The notes below the pieces were generated by a model. It had not been told where the DNA came from. It made no database searches and saw nothing but the letters and a program-made list of their open reading frames with translations. This document shows positions 1-53,257 of a DNA stretch of 53,257 bases, piece by piece. The number at the start of each line of letters is the position of its first letter. The first letter of the stretch is position 1. The stretch comes from Klebsormidium nitens (Eukaryota > Plantae > Klebsormidiophyceae). Where the stretch lies: contig DF237416.1 in the NCBI GenBank assembly GCA_000708835.1, forward strand, positions 21,896 through 75,152, given 5' to 3'. A program made the translations under genes and the position numbers.

Positions 1-576
1 CGGTACACGACACCTGTGGGAACCTAGCAACCTCCTAGGAACCAGGCCAAAGTTCAACGAAGGGGAAAGGACCACCCTCGCTGTTCAACAGCGTTGTTAT
101 CGCCGCTCTGAGCAGAGCAGTTGCGAGGTTGGCGGACCAACAGACACCATCAGCTTTCTGGGTGCAAGACCCTATATCGCAGCATTCACTAGATGTTCCT
201 TTTTCCCGTCTTGGCGCACCTGTTGCAATTACATCCTCTTGAGAAACTTGGCGGCCAACTCTGCAACTTGGTTGCGGTTCGCCCGGTTCATCAGTTGTTC
301 GCGCAGGCTCAAATCAGAAATTACAGCGCCGTGGCCTTTGCAGACCTGACACTGAAGTCCCGCCAGTGGCACCTTTTTGGCCTCTGGACTTGTCGACCAC
401 AGGGATACAAGCTCAGAGGGGTTTTCCCTTCCTCAGATCACTCCGAATTGAAAAAGAACTTTAGCCTCAGTTTTGAAACTATATCACAGAGCCCTCCAGT
501 GAAGGTCCGGCTCAGCTTGCTTGGTGGTTTCAAAGGTGCTCCATTTAAGTTTCTGTGTCATGCGACGCGGTCAAAG

Positions 577-858
577 ATGGTGGACGCGGCGGCGATAGAG
601 CGTCAGCTGGCAGAGCTAGAGGAGCCGGAGAAGCCGTACCCCGAGGATTGCTGTGGGGGCGGCTGCGCGCCGTGCGTGTGGGACACGTACTATGAGGAAC
701 TAGAGGCGTTTGAGATGAAGAAGGAGGCGCTGCTTGAGGCAAAGGCGCATTTGGAGCGGGAGTCTGAGCGAGATACGATAGAGGAGGGTAGGAAAGAAGA
801 AAGTGCAGTTGATGGGGAGGACATTGGACAGCATTCGGAGGCATCGGCTGATCGGTGA
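577..858 (+). CDS. Small Oxidored-like (oxidoreductase-like N-terminal) domain protein, possibly extended upstream by a transit peptide
   Basis: MVDAAAIERQLAELEEPEKPYPEDCCGGGCAPCVWDTYYEEL matches the P-x-P-x-x-CC-x-x-GC-x-x-CVW-x-x-Y motif, followed by an acidic coiled-coil tail. The frame is open from 193; ATG at 577. Confidence 0.72.
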   Translation: MVDAAAIERQLAELEEPEKPYPEDCCGGGCAPCVWDTYYEELEAFEMKKEALLEAKAHLERESERDTIEEGRKEESAVDGEDIGQHSEASADR

Positions 859-1812
859 CCCCTGCGTCTTCGATAGACAGACGGCGCCCCCGTTGTCTTC
901 TTTGGATTCATCGTCAAGCTATTCTTATGTTCTGGAAAATTGTATGGATGATGCTGCCAGAGATCAAGGACGAATTGATATAGTGGGATTGAGTTTGTTC
1001 CAGGGTGCAAAGCACGCCAAACAGGACTATGAGGAGCCAGCAGTCAGCGTAGTCATGTCAGTCGAGTCTGCAGTGTATGTTAGCATGAGGGAAAGGATAC
1101 TAGGATGCTTAGCATTTGCTTCTGCGCGCTGTTTTTCAAACCCCTCGTCCATTTGACTTTAGGATATATGCATACCCCTTAAAGAGCACATATTGCAGTC
1201 CGTGACCTTATACTTACTGAGGCCATGCATGCAGGCTCGTGCACATATGATCCCAGTCATACACCTTTGTAAGCATACTCTGTGATGTAGTCACAATGTC
1301 TGCCTGCAAATCTCATCAAGCTCTGTATAAGATACCGATCCGCGGCGAATCTGTTATACATCCGCATCAATCAGAGCGTGCCACATGCACTTGAATGCCC
1401 GGACTGCATGTGTGCGGAATGCATGTACGGCTGGCAATCCAGTTGATGAGGGGCACAAACGTAGTTAGGTTCAGCAATGACCGCACAGTCCAGCTGCTTT
1501 GTACCGTGCGCTGCATATATTGCCAGAGCGCATTGTCGAAGCCCCTGAGATTTTGTGTATCATACTGGATATGCAAACGCTTTTCCGCCTGTGCACACAA
1601 TCTGACTCATGTATGATACTGGATCAGAAGTGGAACCATGGGAACAATTCAGGCTCCCAAGAGGCAAACTTAAGTTTCAGCTTCAGTCTTCAGTACACCA
1701 GGCCCGTTCTGGATCGACATTCAATGCCATGATCTATAGAAGCATACGGCTCGCTTGCTGCAAGTGGATCGCCCATATCACGCATCTTTGGCAATGACCA
1801 GTAAGATTACTC

Positions 1813-4800
1813 TTAGAACTGCTTCCTTTTGTTTTTGAATAACTGTTCTCGTTTCGTGTATACATAGAAAGCAACAGCAAGAAGGCCAACGGTAGAGCCT
1901 ACCCCCAAGTATGGAAAAGGAGGCTCCTGCACAACACAGCAAGAATCGTCCTTCAGTCTCTTTCTCGAATCCGTCTCTTTCTCAGATTGGCTTCCGGAGG
2001 CGTCAGCAGTGGCTTTGAGCACCCCCCAAGATGACCCCTGACCCCTTATGTTCTACAGGGCCGTTCCAATTAAGACCCAATTGAGACGAGCACTCACGTC
2101 ACAATCAAGCACGGTGCCCTGATTACTTCCTTACAACCATTCCAGCCTTCCGGCCTCCGCCAATCTGCTTGACCACGACTTAACAAAGACCTCCGATTAA
2201 GGTTCTACAAAGAATCTCACGCACTTCGAAGTCATGGTGCCGTTTTTCTTTCTCCTCCAGAAGAAGACAATAGTGCGGGTCGTACAGAATTTCGTTTGAC
2301 GGCGTCATGAATTTCTTCTCTCATGAAGCGCGCAGACGCAGTTAGAAGCATTTTCTGGGGAAAAGTAGGAAAGAGGAGTGGCAAGAATCGTTCGTCATAT
2401 TGCACCTGGACCCCGACTAACTCGGAAGGGGAGTCTCAGATCGCGAATCGCCTCAAGTCGAGTGGTGAAAACTATCTCCTCCTTTACAACCGGACGAACC
2501 AGACCATCAGCAGCGCCTTCTTAACTCTTTCCGAGCCGACTAGGATGGGTGAGAGGCCCATCTACAGACCTCGGACCCGATGAAAGCGCTTCAATCAGTA
2601 CCCAGAACGTATCTACCTAGTACGTAGCTAGAGCGAAAGTGTTACGTTAGTATACTTGGACAGAAGTTGGGAGGCTGAAAACGCTAGCCGTCTTCGTTCG
2701 ACGCCAATTGCATCGTCGACTGAAACTGCTGAATGATATCCAAACATATAAGAGAAATAGATACCAATCCTCTCAGTTGCGCTTACCTCGTAGCAGTCCA
2801 GCAGGGTGGTCAGCTCGCCGGCCCCCTGCTGCAGCAGCGCCTGGAGGCCCTGCAGGTCGTGGCGCGCAGACTGGGCGAAGTAGAGCGCCACGGGGAACTT
2901 GAGCAGCGACAGGGCCTCCGCGCACTTGTCCAGCTTGTGCGCGAGCACCCCCCACCGCTGCGAGTACTCCAGGTGCCGGGCCGGGGAGAGGAGCACCTGC
3001 TCGCCGCCATAGCTCTGCGAACGGGGGGGAAATGGTGAGGTTTGACTGGAAAAGGAAAGGGCAGCAACTCTGGTAGAGGGGGCTTGCTTCTGTTTTGTTT
3101 TGGATCAAGGCACATGTCAAGAGTCGTCAGAATATGGGGCCTTGGGCGAGGGTATGGGAGGGTCAAGCAACGAACAGGGAGATTATGAGTCTCAGAGATA
3201 CCGCTTCTTGATCTGCTCCTCTCACGGAAAAGATTGTCAGACAAGCAATTTCCCACGAGGTGGTCAGCACAGACGTATGTTCCACAAACGTCCATTCTTT
3301 GCCAGATTCCAAAATGCTGTAGGTCGGAGCTTCCTATGCGTAGCAGCTTCTGTCGCATACAGGTGCAGGTGACCAGAGGACAAATCAGCCACAAAAGTAG
3401 AAGCAGAACCGTTCGACTGAGGGATTGCTTCGAACTGCTCAGATCTCCTCTGCATCCCGGCCCCACCTGCACCGCCCGGAGCATCTCCCCCGCCTCCTCC
3501 ACCGCCCGGTGGAGCAGCGTGAGCACGACGTTGCGCTGCGCGGCCGTCCGCTGCACGAACGAGATGCCGAGGACGTCCGAGAGCGGTCCGAAGGGCGTCC
3601 GCCCAATGGACCAGAGCCAGTCGTGCAGCGTGGCGTTGTGGAACACGGACCACGTCTCGTACGACGGCGCCACGCCCCAGCCCGTCTGGAGCAGCGCCGC
3701 GAGCAACGCGCGGGGGACCGCCTCCGGCTTCAGCATCGCCATCTGGCCGTTGCATCTGCGGGGTGAGGGGGCGGGGGGCGGGGTAGAAATGTGTCTAATT
3801 GAGCAGGGGAGCTCAAGGCGGCGTCACGTCCTCTTGCACTGCAGTACAGCCCCGAATAGCGACCGAGCACTGTTTGCTGCAATACACCTCCTTCTAGGGG
3901 ACACGTGGCACTCACTGGAAACCGGAGGGCTGCCATGGCCCCTTCCCCCGGACGGCGATGACCATGTCATCGAAGGCCACCGCCTGGCGCGCCTGGTCCA
4001 GCCACGCTGGCGTGTCCGTGTCCTGGTCAAACACGTACACCGGGATGACACGTGTCCCGGGCTGGCCATCCGCGGTCCGGAACGACCCGTGAATGCGCCC
4101 GACCTCCGCTGGATACATGGAGGATGTCTGTCAGGTTGCTGTGAAAGCGAAGGGGGACTTGGACGACGTTTGAGAGATATTTCTGCTTCGCAACATGAAA
4201 GAGGTTTAGAAGCACCGGAGTTGTTGCTGCCTCAACTCCCTCGAGGATGATTGCCCACGTGCTTCGACCGCCAAGTCGCCCGCTGTCTCACTGCCAGCAA
4301 CTAGGCCTCGCTGCCAGCACCGCGAAACGAGCGAGATTTAAGAACATGCCTCACCCTTAAACTAGAAGAAACACAATGCGTAGCATCTGAACGGCCCCGT
4401 CGTCTGCAAGTCTCAACACACTCCCCAAATGACGGCCGCTTCGTTTGCGAGGTTTTCAAGGACGTCCCCTTTCTCCAAACATCCGCTTGGACACGTCCTC
4501 GTTCATCCCGGAGCCACCCTCCCAAGGGTCCAAAAGCGGCGCCGTGGCTTACCCAGAAAGTCTCTGCAAAAAGACTCTCCTTGGAGTCGTTCTTATTTGA
4601 ACAGAGACACAAGAATCACAAGAACCCCAAAAGCGGCGCCGTGGCTCACTCAGGATGTTCCGGCGGAAGACCTGCAGCCAGTGGTGCAGCTCGGCGGCGT
4701 CCAGGTACTCCCACGCGGTCGCGGCGAGGCTGCCCTGGAACGCGCGCCTCGAGGGGCCCTCGTCGCGGGGGCGAGTGGCCGTACGCAGCGCGCGCCCGAA

Positions 4801-7800
4801 GGCGGCCATGCAGAACTCGCAGTCGCCCAGCGAGAGGGACGTCTCGATGAAGCGGACGCTTTGCCGGGGGAGCAGCAGCTCGGTGGTCACCTGGTGGGTT
4901 AGAGGATGGTTAGGAGTGTCTAGCTTGGAGTTTCTAATGAGTTGGGGACTCATCGGACTAGGGAAAAGCGGGCAGAGGCGGGGTTTCAGAAGCAGGCCGT
5001 CCGTCAAAGCTGACTTGCGAGAAGAGCGAAGCCGTGCGAAGCAAGTAAGATAGGTCCACTTGCTAAAAACCTGGAAAGTACGTGTCGACCGTGCAGAAGT
5101 GAGGAAGCTTGGCGGTGGCAGGCGCGCAAATCACCAAGCAAGCGTGGCCTATTGTCGTCCACAACGGTTCGACGACATTTGTTACGCAAGAGCAGGTTGC
5201 ACAGAAAAACAACATGCGAGTTTTGACCAAAAGGGGACACGGGCGCTCTTTCGAAGAAAAGGGCGAACCAATTTCTGAGAAGAGTATGACTGCTCCAGAG
5301 GAACAAACGAACACAATCGTTGCAACAATCGACCTGCCCTTCAGATTTCGAATTTTACAGATCAAAAACGCTCTTAGTCCAAGCCCAAGGGTGTGAAGAG
5401 TAAACCCGATACGTGCGTTGTGCACTGAAAGTTTCCAGTAACGAGAGTAGCCGTGCTCTTACGATGTTCTCAATCTCCTTGAGGCCAAACTCGTCCCGCT
5501 GCTCCAGCCCTGTGCCCTTAAGGGCCGGCCCCTCCCGAATATGGATGAGATGCACCTCCGTCAGAGGGGTGTAAGGAACTGGGAACCTGCAAGAGAAAAT
5601 CACTTGGTGTCTATTTGCTACGTCCGTTTCGAACCATACACTGGGTTGGGATAAAGCGTCCGGGAATGTCCTCAGTCTCTGACTGCCAGAAGAGTTTCAA
5701 TGATTGAGTTGGGATGTACGAGCTTGTCCTTGAGTCAGCGCAAGGAATGCGAGCAGACGAAGACATTCGAAGAGAGATACGCCTTGTAAGATAGAGTCTC
5801 TGGATCGGAGGCCACTTCTATGCGGAGACCAGCACTTCGAACGATGGAAATGTTTCCATGGCAAACGGCTAAGCAGATTTCAGACTTTTCTTTTCTTCTG
5901 CTCTGTCCGTCCCGACTCTTTGCACATCTCTACTTAGCCCTCTGTTGCGATCAGTTGCACTCTGATCACTGTCCCGCGTATCTGACGAACTTAACCCGCT
6001 CGCCAGTTGCGCTGCTCCGCCCTTCCTTTTCTCTTCACTTGCCTCCCTTCCATTTTCCCTTTCTTTCCTGGTACCACAGGCCAAGAGAACCGACAACTGG
6101 AACAAGATGTTTCCACCTGTGAACATCCTCACCGGTCCATCGGCGGTGCAAACATGTGCTCCGCAGCATCGGCCACCATTCCCACCAGGTCCGCCACAAA
6201 CGCTCTGCTCCAGTTCTCCGGCCCATAATGCGCAGGCTTGGGAATGCTCTTCGGACTTGTTCCCCCCTCCCCCTCAAAGACGGGGCCATAGATCGACGGG
6301 CCCGATGTGATGTCAACCCACATGTAGCGCTCGCTGGTGCCGGCCCAGACCGAACCCCCGCAGAACTGCGCCTGGCCGCCCTTCTCGCTACCGTAGATGT
6401 AGCTGCTGGCCTGGTGATTTTGAAGGTGAAGTGTCAGAAGCTGCCTGCCAGTCTCTCGGTGAATGACTGCGGCTGTCAGCTTCGTAGGACAACGAGGTTG
6501 AGGGATCTCCCCGTGGTAAGGTGCGGATGTGATTGCAGAAGGCCTGGAATAAGAACCAAGGGACGGGCCAAGGACACAAACAAATGAACGCGTTCCAAGG
6601 TTAGGTGCCAGATCGGCAATATAAGAATTTGCAGCATGCAAGAAGGACACCGTCCGAGCGTTTTGAGCCCAAAGTGCCCCAATCGAATCTGTACGAAACA
6701 ACCTTGGCAGAAGGTAAATGGTGCATGAGCAGTGCGCAAAGTAGAGCCTTGATAGTTGCTGACCTGAGGTGGCGGGTTGAGTATGTAGATAGTCGGTACG
6801 AGAAGCCCGCTCCTCTGCCTGACCTCGTCCGCAATTATCTCGTCCACCACGTTGGCCGGGACTGTTTCCGCAAGGATTGGTGGAAAGCGATCTTTCGTCT
6901 GCATAGAGTGACACTGGTTTTGCCAACGGCTTTGAAGACAGTCTCGACTAGTTGAGAGACCACCTAGCCCTTAGCCGCAAGCTGCTATCAAGACCATTCA
7001 AGGTCAGATAAGTTGGCAAGAGGTAACCAGCCACTCAACAGCCACTCCACAGGTTGCCTCGCTCATCTATGTCCTCTGGCAGATATCCCACCTTCTCCAG
7101 CGACAGCCTCACGGCATCCCAGATTGCATGGCTCAGCGTTCTCGGTGCCTTGGTGATGTGGAAGAGCACGCTGCTCCGCAGAAGGAGCGAATGCGGCTGG
7201 AGGGTACACGCAAACGGTGAGAATCAATCTTTGTTGATCATCACCAAGGCCCAAGGACTTCCCTCCGCAGCTTTGTCCAGGTGAGCGAGTCTGACCTGAA
7301 GTTCGCAGTTCTTTAGGGCCACTTATTTAGGCAACGAGTGCCAGTCAAATGTATCTGTCCAGCGGCTGTTTCAAAGGAGATGATGTACACTTTGCACTTG
7401 TTGGAGAATGCAGACGACGGATGCCAGCAAGTGTTAAACTCAAAAGTCTGCTTGACTTCGAATTAATGGGGAAATATATCCAGAAATTTGACTGGCCGCT
7501 TACTTCGCTCTGGAGGACATGAATCCTGGGGTCCCTCCGCAATGCTGTGATGTAGCGCCACAAGTCAGACTGCAAACAGGCGATGGATCAGCCAAAGCAG
7601 GGGCACAAGGAGAAGCTGGGATGGAAAGGAAGTTGACTAGATGTTGTGGTCAGCTCATAAAGGCTTACATTGGCTTCCTAGTCAAGATGTGAGCGAGGGG
7701 TCTGCTAGGCACCAACGATGGTGATGAGTAGAATCCTGAGTATCCAAGATTGCAAGTGCCACAACTATGAGGGGCAACAGGGACACCGCGACCAGTCTAC

Positions 7801-8304
7801 AGGTGCAGGCAGATGACAGGCTTGTATTAGCCCAAAGCACTACCTGACTCAACTATCAGGAAGAAGGTTTTGAATTGTGCTCAGAAAGGCCTCTGGAACT
7901 TTGATTGCTTCTCCAACTCAAAAAAACTGCACCACCATGTGCAAGGGTGTCGCAAGGCATTTATGGCCCAGGGTGCTTGCCTCTTTCAACTTGATGGCCT
8001 CTGCCCCTTCTCCATCAAACCCCACCAGCCGAACCTCTACAGCAGAAGCTACTTCCAGATTTCCCAGGGCTTTTGCCTTGTCCGCCAGCGAGGTTGACCC
8101 CAAGCGGCCCCATTGCTGCCTGTCCTTTTCTGACAAGCTTGCAAATGTGTCCACCTCTCCAATTGGATCGCTGTCTATCTGCAGGAGCGAAGCCCCCAAC
8201 CTCGGGTCCACAGACTTCCCTTCACAATGTATGCTGGCTAAAGAGACGAACAAAATGACGAACTTTAGCGAAAGGAAGGAAGCTCTGACTTCACTTTTGC
8301 CCAT
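1813..8304 (-). CDS. Conserved plant uncharacterised protein (At3g28720/DUF7906-like): signal peptide plus C-terminal TM; multi-exon
   Basis: N-terminal hydrophobic signal (LKFVILFVSLASIHCEG). Exons encode RYMWVDITSGPSIYGPVFEGEG, RVIPVYVFD, LLQTGWGVAPSYETWS..WSIGRTPFGP. Last junction LDCYE|EPPFPYLG..YTKREQLFKNKRKQF* (donor after 2787, acceptor before 1926, phase 0). Confidence 0.85.
4530..4660 (-). repeat. Duplicated 5' splice-site segment (period 97 bp)
   Basis: ccaaaagcggcgccgtggct at 4530-4549 and 4627-4646, each adjoining a GT donor (gtaagc, gtgagc) on the minus strand. Confidence 0.75.
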
Positions 8305-9231
8305 TGTGTTCGGGCACATGCAAATCAGAAGCACAATTCAGTAGCCGCTATTGAACGTAGACGGATCAAGTAACTCATGTCTTGCAAAGCCCATCGTGGC
8401 TCCGATGCAACCCCCTGCCAGAGTGTCTTGCACATGACCAGGCTAATGCAGAGTCACTCAGTTAGAATGGCGGCTGCTGGAGCCTAGTTGTTGCTGTGCA
8501 CTGGCTGAGGCCCAGGCCCAGGGCCAGGGTGGTGGTGCTGTTGAGGCACCCACAAATAAGTGGCTGGTGCCAGCTTTCAAGGTTCCGCTACGTCGTGACC
8601 GGTAGCGGAACCAAGACGGAATCGAAAGTACTGCAAGTCTCCTGTTCCGCTGTTCCGCCCGGGCTGCAGTATGATCACCAGAGCTGTGGCTGCGATAGTG
8701 TCGAAGCAGTTGCTGTTCCGACAGTCCCCACAGAGTTACTGACAATCTCGATAGAATTGACACCACACTTCTCTCAGCTGCTAGGTACTTGGATCGAGGT
8801 CTTCAGCCTCGGGTTGCAACTTGCAACTTGTGACCTGGTGAAATTTGCAAGACTGCATAAACTGTTTGAGATCAGAGAAGTAGGGAGGGGGAGGACGCTC
8901 AGGGCGCTTGGAGCATTTCAAAAGGTTAATTGTTCCGAGTATCTTTCTGTCTGCTGCTGACATTGGAGAATCGGATTAACGCTGCCTGTTTAGAGGGGGC
9001 AAAGGTGCTTTCTGACGGGAATCCACAGGCTTTTCAGAACTTTAGCTTAGCAGGTGTAGGGGAGGATATCTGTTGTTTGTTGAGAAGGGTTCAGTCGGGC
9101 AAAGAGCCGTTGTTCTATTTCGAGGTCCTTTTTCTTCGGAGCTTATCACACTGACAAGTGGTCTTTTGCGTAGAAGCCTGTTCAAGTCAGGCACGACGCA
9201 AAGTTGAGCATCTGGGGTTGAGCAGATTAAC

Positions 9232-12200
9232 ATGTCGCTGAACCCGTTGAGAGATGCTCGGTCCGAGGCCCGGAAGAAGGCCTTCAAGAAGGCTGTCGAT
9301 GGAGACGAAGCGAGGCGGAAGAGAGAGGATCAGATGCTGTCAATTAGAAAGAGCACGCGCGATGAAAATCTGCTGAAGAAAAGAAACATTGGCCTTCAAT
9401 CCCAATTGGATCAGACCAAGGGGCCAACTGTTGATAAGAAGGTGAGCGATAATGATCTCATGTGTGCAGCTTGATTTTCTCGCTGAAGTTCTTGGTCCAG
9501 CTTCCGGTGGTAAAGGTAAATAAATTGTCCGAAAAGTTTAATTGTCCAAGGACAATTGCAGATTGATGCTGTAGACAAAGTGCTGGGAGGGTGGAGCAGT
9601 TTCTTTTCATGATCTTGTGCCTGGCAAGTCCAGGCAGAAATTCCACGTGGAGCGTTGATCTTACACATCCACATTCATGATTGTTGCAGCTGGAGAGTCT
9701 ACCAGGCCTTGTGCAAGGAGTTCGTAGCGACGATCGGAACACTCAGATTGAGGCTGTCACACAGTTTAGGAAGCTTCTTTCAATAGGTGAGCGGCAGAAA
9801 TTGTTATCTTGCATTGCAGCAGATACTGCAAGTCTTTCGAAGATGCAAGTGTAGTGTTAACACTGTGCAGTTGCCTCTTCCACTGTCTTGCATGAGAATG
9901 CAGTGGAAGAATATATGTGGAACAATGGGGAAGGTTGTTAACATGTGCGAGTGTTCTCTGCAGAGCGGAACCCCCCTATTGAGGAGGTTATTAGAGCTGG
10001 TGTGGTCCCCCTCTTTGTGGAGTTCCTGAAGCGGACTGACTATCCTCAGTTGCAGGTAAGTCGTGTGCCCCTGATCAGGAGGCCCTCTATAATGTGCAAA
10101 TATGTGCGTGACTCAAAAGTTGAGGAGGCGCTTTTCAATTGAAACATTGATCAGTGTCCCTCAGACTTATCAAGAGCAGGGAGGAGAGATGCTTGAAGCA
10201 TTGCAAGAAATAGTATGTATTCCGGAGCGGTGGGGCGATCCGAGCTCAACATGGGACTTCTTACTCTCATCACATGCATGCGAAGTTGCCTTGAAACATT
10301 CATTCTGCATATGCAACTTTTTCTGGAGGGTTTTTTTAGTGGGAGAAAAGGCTGGACTGTCTTAGGGTTGCATGGATTATTCTGGATTTGCGGCAAACAG
10401 AGGATCTGCGGGCCCGACAAATGCAGCCTCCTCTGAATTCTCTCTGCTGACTTGATAAGCTGTGCGCTTACAGTTCGAAGCTGCGTGGGCGCTGACCAAC
10501 ATTGCCTCTGGGACATCGGACCACACGAAGGTCGTAATCGACCATGGCGCAGTCCCCATCTTCGTACAGCTGCTCAGCTCTCCCAGTGACGATGTCCGGG
10601 AGCAGGCTGTGTGGGCCCTGGGCAATATTGCTGGCGACTCTCCTCACTGCAGAGACCTGGTGCTAGGCCATGGGGCACTCAATCCCCTTCTGGCACAGCT
10701 GAACGAGAAGTCCAAGGTCTCTATGCTCAGGAATGCCACGTGGACGCTCTCTAACTTCTGCCGTGGCAAGCCCCAGCCCAACTTTGAGCAGGTGAGCCAC
10801 CTGGTGTTCATTTGAAACGCCAGTATGCGGAGCATACGGTATGCGGTTTTCAGTCTTCAGATTGAAAAGGGTGCTGAGCTTTACAGGGTTCATGCAAGCT
10901 TTTGAATGGGAGTCAGGTTTATAACGGTGCTGTGTTATTGGCTGATTCAGGTTGCTTTTGCGTGGTGTGCAGTCAAAGCCTGCCCTTCCTGCCCTGGAGC
11001 GCCTCATCCACACCACCGACGAGGAGGTTCTGACGGACGCATGCTGGGCCCTGTCCTACCTGTCGGATGGCACGAATGACAAGATCCAGGCGGTCATTGA
11101 AGCAGGCGTCTGCCGCCGCCTCGTTGAGCTTCTCCTGTAAGTCGTAGTGCATCATGCAATCCTATTTTCAATTGAGAGGCCATATACAGGACGTGTAGAC
11201 TCGTTCGTAGACGTGAGCTTCTAGCAGATCTTCCACCTGGTGGTTGCCGTTGCTAATCTGTTGCTCTTTGGGTCTGCAGTCACCCGTCTGCGTCCGTTCT
11301 CATCCCTGCGCTCCGGACGATCGGCAACATCGTCACTGGAGATGATGTACAGACACAGGTGCGTGCCCCCGCTCAGTATGAACATCTGCAGGTGTTCTTT
11401 AGCTGGACACTGCCCTGTAACTGGGACATGCATGAGGAGTGTTAGTCGCGCTTTTCTTCTGAAACTGCTCAGAACGAGAAGACAGTGGTTGCTACAATTG
11501 CTACAGATGTGACAAACTTGCATCCTGTGCAGATCATCATCAATAATGGGGCTCTGCCATGCCTGCTGAACCTGCTCACCAGCAACAACAAGAAGAGCAT
11601 CAAGAAGGAGGCGTGCTGGACCATCTCCAACATCACAGCAGGCAATAAAGAACAGATCCAGGTACGTGCCTCTAATACAGTCCTAGATTAGCTTCAGCTA
11701 TGCTGTCCTGCAAGGTTCAGGTTCTGTTTCTGGAACGAAGCAGTGCCTCAGGTCTTGGGCCAGTTTTTGACAACAAATCCTTGTGCTTAACTATCATTTC
11801 CCAACTGCAGGCTGTGATTGACGCCAACATCATCCCCCCCCTAGTACAGCTCCTGCAGAATGCAGAGTTTGATATCAAGAAGGAAGCAGCCTGGGCGATC
11901 TCCAACGCCACCTCTGGGGGCACTCATGATCAGCTGAAGTAAGGATTGAGGCCTCGCCAAATCTTAGATCCGACAGTTAGTAGTTGTGGGAATGCGTTTT
12001 TTGTACCTCTTCAATACTTCTGGCCACAGTTCTCTAGATTCGTGGAGAAACATGCATGATAAGCGGTGGTATATACACGTCAAAGATGCATTGTTAAAGT
12101 CTAGGCTGAACTTAGGCTTTTTAAAGTGCTTGACTTCAGTCGTAGTCCCTGTCCTTTGAACTTTGGCGAGTTTAATCTCTTTTGGGTTTCCATTGACGTC

Positions 12201-12674
12201 CTTAACTCTCTCTGCCTCCTGCTACCTGTCTGAGCACAGAGCTTTACATCCGGATGCTCGCTGCTGACCTGAAACGTTCCTCTTGTCGTTCACAGGTACC
12301 TGGTGTCCCAGGGCTGCATCAAGCCGCTGTGCGACCTGCTGACGACTTCGGACGCCCGGATCGTGACAGTGGCCCTGGAGGGGCTGGAGAACATCCTCAA
12401 GGTGGGCGAGGCCGAGAAGGAGCTGGGTACGACCGAGGGCGTCAATGTCTACGCGCAGTTCATCGATGAGGCGGAGGGCCTGGAGAAGATCGAGAACCTG
12501 CAGTCACACAACAACAACGACATCTACGAGAAGGCGGTCAAGATCCTGGAAACCTACTTCGGGCTGGAGGATGAGGAGCCAAACCTCGCGCCGGCCATTG
12601 ATGCGAATGCGACGCAGTATACCTTTGGGGACAGCCAGCAGATGCTACCAAGCGGGGGCTTCCAGTTCGGCTAA
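9232..12674 (+). CDS. IMPA: Importin subunit alpha (IBB + ARM repeats), multi-exon
   Basis: IBB domain ([29 protein letters not shown]), ARM repeats [57 protein letters not shown], and a C-terminal GGFQFG*. Confidence 0.97.
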
Positions 12675-12684
12675 GGTGAGGAGT

Positions 12685-12740
12685 GGAGTGGCCGGAAAGA
12701 CTGGGGAGTGGCCGGAAAGACTGGGGAGTGGCCGGAAAGA
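12685..12740 (+). repeat. 20-bp tandem repeat, ~2.8 copies
   Basis: ggagtggccggaaagactgg repeated directly after the importin stop and a putative 3'UTR donor (taag|gtgagg). Confidence 0.9.
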
Positions 12741-14077
12741 AAGCCCGTATGCTTGGAGTGACCTTTGTAACTGCTTTGTATCATCTGCCCTGGCGATCAG
12801 CGACCGTTTCAGTGGACTCAGATGTCTTCTATATGTACTGGCTGGTCGGAGCAAGTATGTTTCATAGTTGAATTGACAGAGTGCTTTAGTGCTTCTATGT
12901 GCACAGCGCCTGGAATGATTTTAGCATGCTGTGTTTGTCCAGGTTCCACAACTGGTCAGCTGGTCCACAACTCGTGGGGATGCATCGGCCAAAAGAAAAC
13001 TGCGATAAGACGACCTTGGGATGTCGTTCCTGCTGATCACATTCAATGTTAGAATCTGCCAATGGAAATGTCTTGTGCTTGCTTCTCAGTGGGGTCGATT
13101 GTTACTGTCAATGGGGATGTCGGTGGGGCTTTATGGTGGCAGGTAGAAGAATTGTTGGACTGCCAGCTAAGCTTGCCAGGGTATGCACGATGCTGTGTCC
13201 CAAAGTACATTGCTTCCCGTCTGCTAGGATGTTAGTTGTTGTTTCATGTGCTATAAACTTGCTTCTTCCAAGAATTCGCAAAAGGTGGACATTCTGCTTC
13301 TCAATGATCAGAAGACTTTTATTCAATGTATTGCTTGGTTTCAACAGAGGTGTTCAAGGTCTGATTGAATGCTATCAATTCAATGATTGCGAGACCTTCT
13401 CTGACGTTGCACGAGATGGTCTTTCAGTATGTATGCCGTCTGCGCCATGGAGCACAGGCATGTGTTCTGCATGCAGGCTGGTTTACAGCCGCCTATAACA
13501 AAAGATTCTATTGGTTGCAATATGTCCCTCAAGCCAGCTGAAGCGTTATTATGAGACAAGGGTTGGGGATGTGCGCCAGCTTGTAAAAGCTATGTATGCA
13601 GACTCCAGTTTATGTACACTACCGGTGACTTTATCGATTATAGTGCACCATAGGCCCTTGCTGCGGCATGACGCGTTTGCATGCATGTGAGACGCGACAG
13701 CTTCCATGGCCGCCATGACCATGCTTCGAAAATTAATTAGATATGCAGCGAAGGTTTTATGCCATGTTCCACTGTTGCATACAGCCGCGCGAATTGCCGC
13801 GCCTGGAATCAAAATATGGATTGGTTCATTCGACATGTGCCGGCACGCCCGCAATCTGGTGAGATCATAGAAATATTTAAGATCAAGCCCCATGCATAAC
13901 AATAACCTGCAAGTCACTGTCAGAGACCGTCCCAGTACAGTGCACGAAGTGTTAGCTTCTCGTGCATGTCGACTGCACTGATCGATATGGTCGTCTCGAC
14001 TTGCTGCTTTGCTATTGGACTCATGCTCCGTTTGAACGCGTCACAGTATTGTCACATGTTCAAATATGACATTCAGT

Positions 14078-15582
14078 CTAATGAATTAGATGGCTCAACT
14101 CGTTTAGACAATCCGGCGTTGTTCGTTCAAGCAGATCTAAGTTGAAAACCTTTGCTAATTGTATTTTCAAAGAACTGCTGAAGGCATCTAGAAGCTCAGA
14201 GTCCGACTCTAGAACCAAGCTTCTTCCTATGTTTGTAGCATCCTTTTGCAGCAGATCTTTCACAGATCCAACAGGCCTATCAGAAATTCCGCAAGGAATG
14301 ATACTTTTGAAGGGATCAAGATCATTGGAGACGTTCAGAGCCAAGCCATGGTATGTCACCCACTTTGAGACTCGCACACCAATTGCCGCAACTTTTGACT
14401 CTCCTGCGTGGCATCAACAGAAAGTATTAAAGGTCTAGCAGCTGAAGAAGGCCTACACTAGTGACGAACACAGAACAACGTGAAAGCAAAGAGAATTCTT
14501 GCATCGGAAGAGCGCACTATGCAGATTAAAAGGATCTGTATGAGAATCCACACTCAGCCAGGACAGACTAGGGCAGGGGCAGGAACCAATAACAAGGCAC
14601 TCACCAACCCATACTCCTGTCAACCCTGGTTCTCGTCCGGCCTGGATACCACAGACGTCTTGCAAAGCCAGGATGATCACCTCCTCAAGAGAGCGGAGGT
14701 ACCAGTGCAGATCCGTCTGCTGCCTCCGCAGGTCCAGAATTGGATAGACGACCAACTGAAGCAGATCAAGGATCCAGACACATTTCGCTTCAATCCATCA
14801 AGGGCGGTCTTGAAAAAAGTTGGAAATTTTTGACACAGAGTCTTCGCTTGGTGTGAGAAGAACTTAAGGGTGATTACATTGCCCCCCTTCCTACATGACT
14901 TCAGGTGACCAAGGGGAAGCTAGTTAGATACTCTGCAACTGGCCCCATTACGAATGTGAAGGAGCAAGCAGGGCTGTTACAAAGACGAGAATGGCTGATG
15001 CAGTGTGGATACAGACCTCTCCAGGATCACAGTTCCCTGCTCGAAAGTCTAAAAAGAGGTCATTGCTGGCCATACCTGCCCTGGCCCGTGATACGTCACT
15101 TCTCCGCCCCGCTCAGTCACGTGGAGCTCAAAGGGGGGGTGGTCTTTGTCAAACTTCAGATTTTCAAGCGAGCTGCGAGTCCCAAGAGTAAATACAGGCG
15201 GGTGTTGCAGAATGAGTACCGCATCTGCCATCTCCTCGCCCTTTGATCGCGCCAGGTGCCGCTGGGAGACGAGAGCTTTCTGCCACTCCCAAGCAGTTGA
15301 GTATGGAACTAAAGTTGAGTGGAGATCATAACAGACGCACTGATTGATTGAGGGGGCCTGTACGGTTTCTACAGACAGTGCGATTGCACTTGTTTGATGT
15401 CGTCTGCACCTATTCCTGATGAGTGCGGTGTGACCAACGCTTGGTGCTCCCCCCCACTTGTTCCCTCGTGGCACATACTGGACGGTGGAAGTGTGTTTGC
15501 CCGCCAGGAACTCGTTCGTGAAATTGAGGTTTGCTGGTTGGTAGACAAGAGCACTGCTCGCTGCACGCTCCGCAGCTGGCAT
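14078..15582 (-). CDS. LIP2: Octanoyltransferase LIP2/LipB, plastid type, 3 coding exons
   Basis: [36 protein letters not shown]|[50 protein letters not shown]. Ser/Ala-rich N-terminus from ATG 15582 (start codon inferred). Confidence 0.93.
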
Positions 15583-16265
15583 TGCCCCAGCACCACCAGC
15601 ACCTTTATATCTCTGCAGCACAATTTGCAGCGGCTTGCAACTTGATGACTGCCACTATGAACCTGATAATTTGTTCAGACGACGTGCTACCAAATATTCT
15701 TCTCCTTGACTTCGTGAGATGCTAGATATTTGTTGAAGGAAAGAAGGCGAGTGCTCTGTGAAGCACCAGAATCAAAAACTACCACCCCACCACACGTTGC
15801 ATAGGAACATTCTACCTCTTGATACTCTGCTTCTCAGCTCCAATGCAAAAGACCCCAGGCCAGGATTCATCAAAGCAGGAATGGGCCACTTTCAGAGATC
15901 GAGGCTGCCCATGCCATGCCAGATGCGCCCAGGGCCAAAGCAATGCTCCTGAGTCCTGGACCTGAGGCTGGGGAATTGACTGACAGCTGCGTCTTTCTGC
16001 AGGCGTTGGTTTCTATTAGGTAGTACTAACGATTAATTGAACCTTCGATGCAAGTTCGATCGCAGGCTGACGCTGTCGGTCTCAACCCCAGCTGTTTGAA
16101 CCGGGTTCCACCTGCAATGTTCGAGACGGTTTCGGCAACCGGTACGCCGTCTGCAGCGGCGAGTCGAAACCTTGTCCGGATTGACCCAGGATTGACCCAG
16201 CCGAAGTTGCCTCAAAAGTTAAAACCTGCCTCCATGACCACGAACATGCTTCCCTGCACTTCTGC

Positions 16266-19200
16266 ATGCGCCCCAACTTCGCTAGCTGCGCCACACGAAG
16301 TTCAGCTTTCACAGGTCTCTTCTCAAGCCCAAATTCGCTTCTGTGGCAATTGAGCAACATGGCGGAGCCTCCTGTTGATGTCCTCCTCCCAAAGAACGTG
16401 TCCCCGGTGAAATACACTCTCACCCTGAAACCTGACCTGGAAACTTTCAAGTTTGGTGGGGTTGCGCAGATTGAGCTGGACGTGAAGGAAGACACCCAGG
16501 AGCTCAAATTCCATGCTGCTGAGCTAGAGTTCCAAAAGGTGGGTGGTTGCGTGTGACAGCTTTGTATGTACCAGAAGTTGCATCTTTTCGACTTGAAATG
16601 TATATATTTCTGTTTTGATTGGTCATGGGGCACTGTCAAGAGTGGCGTGTCTTCAAGTTGAGATGTTCATATTTCTGCTTTGATTGGTCATGGGGCACTG
16701 TCAAGCTTACTGTAGGTTGGGCAGGGTTTCAGGTCACGAGATCTCCAACAATTGGTGCTGTTCCTACCACCATAGATCAGTCCTCTTTTGCTCCGAATCT
16801 CCGTCTGGGCCGAATCCAGATAATATGTTTCCATGGGACAAGGGTTTATGCCCCACAAAAACGGTGTCACCTGAGCTCAGAGCGCAATTGGACAAGTTTG
16901 CACTTTCTTGTGACTTGTAAGTCTGTGCAGGGGTAAGCTTGCTCAAGGTTCTCACTTGCAATTTTAGCCATTGCAAGTTTGGGAAATACTTGGGTACACG
17001 ATCATTCGGGTGTAGAATGAAGCTTCGCTCCAGTCCCTCATATAGCCAACAAGATCAAGCAATCTCGTGTGATAAAGAGTGTTTCTGCCTGGCAATCAGC
17101 ATACAATGCATGGCGAGAATCCAATCCAGTGCGATGCGAGCTACATCATCCCCACTGGCCGTTCTGTTCATGTCAATGTTTCTAATGTCCCTGCATCTCA
17201 CAATCGGTTTGGAAGCATTGGATTCCTCCTTGCGATCAAAGCGTACACAAATTGATCCCACCTTCTGCAATGGAACAACCATAGTAAAAATTACAACTTG
17301 AACTCAAAGTGTTCCAGCTATTGAGGGAAGTTTTGTGACTTTTGCCATTTGACATCTTCTGCCGGACGCAATGTACTTATCTCCACGTTCCTTACTTGCG
17401 AGAGGCAGCACTTCCATAATATGTGTGTGTTGAACAAGACTCCCTGAAGTACAACAAACTCACTAACAAAATCATAACCAGGTAGCCTTCTTATTGTCAC
17501 GACTGCCTGCGCCCTGCAGGTTGTGGTAAAGAGCGATGATGTGAGCAAGGAGCTCGGAGGGGACGCCGTAGTGCTGGACTCGGAGGCAGAGACGGCGACT
17601 GTGAAGCTGGACGGTGCCACTCTGAAGAAGGGCACAGCGCTCCTGACTATCGATTTCACTGGGACACTCAATACCAACATGGCTGGGTTCTACCGTGAGT
17701 GCTTGCATGAAATCTGCCCCTGCAGAGTTCTTTAAATTCTGTGTCACGTCGCTTCCTGAGGACCAGTAGGATTAGGGCATACTGATTGTGACTGTGTGTT
17801 TAAAACCTTTTCGTTCGTAATCCTTGTGACCATGTGCGATGAAAAACGATCTTCGTTTGGCAGTCCTTCACATCCTGAGATCAGCCCCAGCGAACTCCGA
17901 TGGGTGTGGAACCGTCTTTGCTTCAATCCTCCTATTGATCCAATCGCGGAGAATATGGTCACCCAATTCACATTGATCCGGATCGAGGTCGCTGAACGAC
18001 CTCCCATTCCTCCCTAGGCCCTCTGGCAAGATGGAGCAATTTCTTTGTATGTATGTGCTGCTCGAACTGGATCCAAATGCAAACCTTTTAAGCCTAGAAC
18101 GCACTTCGAGGCGCTCCTCTGACGTTTAAAACCCCATTGACTCATCGTTTGTACCACTTCTAGGGTCTGCCTACACCGTTGGCGGCCAGAAGAAGCACCT
18201 GGCGACCACGCAGTTCGAGGCGACCGACGCGCGCCGCGCGTTCCCTAGCTGGGACGAGCCGGCCCAGAAGGCCAAGTTCGACATCACTCTAGTTGTCCCG
18301 TCCGCGCTCACCGCGCTGAGCAACATGCCGGTCGTGAGCGAGACGGACAACGGCGACGGCACCAAGAGCGTGCACTTTGCGGAGACGCCCATATGCAGCA
18401 CGTACTTGGTGGCGTTCATCGTGGGGGAGCTGGAGAAGGTGGAGGGCAAGACCAAGGAGGGCGTCGACGTGAGCATACAATGTGGTTGACGTTGGACTTG
18501 ATTAGCTTCTTCGTGACGGATCTCAGGGAACGTCGGGGTGCAATAGATCGAAAAGATGGAGTTCAAGACCAAGGAGGGCGTCGACGTGAGAAAACGATTT
18601 AATTGAAGTTGGACTTGATGAGCTTCTTTGGACTTGATGAGCTTCTTTGGGACGGATCGCGGGAAACGGAGGGGTGCAATGGATGGCAAAGGTGGAGGGC
18701 AAAACCGAGAGGGCGTCGACGTGAGCACGCAGTCTAGTTGAAGCCGGACTTGACAAACCTTTCTGAGCGTGATGGATGTCGGGTGCAGAAGATGGTGCTC
18801 GATTCGGTACGTTAGCTGGAGGTGGCGGACGGCAAGACCATCGACTATGGTAGTTGAAGTCCAAGTTTGAGTTCTTTGGGGTGTTGTGCTTCGACCCTAT
18901 TGGACGTCTGGAGAGGCTTTCGAGGTATGCACGACGATATCGGGCCTTGAGTTTCAGGTCCAATGACTTTTATGTAGTGGTTGCAGCCAGCGGCGTTGTT
19001 CCTGCTTCAGTCGAATGACGACGATAGGTCGCTTAGGGGGCCGAGGAAAGGTTCACCTGCTGTCCCTTTGCTCTTGCTCTTTGCGACTCCGGTCGTCCCA
19101 TCCCGCCCATCGCTTTTCGAAATGCAATCTAGAATTCTGAGCACCGCGCATCTTTGTAACTCCTTGCAACGCCTGTGCGCTGCAGGTGCGCGTGTTCACC

Positions 19201-22200
19201 ACCCCCGGCAAGAAGGAGCAGGGCCGGTTCGCGCTGGAGGTGGCGGCCAAGATCCTGTCCTTCTTCAACGACTACTTCGGGATCGACTACCCGCTGCCCA
19301 AGAGCGACCTCGTCGCAATCCCCGACTTCGCCGCAGGCGCCATGGAGAACTGGTACGTAGTTCGATGGTTACATTAAGTTTTGGAGGTTCGCTTGCATCG
19401 GCGTACATTTTTTTGAGTCCGTTTCAGAGGATCACTAGTAATGGATTTGCAAGTTTGTGGCAATTTACAGGACGGTTTCAAAACTCGACTATATCTTTTT
19501 ATCCATTTGTGCTGCCGCAGCTAGAGTCTGCCTCAAGGTCTTCACGACCGGGTTCTTCTCCTGCTTTTTCCCGATATGTGATCGGTTATGAGTCTGTACA
19601 AGCGGAAGTACCCTGCCTCTTATTGCCGAAAACTGTCAACGTTCGCCCTCCGCTTGATCGTTAGCACGTTCCTACGGTCCTGCACACATGTGGTCATTTA
19701 CCACACCCAGACTTGTTCCCTTGGCGGCAGATCCATCGCTGATCTTCTTGCCACGTGTCCAGGGGCCTCATCACCTTCCGGGAGACGGCCCTCCTGGTCG
19801 ACGAGAACACGTCTGCCACGGGGCGGCAGCGCGTTGCGTATGTAGTGGCACACGAGCTGGCGCATCAGGTGAGGATTCTTATAACGAACCGATTGTTCGC
19901 TGAGTCGTCATGTAGTGTGCATCGCGTCGAGCCGGTGCGCTCAGAGAATGCGAGTGTGCAAATTACTTCCCCTGGCTCTTGTACATTTGAAGAATGAGTA
20001 GCTTCGAGTCTGAATGGAACTTCTGATTTTGATTCCGTCATGACGGGACTCTAGTAACAATCAAAAGCGCTTTCAAAGACAGATTGTGAAGGCAGCAGCG
20101 GTCGCAGGGCGTTGCCTCTCCGCTTAAGTGAATCGTTGGCTCGCTCTTGGTACAGTGGTTCGGCAACCTCGTGACGATGAGCTGGTGGACGGACCTGTGG
20201 CTCAACGGTAAGCCTGCATAGATCCCCGATCGGAAAGCCTCCTCTTTCTGCACACATGAAACGGAGGAGACGTCAATCTGCTCGGTACGAATTTCCGTTT
20301 GAGCAAGGAGGAGCGGTTGAGGCAACTGCTTCACGTCATGTAAATTGCAAGACGAGGCTTGTGAAAATTTCAGATTCTTTGATTTCAAACCAGAATTTCT
20401 ACGTCTGCCAAGTCGCAGTCCACTAATATCGCCTCGTTCACTTGCATGAAGAGGGCTTCGCCACGTGGGTGGGCTGGCTGGGAGTCGACCATGTGTTCCC
20501 GGAGTGGGACGTCTGGACACAGGTACGGCCTCCCACTTTGACACCCGAGCCAATCTGAGCAACGTCTTTAGGGCTGAAACTACACGTCACACGACCAGAC
20601 CTCAGCATTCATCCCAGAGCAAATTCCAAAAGCTTGGTAAAGGTCCGCAAAGCATTTACTCGCTTGGGAGCGACGGTGCTTTCATAGACCAAACTCCTCG
20701 TAGTCGTGCCTCGAAGCTACTCAGGAAGCTGGCTGTTTATCTCATCGACGACATCATCAATGGTTCTTCTCACACGGTCCAATAACCTGACGGTTCTGGC
20801 TCAAGTGCCCCGGAGCGGAGGCGCGTTGTTCTATTCCCTCAACATCACAGCTTGCAGATCCACGAAGAGTTACAAGTCCAGGTTACCATAATCTCAAGGA
20901 CCTACAACCCGCTGGAGTTCGCATGTGAACCTTCAGCCTCAATACTGGGGTGCCTGCAAGTCGTACTCGTGCAGTAGTGCTGGAGCATGGTAAAAACCAG
21001 GTAAACAAACCTTGCCGGGTGCAGTTCACCGGCAGTGAGGCCACCCGCGCGCTGACTACCGACGCGCTGCTGTCGTCGCACCCGGTGGAGGTGCCCATCA
21101 AGGACCCCAAGGAGATCGGGCAAGTCTTTGACGCGCTGAGCTACCAGAAGGGCGCCTGCGTCATTCGCCAGCTGGAGGCCGCGCTCGGGGCGGACGACTT
21201 CAAGAAGGTGAGGTACCCTTCCTCGTGACGTCGTCTCGCTCTCCAAATACGAGTGATGCTTGTATTCTGTCGTAAGCTGGTGGATCCGTTGAAGGTCTCC
21301 CTTCCTCAAACAGTATTTGTACCGCCACCAGTACGGCAAGGTAAACCGACCCCAATTCTCAAACCGGAGGCTCGAATGTTGACCACCTGTTCGGGCCAGA
21401 GCCTCCATCAGTGATCTGCACTGCCACCAGTATGGCTGAGATAAATAAACTTCAATGCTAAAATGGCAAAATCAAATCCCAAACCCGAAATACATTTCTC
21501 GACCATCAACTTTTCCAGGGCTTGCACCAGTACTTGCACTGTCACCCCTATACCTAAAGGACATCCGTCTCCGGATCCAACCCCCGATCTCCAACCCGAA
21601 ACCCGACACTCATACCTTGACTGCCTTATTTTTCAGGGCCTGCACCAGTACTTGCACCGCCACCAGTACGGCAACACGGTGACCACCGACCTGTGGGCGG
21701 CCCTCAGCGAGTCCTCGGGCAAGCCCGTGCAGTCATGGATGGAGAGCTGGACCCGCCAGACCGGTTTCCCCCTCATCACGGTTACCGACAACAAAGGGCT
21801 CGAGCTCAGGCAGAATCGCTTCCTGTCGTCCGGCCCCCCCGCGCCGGAGCAGGACCAGCAGCTGTGGTGGGTGCCCATCAACGCGTCGCAGGGGGGGGGC
21901 GCGGAAGGAGTCACGGAATTGCCGCTGTTTGTGCTCAAGGTGAGAGGCGGAAGATTACTTGCTTTTGTACCGGATTAAACGTTGGGGCTACAACAATTGG
22001 GCCTGAAAGGTCTTTCTTGCCAGCCTGCAGGTCGAAGTCGCCCTTATGCCGTTTCTCAGTGGCTTGGCTATCGATGTAGTCGGCTCAGTTGGCTTTTGTC
22101 TATTGCGTCTTCTTCTGCAAAGCTGCTGCCATCAGTTCTTTCTTGTGATGCAAAGCAAAATATGTCCCCCTTCGCTTCCTTTACGAAAGGGACTTGTCCT

Positions 22201-25200
22201 TTGACAATCCAGTCCCGACGCCATCAGCGCCCCACTTAGGATTTCCAGCGCCCAGCAATACTTCATCCAAGCTCTACTCGCCCCCAACTTCAGTTTGCCG
22301 CCTCTGCTCGTAGCCCCACCACCTCTCTAAACTCTTCTGTTGACTTCCCAGGACCGCGAGGCGGACTTCTCGAGCGCGGCACCGGCCTCTTCTGACAGCT
22401 GGCTCAAGCTGAACCGGGCGCAAACGGGCATCTACCGGGTGAACTACACGCCGGATCTGTGGAAAGCTTTGGCAGGGGCCGTCAAGTCGCTGGCACTGCC
22501 GCCCGTGGACCGACTAGGTAAGGGGGAAGCATCCGCTTGCTCGGTGAACAAATTTACTGACAGGCTCGGCAGCGGAGGGCGTTACGAAGACACCTGGTGA
22601 TTGACAGTAAACTTTGTTTCCAGTCGATGACAACGATAGCTCTGAGCAAAGCTGTAAGTATGCGGGGAGGGAAACGTTGAGGAAGATGACGTTTCCCCTT
22701 TGGGCGCGGCGCTTTGCTGACTTGAGGGCTGGCTGGAGACTTTCGGTCTTCGTCAAGCTGACAGACTACACAGACCCCTTGTCTTTAGACAGTTTGCCAA
22801 AAGAACCTTGGATCGACTGCGGTTTTTGCCACCTCCGCTTGGACCCAGGAGTCGCTGAGCTTGCTCTGCCTTCTCTTTGGTTGCCGCGTCTTCCATGCAA
22901 GCCCGCTGCTAGGCTCCAAATCCGTCACCAGTCTGCAACCGCTGATTGTCCTGAGCACTTTCCTGTGGCAGGTGTGATCAGCGATGCGTTTGCGCTGTCC
23001 AAGGCGGGCGTGCTCCGCACCAGCCAGACCCTCGAGCTGCTGCTCTCCTACGCCAACGAAACCGAGTGAGCGCCCGTTCTCATAAAACTTCCTGGAGCCC
23101 TTATTGCCGATATGCCTTTGGCTGCTGACTTGAGGTTCAGCTTGTCGTTGCTTCGCTCTTTCAGTTAGCGTTTCCCTTTTGCTCTCGGTAGCTGCTACTC
23201 TGCCCAATGCAATCGGTAGTGCTTAGAAAGGGCACTCTCGAAGGAGTGCTGTAGGAGTGCCCTGGCTCGCCTCCCTTTTATTAGCCACTCTAACACTGAC
23301 TCTTTGAAGATTCCCTTGTCATTGGTGCCCTCTTCGCTTGTGCTCTTAAGTTGCACCGGCACATTACCTTTCATTGCCCTTTCGTGGCAGCTAAACGGTA
23401 TTTTTTGCGGTTGAGCTGCGACATGCGTACTCGCATGCAATGGCAGGTTACGCCTCCCAGGAACCTTCCTTCCTCTTCCCCCTGCAGCTACACGGTGTGG
23501 AACCAGCTGAGCGGCGACTTCGGCGAGCTGGACTCCATCTTGTCGACGACGTCGTTTTACCCCGCCGTACAGCGCGTGGGCCGCCAGCTGTACAGCACCA
23601 TTGGGCAACAGATCGGCTGGGACGCGCAACCGGTGCGCAACCTGCCGCCCTTGTCCAGACCGCTCGGTTCTGCTCTGTTTGCGAGGGCTCTCGGGTGTAG
23701 TCAGGCAGCACCGGATTTGAGGCACTATTGCATTTGGTTCGTGTGAGGGATGGGCTGGTGGGAATGAGATGGCAACCTGGTGGAGATGCCAGGTGAAAAG
23801 ATCGTGGGAGTGAACATTGGAGGCGCAAGATGTGTTTGAATGGCGAGAAACGGGAGTGATCTTGGAGTTGGTTATAATCGACGCGCACCTTTCGAGGACG
23901 TCAACTCCCAGCGGCAATGCCTAGCTCGTAGGAGCAGCCGAGAGAAGGCCGAGCGTCACAGTGGGGCCAACTTTCACCCGTCCTTCTGAGCATCTATTTT
24001 GTTTCTGTAGTCAACTCGGCACTGCCACCTCGAGTCCCCTTCAAGGTCTCTACGCGCTCCGCTGATGTCCCAATTTCCCCTTGATAATCCTGCGCCTTTC
24101 TCGAGCGCCAATGCGAGCTCACTTACCTTGCTGTCTTTGTTGTTGCAGGGCGAGACGCACCTGATCGGGCTGCTGCGGCCGCTGGTGCTGAGCAAGCTGG
24201 CCAAATACAAGGACGAGGCCACAATCGCCAAGAGCCGCCAGCTCTTCGGCCTCCTGCAGGGCGACCCCACGTGAGTGCATGTCCTCAGAATGGTCGCCAT
24301 GTCTGCGTTGGTAATTTCAAGCTCTTCTCTTCGGCGCAAGGGGTGTAGGCACCGGGCAAAGCAGCGCCCGAATGTTGCGCCGCGGATCAAGCTAAGACAA
24401 CCTTTTGCTTTCGACCCTCAGAAGTCGGGCCTTCAATCCTGCCAGGCCTCCTTGATTTCCTTGCTTGTTACGTCATCACAAAGGTGGCACGTGCGTTCAC
24501 TTTCTGTGTCGACCGCCTTTGATGCACGGCACCAACAACGATTACGCATATCCCGACCATATCACTTGTGTTGCACGTACTGAACTGCATTTCTTTTTCG
24601 ACCGGAGCTCGTAAGTCTTTCTGTGGAGAAAACACTTCAACTCGTGTTTGTGCGGCAGGTCGGTGCACCCCGACTTGCGCGGCGTGGTAGTGAGCACGGC
24701 GGTGTCAGAAGGCGGCCGCGCCGAGTACGAGGCGGTCAAGGAGCTGTACCGCAAGTCGGATTCTGCGGAGCAGAAGATCAAGTACCTCACCGGTCAGCCC
24801 GCCGCACGCTCACGGCGTTGCTTCCCCTATGTTCCGCTCCGTTGCCTAGCTTTTTCTGGTCTGTTTCTCGGCATCTCGTATGGGCCGCGAAACAGTTCTC
24901 TGCCCCGTCTTTTCTTGTAGCCTCGGAAATGTAGAAGGTTTCCAGTGCTTTGAACAAGCACCGGAGACGTCCATCTGTGCTTTAGATTGAGTTTGTGACA
25001 CTTGAGGAGAGGGCTGACGGGGGCAGGTTACTTCAGGGCGTTGAAAGCTTGGTGACGGACCGCTTGCCATCTGATCTCATTTCGACGCTGCAGTCCACGG
25101 TCGTCGACAAAGGCCGCGGCTGTGTTTGTTCCTGGGATGGCCACATCGTGGGGCCACATCATATGATCTGTCCTTGCTTGCCTCCCAAAATCGCCGGAAG

Positions 25201-26524
25201 GGAATTCTGAATTTCGCACAAGACTCCGCTTTACAATAGGGCAGAGGAACGCTTCCAGGGTGAAAGGTACCCTTTCGTGCCGAACCCGTCAGTTTTTCTT
25301 CTTCTTGTTGCTTACGACTTTTGCGTGGAAGCCAGGTGGATGTACGCTGGTTGGAAGTCAAATCGGGTTTGCGCTCTGCATCACTTTCTGACGCTCGTAA
25401 TTGTTTCGCTGCAGCGCTGGGCCAGACCAAGGACCCGGAGCTCATTCAGGACTTCCTCAACTTCGGCATCGACACGGAGCAAGTCCGATCGCAGGACGTC
25501 CTGTAAGTGCCCGCAAGCCGAACGGCTTTATCTTGTTATCTTTCGGCTTCGCCCGTAAACACCCTCCGCCTCTGGGATTGCTTTCGCATCCTTCCTCGTC
25601 CACCCGCACAACTTCGTTCAGGAGAACAGATATCAGATGGGAAGCTTTTGGTGGGCGGTCCTGCCATTGAGATTGTCTTGTTTATTGCTTAAAGCCCCGA
25701 ATCTGAAGAAGTGTCTCTGGCAAGGGTCCAAAATGTCCTTTTATTTGCTGTAAGCTCTGAACCTCAAAAAGTGACACGTGGCAAGGGACCGTGTGCGAAA
25801 TGAGCTGACGGCTGGGCTGCGCTGTTTGCGCATCACAGGTACATGCTGGGCGGGCTGTCAGCCAACAGGTACGCGCGCGACGCCGCATGGGAGTTCGTCA
25901 AGGCGCACTGGGACGACGTCTTCTACCCGCGCTTCAAGAAGGGCATGCTCCAGGTCAGCGCCGCACCGAAATGCTCAGCAACTGTCCATACCGTCTGCTC
26001 GTTAGGGCTCTTCCAATCGTTCCGACTGCTACCCGGCACTGCAGCTCTGCGGCTGGTCCCATTTGGATGTCGTCTTGTTCCACTGCCACCGTCGACGTGC
26101 CGCTGGGAAAAGGGAGGGTGTGATCTCGTGAACAGTGCTCCATACGAAGATGTTCCCTCACTGCATAAGGTGTTGAGGACGACTCTGCCGCCGCAGTTGC
26201 TAGACTGCAAAGGCCTCCACTTCTGGTTTCAGCCCTCTTTCCAACCGCTCGAGGCAACGCTCAGGAATGTTTTTTGAACTCTTGAATCCAATTCCTGAAC
26301 CCAAGAGCCTCTCTGTGTCCGTGCAGTATGTCGCGTCTATCCCGATCCGCGGGTTTGCTTCTGAGGAGAAGGCGCGCGACGCCGAGGAGTTTTACCGCAC
26401 CCACCCGGTGCCCGAGGCCAAGATGGAGGTTGCGCGCAGCCTGGAGGCGATCCGGTCTAAGGCGCAGTGGCTTGCGCGCGACCAGGAGGACATCGATACG
26501 TGGCTCCAGAAGAATGAGCGATGA
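16266..26524 (+). CDS. APM1: Aminopeptidase M1 (puromycin-sensitive/APM1-like) with ERAP1-like C-terminal domain, many exons
   Basis: [26 protein letters not shown]|GLITFRE (GAMEN), VVAHELAHQ|[23 protein letters not shown] (HEXXH-x18-E), SYQKGA. Stop at 26524. Second in-frame ATG at 16359. Confidence 0.96.
16604..16705 (+). repeat. 37-bp direct repeat x2 (period 65 bp) in APM1 intron 1
   Basis: atatttctg(t/c)tttgattggtcatggggcactgtcaag at 16604-16640 and 16669-16705, one mismatch. Confidence 0.9.
18440..18890 (+). repeat. Tandem array (~117-bp unit, ~4 decaying copies) spanning an APM1 exon end and donor site
   Basis: caagaccaaggagggcgtcgac|gtgag recurs with GT at 18469, 18586 and 18721 (the +18 bp comes from an internal duplication of ttggacttgatgagcttc); degenerate fourth copy near 18840. 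Confidence 0.85.
21300..21680 (+). repeat. Tandem decaying copies of an APM1 acceptor and exon start (~100-119-bp period)
   Basis: cagtacttgcaccgccaccagtacggc-like copies near 21311, 21409, 21527 and the true exon near 21646 ([13 protein letters not shown]). Confidence 0.8.
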
Positions 26525-27151
26525 AGCCAGGCGGCTCGTGCGCGCTCAGCGCTGTAGTGCGGTGCCATAAGTCGGGCCGTGCGGGTCGTGCAGTCGCGTC
26601 AGATGTCGGGTGTGTCGGAAGTTGTTGAGATGCCATGAGAAAAGCATTTGCAAGGGGGGTCACAGTCATCAGGGAAGAGGTGGATAGATTTGGCCGGAGG
26701 TTGAGAATGGAGTGTGCGATGTACGTCTATGGCAAGGTGCAAATCTGGTGGTTGCTCGCTGTAGTACAAAGGTAGATACATGCGAAGGTAATTATAGTGC
26801 TGATGCAACTTACGCGTGAGCTCTGGGGAGAAGATCAGAAACCCTGATTATACATTCATGAGTCGAGGGTCCGCTTTAACTTGCTGCTCCATGCAACGAG
26901 GATCGAAATTTTACTGGCCTCATTGGTGAAGCTTGGCGGCATGGGCATAGCGGAAAGACCTGTTACGATAAGGCTACTATGCAGCCGGACCTGTCCGAAA
27001 CGGTAGATGGCGGCACACTCAGCCACCAAGTCAAAGGTCATGAGAATCTCCTTCAATTCGTACATGCATGCACATTGCTTGGATTGCTTATGTTGCATGG
27101 CCATCCACTACATACTTACTAGCTAACATTTAGCTGTCTAAACTATATGTG

Positions 27152-27171
27152 GTACACCTATATAGGTGTAC
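27152..27171. other. Perfect 20-bp palindrome
   Basis: gtacacctatataggtgtac is its own reverse complement. Confidence 0.95.
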
Positions 27172-27930
27172 GCATGGCATTAATTGCATAACTTAAACCG
27201 CAGCCTCCGCATGTTTTCATCATGCATCTAAAACGCCGGCCGCGGGGCCATGTTCTAGCGGCAATGGGAGCGACTCCGATTCTAAGAATGACAGTAATCG
27301 ATCGGAGGCCGCCCAAATTCGACGATGGTCTGCAAGCTATGGTGACTTGAGCCAAGGTATAGTGACGCCAGCTTGCTTGGGTGTAGTAAGCTCGCCGGTG
27401 CATGGGCTTAACGGAGTCTTGGTATAAGAGACACTTTTCCGTATTCTAAGGTGCCACTCCGTATACCACATTGAGCTCAGCCTTACAATTCAATCAACGA
27501 TCTCAAACATTTGTGCAGCTTAACATGTCGGTTCTTTTAAAGATCCTACAGCCAAGAATCTTGATGCGAGCGCAGGGCGCCAGTCTGCAGAGCTTGTTGA
27601 ACGCACAATAAGCGATCCAAGACGATCTGATTGAATCAAAATCAGCCAGTCAGTGGCATCTCGAACACTCCTTGAACAGAGTACCATATGTATGTATGTT
27701 TCTCTGCCATGTTTAAAGTGACGGCTGAGTCAAGCGCAAAAACTTCAATTGAACGAGTATTACTATATATGATAGTGCCTTTCAAAACCATTATATCTAG
27801 AGGCCTTCCAAAAACAATATAATTACCTTAGCGTGTCTTAGATCGGCCACTTTGAAGCCGCTTGTCTGCCCATCACAAAGTGTTTCTGGGGAGTATTGTT
27901 ATTGCACAGTCCTATATGACAACGTTCCTG

Positions 27931-29486
27931 TCACACTTGGCCCTTTCCCTTGTAAGCCTCAAACTTCTTGTTCCACGACGTGACAACCACTTCGTTGCTC
28001 ACCCCTTCATTCTTAGGCATGATTGAGAGATGCGACTCGTTATCATCAAGTAGATAAAGATCACCTGAAGGATCTTCTACCATGTTACAGTGCAGACCAT
28101 CGTTGACAGCTACCAGTACCTTCCAGGAAGAATCTATGAAGTGCGGTACCCTTCTGTAGTGAAGAAAAATCTTCGAAATTGCTATCACTACAAGCGACAT
28201 TGCCGCCGTGATCAGAGCCACAATACTCACATCGTAGTAGAGAGTAACCTTTATTCGCCTGAATTGCGAGTCCGGTTTGTCCACAGTTGTGAGCATTTTA
28301 AACAGGTCACGATCTCCAGCTCCTGTAATCAACTTCAGGTCCATGGGGCGGTCCAACGAAGGCCTGAAGTCATATGTCCTTCGCGCCAACGGAGTTATCA
28401 CGTTGTCAACCGGGAATCTGCCTCTTATGCAAGCATAGGTCCTTTGCACGTAGCACGAGATTTTGTCATCCTCTGCCCCATAGTTCTGAGCATTTGGAAG
28501 CGAGTGGCAAAGTAGCATGACTCTCGCTTTTGCCCCCATAGTCGTATCAGAACCCAGAAATTGCCAGAGGGTTTTCTTTGGAACTTTCTTCAGCTGGGAC
28601 AACACTTCAACCATGCTTACATTGCCCAACTGTACATCAGCTCTATTCCAACTTTTGATTGTTGACAGGAGGATGCCCGTTTGGTATGAAGTCTCTTTTA
28701 GGAGGTTATATGCAGTGGAAAGGTAGTCATTGGCAGAGGGGTCTGTGTTTTTCACCACGTAAACCATCACACTCAGCGAATGAAACCCCAAACTTAACCC
28801 ATCTTTCGAATATACAGGTTCATCCACCTCTTTACCTGCTTTCCATATTTTGCGAGCATCTCTACGAAGCATGGCGGCTGCGTCAGATTCCGCGCCTATC
28901 TCACCCGAAGTATACACTCCTTCATCAAACTGCCCATCGTTTCTGCAGAAGGCCTCCTGCTCTGGAATATAACGCTCGCCATTCTTGAAATCGTACAAGG
29001 CGAAATTAATCAGAGGCTGAAAGAACTCCTCCATTGAAGTCGGGTTGATAGCCTCTCGATAATATACTATGTCGTTGTCTCTCACCATCACGACAGGGCT
29101 GGTGGCCCAGGACTGTCCTTCAAACTGGTGGAAATACCTTTGTATTCCTTTCCGCACAATCTCGTATTCCGCCGTCGTAAAAGTGTGTGTCACTTCCAGA
29201 AGACAGGGCTGATAACGGAAGCGAACGCCACAGATGCCGCTAGGGCAAGAATCAGAGCCGCTTTCCCCAATTGTTTGCCCTTGTTGTGAGCCACATACCT
29301 TGCATATTTAAGTAGGCTGGTGCTGGACAAGCCTTCAGCCAACAGCTTCAAGGTGAAGTTGCCGTGCCCAACAGCAATCGCGCGGACCAGTGATGACAAG
29401 GCGTAGGTCAGCAGAATGCCGGTCGTCACATAGATGATCGACACAACCGATGCGTTGGAAGTTGCCAAGAGCCCGGGTATCGCCAT
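27931..29486 (-). pseudogene. Orphan ~518-aa membrane protein (2 N-terminal TMs, large soluble domain, C-terminal TM) split by a 1-nt frameshift; may be intact if this is an assembly error
   Basis: The 98-aa ORF (29190-29486) and the 420-aa ORF (27931-29193) overlap at GTGA; one extra G gives FWK-VTHTFTT. No splice interruptions are needed in the CDS. Hydrophobic segments VVSIIYVTTGILLTYAL, AALILALAASVAFASVISPVFW, VSIVALITAAMSLVVIAI. Confidence 0.65.
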
Positions 29487-30339
29487 TTTCCCTTGCCTTT
29501 AGTGCATCGCCTGTGACAAAAAATGTCAAAGGAGTGGAGGGCAAGCTGCAGTGTCTGTGGACAAAAAGACTACTGGACTGTCAAACACCGGAGAGTGGCA
29601 CCGGAGCCTTTCGCAGCCTGTTGATGCGCCTTATAGAAAGGGGAATGCCTTCTTCCAGTTCTTCAAAAGCAGATTGCTGGCCATGGAGGATCGTGGCAGG
29701 ATCACTAGGCTTGTGCAGAGTTGTCAAGAGCAATCGGTGTCAAAGTAGCTGGTAGCACTACTTCCTATACAGACTACGGAATTTAAAACTGCCCGGCATC
29801 CATGATCTTGACCGACTGGTCAGGACTCCCGGCCAGGATACAAAAGCGAGGGATTGCGCGCGGAATCGGGTCGGTCCCCCTGACGTCACCAAAGCGGTAC
29901 CAAAGCATGCCCGACAAAATCTTGCATTTATTGAGCGCATTCGGTCGGCCGTCGTACCGTACGCCGGATTGCTGGTGCTGCCACTTGTAAGTTATCGGCG
30001 CTCGCTATATACCCGGCCGGGCCGGGCGGCGGGGAGTTGGGAGTCGGGACGCCCGGAGTCGGCGGCAGCATGATGACACGCACATTGGAAAGCTTTCCGT
30101 GCGATTTGTTGCGATCTTTGATCGGACGGTCCGAGTGCAGCCTTACAAATTTTGGATCGGATTTTGGTTTTGCCATCCAACAACCCCCAGCTGACCGTCG
30201 GATGTTGCATATCGGACGGTACATGTTGCACACAGCTTGGAAATAGCATATTGGCGTCGCCGACTCGCCGACCGTACCCCCGACGGCCCCGGCCTTGTGA
30301 TCGAGATCGCGGTACGTGGAATAGTGGAAGGTCAAGTTC

Positions 30340-30408
30340 TATATATATGTCATTCCCTGTTGATTGGCTGATTGGCTGATTGGCTGATTGGCTGATTGGC
30401 TGATTGGC
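30340..30408 (-). promoter_or_regulatory. Six tandem CCAAT boxes followed by a TATA-like box
   Basis: (tgattggc)x6 at 30361-30408, reading GCCAATCA on the minus strand, then TATATATA at 30340-30348. Downstream donor gg|gtacgg at 30277 and acceptor ttttttgtcacag| at 29511 precede ATG 29486. Confidence 0.65.
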
Positions 30409-31867
30409 AGCAGCAGCAGCACAAACTGAGCTACACCGTCACGATACCTACGCTGCACTATAGCACCTTTTGAATTTTGACTGGCCGATGTGGCTTACCT
30501 CTAAAGTTTTACGCAGGAAAAACGCAAGTTTTAGTTTTGCCGCATTTTCCAGACTGTACGACGTGTTGAGCGGCTATGTGTGTCACTTGACTTGTCTGGT
30601 GCTTTTGGTACCGCGTCTGTCCCTGGTTTGACGATAAAACGTTCAGTAGCAACTCAAGAAACATGGCATACCAGAATGAGAATTGTTGTCGCACTGCCCC
30701 GCGGAGTGACGCGTATTCGCTGCATCACATCGAACACGGCCGCGATATGACCGCCCGAACGAATATGTAAGCGTCTGGGTAATTTCAGACGGACGACACA
30801 ATCCACCCTTGGCGGATTTAGCAGCTCGCGTCCTTGTAGAGAGCATTACAAACCTTAGAGAGCGTGAATGACGGTGAGTGGAAGGGCTCCCCCACTTGCT
30901 TGCCTAACTACAGCCGGCCGCCATCATTCGCAATTTCGTAGAACACTTTTAGGAAAAATACAGTATAATGTAATCTTGCAACCGCGGCGAGTATGACCAC
31001 TTGTCGGAAGAGGGGGCCCAATGTCGTACAGTGAAATAAGATGCCTCACGGACCCCACATCTGGATGATCGCTCCAGGTCGCCCCATGAAAAGTAAGGGC
31101 GAGCTAATGAGCAATGTGACATGGAGGGCGGGCTGGTGCAGAGGTGCAAATCGGGTCAATCGGGGTCGAATTCTGCGCTATGATGCATCGGATCTGAACT
31201 TTCAGAAGTCGGACTAACGCGATCAACGTGATAAGCGAGTCGGACTAACGGCGTACCAAAAGCCAGCAATCAGCTTGTAAAGTCCGACCAACGAGCACTG
31301 AGCTACATTCGCCAATCTGATGACATGGCATGAGACATCGTGTGGCTCAGATGCTGGTGAGGATGCAATTGGTCTGAAAGTTTGTAACAGGGTTTCGCGG
31401 CAATAAACTAGGGGGATACTCCTGCAGCGTAATCAAACCATAAATTTTGACAACGTCAATGAAAAGGAAAATTTCAGCCACGTCACGTACTTCAGAATTC
31501 AAATGGAGCCTGGTGCTCGAGTGCACTGATGCTGCAGCGTAGCCTTAGGCATAACGTGTATATTCCTCCGGCTTGGAGAACGGAGAAGGCGCACAGGTCA
31601 CGGTTGTCAATTATCAGATATTTGAAGGGCTTGCAGCAATGTCAGGCATGATATGTACATCACTATCATGTAATCAGTACACAGCTCATTTCCAAATTCG
31701 ACGTCATGCCGTGTACAAAACAAGTTGCACCGCACCTGCCCGCTCTTCAAAATAGAGCAGCCCATTGATGCTCATGCGACTTGTCATCTGATTTGTCAAT
31801 CGTTGACAACCCTTTGACAACTCTTCATTGGCGATAAGCTTCCAGAGTTCGGCGAAAGGCAGGACAT

Positions 31868-34800
31868 TCATGATGAGCACGACAGCTGGCATACGCCCCG
31901 CTTCGTCGCCCAAGTCGGGGGGAGGGCAGCATACCTGCGAGCACAGAAGTGACAGGCTGATCTCGGTAAAGGTACGGACGACTTGGCTCACTACGAAGGT
32001 GCAAGTTGCCAGCCAAACAACGACATCGGTCCATCTCGTGCGCATCGCAGCTGGTTGCCTGCGGCCAGCGCCTCAGGCTCTTTACCGCCGCAGTGCATGC
32101 GCCGACAAGAACAATGTACTTCACAAACTTAACGAAGAACGGACTCGTCTGTCTTTCCAGAAAAGTTCAAGCTGCCCCCAGCTCTGCATCCCCGACGGTC
32201 CTCGGTATCGAATGTCAGAAACTAAAACTGATTGCATGCTTTTTCATTTAAGCACTTTGCACTGTTCCCACCTCTCCATTCCCGGCTGGTCTTCGTACGG
32301 CGTCCGCACGAGGCGCAGCAGCGTCCGCACCTCGCCGAAGTCGCCCTTCTCGGCCGCATCGATCGCGTTCTGCAGCATGTAGTTGCGGAGTACGTACCGC
32401 GGGTTGACGCGGTCTATGGCCGCCTTGCGCTCAGCGTCGGGCGTCCCTTGCTTTTTTAGCTGCACAGGGGTGTTTGCGCGTAAGAAAAGGGCGTGGGGAT
32501 TCGAACAAGAGCAAGGCCAGACTTTCAGCCTCTCCTGCTGTTGAAGCTATGACAACCTTGGAACAACAGATCAGCGTGTTCTGAAAGTGCATCTTAACAT
32601 CTGCTGCCACAATCGAGACGTTTTCGGTCTTCGAAAGACCCGCGGCGCCGGTTCAGGATACACGGCCATCCTGCGAACAGTCAGCTTCGCAACCCACGGA
32701 CCCCGACGGCCTTTTTATCTTGTTCCTGAGAAGTGGAGCGGGACACACAGCACCTTCCCTGCGGAAGCGAAGTCGGAAGTAGGTGCATGGATTCTACCAT
32801 GCTCGCCTATGAGTTCCTGACGGGCTCAGCACATTAGCGCGCGACAGTCTGGCGCAGACAGGCGAGATGCAATAATTTCTTAGAAATGAAGCCGGGCCTT
32901 CTTAGGCCTACAGACGCAGCTATTCAGACGCTTGCCCACCTTGACGATGTAAATCCGCATCCACTGCGCCCAGTCCCCCTTCACACTCCCCTCGGGAAGC
33001 ACTCCCTCGACCGACCGCAGCAGCCCTTCTTCCGTTCCCTCTTCACCCGGCCCTTCCGTCGTCACTCCGCTGAGCGCCCGGAACAGATTCGTAAAGTCCA
33101 CTTTGTCTCGCTTCATGAGCGCCAGAAGCGCGGTCGTGAAGTCCCCGTCGAAAGTCGCCATCCCTAGTTTGGCCGCCATGCGGTGTGAATACTCGACGCC
33201 GAAGGTTTGAGGGAAGACCGCCATAAGGGCCCGCGCCTCGGCCGCCGTCAGGAGGCCCCCCGCAAAGAACGCGTTCGCCAGCTGTTAAAAGGTGACTGGT
33301 TAGCGCAGCGAAGGAGATTGCATGTGGGCAAACTATTGCAGGCTTTCAAAGTCAGACAATGCCTCGTGCGGCGCCACGTGGCCGACTTCATCATTGTTTC
33401 CAAAAGACACAATCCTTTGAGCCGACGACGACGAGATCAAAATAATCGCCCGACGGACGGTCTGACGAGACTGTCAGGATGGTGCAGAGTCTCTCTTCAT
33501 CCTGGACCCATCAGACGTGATGTTCAAAAGCTTCGTGCGGTGTAACGGCGTCGGCACGATGCAGGAGCCTTGTATTCGCCGCCCCAATCTGATGGTCTAA
33601 TCAAAGGTGGCCAAGCTTCTCCCGGCCAGCAATCAATGGGAAACGGCTGCAACACTTGAATGCAGATCGCCGAGGTCCAAGCAAGCTCCAATCCGAACAG
33701 TCAAACCTTCTCCTAAGAACAAAAAAGTCGATGCTCCTTTTGTGAACAGTTCAACCTCACGTACAACCACACGCGACCTGAGTCCTTAGCCCTTCAAGAA
33801 GTCCTGATCAGCCTTCCAACAAGAGTCCGGTTCTTGTCCATCCTTGCGTCTCACGATTCCTGCTTTCCTCACCTGCACCATGTTCCAGAGCACGACGTCT
33901 GGCTGGATGCCAAACGCGTACCGCCCCGTGGGGTCGCTCGTGTTGGGCGTGAACTGGTCGCTGTACGCGTCGAGAAACGCAAAGGGGCCGTAGTCGAGCG
34001 TCAGGCCCAGGATGCTCATGTTGTCCGTGTTCAGAACGCCGTGGACGAAGCCGACCTGCGGGGAAAGCGGTCGGTGCAATCACGGAGAAAGGTAAAATGG
34101 TCTGAGCGACAAAGCGATAGTCTTGAGGATGAAGAGGGGAGGGATCACGGATGTCGAGATTGTCAGTAAAGCAGGGAGTTTTCAGTAGGAAAAGCTTCGG
34201 GCCACAGGGCTGCTGCTGTTTTTGTTGGTATATTGAAGACCGAAAAAGAAATTCGGATTTTCCAGTGTGCACCCGCGATGCAGAAGAGAGGTCTATTCTT
34301 GCGACCGAGATGTGGAGTAGAAAGACTCACCGCTTGCCAATATGCCACGAGTCTTCCCGTCCGCTCTGCTACCTCCTTAAAAAGCGCCGCGTACTCATTA
34401 TACTTCCCCGAAACTCCCTCCTCCCCGTCAATTCCACTCATTTCAGCTTCCGCGACTTGCCCCCTCCTATTCTCCAGCCCGGTTTTCAGCTTCGGAAAGT
34501 GATGCTCGATCATGTAATCCGCGAGAAATTTCACCAACTTCGTCTCTTTGCCCCCCCTTTCCGCCGGTAACTGAAACGTTCCAAACCGCACAAACGACGG
34601 CGCCATGCGGCAGACCACCGCGCCCGGCTCCAGGTTCGGGTGCCCGTCGTAGAACATGTCTCTGTGCACCCCCGTCCCCGTGCCGACAAGCGTCAACGCG
34701 CGAGTGGTCGGCACCCCGAGCCCGTGCATGGCCTCGCTGCACAGAAACTCGCGCAGGGAGCTCCGAAGAACCGCTTGCCCGTCAGCTGACCGGCTGTAAG

Positions 34801-36045
34801 GGGTCCTCCCCGCGCCCTTGAGCTGTAGCTCCCAGCGCTCCCCCTGGGGGGTCAGAACTTCGCCGAGCGTGACTGCGCGCCCATCGCCTAGTTGGCCCGC
34901 CCACGTGCCAAACTGGTGGCCGCCGTAATTCTGGGCGTATGTGGTCCTGAGGAAGAGCCGTAAAGGGCGTGGTGACGTTTGATAGGGTGGAGGGATGCAA
35001 AGTATTGGAGACACGAGTGATCCCTGCTTTCAGCAAGAGTTGGGAGGGCATCAAGCGTCAAAGACCTCCGCTTGTCTTCATATGCTGGCTGTGTGACATA
35101 TCGATTTTAGCGGAGACGCCAATGACTAAGATGCCCTTGACCTCCATGGAGCCTTCAATGAACGGCTGGGAGGGACTTTCTGCGGCTTACATTTGTTTGC
35201 AATCTTCATGCTGGGTAGCCCCTACAAACAACTATGGAACCATCTTCCTTTCTAACCTACGTATTTATTACGAATGTGAGAAGCAAGACCGTCATACCCA
35301 TTCCTTTTGGAGGTTCTTATATTCTTGATTTCATCACACCACTCCTTGTACACTGCATCAGACAGTTTCTCTACACCACACACCAACTTGTATTTGCAAC
35401 TCAATGGGACTGGCACAACCCTCAGAAGGTGGTGGAGTCCGGAGGTTCAAAAGAGATATCCTGAAAGTCCGAGATCTCACCAGCCGTCTAGCCGCTCTGC
35501 TCCCACAAAGATATAGGGGGCATCCACCCGCTCCAGCCTACACCATGGAGCAGAAGTTATTCATCCTGATGCAAACGCCTCAAGAAGTGCGTCATCAGAG
35601 ATATGTTCGCTGTTGGAAAAAGCAAGTGTGGAAGGGGCTCGTTTAGAGCACCAGTCATCGAACCTGATACTCAACCATAACAAGGGAGCTTTACTGCTGG
35701 ACAACTTCAACCACTTGCCATATACAAGAACTGTCCCTCAAAAGTCCGAGACCTTCAAGGGAGACCATCTTAGACTTCATCAAGTTACGGCATTGCAGCT
35801 CACTCCGCAGGGTCCAGCCCCAGGATGTTCTCAGCAACATCCGCTGAGTAGGCAATCATGTGGGGCTTGCTGATCTTGACTGATGGGGCCACGTAGCTGA
35901 AGAACGCATGGTGCACTTGTCGTGAGCCCCCGTCCCGCTGCTCGTCCCCAGGGAGCTCTCGCACAAAGGTGGTGTCCCATGCTAGTTCTTCCAGCTTCAG
36001 GAGGGGCTTGGGCGCGCCGCCTTGCTCGAATTCATGAGGGCTCAT
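31868..36045 (-). CDS. SELO: Protein adenylyltransferase SelO (pseudokinase AMPylase), Cys-containing form; an extra upstream targeting exon is possible
   Basis: [66 protein letters not shown], and last exon R|[21 protein letters not shown] (31934-31868). Confidence 0.95.
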
Positions 36046-38747
36046 GATGGGATGAATCTGTGAAACTGACGAAAGGTCAGGGCTCCAGTACTGCCAGTCT
36101 CGTCCACAGCATTGGCGCTAGAAGAAGTGATCAGATGACAGGAGCTAAGGGCACGTTTGATACAAGAGGTGGGGGAGATGAACCAAGGAATCTATCAGAC
36201 CAGCACGTCAAGAGCGCCCGGCCCCCGGAGTCAGACTTGTTGCTGGAGACATAGAGAAGTCTGGCTGCACAGGGGCTGCGCCAGAAATTTGACGAAGACG
36301 CCATCTGCTACATGCAGCATTGATTGATATTCGGATCATGCATTGCAGGTGATTGCAGGGGCAAAATTTGGCTCTCTGCTGCAGTCAAAATTCTGCTAGC
36401 TGCAAGTCAAATTAGGGTTCAGTCCGGCGCAGGGTTCAATTTCCCAAACCATGCCGGAACCTCGCGCCGCGCCGGCTGCGGCCCTCCCGAAGCCGCGCGG
36501 CGCGCGCCGCGCGCTCTAGTTATCATAGCTAGCTACTGTAGCTAGCGGAGCTCGATTGATCGTCAGAGTCAGCTGCTCAGGCGGAAGTTCCGCAGTACCA
36601 CGACTCTACGACAAGTAGGACGATGCTGCAAGCAATCATCTTCATGGAGGTGGGCCCCAGTACCGTATTGAAGGGCTGCCGGAACTTTGCTGCCAAGTAC
36701 TGCAATGAGGGTACATATACGTAATGTCTGTACTCTTAGTCTACATCACTGTTCATAGTACATCAAGCTTGCAGATGTTTCGGCATTACGGTTACCGCGA
36801 GTGGGACCAAAAGCTTATGTTGTTCAGACTATCTCACTTGCAGACCTTTAGAAGACGACGAGGACTGTAATTTCGCTCACCGCAAGCGGGTTTGCGCCCC
36901 CGGCGGGCAATAACAGGAGGCTCCGCTCGGAGGACGTGTGCAAGACGGCAAAAATTCAGCTCGACGTTCCTATTTTTCCAGTGAGTATGATGGTGGAAGC
37001 ATTGGGCCCACATCATGCCAGTACCATATCTGCTTAGAGCCGGCTGGTTTGCAGCCCAGTTGCAGATTTCAAACCGAAACCGAAATCGCAGATTCTTTCC
37101 GTCTTTTCTCTGCAGAAGACTTATACTACAGGCCTAGAACCATGTGTCAATCGGCCGATGAACGTGCAACGTTGTCTTTGATGAAGCGCCTCCTGATCGA
37201 GGCTTCCCTCTTTCAGACAGGCCTCTACACAAGCTGGATATTTCATCTCATCTCCTGCGGCAAAGAACAAGTGATACTTGAAGCGTAAATAAATCCATTT
37301 CTGACTTCAAGAAACCACCTTTACTGATTTTCAGTTCTTGTTCCTTCTCCGTTGATGCGCGCGAAGCTGAATCTGCCTGAAGTCGTGAACCTTCTTGTTC
37401 GACCTTTGAGGGCGCTTCGTGCTGAGGCGTTATATATTAGTTCCCAAGTGAAACCCAAAACCTCTCCGCCACAGCTCAACTAAAAGTGCCTCCGTTTGTG
37501 CATCAAACCTCTGTAAAGACTATATATGTTCTTGTCCAAGCCCCCATCAGCCCCTTTCTAGGTCATCCCGCAGGTCGTGAGCGAACACATGTCGCCTCTG
37601 GCGGTGATGCTGCGCAACAGCTCTAGATGTCAACACCTGGAGCGAGTCGGCCAGCAGGGGACCAAGGCCCGGTTAATTCCGTTCAGAGAGCCGGTCAAGA
37701 CCTGCCACTTTTTATGAAACAAAAAGGACAACGTGGGGTGGCTGACTACATCCCTCCTATTAGGACACACAGAAGTCTCTGTCTCAATAGACAAAAAGGC
37801 ATACCGTCGAACAATCTGGCAGTCCAGCTTACACACAGAATTGATCTGAGCCACCAGCTCTATTTAATCGATGCACACGTAACAGTTACCAGCAAACTTT
37901 GCCTGCAATTTTCCCTTTGTCTACCTTGCTTCGTGTGCAGATTTGCTTCATATTGCAGAGGCTGGAATTCTGCTATTCTAAGTTGAGCCCTGCGCATGCT
38001 TCGAAATTTGGTAATGTCTGCGCAGACCCTTCCTTCTATGGCCAAGGTGCAAAATTAGGGGTTAGGAAGTCTGTTTCGGGCATGGGCGTGCGTGCGCACC
38101 TTTGCTCCGGACGCGCTACATATCTTTCACAACGTCACCTGACGAACTGATTATGACGAAGAATACTATCTGTCTGGCAGGCATCAGCACTGGTATTGCA
38201 ATCGGGCACTGGATTTTGGACGACGCCACATGCCAGCCGAAGTGACGAACAGCGTCAGGCCGGCTCATTGAAGCGGCCCTTGCACGTGACGACTGTAGAT
38301 CAACCGGCTCCTACTAGCGCTTCCTCCTCCATGATCTTACGTCAATTTCAGCAAGACTAACTTGCATGCGTGCCGGGATCGAGCGCCGGCCTGTCACGGC
38401 GCGAGGGCGATGTCACCACTGATTCAAAAGCTCCCGCTGACTGATCAGGAATCAGAATCTGAGTGCCCCTCTCCTTTATTCTCCGTCCTTTATGAAAAGC
38501 GAACCGCTTGTAACAGCTGCTCGCTGGACGAGGTTCCAAAGCTCACCCAACGAAAGGCGACCGCCTGCAGTCGAGCCTCACTTACGGGGGCGCAGTACTC
38601 CAAACGCTCCTCATCGGTAAGCTTATCGGAAGCACAGCAAGGCGTACGACCTTGGAACGTACCATTGTTTGTCAGCAAGGATTGCAAGCAACTTTTGCCT
38701 CATGCGAAGGAGCCCAAAGAGATAAAAGTGTCAGGTTGCAACGAATT

Positions 38748-40476
38748 ATGGAGTCAGGGGGTGGCAGCTATGATCTGGAGATCGACGAAGTTGTTTCGCC
38801 TTCAGTCCTGCGCTGCGTCCCGGCACGTCAAAGGTACGCTATAAGTGAACCCAATCCTTGAATTGGCAGCCTGCTATCCTGGTAGCCTCCTAGCCAGCAG
38901 CATGTGCTGAAACTAGGAGACCAGAATGATTAGAAGATTGAATTGCAAGTGAATGGAAGATGTTAACTTCTTGAACTTTCAGTCTCCCAAAAGCTGATGC
39001 GCTCTCTCTTTTTTTTCCTTGACTCACAAAATATTCCAAGGATTATTTCCATTAGTTTCGACGTGAATTTTTAATGTGGGTTTCAATCAGACTGAAATAT
39101 AGGTCCCCTCAACTCAAGATCCTCTCCCAGGCCTCTCCTATGGCTACGTGGCAAGCATTCAGTTGGCAAACTGCACCTGACTGCAAATGGGGCCTAGGTA
39201 TTGAGGTTTCAAAGGCTCCGTTCATGCACCGTCTGTCGGCACTGGCCGACTCTTATCCGAAAAGCAGAATCTGATGACACCAGTGCTCCATGTGCAGACC
39301 TTGTCGCGGTCTCTGGTCGTTGCCTGCCCCTTTTGTAGACTCTCGAGAGCGGGCGCAAACCAGTGAGAGCAGGAAGGATATCCTCCGGAGGTGAGTGCAG
39401 CCTGCTTGCCGTTGTCTGCGTTGGCATGTTTAGCTTTCACTGATGGACTTGCAAGGCACTGCACGTTGATCTGGTTGAACAAGATTTCTCTGCAGCTGCC
39501 TCTCAAGCCTCATCACTAACTCCCTTTTTGATCTGTATGGGAAGAAGAGTGAACTCATCTACTGGCTTGCTGCGGCTCTGGAAGAAGAGTGAACTCGATC
39601 GAGACTTACAAAATGCTTCTCGAGATCACATTCCATTACATCCTTCAATCCTGAGATTGTCAGGGTCCTTATCCGAGTTCGTTTGTCTTCGTTCAGGGAG
39701 ATCGGAGAGGACGAACGAAAACTCAAAAAGGAGACCAAAGAATACCGTCAGGCGTGCAAGCGTGTGAAATCATCTCTGGCTGACAAGGCGGTGGAGTACT
39801 TGAAGGTCCTCAAAGCTGAGCGGCAGAACCTGGATAAGGAGATAGAAGAGATCCAACACGTGGCGGAACGCACGCAAGAGGGAATTCAGGTGCTCCTCTG
39901 CAACATGCTACAATCTTTGTGCCCTATGAGCTGTTCAATGTGCCTGATCATGTAGTTTATGGGTTAGAAGGACCTCTGATTGTGCTCGTAGAATACAAGA
40001 GAAAGGACTTCTTTGATTCTTATGCTCGAGAGAGCGAGCTGAACCCCGTTTACCGCCACTTCGCGAATAATGCATTTCTGGATACGGAGAAGGATCCGTG
40101 TCAGAAGCTTCTGCCTTTTCTGCCCAATGAGCGCTCTTGGTTTTGAGCACGGTGTAAGTTTAGTCGAAGTCACAAAACCTTTTCTCTCAACTTATCTCAT
40201 CCTGTAATAATGTCCACACAGGAGGAACCGTCGGCGTCCGATTGTCAGTGTCAGATGTGCTTCCGGAGGTGGGGCCCCGACAGGCGGCAGGCGGCTCTCA
40301 GCTGCGGCCACGCCATGTACTGTAAGCCGTGCCTGGAGACCTACTTCACGACTCCTCTAGCGCGGCGGACTAGAGACGAAGAGCGATTTGAAGATGACGA
40401 CGAGGAAGATTCGTATCGGTGCCCTCTGGGCTGTGACATCGGTCGTAACACAAGTCTTCTAGAGCTGTTTTTGTAG
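38748..40476 (+). CDS. Coiled-coil plus C-terminal RING-HC finger protein (putative E3 ligase), 4 predicted exons
   Basis: Phase-compatible joins MESGGG..ARQR|PCRGLW..DILRR|EIGEDERKLKKE..QEGIQ|EEPSAS. RING pattern CQMC-x14-CGH-x3-CKPC-x29-CPLGC. Confidence 0.7.
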
Positions 40477-41383
40477 CTCGAGATCTAACTCACGGAGTGA
40501 ACCCACGTGTATAGAAAGTGTTCAGCCCGTTCTTTTATCCTTTATATAGGACAATTCTAAGCGAAGCTGCCTAAGGGCCAAGTCTTGATCACCACGTGCG
40601 ACGAGGCCGAGTGCCGTTAGAAACATAGTATCTTTGGCCTTTATTCGTTCCCGCAAGTGGATGAACCGGAAGATTAACGCACCCATGTTGCAAGTCGTTT
40701 GTTCAATGGGGTCGATTGATGGTGACCACTAGTTGTAATCACTGAACGACGGGACCAGCTTCTCACGAGTCAATACAGGATGAATGGGTTGTTGATAAAC
40801 GCCTCTCATGATATGCCATATACGTTGGCATTAGTAAATCAGCACTTCTCATGAAAACCTCTGCGATTCGCCACTTTTATCTTGCAATATGTTCCTGATC
40901 TTTGTTACGAATTCACGATGAGCAGATTGTGGACGACTCGGCGCAGACAGTACTTCCGTTCCGGAGTGGTTCCCAAGTTCGGCCATATTGCACCCCCACT
41001 GTTGCCACCACTACTGGCAGCTTGGCGCAGGTGGCTCCTAGGTGGCTCGCAGAAGGTGGCCGCCAGTACTTGCACCATACGTCGCGTCCGCTCTGTTATC
41101 ATCAGTGAGCGCCCAGTGAACAGCAGCCGGCGTTGTATTCGTAATGTAAAAGAGTGGTGAAAGAGTCTTTTTTCTGCTTGATGGCTGCGTTGACGTTCAA
41201 TACGATACTTGTGGAAATGATGATCCGATCACAAGTTTCTCGCTCGTGCTTGTAGAGTACTGACTCTATATTGTGCGAAGTACTATAGAGGGCGTGAACT
41301 TGAAGGGCCGTTGAGAAGACGGTGTAGACTGTAGACTCTAAACAAAAAGCCATACAAACAGGAGTTACGAAAGGTAAAAGTTT

Positions 41384-41465
41384 TGCTAGCTGCAGGGCTC
41401 GAACCTGCGAACCCAAAGGGAGAGGGTCTTAAGTCCTCCGCGTTTGACCACTCCGCAAAGCTAGC
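41384..41465 (-). tRNA. trnL-UAA: tRNA-Leu(UAA), long variable arm
   Basis: Acceptor stem GCTAGCT/AGCTAGC plus A; D arm GCGG-AGTGGTCAAA-CGC; anticodon loop CT-TAA-GA; variable arm CCC-TTT-GGG; T arm GCAGG-TTCGAGC-CCTGC; TTTT shortly downstream. Confidence 0.88.
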
Positions 41466-41761
41466 ACAAAAGGTTGAGGAACGTCATTTGCACGCGGAAT
41501 TGACGTTTATATACCTTTTTGTTTACAAAGTACCATCCGAGCCGTACATAGTTTGTCGCCGGGAAAAAGGCTTTTCCGGTCGAGCCCCTGCAGGCCCTTG
41601 CGCTCGGTAAAAGAGGGAACAGGCGACTACCGGTCCCACGTACCGTAGTCACCAGCGTACCTACAATTTCAGACAGGGTACCTATCGAAGGGTGCTTGGA
41701 AACGTTGGAGGTGAGCGTCAGGAAGCGCTTGAGCGAAGGTTCCAAGCGCGCCAACGGAGTG

Positions 41762-44700
41762 ATGCTCCGCCAGGTGGCCTTGCTGCTGAGGCAGCGTCTG
41801 GAGGCCTCACCTGGACTGCACGGGCCTCGTTTGGGCAGGGGCCGTCTGCTGGAGTGTACTCAGCGCCTGCAAGAATGGGCGCTATCGGATGACAGTACAA
41901 GGCAACAAGCGTTCTGTGAAAACCAAACTGAGGCGCAGTGTTTGGTGGCGCCGCGCAGAAATGAAAAGAGGAGTGAATGGGAGTGCCATCAGGCGGACTG
42001 CTCGGCACTAGCTTGTGATGAACCAGGAGGCATTGATGGTGGTACATCTCAGAACAATCAATGCCAGGTCAGGTTGTCAGGATGGGCTTTGGTGAACCAC
42101 AGGAGATGCTCCGCAGGCGCAGCGCGCGGTGGAAATCAGCAGATTGCTTTGCCATTCAGCGCGCTTCAGTTCAACAGCCACCACGCTTGGCTGCCGGGAT
42201 ATGACTCATTTGCTCTGCATGGTCACAAGTCGTACAGTGGCGCCGGGGGCCCCCTCACAAGTACCGCCCACTCCAAGCTGCAGCAACCCCTCCCAACCCC
42301 CCCCAATGGATCAGTTGGTCCCATAGCTGCCCTTGCTCCTTCCCACCCCGCTTCACAAAACTCTTCCACCACCCCCATCGAGGACCCCCCAGTGTCAGGA
42401 ACAGCTCCCAAACGCCCGCTGCTCAAGTCCGGAGTGCTCGATGGCCCCCCCACCGCAGTCTCTCACTGGCTGCAGCGGATCTGTCCTCCGCGCATCTGGC
42501 CTTACGTGCAGCTTGGGCGGTACGACAAACCGATTGGGACATGGCTTCTCGCATGGCCTTGCTTTTGGTCTATTGCGCTGGCGGCTCCCCCAGGCGCGCT
42601 CCCAGACCCAGTGCTATTGGCGTGGTTTGGAGCAGGGGCGATCGTGATGAGGGGGGCGGGGTGCACGGTCAACGACATGTGGGACCAGGACATCGATTCT
42701 AAGGTGGGGGTTTGGGATGACTTGAGCCGCAATCTCTGAAAGATTGGTTCGAAGCGGGGTAACTTTTATTGTCCTAAGTAGCTCACTGTATAGGCATTGG
42801 GCAAGCTATCCAATTCTTCTGCAGACAAACCCAATCTGCATGAAAGGTCAAACCTGGACGATGTCAACGTAAGGAGTGCCATACTGTTGTGAATCGTCCT
42901 ACCAGCACAGGGAGGATTGGTCAGTAACCTAGGTCCCGTAACCTAGGTACCCAGGTTATGTCTAGGTTACGGGACCTAGGTTGTTAACAACCTTGGCATC
43001 ACCTAGGTTACTGTACTAACTTTTGAGTTATGCATAGTTTACGCGAACCGGGGTGCCTAGGTTGTGAACAACCTGGGCAGCACCCAGGTTACATAGATTC
43101 GCACCTTGGTTACGCACAACCTGGGTAGCTTATCCATAACCTGGGAATGTAACGGTGTATAGACTTTGTTTGGAGTACGTTTGCTGACCAAAGGAGCAAT
43201 AGTAGAATGGTAAGGCGCTTGATTCTGGTAGGCACGCTACAGAACGTTGGTTCGAGCCCAAGCGCTTACAGTGGTGCTCTTTTTTTCTCGTCCCAAAATG
43301 GCTTTGAAAAGCACCAAAACAAACACTTTCCCACTCGGTTTTCTCTTTTCCTTTTTGATTTTGACTTTCTTGCGACTTGGGCATGCTTTGGTCCGCTCTT
43401 GGCTACAAGATTGTGTCACTCTTGAGAAAAATTTCAAGTTCCATAACGGCCAAAGAGCATCACAAAGTTTCCTTTTTCTCTCTTTGCGCACATGAGTTAT
43501 CAAGAAACTAGCTCGAAGTTGTTTGCAACCCGGGTCTGCATGGGTTGTGCAGAACCTACTTAGGTCAAGAGCGCCACTCAACCCAGGTCCGAGGTTACCT
43601 GGGTTGCTACCTGGGTTACACCACAACCTATGCAATAACCTGGGTACAACCTGCCCAGTTTAGCAACCAATCCCCCCTGTGCAGGATACGTCTATTTCTG
43701 GTCACTAGCAGTTTACAAGCTTGACCATAGTCCCGGAAGAGTAGAGCTTGGGCTATGGATGGACATCAAGACCTGTAATCACATCCTGATCTGCCTTTCT
43801 CCGAACAGGTCTTTCGAACCCAGGACCGTCCCATTGCGTCCAAGCGCGTCTCTCCCCGCAAGGCCTTCCTCTTCCTGGCGGCCCAGTCGACCGTCGGCCT
43901 GGGCGTGCTCCTCCAACTGAACGACTTCAGCAAAGTGCTGGGCGCCTCTTCGCTCTTCCTGGTGGCCACCTATCCCCTTATGAAGCGCATCACCTCATGG
44001 GTGAGGCCCAGAATCTTGAGGTCAAATCAAATACCTGGAGGTTGTTGTCAGGTTTGAGTAGCTGTGCAATCACAGCCTTCATCCGGGTACTGTCTGCTTG
44101 GGAGTGTGCTCCTGTATTGCGTGAGAACTCGCTTCCCAACAAGCAGATTCGTTTGCTGCCCATGGTCAGACCAAATCAGGAACGGGTTTTTACTGCCTGA
44201 AAAGCGTCTGAAAACCAGTGTCCGTGTGGGATCTGGTAAAGGACCTCCCAATTCAGTATCGTTCGCAAAACGATCGAGCCCTTCGAGGTAACACCCCAAA
44301 ACCCTGGTCCCTTTTCAGCGCTGACACGTGGCCCCTCCTCCTGCAGCCCCAAGCCTACCTTGGGCTGACATTCAACTGGGGCGCGCTGCTCGGTTGGTCG
44401 GCCGTGAAAGGCAGTCTCTTCCTTCCCGCCGTCGGGCCCCTCTACGCTGCTGGCATCTGCTGGACGCTGGTGTACGACACCATCTACGCTCACCAGGTGG
44501 GTTTCGTACCTTGTATCGAAAAGCCGGTGTCAAAACCCCGGGGGAAAGACGCTGGTCATACTCGCCAGCTTGTTTTTTTCTGTATCCTTCATTCGCACAG
44601 CAGTCAGCCGGAGTCCTTTTGAATCTCACAACAGTGCTCGGTTGTTTGACACTCACGTGACATGTGTTGCAGGATAAAGAGGACGACAAGCTCGTTGGTG

Positions 44701-45566
44701 TCAAGTCCACGGCCCTGCGCTTTGGGACAGCCACGCCGCAGTGGCTCGCTGGATTTGGCGCCGCTACGTTGGCGGGGCTGGCGGCGTCGGGGGCTGCGGT
44801 GGGCTTGGAGTGGCCCTTCTATGCCGGGCTGACCGTTGCCGGGGCGCAGCTGACGTGGCAGATAGCGAACCTGAAGATGGACGACCGAGCGGACTGCAGC
44901 GCGAAGTAAGTCTGCTGCATCTTAGAGTAATTAGTCAGTTTGACAATCTTTGTCGCACCTCGATTTGCGAGCTGGCTATTTCTGTTCATTTCACAGACGG
45001 AGTCCCTTTTGGTGAATCTCGTTTTGTTACTGGGTGGTCCGATTGTAGCCCAGAAAAAGGGTCGGGACGTTCGAGAAAGCGACGGGACTCTCTCAGGTTT
45101 CTGTAAGAGTCTTTGGAGGTTTCAAAGCTTTTCGGTACCATCACGTCACTTTGTACCGCTGGTAAACTGCTCCGGTCGCCAATATGTTCAACTAGATCTG
45201 CATTGGTCCTGGGGGTTTCTTTGCGTTCCTGGGCGGCGTGTCCCTAGTTCCGAACCTCATAGGATGCGGCCAAGAGAATGCACAACGGTACCAAAGTTTC
45301 CGGAGCCCCACCCTCTCCTTCACATGCATGGATGCGACCAAGCTGGTCATCCGCGAAATTCTGTGACGTAGCCCGACGCCCCATACCGCACTGTGTTCTT
45401 GTTGCATGCGGACGTCCGTTTACTGAACGCAGGAGAGCACGAACATCTGGGGTCATGCGAAGCGGGTGGATGATTGGTCCACTCTATTTGCAGGTTTGTG
45501 TCGAACAAGTGGTTCGGGGCCATCGTCTTTGCAAGCATCGTGGCGGGAAAGCTGGGGGCAGGTTGA
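41762..45566 (+). CDS. COQ2: 4-hydroxybenzoate polyprenyltransferase (COQ2/PPT1), mitochondrial
   Basis: [38 protein letters not shown]|[40 protein letters not shown]|[20 protein letters not shown]. Arg/Leu-rich N-terminus from ATG 41762. Confidence 0.96.
42906..43681. mobile_element. 776-bp non-autonomous TIR element (MITE) in a COQ2 intron, 3-bp TSD CAG
   Basis: Left TIR cacagggaggattggt (42906-42921) versus right accaatcccccctgtg (43666-43681), 15/16 match; cag flanks both ends; dense subterminal ACC(T/C)AGGT(T) repeats at both ends. Confidence 0.88.
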
Positions 45567-47079
45567 ATGACGCCACCAGCAAGGCACTAGCGCTCTCACA
45601 TCATCAACAGCAGATCAGCACTCTTCGAGCGAACTTGGGAATAACGCATGTGAGCGGCCCTTTCCCTTCGATAAGCTTGCGTCTGCATGGTGCAAAATCT
45701 GCGAAGAAATCAGCTTTCAGTGCACCTTTAGTCTCGATTGGCATCATTACAAAGCCATTAAGCGCAATGCGGTTTGCTTTTTGTTTTGCATCTCCTGCTT
45801 GTGCGGCCGTTTCGTGCTGTGGATCAGCAGATTTCACAAGGCTTGTTTTGGCAGGACGGATTCTTTTCATCGCAACGACGAGTTCTAGAGCGCCTCTGGC
45901 CGTCCAAGGAAACAAGCCGATGTTCCTGATCTTCAATAGTCAGCGAGGGCACTGATTCTTGTTGCTCTTATGTCTTCGCCTCTTTCAGGTGGCTGGCTCC
46001 TTCGTTATATCGCGAGTACCTGGGATTCGCCGTGACCTGCGAGGCCTGAGAGGTACCGCTCACCCATTCAACCAGTGGCGAGAAGCTTCCAGCCATAGAG
46101 TCAGTCGCTCAAACAATGATGAACAGGACCTGGATCTGAAGCTGTTCTGAGCAGTTTGTCGCACGCGTGAAAGAAAAGCGGGACTCAGACTCAAGATTTC
46201 GAGTTTAGACAGTGTTTTTAACCTGTCATTCCCCGAGGCAGCGTCCGCCCGTGGCACTTGCACTAAGTCGCCAGCATTCTCTGTGTCATGTACGCGTCTG
46301 GTGGTTATAACCACATGACGGCTACGGGCTTATAGGTGCTCGCGATTACCACGGTTACTATTAGGTTACCATCGGATGTAAATCCCATGACAGACCTGCA
46401 GTGCGCGTGGAAGTTGGAAGACCACGCGCGTGCACGGAACAGTCACGGTATAGCTATCACCAGTACGTCAACAATTAACATGCGTTCTGTACGTACACAA
46501 CTACTGACAGGTGCGTATTGAACTGAACTGGGCGGCCGGGCACGTGCCTCTGAGTGCTGCAAGCTACATGTTTTATCAATATTGTATACTAAGCGCAGCC
46601 GGCCTTGCAATAACTCACATATGCAAAGTATTTGTCATCATTCACGTGCATGATCGACGGCGGCGCTATGACAATTAGCTTATGCGCACATGATTTGTAG
46701 GGCCTGATATGCAGCTGCTGGCATGTGCAGCCGGCATGGCCAAGATCTGATTTGTCCAATTATGTATCAAGGCCCCTCACCGGCCAACTTAACCATTGAG
46801 GCATATAGGAGTATCGCATGCTAAGGCATGCACTGAGACCAGTCTTCGTCCTGGCAATGGCGACGTCGCACGCTGGCGGCGAACAAGTCCATGCAGTCAG
46901 TCATGTGACTCGGCCGCTAGGGCCTGATCGTATCTTTCCATTCAATCTTCGCTGAATATACACAGGTCCGTGTCAGAATTTTCCACTTAAGCAATTGCCG
47001 CATGCCCTGCCAAATGTCCGCACAACCTATCATCAGACAATGAACAACGCCTCCGCGGCTCTATTGACTGACAAGGACG

Positions 47080-50000
47080 CTACCTTATAGTCCGTTCTGT
47101 TGAAAAGACTTGCTCCTCCGTCTCCCTTCCTATCCGCTTCCGGCAGAAGTTTACCGAGCACGCTTCCGCGAAACTTCGTACGCATCTTACATCCCCCAAC
47201 CCGTACTCTCGACTGTAGCTGTCAGCCGGAGGGGCGCCGCACAGACTACACACCTCTCCCCCTTCCTTTCGCTCCGTGCACAGAAAGCTCTTCACCTGCC
47301 GTTCCGACGCCGCGCGAGCTTTCAGATCGGGCTTCCGAGATTCCCGGAAGAAGGGCCTGTGCTCCCTGGACCACTGGTGAAACACTAGAGCTTCCGGCGG
47401 CGCGTACACGTCCCAGCCGTGGGTGAACAACCGGACGGCCATGATCATCTCCTCCCCAAAGAAGAGCTCGGGTAGATGCGGGCTATATGGGACCTGCAGT
47501 CGGACAGGGGACTAATGAGCGACGCGACGGGGATCTGCTGGCATTGCACTTTGCAGTGCCGGCTAGGGTGGTGTGACGTGTTCGGGGTGACCCCAAACCG
47601 AGAAGCAAAAGCAAAAGCCAATCGGATGCCGGGCCTCAATGAAAACTGCATGTATTGCCCAATATCTTTCGAAATTGCAAACCTTTGCTAAGTCCGGGTA
47701 CTGGCAAGATTCCGGGGGGAGACCAGGATGAGGATAGCTGCATCATCGATGGCCTTGACTGGCATTGATTGAGAAGAACAACAGGTAGACCTCGAGACAA
47801 GGACGGCTGTCCTGAGACTGAACAAGAACTTGCAAATCGATGGGTCTCTCTTGATTGAGGATCCACAAGCCACGCACAGGCTCGCTCAGGCTGAAGGACC
47901 GTAAGCGGCCCCAAATGCACCAAAACCGTGGCAGGACTTAGAAGCACAGACCTCACAAAAAGCACTGCCTATTTCCTGGAGGAAGCGAGTCCCCTCTTAC
48001 CTCCTGGATTACCGCCGACCTCGAGAAAGAGAAGCCCGCCGCCCAGAAAGCGCTCCGCACCGGCTCTCCGCCCCGGGATTCCGCCCGGCGCCCCGTCATG
48101 CGCAGCAATCCGTCAGGCCCGAACTCTTTCGCGCACAGAAATGTGGGCCGCGAGTCTTCGGGAATTGAAGCGGCCGCCCCGAGACCTTCGTAGGGGGGCG
48201 GGTACGAGCTCAGCACCGCTTTCGGCGACCGCGTCTCGGCTGCTGCCAAGGCGGCTAGCAGCTTGGTGTCCCACTGGGGGGCGAAGCGCATGTGGGAGTC
48301 GATCTGTCGGGAAACGGGGCGTCATGGCTTTCTCAGCTAGCAAGGAGTAACCAGACTGTGCGGCGTGCGTTAGGTGACTCTGGCAAATCTCTGAACCCTT
48401 AATCTGGTCATGCATTGAGCATCCGAGTCGATATCGAAGTGGTTTAGGAACCACCTCAACGACGGCAGTCTGTGTGCTCGTCATAAGAAGTTCTTGCCAG
48501 TGACACTTAGACGGTCAGAAGCCCCGTTCATCCAACTTTCACCTACAGGAGCTTCCCGTTTTTCTCCAATGCAACCCGCGGCTCGACTCCATTCCAGCAT
48601 GAATCTGGAACGGCTTCGTTCTTGTGGACAGATTGAATTTTCTCTCTCAGATGGAGCTCCTTCTCCATACTTACAGACAGAGTCACTCTCCCACACCCCC
48701 TCACCTGCAGGAAGAACTCCTCCCCGTCCCACAGCTGCTGCGCCCGGTGCCGCGCCCAGCACGGCCCCGTCGCCTCGCGCCAGTCCACCCGCACCTCCCG
48801 CACGCGCTTCCGGGCGTCCTCGTCCAGCCCCCTGAGGTGCGCAAACTCGCAGTCGTCCCGCTCGTCGATCTGCCACACGATCCCTACCCAGACGCGACCG
48901 GGCAGGTCCGCTTTTCTGAAAAGGTCCTTGACAGTCCACCGGCACTCCGAATCACGGTAGCACACGAGTGAGACGAAAATGCGCTGGGCAGGGGAAAGAG
49001 AGTGGGAGGGGCCGGTAAGAGGAGGGTGTGGTGCAGAGGGGTGGATGGTGTTGACAGCATGAGTGCTTGTCTTCTGCGAGGTGGTTTCCAACGCGGGGTT
49101 GTCGCCAGCCTCTCGGGAACCTTTTCCCAAACCGTTGAGGCAGTCGCCTCTCTTGCTTGGGACCGTAGGTTCCGTTCTGCCAGTGTTGGAGCAACCCTCC
49201 GCTTGAGCCTCTTGTCCAGAACAACCCCCACCCGATTCTGATGCGTCTTGCTTCGCCCCCTCCGAGAACCACGCTGTGACAGCGAAGCGCTTGGCATGCG
49301 CCGGCAGTACTTCATGCTCCATCCCGCTCTCGAACAGCACCACGTTGCCTCCCATGGGAGGTAGGTCGATGCTGGCCCCGTCTTTCAGGAAGAGGCGCAG
49401 CTGTCCTCCGTCGTTGGGGGTCCATTCAGGGTTGAGGTAATAGAGCACGGTGACGGTGCGGTGGGGGCTGCTGGGAGAGCGGTCTCTGTGGCGGACGTAT
49501 CCGGCGCCCCCTCCCTGCGGCACAAAATCCGTGCTAAGATGCAAAGTACCAGGTCACAGCTCTCCTAGCATCTTCATCTGAACACCTTTGACAGCTTGAA
49601 CAAGACAAGGTTGTCAGAAGTGGTGAGTCGAAGCTGAGCCAGTCAAACCAGGGCTTCTCCAGTATTTAGCTAAACACTTGCAAGGAAGCCGGCCGACACT
49701 GATCTCAGCCTTCTATAAAAAGATACAGTGGCAGGATCAGAAAATGACAACGCTTGACAGCAAATTTCCTCACACCTTCTGATTGCAAGACTTCAATAGA
49801 TCAGAAAGTCAACAGCATATGTGAATTGCTGCAGAGAAGAATCTAGTGGTCTGACCTACCGGGTAGCAGGCAAGCTGGAAGGAAACGGGGCCTGACACAT
49901 CATAGCCTGCTTCTTGCAACGGTTGCTTCAAGCGCAGTAGCATCTGTGTCAGGGCTTGAAAGCTCTCCCAACCAGGCTGCAACACTTGGGCCGGCTTGAG

Positions 50001-50706
50001 CCACATACGCCGGTCCCCCCGAAAGTGTTGGTCGATCCACTGAGTCTCGGCTCCGCCCCCCATTTTAGCAGCCGTCATCTCTCCTTCTAGAGCACAGTCA
50101 GCACAGGAACGGGCAGCCGTCACCTGCGCAGGGGAATATCTGTTCATTACGGTGTGGTTTGCATTTGCAGCTGCACTCAATAGTTCACTGCAAACAGGGC
50201 CCGCTTTGCCGTCGTTTATTGAAGTGGTTCCCACCAGATTCACGCACATCAAGTGAATGCAGGACACTTGTTCAGTTTGCCAGACTGCTTGCAAGCAGCA
50301 TTGCATCCTGCTTTCGCACCACCCCAGGACAAAACGGGAAGAGTCGAGCTCTTACATCAAGCTCCACCAATTCTGCAGCATAGAGGACCAGGGAGTTGAT
50401 GTGGCTCACCAGCTCCTTTGTCACCGCTCCTTGGACTAGTGCGTATCCACTTCTTGCAAGTGTATCCACAGCGTCCATCAGGGGAGAGTCCTCATGACTC
50501 CATTGAAACACACTCTTGCTGGTCCCTGCCTCTTGAACAAATGAAGCCTCAGGACCGGAGTCAACTTCCCCGGCTGGACCCTTTCCCCCATTATTCAAAG
50601 ACGTCGCGGATTTTAGGGGTTGCTCTGACTTCTCAAGCAGCGAGAGGATGCGCAGCTGGCAGACGTCCGGTAGGTCAGAGATGGCGCGCACGGGAGGACC
50701 CATCAT
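47080..50706 (-). CDS. Fusion protein: F-box-like N-terminus + PhyA/EGLN-type prolyl 4-hydroxylase + Gnt1 (GT60) hydroxyproline GlcNAc-transferase, ~695 aa
   Basis: Five phase-0 exons: 50706-50410, 50123-49860, 49514-48705, 48303-48001, 47493-47080. P4H: RGDRRMW, CYP|GGGAGYVRHRD (HxD), MEHEVLP, KRFAVTAWF. GT60: RIFVSLVCYRDSEC, GPCWARH, LQ|IDSHMRF..WD, FWAAGFSFS, PELFFGEEM..RLFTHGWD. Confidence 0.9.
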
Positions 50707-51129
50707 GCAGAGTAGTATTGCCAGTCAGTCCAGCACATACGTACGTTTGGCCAGCTTTTCCAAGTTCCTGAGGTCATTCTCCAGCTAACTCTGCCGTGTT
50801 CAATCGCCTTGCGCGATCGGAAGTACTGCTGCTTGTCTCCATGGAGACTCATCATGGCCAGAAGCTGAAAGCGCTCGGAATCTTCCTCCGGGCAGTAACT
50901 CTGTACCCAGCGCGCAGAAGTTCCTTCCCGGGTACCCAGTTCCCGGGCAATGTCTACAGATGCACCGGCAAATGCATGATGAAGGTCTTTGTACAACCCA
51001 CACTCATGGTCCGTATCGGGAAAACCTCTCAAAACACCAAGGCATCGATATTGATCGAAAGCTTCGTAAGTCAAGTTCCGATATGTCAATACGACAGAAG
51101 GGCATTGGACTTGAGGGGCCCTGCCCACA

Positions 51130-51345
51130 GATATACCTTAGGGGGTCCCGCCGACCTTAGGGTCAAAATATTTGGAATCGAATCTTGACCTTAAACCTAG
51201 ACTTCGCCCGGTCACTTACAAGGGCGCCCCGGGCACACTTAGGGACTGGGTCACTACAACACACTCAAGTACCTAAGTATTTGTGGTTATTGTCGAATCT
51301 TAAGGCCTTGGTGCCATTCCCATCCACACAATGCCTAAGGTCGGG
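51130..51345. repeat. Inverted/direct-repeat-rich segment built on CCTTAGG/CCTAAG
   Basis: ccgaccttagg (51151-51161) and cctaaggtcgg (51334-51344) are exact inverted repeats. Internal gcccgg..ccgggc hairpin and several further CTTAG(G)/CCTAAG copies. Confidence 0.65.
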
Positions 51346-51469
51346 GTGTTAGCAAATGGTATCGTCACCCCTCGTGCGCCGAACTTTATTTAGAACGACC
51401 CTTCCAAATGAAACCTTCGACCAGCAAACACCCGCACGTGTCCACTTTGCGCTGACGTGTGTGTCTCAC

Positions 51470-51800
51470 CAAGCGGTGCAGATGCGCGCACATGGTTCTC
51501 CTTGCGCTAGGCTCTGGAAAACCGAGGATTTGCCTTGGGTGTTCTCGCGAAGGGACGATGCATGAAGCCCGCTCCACGACAATTGACCGAAGGCCGAGCC
51601 CGGCCGTACAAATGGCAACTTCGGGTCCTTACATGCGCCCATAGCCGACCTCGACCTAGATCGTTCGACGTGTAACAACGCATTTGCACCCAGTGGGCGA
51701 CACCTCGGGATTGTTGGCTCGTCGACACTAATCATGAGCTATTTTTTGGCAACATGCTGATTCATAATTTGTCTCCTGTTTGCACGTACACTCGTTGTCA
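51470..51800 (-). pseudogene. Degenerate pre-SET/AWS plus SET N-terminal exon
   Basis: One frame reads ECTCK..ACCQKIAHD*CRR..GCKCVVTRRTI*VEV..EVAICTAGLGLRSIVVE..HRL|gtgaga; three in-frame stops (TAG, TAG, TAA) in the Cys-rich/SET-N part. Confidence 0.5.
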
Positions 51801-51889
51801 AAAAGGGAATCGACAAAGGATGGGAGGGGGATGCGAGTCTGGAGGCACTGTTCGCGTTAGCACGTCCGTAGAGTCTTGGGTGGTGAAAG

Positions 51890-51995
51890 GAGTAACGTTT
51901 GTCTTCAGTGAAGCCGTGCTGCGTGCCTCCAATCGTCCATAATTCTTCTGGTACTTCTTTGGTAGGAGTTGAATCTTCCTGTATCTGATCGGCCT
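51890..51995 (-). pseudogene. tnpB: N-terminal stub of IS607 TnpB/Fanzor2
   Basis: IRYRKIQLLPKKYQK + frameshift + IMDDWRHAARLH* resembles the TnpB/Fanzor start (RxxKIRLYPxxxQ...W...AR) and overlaps the tnpA 3' end as in IS607. No convincing RuvC motifs follow. Confidence 0.55.
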
Positions 51996-51999
51996 GTCC

Positions 52000-52567
52000 C
52001 CGTTTGAGTAGTTTTTCTTCTGAGCGTTTGGTTCCCATGTAACATCGCCTTCCGTTCCATTTAGAACCAAACACCTGAATGACTGCAAGGACGTCCTCTG
52101 CAAGCTCTACCTCTGGAGACTTATCGTCTTCGTCGAGAACCACGAGGTTGACACCGTGTCTTTGAAAGTGCCATGCGAGCAGATCGAATCCGAATCGGCA
52201 CATGCGGTCCTTCGAGGCAACCACAACCTCGCGTACAGTGCCTCTCTTGCTCTGTTCCAAAAGGGATAAAAGTCCCTTCCTCTTTGAAGTTGAGCCCGGA
52301 GTCGATGTCCGTGACAAGGACGTGTCCAGGGTATTTTTCAAGCAGATACTGGGACTGACATCTAAGATCGTCCTTTTGTTTGCGGCTCGAAACCTTGGTG
52401 CAGACATACAATTGACGCTCTGCACTCTTTGGGCTGTCGAGGTCATAGAGACGTTGCCCTCCAGGGCTCTTGATTACAGAGATCTTTCCAGCTGCCTCTC
52501 ACCGAATAAGGTTTCGAGTACAGACGCCATAGTATGCGGTAGCCTGAGAGAGGCGGACATGTCTCAT
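52000..52567 (-). mobile_element. tnpA: IS607-family serine recombinase/transposase tnpA pseudogene (2 frameshifts)
   Basis: MerR-like HTH YGVCTRNLIRWE/AGKISVIKSPGGQRLYD, then KVSSRKQKDDLRCQ..YPGH..TDIDSGLNF/KRKGLLSLL..VVVASKDRMCRFGFDLL..ELAEDVLAVIQVF. Frameshifts near 52490 and 52290. Confidence 0.9.
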
Positions 52568-52668
52568 CCGGTATAGTGTACCCCTAGGGAATCTTATCGA
52601 GATTTAAACGCACTTGTCGCTGTCTATCCTTCATTTCGTTGAACTCCTCATAGCCTTTTTTGTTGCAG

Positions 52669-52860
52669 GTAAATCGTGCATGCTTCGATCAGGCCAACTT
52701 GCAGATTGTGTACGAGAAAGTTGAACCCTGGCAGGGAGCTCGCTGGCTGACATTCATCGCAAAACGTTACATTGAGCAGGGCGAGTTTCTTGCTTGGGAT
52801 TACAATGTTGCCTTTGACAAGTGCTATTGTATGTCTCATAGGCAAAGGCAGCATTTATAG
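52669..52860 (+). pseudogene. SET-domain C-terminal exon plus degenerate post-SET
   Basis: Acceptor ttttttgttgcag| then VNRACFDQAN..FIAKRYIEQGEFLAWDY..KCYC, matching NHxCxxN..AxRxIxxGEELxxDY..CxC with His replaced by Arg. Confidence 0.7.
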
Positions 52861-53257
52861 AGACAGCGGCAGAAGGATTCCGTTGCGTATACCAGTTTCA
52901 TTATGGGCTCAGTTGAATGCATGTGCAGTTCAAATTAACGGCCCATCTGAATTCTGTGTGACAGACGCGGCCGATGAAAAAATGAAGGATTCGCCCTGAA
53001 TGTGAAAACTTGTTGATTGTCACCGGCTACCTCATAGCAAAAGCCTTTTGGATCAAACAACATGCTCCCATTTGTCAATGACCCCCATGTGACACCTGTT
53101 CCAAACTGCAAGCAGTCTGGCTGAACAAACAGACTCGATCATTTTTGTAACGATTACGACTGGTTAAGCCTAACCTCGTTCTCGACAGGATTTCGGGCCC
53201 TTTCGTTGACCGCGAGTTAGCGAAACGGCGGTGGTTACGTCTTAACGACGCACTGCG

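What the first reader, a model, noticed from the sequence alone, without database searches (positions are those of the whole stretch)
47080..50706. One-polypeptide Skp1 hydroxylation/GlcNAcylation (O2-sensing) module in a green-lineage genome
Seen: a PHD/EGLN-like 2OG-Fe(II) domain with an intact HRD...H...R set, joined within a single exon (48705-49514) through a low-complexity linker to a GT60 domain with the DSH motif; no signal peptide or TM. Established: in Dictyostelium and Toxoplasma, PhyA hydroxylates a Skp1 proline and Gnt1 adds GlcNAc, tuning SCF ligases to O2; a PhyA-Gnt1 fusion is known from the oomycete Pythium; land plants instead sense O2 through the PCO/N-degron pathway. Inference: this alga keeps a protist-type, PCO-independent O2 sensor acting on SCF, which bears on the evolution of hypoxia sensing before land plants.
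Basis: partly seen in the sequence, partly recalled or inferred. Interest (0 to 1): 0.85.

Follow-up and report, generated by a model that had tools for sequence, protein, structure and literature searches.

The report
Algal Skp1 hydroxylase–GlcNAc transferase fusion
This is a real, expressed gene of the alga Klebsormidium nitens that joins an oxygen-using prolyl hydroxylase to a sugar transferase, the same two-in-one enzyme that modifies the Skp1 ubiquitin-ligase subunit in water moulds. The gene is already in public databases and the fusion is common in algae and protists, so it is a correct but only moderately new finding.

Summary
A five-exon gene on the minus strand (CDS 50706..47080, 695 aa) encodes a PHD/EGLN-type 2OG-Fe(II) prolyl hydroxylase. 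A disordered linker inside one exon (49514-48705) joins it to a GT60 GlcNAc-transferase. Assembled contigs of probable RNA-seq runs (library type not on record) from four studies show all four introns removed, and one contig covers the whole mRNA. All catalytic residues are intact, there is no membrane segment, and both domains are under purifying selection.

The window is Klebsormidium nitens. The protein is already deposited as "N-acetylglucosaminyltransferase family protein". The same fusion occurs in chlorophytes, haptophytes, ochrophytes, oomycetes and chytrids, and the tree follows the species tree, so it was inherited vertically. The host SKP1 has the target proline (Pro146), but so do land-plant SKP1s.

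The literature already says this pathway is widespread in protists, green algae included, and was lost in land plants. K. nitens also has a proven O2-sensitive PCO, so it carries both systems rather than one instead of the other.

The newest element is a conserved N-terminal LPxxLQxxILSL helix resembling the first helix of an F-box. It may be a Skp1-docking motif, but this is unproven. The scan had already noted this motif separately on this same window (s1-277716).

The parts
46945..50803 (-). mRNA as seen in one assembled transcript contig: about 97 nt of 5' UTR, five exons, about 135 nt of 3' UTR
   Evidence: run X11 record 8 (2320 nt). It lies on 46945-47491, 47999-48303, 48705-49513, 49859-50119 and 50406-50803.
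50410..50706 (-). Exon 1 (residues 1-99): start codon, N-terminal motif, disordered spacer, start of the hydroxylase domain
   Evidence: The splice joint is seen in 4 runs. An in-frame stop lies upstream of the ATG. My first donor guess at 50355 was wrong.
50635..50673 (-). N-terminal motif L12-L24 (LPDVCQLRILSLL), a predicted short helix resembling F-box helix 1
   Evidence: Helix 14-24 in the AF2 model. The motif is in 31 of 59 full-length fusions against 23 of 1563 control windows. Pfam F-box E 0.028, profile positions 1-19 of 43, below threshold. dN/dS 0.23 against the sister species.
49860..50123 (-). Exon 2 (residues 100-187): hydroxylase domain, including the invariant R134 and D136 (RGD)
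48705..49514 (-). Exon 3 (residues 188-457): C-terminal half of the hydroxylase, the whole linker and the N-terminal part of GT60 in one exon
49287..49490 (-). Iron and 2OG ligands: H196 (49490-49488), D198 (49484-49482), H254 (49316-49314), R263 (49289-49287)
   Evidence: Invariant columns in alignment A2. The fold matches PPHD, PHD2 and DdPhyA at TM 0.75-0.87.
48999..49247 (-). Interdomain linker, residues 277-359, low complexity and disordered
   Evidence: pLDDT <50. 51% identity and dN/dS 0.61 against the ortholog in L001, with a 5-residue indel.
48001..48303 (-). Exon 4 (residues 458-558): GT60 core with the DxH motif D459-S460-H461 at 48300-48292
47080..47493 (-). Exon 5 (residues 559-695 plus stop): C-terminal part of GT60

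Best explanation
The gene encodes the Klebsormidium nitens ortholog of the dual-function Skp1 prolyl 4-hydroxylase/GlcNAc-transferase described from Pythium (PhyA plus Gnt1 in one chain).

Proposed mechanism:
- The protein is soluble and nucleocytoplasmic.
- Its PHD-type domain uses O2, 2-oxoglutarate and Fe(II) to hydroxylate Pro146 in the disordered C-terminal region of free SKP1.
- The GT60 domain, tethered by an ~80-residue flexible linker, then adds alpha-GlcNAc from UDP-GlcNAc to that hydroxyproline.
- Other enzymes may extend the sugar.
- The modification is expected to shift SKP1 from homodimer towards F-box-protein complexes, tying SCF ligase assembly to O2 supply.

What is shown here: gene structure, single transcript, domain identities, intact catalytic residues, cytoplasmic topology, purifying selection, vertical descent, and presence of the target proline.

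What is inferred: Skp1 as the substrate, from orthology and from the fusion itself.

What is inferred more weakly: that the enzyme works as an O2 sensor in this alga, and that the N-terminal helix docks on SKP1.
For: - Both Pfam domains lie in one exon.
- Spliced contigs from four studies, and one contig covering the full mRNA.
- The CDS is identical to public protein P0155 of K. nitens.
- H196, D198, H254, R263, D459 and H461 are invariant in 48 fusions.
- The AF2 model has two confident domains (pLDDT >90) joined by a disordered linker.
- The hydroxylase domain matches PPHD (TM 0.87), PHD2 and Dictyostelium PhyA 6t8m (TM 0.80).
- No TM segment.
- dN/dS is 0.17 (hydroxylase) and 0.14 (GT60) against a syntenic ortholog.
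- The same architecture is found in Phytophthora and Aphanomyces. One Phytophthora cluster member is named 'hydroxyproline N-acetylglucosaminyltransferase' at NCBI, and one JGI relative is named '[Skp1-protein]-hydroxyproline N-acetylglucosaminyltransferase'.
- The tree recovers chytrids, stramenopiles, haptophytes and Viridiplantae (100/99), with K. nitens sister to the chlorophytes (99/96).
- Proteins with the opposite domain order (GT60 then hydroxylase) also exist, which argues for functional coupling.
- K. nitens SKP1 (P0297) ends ...NDFTP146EEEEDVRRENQWAFE.
- Literature: the Pythium PHD-type enzyme hydroxylates Skp1 (PMC7864055). Enzyme pairs of the pathway are often fused, and the pathway dates to LECA (PMC8724618).
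Against: - There is no biochemical or mass-spectrometric evidence for K. nitens.
- By sequence the hydroxylase domain is nearer to bacterial PPHD (an EF-Tu hydroxylase, E 3e-29) and to animal PHD2 than to Dictyostelium PhyA (E 4e-10). The domain alone therefore does not name the substrate.
- The target proline is also conserved in land plants that lack the enzyme.
- I could not check for PgtA, Glt1, Gat1 or AgtA homologues.
- I did not build a GT60 tree with Golgi-type enzymes and Dictyostelium or Toxoplasma Gnt1.
- A sensor role needs a high Km for O2, which is unknown.
- K. nitens already has an O2-sensitive PCO (PMC9585510).
- The Pythium paper itself could not be read here.
Confidence: 0.72

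Rival explanations
1. The enzyme hydroxylates and GlcNAcylates a cytoplasmic protein other than Skp1, or several proteins. Skp1 is not its main substrate in the green lineage.
For: The hydroxylase domain is closest in sequence to PPHD, which acts on EF-Tu, and to PHD2, which acts on HIF. PHD-type enzymes have changed substrate repeatedly (PMC7864055). The Skp1 proline is kept in lineages without the enzyme, so its presence proves nothing.
Against: The only substrate reported for a PHD-type/GT60 pair is Skp1, and the oomycete orthologs share this architecture (PMC7864055, PMC8724618). The N-terminal motif resembles the part of an F-box that contacts Skp1.
Confidence: 0.13
2. It does modify Skp1, but as a constitutive maturation step and not as an oxygen sensor. 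O2 sensing in this alga runs through PCO and the N-degron pathway or other routes.
For: KnPCO is active and has a very high Km for O2 (26-29% O2; PMC9585510). Nothing here bears on the O2 affinity of this hydroxylase. The transcript appears in all four runs laid, from four studies; the tool listed holders in seven studies.
Against: Dictyostelium and Toxoplasma PhyA are described as O2-limited in vivo (PMC3515798, PMC11570480). The two sensors could work in parallel.
Confidence: 0.3
3. The two domains are a gene-model artefact, or the gene is a decaying relic without function.
For: None found. My first splice model differed from the deposited one by 18 residues.
Against: The domain junction lies inside one exon. 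One contig spans the whole spliced mRNA. Catalytic residues are intact. dN/dS is 0.14-0.17 in both domains. The fusion is conserved across supergroups.
Confidence: 0.02

Closest known systems
Pythium ultimum dual-function prolyl 4-hydroxylase/GlcNAc-transferase (van der Wel et al. 2019, Glycobiology 29:705; cited in PMC8724618 and PMC7864055; called Phgt from my memory of the abstract)
   Same: Same domain order, PHD-type hydroxylase then GT60, in one cytoplasmic chain. The Phytophthora and Aphanomyces orthologs align over the full length at 33-36% identity and fall in the same family tree.
   Different: Different supergroup. The N-terminal motif is LPxxLQxxILSL here, but a diverged LSPxLxxLVEASLG in oomycetes. 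No biochemistry exists for the algal enzyme. The Pythium sequence itself was not in my set.
Dictyostelium and Toxoplasma PhyA plus Gnt1 (separate proteins)
   Same: Same two reactions are expected, on the same Skp1 motif. The model superposes on DdPhyA 6t8m at TM 0.80.
   Different: Two genes there and one here. Only 25-26% identity to DdPhyA. A comparison with their Gnt1 was not done.
Animal HIF prolyl hydroxylase PHD2/EGLN1
   Same: Same fold and the same HxD...H...R ligands.
   Different: No GT domain, and the substrate is HIF-alpha. This alga has no such pathway described.
Lysyl hydroxylase LH3/PLOD (hydroxylase plus glycosyltransferase in one chain)
   Same: Analogous logic: an oxygenase makes the hydroxyl that the attached glycosyltransferase then glycosylates. 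UniRef labels this protein 'procollagen-lysine 5-dioxygenase', and the Atlas lists PLOD clusters as feature neighbours.
   Different: Different Pfam families (GT_PLOD, PF03171), a secretory location and lysine rather than proline. The UniRef label is a misnomer (PF03171 only at E 0.03).
Plant cysteine oxidase of K. nitens (KnPCO, PMC9585510)
   Same: Also an O2-dependent enzyme that feeds a ubiquitin-dependent degradation route in the same organism.
   Different: Unrelated fold and chemistry (N-terminal Cys dioxygenation). It is retained in land plants, whereas the present enzyme was reportedly lost.
F-box domain (PF00646, PF12937)
   Same: Residues 12-24 match the hydrophobic pattern of F-box helix 1 (L-P-x-x-L-x-x-x-I-L-x-x-L).
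   Different: Only positions 1-19 of 43 are matched. The score is below the Pfam threshold, and helices 2 and 3 are replaced by a disordered spacer.

Membership tests
Dual-function Skp1 prolyl hydroxylase/GlcNAc-transferase (PhyA-Gnt1 fusion, Pythium type) | PHD-type 2OG-Fe(II) domain with HxD...H and a 2OG-binding Arg | tested here: met
   PF13640 E 2.5e-18. H196, D198, H254 and R263 are invariant. Foldseek TM 0.75-0.87 to PPHD, PHD2 and DdPhyA.
Dual-function Skp1 prolyl hydroxylase/GlcNAc-transferase (PhyA-Gnt1 fusion, Pythium type) | GT60 (PF11397) domain with the DxH motif | tested here: met
   PF11397 on three exons, E 5.5e-18 to 8e-23. D459 and H461 are invariant.
Dual-function Skp1 prolyl hydroxylase/GlcNAc-transferase (PhyA-Gnt1 fusion, Pythium type) | Both domains in one polypeptide from one mRNA | tested here: met
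   The junction lies inside exon 49514-48705. A 2320-nt spliced contig covers the whole CDS.
Dual-function Skp1 prolyl hydroxylase/GlcNAc-transferase (PhyA-Gnt1 fusion, Pythium type) | Cytoplasmic: no signal peptide or membrane anchor | tested here: met
   Maximum KD(19) is 0.95. The N-terminus is a short amphipathic helix followed by a disordered spacer. No dedicated signal-peptide predictor was available.
Dual-function Skp1 prolyl hydroxylase/GlcNAc-transferase (PhyA-Gnt1 fusion, Pythium type) | Orthology to the oomycete enzymes | tested here: met
   The tree of 34 fusions follows the species tree and includes Phytophthora and Aphanomyces. Pythium itself is not in the set.
Dual-function Skp1 prolyl hydroxylase/GlcNAc-transferase (PhyA-Gnt1 fusion, Pythium type) | Host Skp1 carries the acceptor proline | tested here: met
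   K. nitens SKP1 P0297 has NDFTP146EEE. This is necessary but not discriminating, because land-plant SKP1s have it too.
Dual-function Skp1 prolyl hydroxylase/GlcNAc-transferase (PhyA-Gnt1 fusion, Pythium type) | Hydroxylates and GlcNAcylates Skp1 | not testable with these tools
   Needs an enzyme assay or mass spectrometry of native SKP1.
Complete Skp1 glycosylation pathway | PgtA, and Glt1/Gat1 or AgtA, homologues in the same genome | not tested
The scan's notes hold nothing on these genes.
Golgi polypeptide alpha-GlcNAc-transferase (GT60, Gnt2 type) | N-terminal signal anchor placing the domain in the lumen | tested here: not met
   The GT60 domain is internal, downstream of a cytoplasmic-type hydroxylase, and there is no hydrophobic segment.
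F-box domain | A three-helix domain of about 45 residues that passes the Pfam gathering score | tested here: not met
   The K. nitens N-terminus scores 14.8 bits against a cut-off of 20.5, on profile positions 1-19 only. A profile search of the PDB found no F-box protein.
Procollagen-lysine dioxygenase (PLOD), as labelled by UniRef | PF03171 and GT_PLOD domains | tested here: not met
   PF03171 only at E 0.03, below threshold. No GT_PLOD match.

The most novel reading that the evidence does not exclude
The conserved N-terminal helix (LPxxLQxxILSL, residues 12-24 here) is a minimal mimic of F-box helix 1. It would dock the enzyme on the hydrophobic groove of free SKP1 that F-box proteins use. 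The disordered SKP1 tail with Pro146 would stay free to reach the two active sites, and the enzyme would compete with F-box proteins. Because the motif is shared by chytrid fungi, haptophytes, ochrophytes, chlorophytes and this streptophyte alga, it would be an ancestral part of the pathway. It would also explain why these enzymes prefer free Skp1. A second new point is that K. nitens carries both the protist-type PHD/Skp1 system and the plant-type PCO system, so the former was lost only after Klebsormidiophyceae branched off.
Probability: 0.3. Interest if true: 0.65.

Novelty: new member of a known kind. Interest (0 to 1): 0.45.

Why it matters
- It places a protist-type, PHD-based Skp1 modification enzyme in a streptophyte alga close to the land-plant lineage, and in the same species in which an O2-sensitive PCO has been characterised. 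K. nitens is therefore a tractable organism for asking how the two oxygen-dependent routes to ubiquitin-mediated degradation coexisted, and when the Skp1 route was lost.
- The vertical pattern across four supergroups suggests the fused form is old, and that the split genes of Dictyostelium and Toxoplasma may be derived.
- The N-terminal F-box-helix-like motif gives a concrete, cheap hypothesis for how these enzymes recognise Skp1. It fits recent evidence that another Skp1 glycosyltransferase, GAT1, binds the same hydrophobic interface (bioRxiv 10.64898/2026.06.11.731712).

Tried and rejected
1. My first gene model used a GTAAGA donor at 50355, which added 18 residues. The contigs show the GTGAGC donor after codon 99, with exon 1 ending at 50410, so I dropped it.
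2. A profile of the N-terminal motif searched against PDB sequences gave only chance hits (ArsR, DppD, herpes gH) and no F-box protein.
3. Pfam on exon 1 as a whole found nothing at E<=1. F-box appeared, below threshold, only when the 30-40-residue N-terminal pieces of 50 homologs were scanned singly.
4. The Pythium paper and the West & Blader review could not be opened. What I say of 'Phgt' beyond the citations in held papers is from memory.
5. Paper searches for Klebsormidium + SKP1 + hydroxyproline, and for 'Phgt', returned nothing.
6. Sequence search of the PDB found no solved GT60 structure. Foldseek's top 50 hits were all to the hydroxylase domain. I did not fold the GT domain alone.
7. 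A prediction of the complex between the N-terminal helix and SKP1 was not possible with the tools.
Full report
**What is there.** The minus strand between 50706 and 47080 carries a five-exon gene. I first built a model by eye from the ORF list and the sequence. Pfam on the exon translations gave these results:

| Exon | Pfam match | E-value |
|---|---|---|
| Exon 3 (49514-48705) | 2OG-FeII_Oxy_3 | 2.5e-18 |
| Exon 3 (49514-48705) | GlcNAc PF11397, the GT60 family | 5.5e-18 |
| Exon 4 | PF11397 | 3.2e-17 |
| Exon 5 | PF11397 | 8e-23 |

**Organism and public status.** A search seeded with the closest full-length relative returned P0155, 695 aa, 'N-acetylglucosaminyltransferase family protein [Klebsormidium nitens]'. 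It matched my model apart from 18 residues at the first splice donor. The window is thus K. nitens, a streptophyte (charophyte) alga. The gene product is already deposited at NCBI and UniRef with both Pfam domains attached. UniRef's automatic name, 'procollagen-lysine 5-dioxygenase', is a misnomer.

**Transcript.** The stretch is held by 20 public runs from seven studies.
- Their contig totals of 29-43 Mb, and shares of 0.5-0.9 of the sampled words, fit transcriptome assemblies. The library type is not on record.
- I laid contigs of four studies on 46700-51000. All four show the same four CT..AC (minus-strand GT..AG) joints.
- These joints give exons 50706-50410, 50123-49860, 49514-48705, 48303-48001 and 47493-47080.
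- One 2320-nt contig covers 46945-50803 with all introns removed.
- The deposited donor is right and my first one was wrong. The CDS built from these joints equals P0155 exactly.
- An in-frame stop lies just upstream of the ATG.

**Integrity and topology.**
- In an alignment of 48 full-length fusions (A2), R134, D136, H196, D198, H254, R263, D459, H461 and R463 are invariant.
- The AF2 model built on that alignment (mean pLDDT 79.8) has two confident domains at residues 67-276 and 360-684. Residues 26-66 and 277-359 are disordered, and there is a short N-terminal helix at 14-24.
- Foldseek puts the first domain on Pseudomonas PPHD (TM 0.87), Trichoplax PHD (0.82), PHD2 (about 0.78) and Dictyostelium PhyA 6t8m (0.80).
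- No 19-residue window exceeds a Kyte-Doolittle mean of 0.95, so there is no membrane anchor. A Golgi GT60 or a plant cell-wall P4H is excluded on topology.

**Selection.** A Logan contig, L001 from SRR23617307, carries the ortholog from a related species. It has the same five exons and a convergent UbiA gene downstream, as in the window.

| Region | dN/dS (Nei-Gojobori) |
|---|---|
| Hydroxylase domain | 0.17 |
| GT60 domain | 0.14 |
| N-terminal motif (19 codons only) | 0.23 |
| N-terminal spacer | 0.96 |
| Interdomain linker | 0.61 |

**Distribution.** An exhaustive HMMER search with exon 3 against 1.84 billion cluster representatives gave 4899 hits.
- About 100 of the best 150 have the hydroxylase followed by GT60 in one chain.
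- Chlorophytes with the fusion: Chlamydomonas eustigma, Edaphochlamys, Volvox, Pleodorina, Scenedesmus, Trebouxia, Coccomyxa, Bryopsis and Tetraselmis.
- The haptophyte Prymnesium has it.
- Ochrophytes with the fusion: Chrysoparadoxa, Phaeothamnion and Heterosigma.
- The oomycetes Phytophthora and Aphanomyces have it.
- Chytrid fungi with the fusion: Spizellomyces, Rhizophlyctis and Nowakowskiella.
- A few proteins have the opposite order, and some are tandem GT60 arrays.
- A maximum-likelihood tree of 34 fusions recovers chytrids, stramenopiles, haptophytes and Viridiplantae (100/99). K. nitens is sister to all chlorophytes (99/96). That is the species tree, so descent was vertical and the fusion is old.
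- No land-plant protein appeared among the named hits. This agrees with the published statement that the pathway disappeared in land plants (bioRxiv 10.1101/764241). It is not a proof of absence.

**Substrate.**
- I obtained a SKP1 probe by scanning metagenome contigs for the back-translated C-terminal motif and picking an intact Sphagnum-type ORF.
- Searching with that probe returned 'SCF ubiquitin ligase [Klebsormidium nitens]', P0297, 161 aa. Its C-terminus reads ...NIKNDFTP146EEEEDVRRENQWAFE.
- The acceptor proline is present. The same motif is found in Sphagnum, Physcomitrium, Marchantia and seed plants, so the test cannot discriminate.

**What the literature already says.**
- Skp1 is hydroxylated by PHD-type enzymes in Dictyostelium, Toxoplasma and Pythium (PMC7864055).
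- Genomes of green algae such as Chlamydomonas harbour pathway-like genes (PMC3515798).
- The algal fusion is therefore a new member of a described kind, not a new kind.
- K. nitens has one PCO, shown in vitro to be an N-terminal cysteine dioxygenase with a Km for O2 of 26-29% (PMC9585510).

**N-terminal motif.** The scan had noted an F-box-like motif at 50632-50682 (s1-277716).
- It is conserved well beyond this species. A pattern [LF]P-x3-[QKR]-x2-[IVL]-[hydrophobic] occurs in the first 60 residues of 31 of 59 full-length fusions. In other 60-residue windows of the same proteins it occurs in 23 of 1563.
- Diverged versions occur in oomycetes.
- Aligned, the consensus is LPxxLQxxILSL, with an invariant Pro and a near-invariant Leu.
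- Scanned singly against Pfam, 50 such N-terminal pieces most often hit F-box, F-box-like and PRANC. These gave 13 family hits, with a best E of 0.002. All are below threshold and all fall on the first 19 profile positions. K. nitens itself scores E 0.028.
- A profile search of PDB sequences found no F-box protein.
- It is therefore not an F-box domain. It is a helix with the hydrophobic pattern of F-box helix 1, tethered by a 40-residue disordered spacer.
- Skp1 docking is plausible given that Toxoplasma GAT1 competes for the FBP interface of SKP1 (bioRxiv 10.64898/2026.06.11.731712), but it is untested. A nuclear-export or self-association helix is an alternative.

**Verdict.** The evolutionary framing is in line with published views but needs the PCO correction. 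Novelty is modest. The oxygen-sensor role, activity on SKP1, the rest of the glycosylation pathway and the docking idea all remain to be tested.

Noticed in passing
window 51739-52446 (-): A 235-aa ORF with a serine-recombinase Resolvase N-terminal domain (PF00239, E 1.3e-10) lies about 1 kb upstream of the gene, in a eukaryotic algal genome. It may be part of a mobile element. One run's contig (X1) continues from the gene's 5' end to at least 51000.
   Followed up: partly
window 50703-51128 (-): A 141-aa ORF with no Pfam match ends in a stop that overlaps the gene's start codon (ATGA). It may be coding sequence of the neighbouring element, or chance.
   Followed up: partly
window 41696-42739 (+) and L001 12024-12977 (-): A UbiA prenyltransferase exon lies convergent and downstream of the fusion gene, both in the window and in the related species' contig. 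Local synteny is therefore conserved. A SelO exon lies at 34166-35014 (-).
   Followed up: partly
proteins P0002, P0003, P0005-P0010, P0161, P0028, P0179: Very long proteins carry 2-4 tandem GT60 domains, some with peroxiredoxin (PF00578), GT2 or a terminal hydroxylase domain. Origin unknown; they may be polyproteins or read-through gene calls from protists.
   Followed up: no
proteins P0171-P0177; Atlas rows: GT60 domains are fused to SAM-methyltransferases in Alphaproteobacteria, and GT60-only clusters are assigned mostly to tailed phages. The family is not confined to eukaryotes.
   Followed up: no
proteins P0059, P0081, P0084, P0089: The same two domains occur in the opposite order, GT60 first and hydroxylase last. 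This suggests an independent second fusion.
   Followed up: no
Phytophthora nicotianae cluster of P0061: 'Variant' isoforms of 446-463 aa are deposited beside the 655-aa fusion. They keep the N-terminus and hydroxylase and are shorter than the fusion. This may be alternative splicing that uncouples the two activities.
   Followed up: no

What the first reader, a model, noticed from the sequence alone, without database searches (positions are those of the whole stretch)
50632..50682. F-box-like motif at the N-terminus of the Skp1-modifying fusion
Residues 9-25, ISDLPDVCQLRILSLLE, follow the first half of the F-box consensus (LxxLPxExxxxILSxL); the second half is not evident. F-boxes are Skp1-binding modules (established), so this enzyme may carry its own substrate tether or join SCF complexes as an O2-dependent pseudo-F-box protein. 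I know of no such addition in described PhyA/Gnt1 proteins, but I cannot search to confirm novelty.
Basis: inference. Interest (0 to 1): 0.75.

Follow-up and report, generated by a model that had tools for sequence, protein, structure and literature searches.

The report
Conserved docking helix on Skp1-modifying enzyme
The F-box-like stretch at the start of this alga's Skp1-modifying enzyme is a real, expressed and conserved short helix on a floppy tether, but it is not an F-box domain: it is the local form of an end-of-protein motif shared by the same fused enzyme in many other algae and in water moulds, and what it binds is unknown.

Summary
Observation confirmed. Window 50632-50682 (minus strand) encodes residues 9-25, ISDLPDVCQLRILSLLE, of a five-exon, 695-aa prolyl hydroxylase (PhyA)-Gnt1 fusion. 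It is identical to a GenBank protein of Klebsormidium nitens.

- **Expression:** spliced contigs from four studies keep exon 1. They do not use the suspected donor near 50745.
- **Selection:** in seven Klebsormidium-like relatives the first 25 residues are the best-kept part of exon 1 (pN/pS 0.20, against 0.77 for the linker).
- **Structure:** AlphaFold gives one helix (14-27) followed by about 40 disordered residues.
- **F-box test:** the match is sub-threshold (PF00646, E 0.043, 14.2 bits against a 20.5 cut-off). It covers helix 1 only; helices 2 and 3 are absent.

The main new result is that the motif is not a Klebsormidium addition. PhyA-Gnt1 fusions of brown algae, pelagophytes and oomycetes carry a related motif at the N-terminus, and most diatom fusions carry it at the C-terminus. 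The consensus is L-[P/D/E]-x3-Q-x2-I-x-S-F-L-G. The F-box hallmark LP is not conserved, and only the Klebsormidium pieces I could identify hit the F-box model.

Best reading: a tethered, position-independent docking helix. Skp1 is the most plausible partner, but this is untested. I found no description of the motif in the papers I could read.

The parts
50632..50682 (-). The finding: codons 9-25, ISDLPDVCQLRILSLLE
   Evidence: Translation. Pfam F-box E 0.043, profile positions 1-19/43.
50626..50706 (-). Conserved N-terminal element, residues 1-27: M-M-G-P-P-V-R-A-I, then LP, then predicted helix 14-27
   Evidence: 16/25 residues invariant in 8 orthologues. pN/pS 0.20. AlphaFold helix 14-27, pLDDT about 84 for residues 11-20. 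A PSSM built from stramenopile motifs alone picks residues 11-25 as the best 15-mer of the whole protein.
50494..50625 (-). Disordered, fast-evolving linker, residues 28-71
   Evidence: pLDDT 34-46. pN/pS 0.77 and indels between orthologues.
50410..50706 (-). Exon 1 coding part (99 codons); residues 72-99 begin the prolyl 4-hydroxylase domain
   Evidence: Splice joint in contigs of 4 runs. Identity to P0100 residues 1-99. PDB alignment to PPHD starts at residue 72.
50707..51073 (-). 5' UTR (at least to about 50808 in three runs, to 51073 in one), with a 24-codon uORF 50703-50777 whose TGA overlaps the ATGATG start
   Evidence: Contig ends. Sequence. The upstream ORF is not conserved as protein in relatives.
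50124..50409 (-). Intron 1 (GT..AG)
   Evidence: Joint 50119/50406 with cut +4, seen in 4 runs.
49860..50123 (-). Exon 2, hydroxylase domain (RGD..W region), residues 100-187
48705..49514 (-). Exon 3: hydroxylase C-terminal half (HxD...H), second disordered linker (residues 279-354) and start of the Gnt1 domain, residues 188-457
   Evidence: Pfam PF13640 2e-18 and PF11397 1.1e-18..
48001..48303 (-). Exon 4, Gnt1 (GT60) domain, residues 458-558
47080..47493 (-). Exon 5 with stop codon, Gnt1 domain C-terminal part, residues 559-695

Best explanation
Residues about 8-27 of the K. nitens PhyA-Gnt1 enzyme form a short amphipathic helix preceded by Leu-Pro. A disordered linker of about 45 residues holds it on the prolyl hydroxylase domain. 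It is the Klebsormidium version of a terminal motif of the whole PhyA-Gnt1 fusion family: [hydrophobic]-A-x-L-[P/D/E]-x3-Q-x2-I-x-S-[F/W/L]-[L/I/V]-G. The motif sits at the N-terminus in brown algae, pelagophytes, oomycetes and Klebsormidium, and at the C-terminus in most diatoms. It is not an F-box domain; in Klebsormidium it merely matches F-box helix 1 best. That much is shown. The rest is inferred. The helix works as a tethered docking element that binds a hydrophobic groove in trans. The most plausible target is the enzyme's own substrate, Skp1, at the helix 5-7 surface that F-box helix 1 and the Skp1 homodimer also use. That would keep Skp1 monomeric and close to the two active sites, while leaving the disordered C-terminal region with the target proline free. 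My confidence in the anatomy (a family-wide terminal helix, not an F-box) is about 0.85. My confidence in Skp1 as the partner is about 0.35-0.4; the figure given for this explanation as a whole is the latter.
For: The motif is expressed and is not spliced out. It is under protein-level purifying selection, with freely changing synonymous sites and a near-neutral linker. AlphaFold gives a single helix 14-27 with the same pLDDT (about 84) in the exon-1 model and in the full-length model, flanked by pLDDT below 50, so it behaves as an independent tethered element. Homologous motifs occur in other fusions, and 34 N- and C-terminal instances align without gaps. A PSSM from 11 stramenopile N-terminal motifs scores residues 11-25 as the top 15-mer of the 695-aa protein (10.2 bits, next best -1.8). 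Shuffles reach that score 73 times in 20000; for orthologue P0003 the figure is 1 in 20000. A PSSM from 14 N-terminal seeds (11 stramenopile, 3 Klebsormidium) finds C-terminal hits up to 19.4 bits, against a shuffle maximum of 11.8, and all lie in the last 25-35 residues. With a second PSSM whose seeds include six of the C-terminal instances found, 29 of 110 fusions have the motif at the N-terminus, 35 at the C-terminus and 1 at both (Fisher p 2e-5, descriptive only). The terminus follows clades: the diatom clade is mostly C-terminal, and the non-diatom clade that holds K. nitens is N-terminal. For Skp1 as partner: F-box is the only Pfam hit (E 0.043, helix 1 only). Skp1 recognition determinants lie outside the PhyA active site, and the 40 C-terminal residues with the target Pro are disordered (PMC7864055). 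Helices 5-7 form F-box subsite 1, and hydroxylation occurs at the start of helix 8 (PMC13278062). Other pathway enzymes bind Skp1 non-catalytically through that hydrophobic surface (PMC13278062). Minimal LPxx(L/I) F-box-like motifs of polerovirus P0 interact with SKP1 (PMC8475269).
Against: The F-box score is below threshold. PF00646 matched only 2 of 30 N-terminal pieces, and none of the 20 stramenopile pieces scanned individually matched any F-box model. LP, the residue pair critical in true F-boxes, is not conserved across the family. The family profile retrieves only designed coiled coils from the PDB, and no F-box proteins. An isolated F-box helix 1 is not known to me to bind Skp1 stably. 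The stramenopile seeds were picked by eye, which adds some circularity to the PSSM statistics, and the PSSM is partly self-scoring for the C-terminal class. I could not see the N-termini of stand-alone PhyA proteins (Dictyostelium, Toxoplasma).
Confidence: 0.4

Rival explanations
1. The helix acts within the enzyme. It docks on the enzyme's own hydroxylase or Gnt1 domain (autoregulation, or coupling of the two reactions), or it pairs with the same helix of a second molecule to dimerise the enzyme.
For: The heptad-like amphipathic pattern makes designed coiled coils (CoilSer) the best PDB matches of the family profile. The motif works from either terminus on long linkers, as an intramolecular latch or oligomerisation tag could. 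Other enzymes of the pathway act as dimers (GAT1, PMC13278062).
Against: The pLDDT of the helix does not rise in the full-length model compared with the isolated exon-1 model (84 in both), as might be expected for a confidently docked latch. No contact map was available. A single helix of about 14 residues is short for a stable coiled coil.
Confidence: 0.25
2. The motif docks on a partner other than Skp1. One candidate is a PCNA-type groove: the core Q-x-x-I-x-S-F-L resembles the PIP box Qxx[ILM]xx[FY][FY], which also sits at protein termini. Another is Elongin C: L-x3-C-x3-I fits the BC box.
For: This rests on my recollection of the PIP-box and BC-box consensus sequences, compared with alignment A7. 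Q, I, S and F/W are the best-kept positions. The extreme terminal location is typical of PIP boxes. K. nitens has L12, C16 and I20 in BC-box spacing.
Against: K. nitens has L-L, not an aromatic pair, at PIP positions 7-8, and the stramenopile forms have an aliphatic residue at position 8. The Cys of the BC-box reading is confined to Klebsormidium. The PDB profile search returned no PCNA-peptide or Elongin C-complex chains. No biological link between this enzyme and PCNA or Elongin C is known to me.
Confidence: 0.13
3. It is a true but degenerate F-box. It recruits the enzyme into SCF complexes as a (pseudo-)substrate receptor, as in the JmjD6-like dioxygenase F-box protein JcdI/FBXO13.
For: F-box is the only Pfam hit (E 0.043 and 0.12). 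The motif lies at the N-terminus, where F-boxes sit. F-boxes are very degenerate in protists and may carry insertions between helices. There is a precedent for an O2-dependent dioxygenase with an F-box (PMC9485057).
Against: There are no helices 2 or 3: the next 40 or so residues are disordered, unconserved and variable in length. The score is below the cut-off. The family-level motif lacks LP and also works from the C-terminus. No precomputed F-box is recorded in any listed fusion.
Confidence: 0.07
4. It is a sorting or stability signal (nuclear export signal, membrane-binding amphipathic helix, or degron) unrelated to substrate binding.
For: It is a Leu/Ile-rich amphipathic helix at a protein terminus. 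Skp1 is nucleocytoplasmic while the pathway is cytoplasmic, which I state from general knowledge.
Against: The pattern does not fit the class 1a export-signal spacing when read by eye. The conserved Q, S and G positions are not explained by a purely hydrophobic signal.
Confidence: 0.08
5. It is a chance resemblance in a functionless N-terminal extension.
Against: There is strong purifying selection on exactly this segment, and the motif recurs in distant lineages.
Confidence: 0.02

Closest known systems
F-box domain (Pfam PF00646 / PF12937), helix 1
   Same: An LP pair followed by an amphipathic helix with I-L-S-x-L, near the N-terminus, in a protein whose partner is Skp1. It is the only Pfam hit of the 40-aa N-terminal piece.
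   Different: Only profile positions 1-19 of 43 match, and the score of 14.2 bits is below the 20.5 cut-off. There are no helices 2 or 3, and no conserved Trp region. The family counterparts lack LP and may be C-terminal.
Minimal F-box-like motif of polerovirus P0, LPxx(L/I)x10-13P (PMC8475269)
   Same: A short LP-based motif, not a full three-helix F-box, that is reported to interact with SKP1.
   Different: It is viral, sits inside a folded protein, and has a required downstream Pro. Here the motif is a terminal helix on a disordered tether, and binding to Skp1 is untested.
PhyA/Gnt1 dual-function enzyme of Pythium ultimum and other stramenopile fusions (cited in PMC9485057 and PMC7864055; sequences)
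   Same: The same P4H + GT60 architecture with a disordered inter-domain linker. Oomycete fusions begin with a related motif (L-S-P-Q-L-Q-A-L-V-E-A-S-L-G).
   Different: The Klebsormidium form has LP and Cys and scores weakly as an F-box, whereas the oomycete form does not. I could not read the primary Pythium paper, so I do not know whether its authors noted the motif.
JcdI/FBXO13, a JmjD6-like dioxygenase with an F-box (PMC9485057, PMC11570480)
   Same: An O2-dependent 2-oxoglutarate dioxygenase that carries an N-terminal Skp1-binding module.
   Different: JcdI has an F-box validated by Skp1 binding and is an SCF subunit. Here only a helix-1-like motif is present, and Skp1 is the substrate.
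Non-catalytic Skp1 binding by the late glycosyltransferases GAT1 and AgtA (PMC13278062)
   Same: Enzymes of the same pathway hold Skp1 through its hydrophobic F-box/dimer surface, apart from catalysis.
   Different: Those contacts come from folded domains, not from a tethered terminal helix.
PIP box (Qxx[ILM]xx[FY][FY]) and BC box ([STPA]Lxxx[CSA]xxx[ILV]); both consensus sequences recalled from memory
   Same: Terminal location and Q-x-x-I-x-S-F spacing (PIP). L-x3-C-x3-I spacing in K. nitens (BC box).
   Different: The aromatic pair is missing in K. nitens and incomplete elsewhere. The Cys is not conserved in the family. No PDB or Pfam support was found.

Membership tests
F-box domain (PF00646/PF12937) | Profile HMM score at or above the Pfam gathering threshold | tested here: not met
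   PF00646 scores 14.2 bits against a 20.5 cut-off, E 0.043 (window). P0003 scores 12.8 bits, E 0.12. The whole exon-1 ORF gives no hit. PF00646 matched 2 of 30 family N-terminal pieces, and none of the 20 stramenopile pieces scanned individually matched any F-box model.
F-box domain (PF00646/PF12937) | LP pair followed by helix 1 with the hydrophobic pattern LPxE-phi-phi-xx-I-phi-xx-L | tested here: met
   L12-P13 are followed by I20, L21, S22 and L24. The match covers profile positions 1-19, and a helix is predicted at 14-27. It is met only in the Klebsormidium clade and some stramenopiles; C-terminal forms have LD or LE.
F-box domain (PF00646/PF12937) | Three-helix bundle: helices 2 and 3 following helix 1 within about 45 residues | tested here: not met
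   AlphaFold shows no helix between residues 28 and 70, with pLDDT 34-46. The region is unconserved and variable in length.
F-box domain (PF00646/PF12937) | Direct binding to Skp1 | not testable with these tools
   No multimer prediction or experiment was available.
PhyA-Gnt1 (Skp1 prolyl 4-hydroxylase / GT60 GlcNAc-transferase) fusion | PHD-type 2OG-Fe(II) oxygenase domain with the HxD...H triad and the 2OG-binding Arg | tested here: met
   PF13640 at 2e-18. PDB hits to PPHD (3e-29) and PHD2 (1.5e-20). H196, D198, H254 and R263 are invariant in 95 fusions.
PhyA-Gnt1 (Skp1 prolyl 4-hydroxylase / GT60 GlcNAc-transferase) fusion | GT60 'GlcNAc' domain (PF11397) C-terminal to the hydroxylase in one polypeptide | tested here: met
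   PF11397 at 1.1e-18 on exon 3. P0100 carries PF13640 + PF11397, the same as 100+ listed fusions. Spliced contigs join all five exons.
PhyA-Gnt1 (Skp1 prolyl 4-hydroxylase / GT60 GlcNAc-transferase) fusion | Hydroxylation and GlcNAcylation of the Skp1 target proline | not testable with these tools
   This needs an enzyme assay. The K. nitens Skp1 gene is not in the window.
Terminal motif of PhyA-Gnt1 fusions (defined in this report) | Match to L-[P/D/E]-x3-Q-x2-I-x-S-[FWL]-[LIV]-G within about 80 residues of the N-terminus or 40 of the C-terminus, next to a disordered linker | tested here: met
   The stramenopile-only PSSM picks residues 11-25 (10.2 bits, shuffle 73/20000). The alignment with 33 other instances is gap-free. 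The linker is disordered.
PIP box | Q-x-x-[ILM]-x-x-[FY]-[FY] | tested here: not met
   K. nitens has Q17-L-R-I20-L-S-L23-L24, with no aromatic pair. Stramenopile forms have F/W/Y then L/I/V. The consensus is recalled from memory.
BC box (Elongin C binding) | [STPA]-L-x3-[CSA]-x3-[ILV] helix | tested here: inconclusive
   D11-L12-x3-C16-x3-I20 fits except at the first position. Cys is invariant in Klebsormidium but is L/A/T elsewhere. The i, i+4, i+8 spacing is generic for amphipathic helices. There is no SOCS or VHL Pfam hit.

The most novel reading that the evidence does not exclude
The terminal motif is a minimal, single-helix Skp1 binder, a mimic of F-box helix 1. PhyA-Gnt1 fusion enzymes across stramenopiles and Klebsormidium use it, from either end of the polypeptide, to seize monomeric Skp1 at subsite 1 while the disordered C-terminal tail is hydroxylated and glycosylated. 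That would be an enzyme docking onto its substrate through the very groove whose occupancy by F-box proteins the modification regulates. The enzyme would then compete directly with F-box proteins and with Skp1 dimerisation.
Probability: 0.3. Interest if true: 0.7.

Novelty: new variant of a known kind. Interest (0 to 1): 0.5.

Why it matters
Prolyl hydroxylation and glycosylation of Skp1 form the oxygen-sensing route of many protists, and how PhyA and Gnt1 recognise folded Skp1 is unresolved. Determinants outside the active site are inferred in PMC7864055. A short, conserved helix on a tether, present at one end or the other of the fused enzyme in brown algae, diatoms, oomycete plant pathogens and a streptophyte alga, is a concrete and cheaply testable candidate for that recognition element. 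If it binds the F-box groove, the enzyme would compete with F-box proteins and with Skp1 dimerisation, adding a non-catalytic layer of control like the one proposed for GAT1 and AgtA. If it binds something else, it points to an unknown partner of the pathway. For annotation, the lesson is narrower: this is not an F-box protein and should not be labelled as one.

Tried and rejected
- **Pfam on the whole exon-1 ORF and on full orthologue fragments:** no hit. Only the 40-aa piece gave the weak F-box hit.
- **phmmer/hmmsearch against the PDB:** searches with exon 1, with the exon-1 alignment and with the 30-residue motif alignment gave nothing or noise. The family motif profile returned only designed coiled coils, nsp7, AFF4 and primase, all at E of 0.085 or more.
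- **ESM Atlas by features:** no usable hit.
- **Metagenome scan with the exon-1 alignment:** 145 pattern matches, none confirmed. The second scan, with exon 3, gave 13 loci, of which L009/L017 led to the full-length fusions.
- **Search for stand-alone PhyA with residues 60-280:** it returned mainly bacterial PPHD-like proteins and Klebsormidium fragments. The N-termini of Dictyostelium and Toxoplasma PhyA could not be examined.
- **An intron hiding the second half of an F-box:** a GT at 'AA|gtcaga' after LLEK would shift the frame into a stop. The contigs show no such joint.
- **A coding 5' extension:** the 141-aa upstream ORF is not conserved as protein in relatives.
- **HMMER local scoring of a stramenopile-only HMM:** it aligned only QxRILS of K. 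nitens (0.2 bits, shuffle p 0.06). The ungapped PSSM was more informative.
- **The primary paper on the Pythium fusion (PMC6774341):** not held.
- **Joined spliced model:** Searches were exon by exon. Full-length work used P0100, a database protein returned, and I checked it exon by exon against the window.
Full report
**The gene.** The finding lies at the 5' end of a minus-strand gene. The ORF 50272-50706 starts MMGPPVRAISDLPDVCQLRILSLLEK, so residues 9-25 are encoded by 50632-50682 as stated. Downstream ORFs carry a PHD-type 2OG-Fe(II) oxygenase domain (PF13640, 2e-18) and the GT60 'GlcNAc' domain (PF11397, 1.1e-18).

Contigs of four runs from four studies, laid on 46900-51300, show four GT-AG joints. 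These define five exons on the minus strand:

| Exon | Window coordinates | Length |
|---|---|---|
| 1 | 50706-50410 | 99 aa |
| 2 | 50123-49860 | 88 aa |
| 3 | 49514-48705 | 270 aa |
| 4 | 48303-48001 | 101 aa |
| 5 | 47493-47080 | 137 aa plus stop |

My first guess for the exon-1 donor (near 50355) was wrong; the contigs place it at 50409. The same contigs run unspliced from 50406 to 50792-50808, and to 51073 in one run. The 'aac|gtacgt' site near 50745 is therefore in the 5' UTR and is not used. An in-frame TGA lies seven codons upstream of the ATG.

A later search returned P0100, 'N-acetylglucosaminyltransferase family protein [Klebsormidium nitens]', 695 aa. The five exon peptides occur in it consecutively and exactly. 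This fixes both the organism and the gene model.

**Conservation within Klebsormidium-like algae.** Reading every protein of the 1.84-billion representative library with exon 1 gave four relatives. The word search with their alignment gave three more. All are exon-1 read-through fragments from assemblies and metagenomes, and three of their contigs carry the same hydroxylase and GlcNAc exons downstream.

The eight peptides are 42-79% identical overall. Sixteen of the first 25 residues are invariant, no residue of linker 26-75 is invariant, and six of 24 are invariant at the start of the hydroxylase domain.

Nei-Gojobori counts on the codon alignment give pooled pN/pS values of:
- 0.20 for residues 1-26;
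- 0.77 for the linker;
- 0.58 for residues 76-99.

Synonymous differences reach 0.5-0.7 in the distant pairs. The constraint is therefore on the peptide, not on the RNA.

**F-box tests.**
- The exon-1 ORF gives no Pfam hit at all.
- The first 40 residues alone hit PF00646 at E 0.043, with 14.2 bits against a cut-off of 20.5, over profile positions 1-19 of 43. The orthologue P0003 gives E 0.12 over positions 2-24.
- PDB sequence searches with the peptide, its alignment and the motif alignment find no F-box protein.
- AlphaFold2 on the eight-sequence alignment predicts a turn at 9-11, the LP pair, one helix at 14-27 (pLDDT about 84 for residues 11-20) and disorder from 33 to 70.
- In a full-length model built on 95 fusions (mean pLDDT 79.7) the helix has the same confidence. 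Residues 28-67 score 34-46, and a second disordered linker spans 279-354.

So there is a helix-1-like element and nothing that could be helices 2 and 3.

**The motif belongs to the whole fusion family.** A cDNA-like metagenome contig (L009) gave a natural full-length query. It found 487 PhyA-Gnt1 fusions, 120 of them listed. They come from brown algae, Chrysoparadoxa, pelagophytes, diatoms, oomycetes (Pythium, Phytophthora, Saprolegnia and others), Guillardia and K. nitens. None has a precomputed Pfam F-box.

Their termini show the same kind of element:
- **Brown algae:** the proteins begin M-A-L-P-A-K-L-Q-A-S-I-L-S-W-I-G.
- **Chrysoparadoxa:** A-L-P-A-A-L-Q-S-K-I-F-S-F-I-G.
- **Oomycetes:** L-S-P-Q-L-Q-A-L-V-E-A-S-L-G.

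A PSSM built only from 11 stramenopile N-terminal motifs scores residues 11-25 as the best 15-mer of the whole K. nitens protein, at 10.2 bits with the next best at -1.8. Shuffles of the N-terminal extension reach that score 73 times in 20000. For P0003 the count is 1 and for P0009 it is 7.

The N-terminal seeds (11 stramenopile, 3 Klebsormidium) then found hits of 12-19 bits in non-seed fusions, against a shuffle maximum of 11.8 bits per whole protein. Nearly all of these lie in the last 25-35 residues of diatom fusions. An example is L-L-D-V-K-T-Q-A-K-I-L-S-F-L-D, four residues from the end of P0090.

Thirty-four N- and C-terminal instances align without a gap. The consensus is x-x-A-x-L-[P/D/E]-x3-Q-x2-I-x-S-F-L-G.

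With a second PSSM, whose 17 seeds include six of the C-terminal instances found, and at a 99th-percentile shuffle threshold, the 110 fusions of at least 550 aa divide as follows:

| Motif position | Fusions |
|---|---|
| N-terminal only | 29 |
| C-terminal only | 35 |
| Both termini | 1 |
| None at this threshold | 45 |

Several of the 45 show weaker C-terminal variants. The two positions are nearly exclusive (Fisher p 2e-5). This figure is descriptive only, because relatives share states.

A quick maximum-likelihood tree splits a diatom clade (34 C, 6 N, 19 none) from a non-diatom clade (24 N, 1 C, 24 none) with full support. K. nitens lies in the non-diatom clade on a long branch, and its pairing with Guillardia is flagged as possible long-branch attraction.

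**Is the family motif F-box-like?** Of 30 N-terminal pieces from the family, PF00646 matched two. The two known F-box matches are the window's own piece and its Klebsormidium-like relative P0003. One further member, which I did not identify, matched F-box-like (PF12937) at E 0.13. Ten further N-terminal and ten C-terminal stramenopile pieces, scanned individually, hit no F-box model.

The family profile retrieves designed coiled coils from the PDB, not F-box proteins. LP is replaced by LD or LE in the C-terminal forms.

The F-box resemblance is thus best seen as the Klebsormidium flavour of a more general amphipathic helix. The shared hydrophobic register (positions 1, 5, 9, 10, 13, with Ser at 11) is the same as in F-box helix 1. 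It is also the register of any i/i+4 amphipathic helix. I also noted, from memory, that the core resembles a PIP box and the K. nitens form a BC box. Neither fits fully (see the membership table).

**Mechanism.**

Shown:
- a conserved helix at a protein terminus;
- a fast-evolving disordered tether;
- independence from which end of the enzyme carries it;
- no gain of model confidence in the context of the full protein.

These are the properties of a docking module that binds a groove in trans or in cis.

Inferred: the substrate is the most economical partner. The literature supports this indirectly:
- Skp1 recognition determinants lie outside the PhyA active site, and the target proline sits in a disordered 40-residue tail (PMC7864055).
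- Skp1 helices 5-7 form F-box subsite 1, and the modified proline is at the start of helix 8 (PMC13278062).
- The late glycosyltransferases hold Skp1 non-catalytically through that hydrophobic surface (PMC13278062).
- Minimal LP-type F-box-like motifs of polerovirus P0 are reported to interact with SKP1 (PMC8475269).
- A dioxygenase with a real F-box exists (JcdI, PMC9485057).

A single helix on subsite 1 would leave the tail free for both active sites and would compete with Skp1 dimerisation and with F-box proteins. I put this at about 0.35-0.4. An intramolecular or dimerising role is at 0.25, another partner at about 0.13, a sorting or stability signal at about 0.08, a true degenerate F-box at 0.07, and chance at about 0.02.

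**Novelty.** The gene and the fusion architecture are known and annotated. The presence of pathway genes in green algae, diatoms and Phytophthora has been noted before (PMC3515798). In the papers I could search and read I found no mention of a terminal motif or an F-box-like sequence in PhyA or Gnt1. The primary paper on the Pythium fusion is not held, so prior description cannot be excluded.

I rate this an undescribed accessory motif of a known enzyme family. It is moderately interesting and directly testable.

Noticed in passing
window 50703-50777 (-): A 24-codon uORF in the 5' UTR has its TGA overlapping the main start (ATGATG), an arrangement compatible with termination-reinitiation control. 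The longer 141-aa upstream ORF (50703-51128) is not conserved as protein in relatives.
   Followed up: partly
window 51739-52446 (-): An ORF with a Resolvase N-terminal domain (PF00239, E 1.3e-10) covers only profile positions 44-138 of 145. It is a truncated serine-recombinase remnant just upstream of the gene.
   Followed up: partly
window 52660-52860 (+): A short ORF resembles the C-terminal end of a SET domain (PF00856, E 0.0065, below the cut-off). It may be an exon of a neighbouring gene or a fragment.
   Followed up: no
window 44218-44909 (+); L006 13752-13994; L008 12024-12372: UbiA prenyltransferase exons lie downstream of the PhyA-Gnt1 gene, and the same neighbour occurs in the related contigs, so local synteny is conserved among Klebsormidium-like algae.
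   Followed up: partly
P0100 residues 279-354 (window 49014-49241, -): A second long disordered linker (pLDDT 30-37) separates the hydroxylase and Gnt1 domains. It is rich in Ser/Pro/Gly/Thr.
   Followed up: no
Diatom fusions, e.g. P0057, P0072, P0082, P0090, N-terminal 10-40 residues: Many diatom PhyA-Gnt1 fusions that carry the motif at the C-terminus begin with a different conserved element, [LI]-[RK]-[SG]-W-[TS]-P-x-T-T-x-x-L, of unknown role.
   Followed up: no
P0017 (8-22 and 745-759); P0030 (264-278 of 905): One fusion carries the terminal motif at both ends. Another has it internally, after a long extra N-terminal region but still upstream of the hydroxylase domain.
   Followed up: no
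P0106 (681 aa) and P0048 (957 aa): A Methylophilaceae (bacterial MAG) 'GlcNAc-transferase family protein' matches the Gnt1 half at E 2e-61. One eukaryote-like hit has the domain order reversed and an added PF00535 glycosyltransferase domain.
   Followed up: no
tree: The K. nitens fusion sits on a long branch inside the non-diatom, mostly stramenopile clade, next to Guillardia. The join is flagged as possible long-branch attraction, so the origin of the gene in a streptophyte alga (vertical or transferred) is open.
   Followed up: partly
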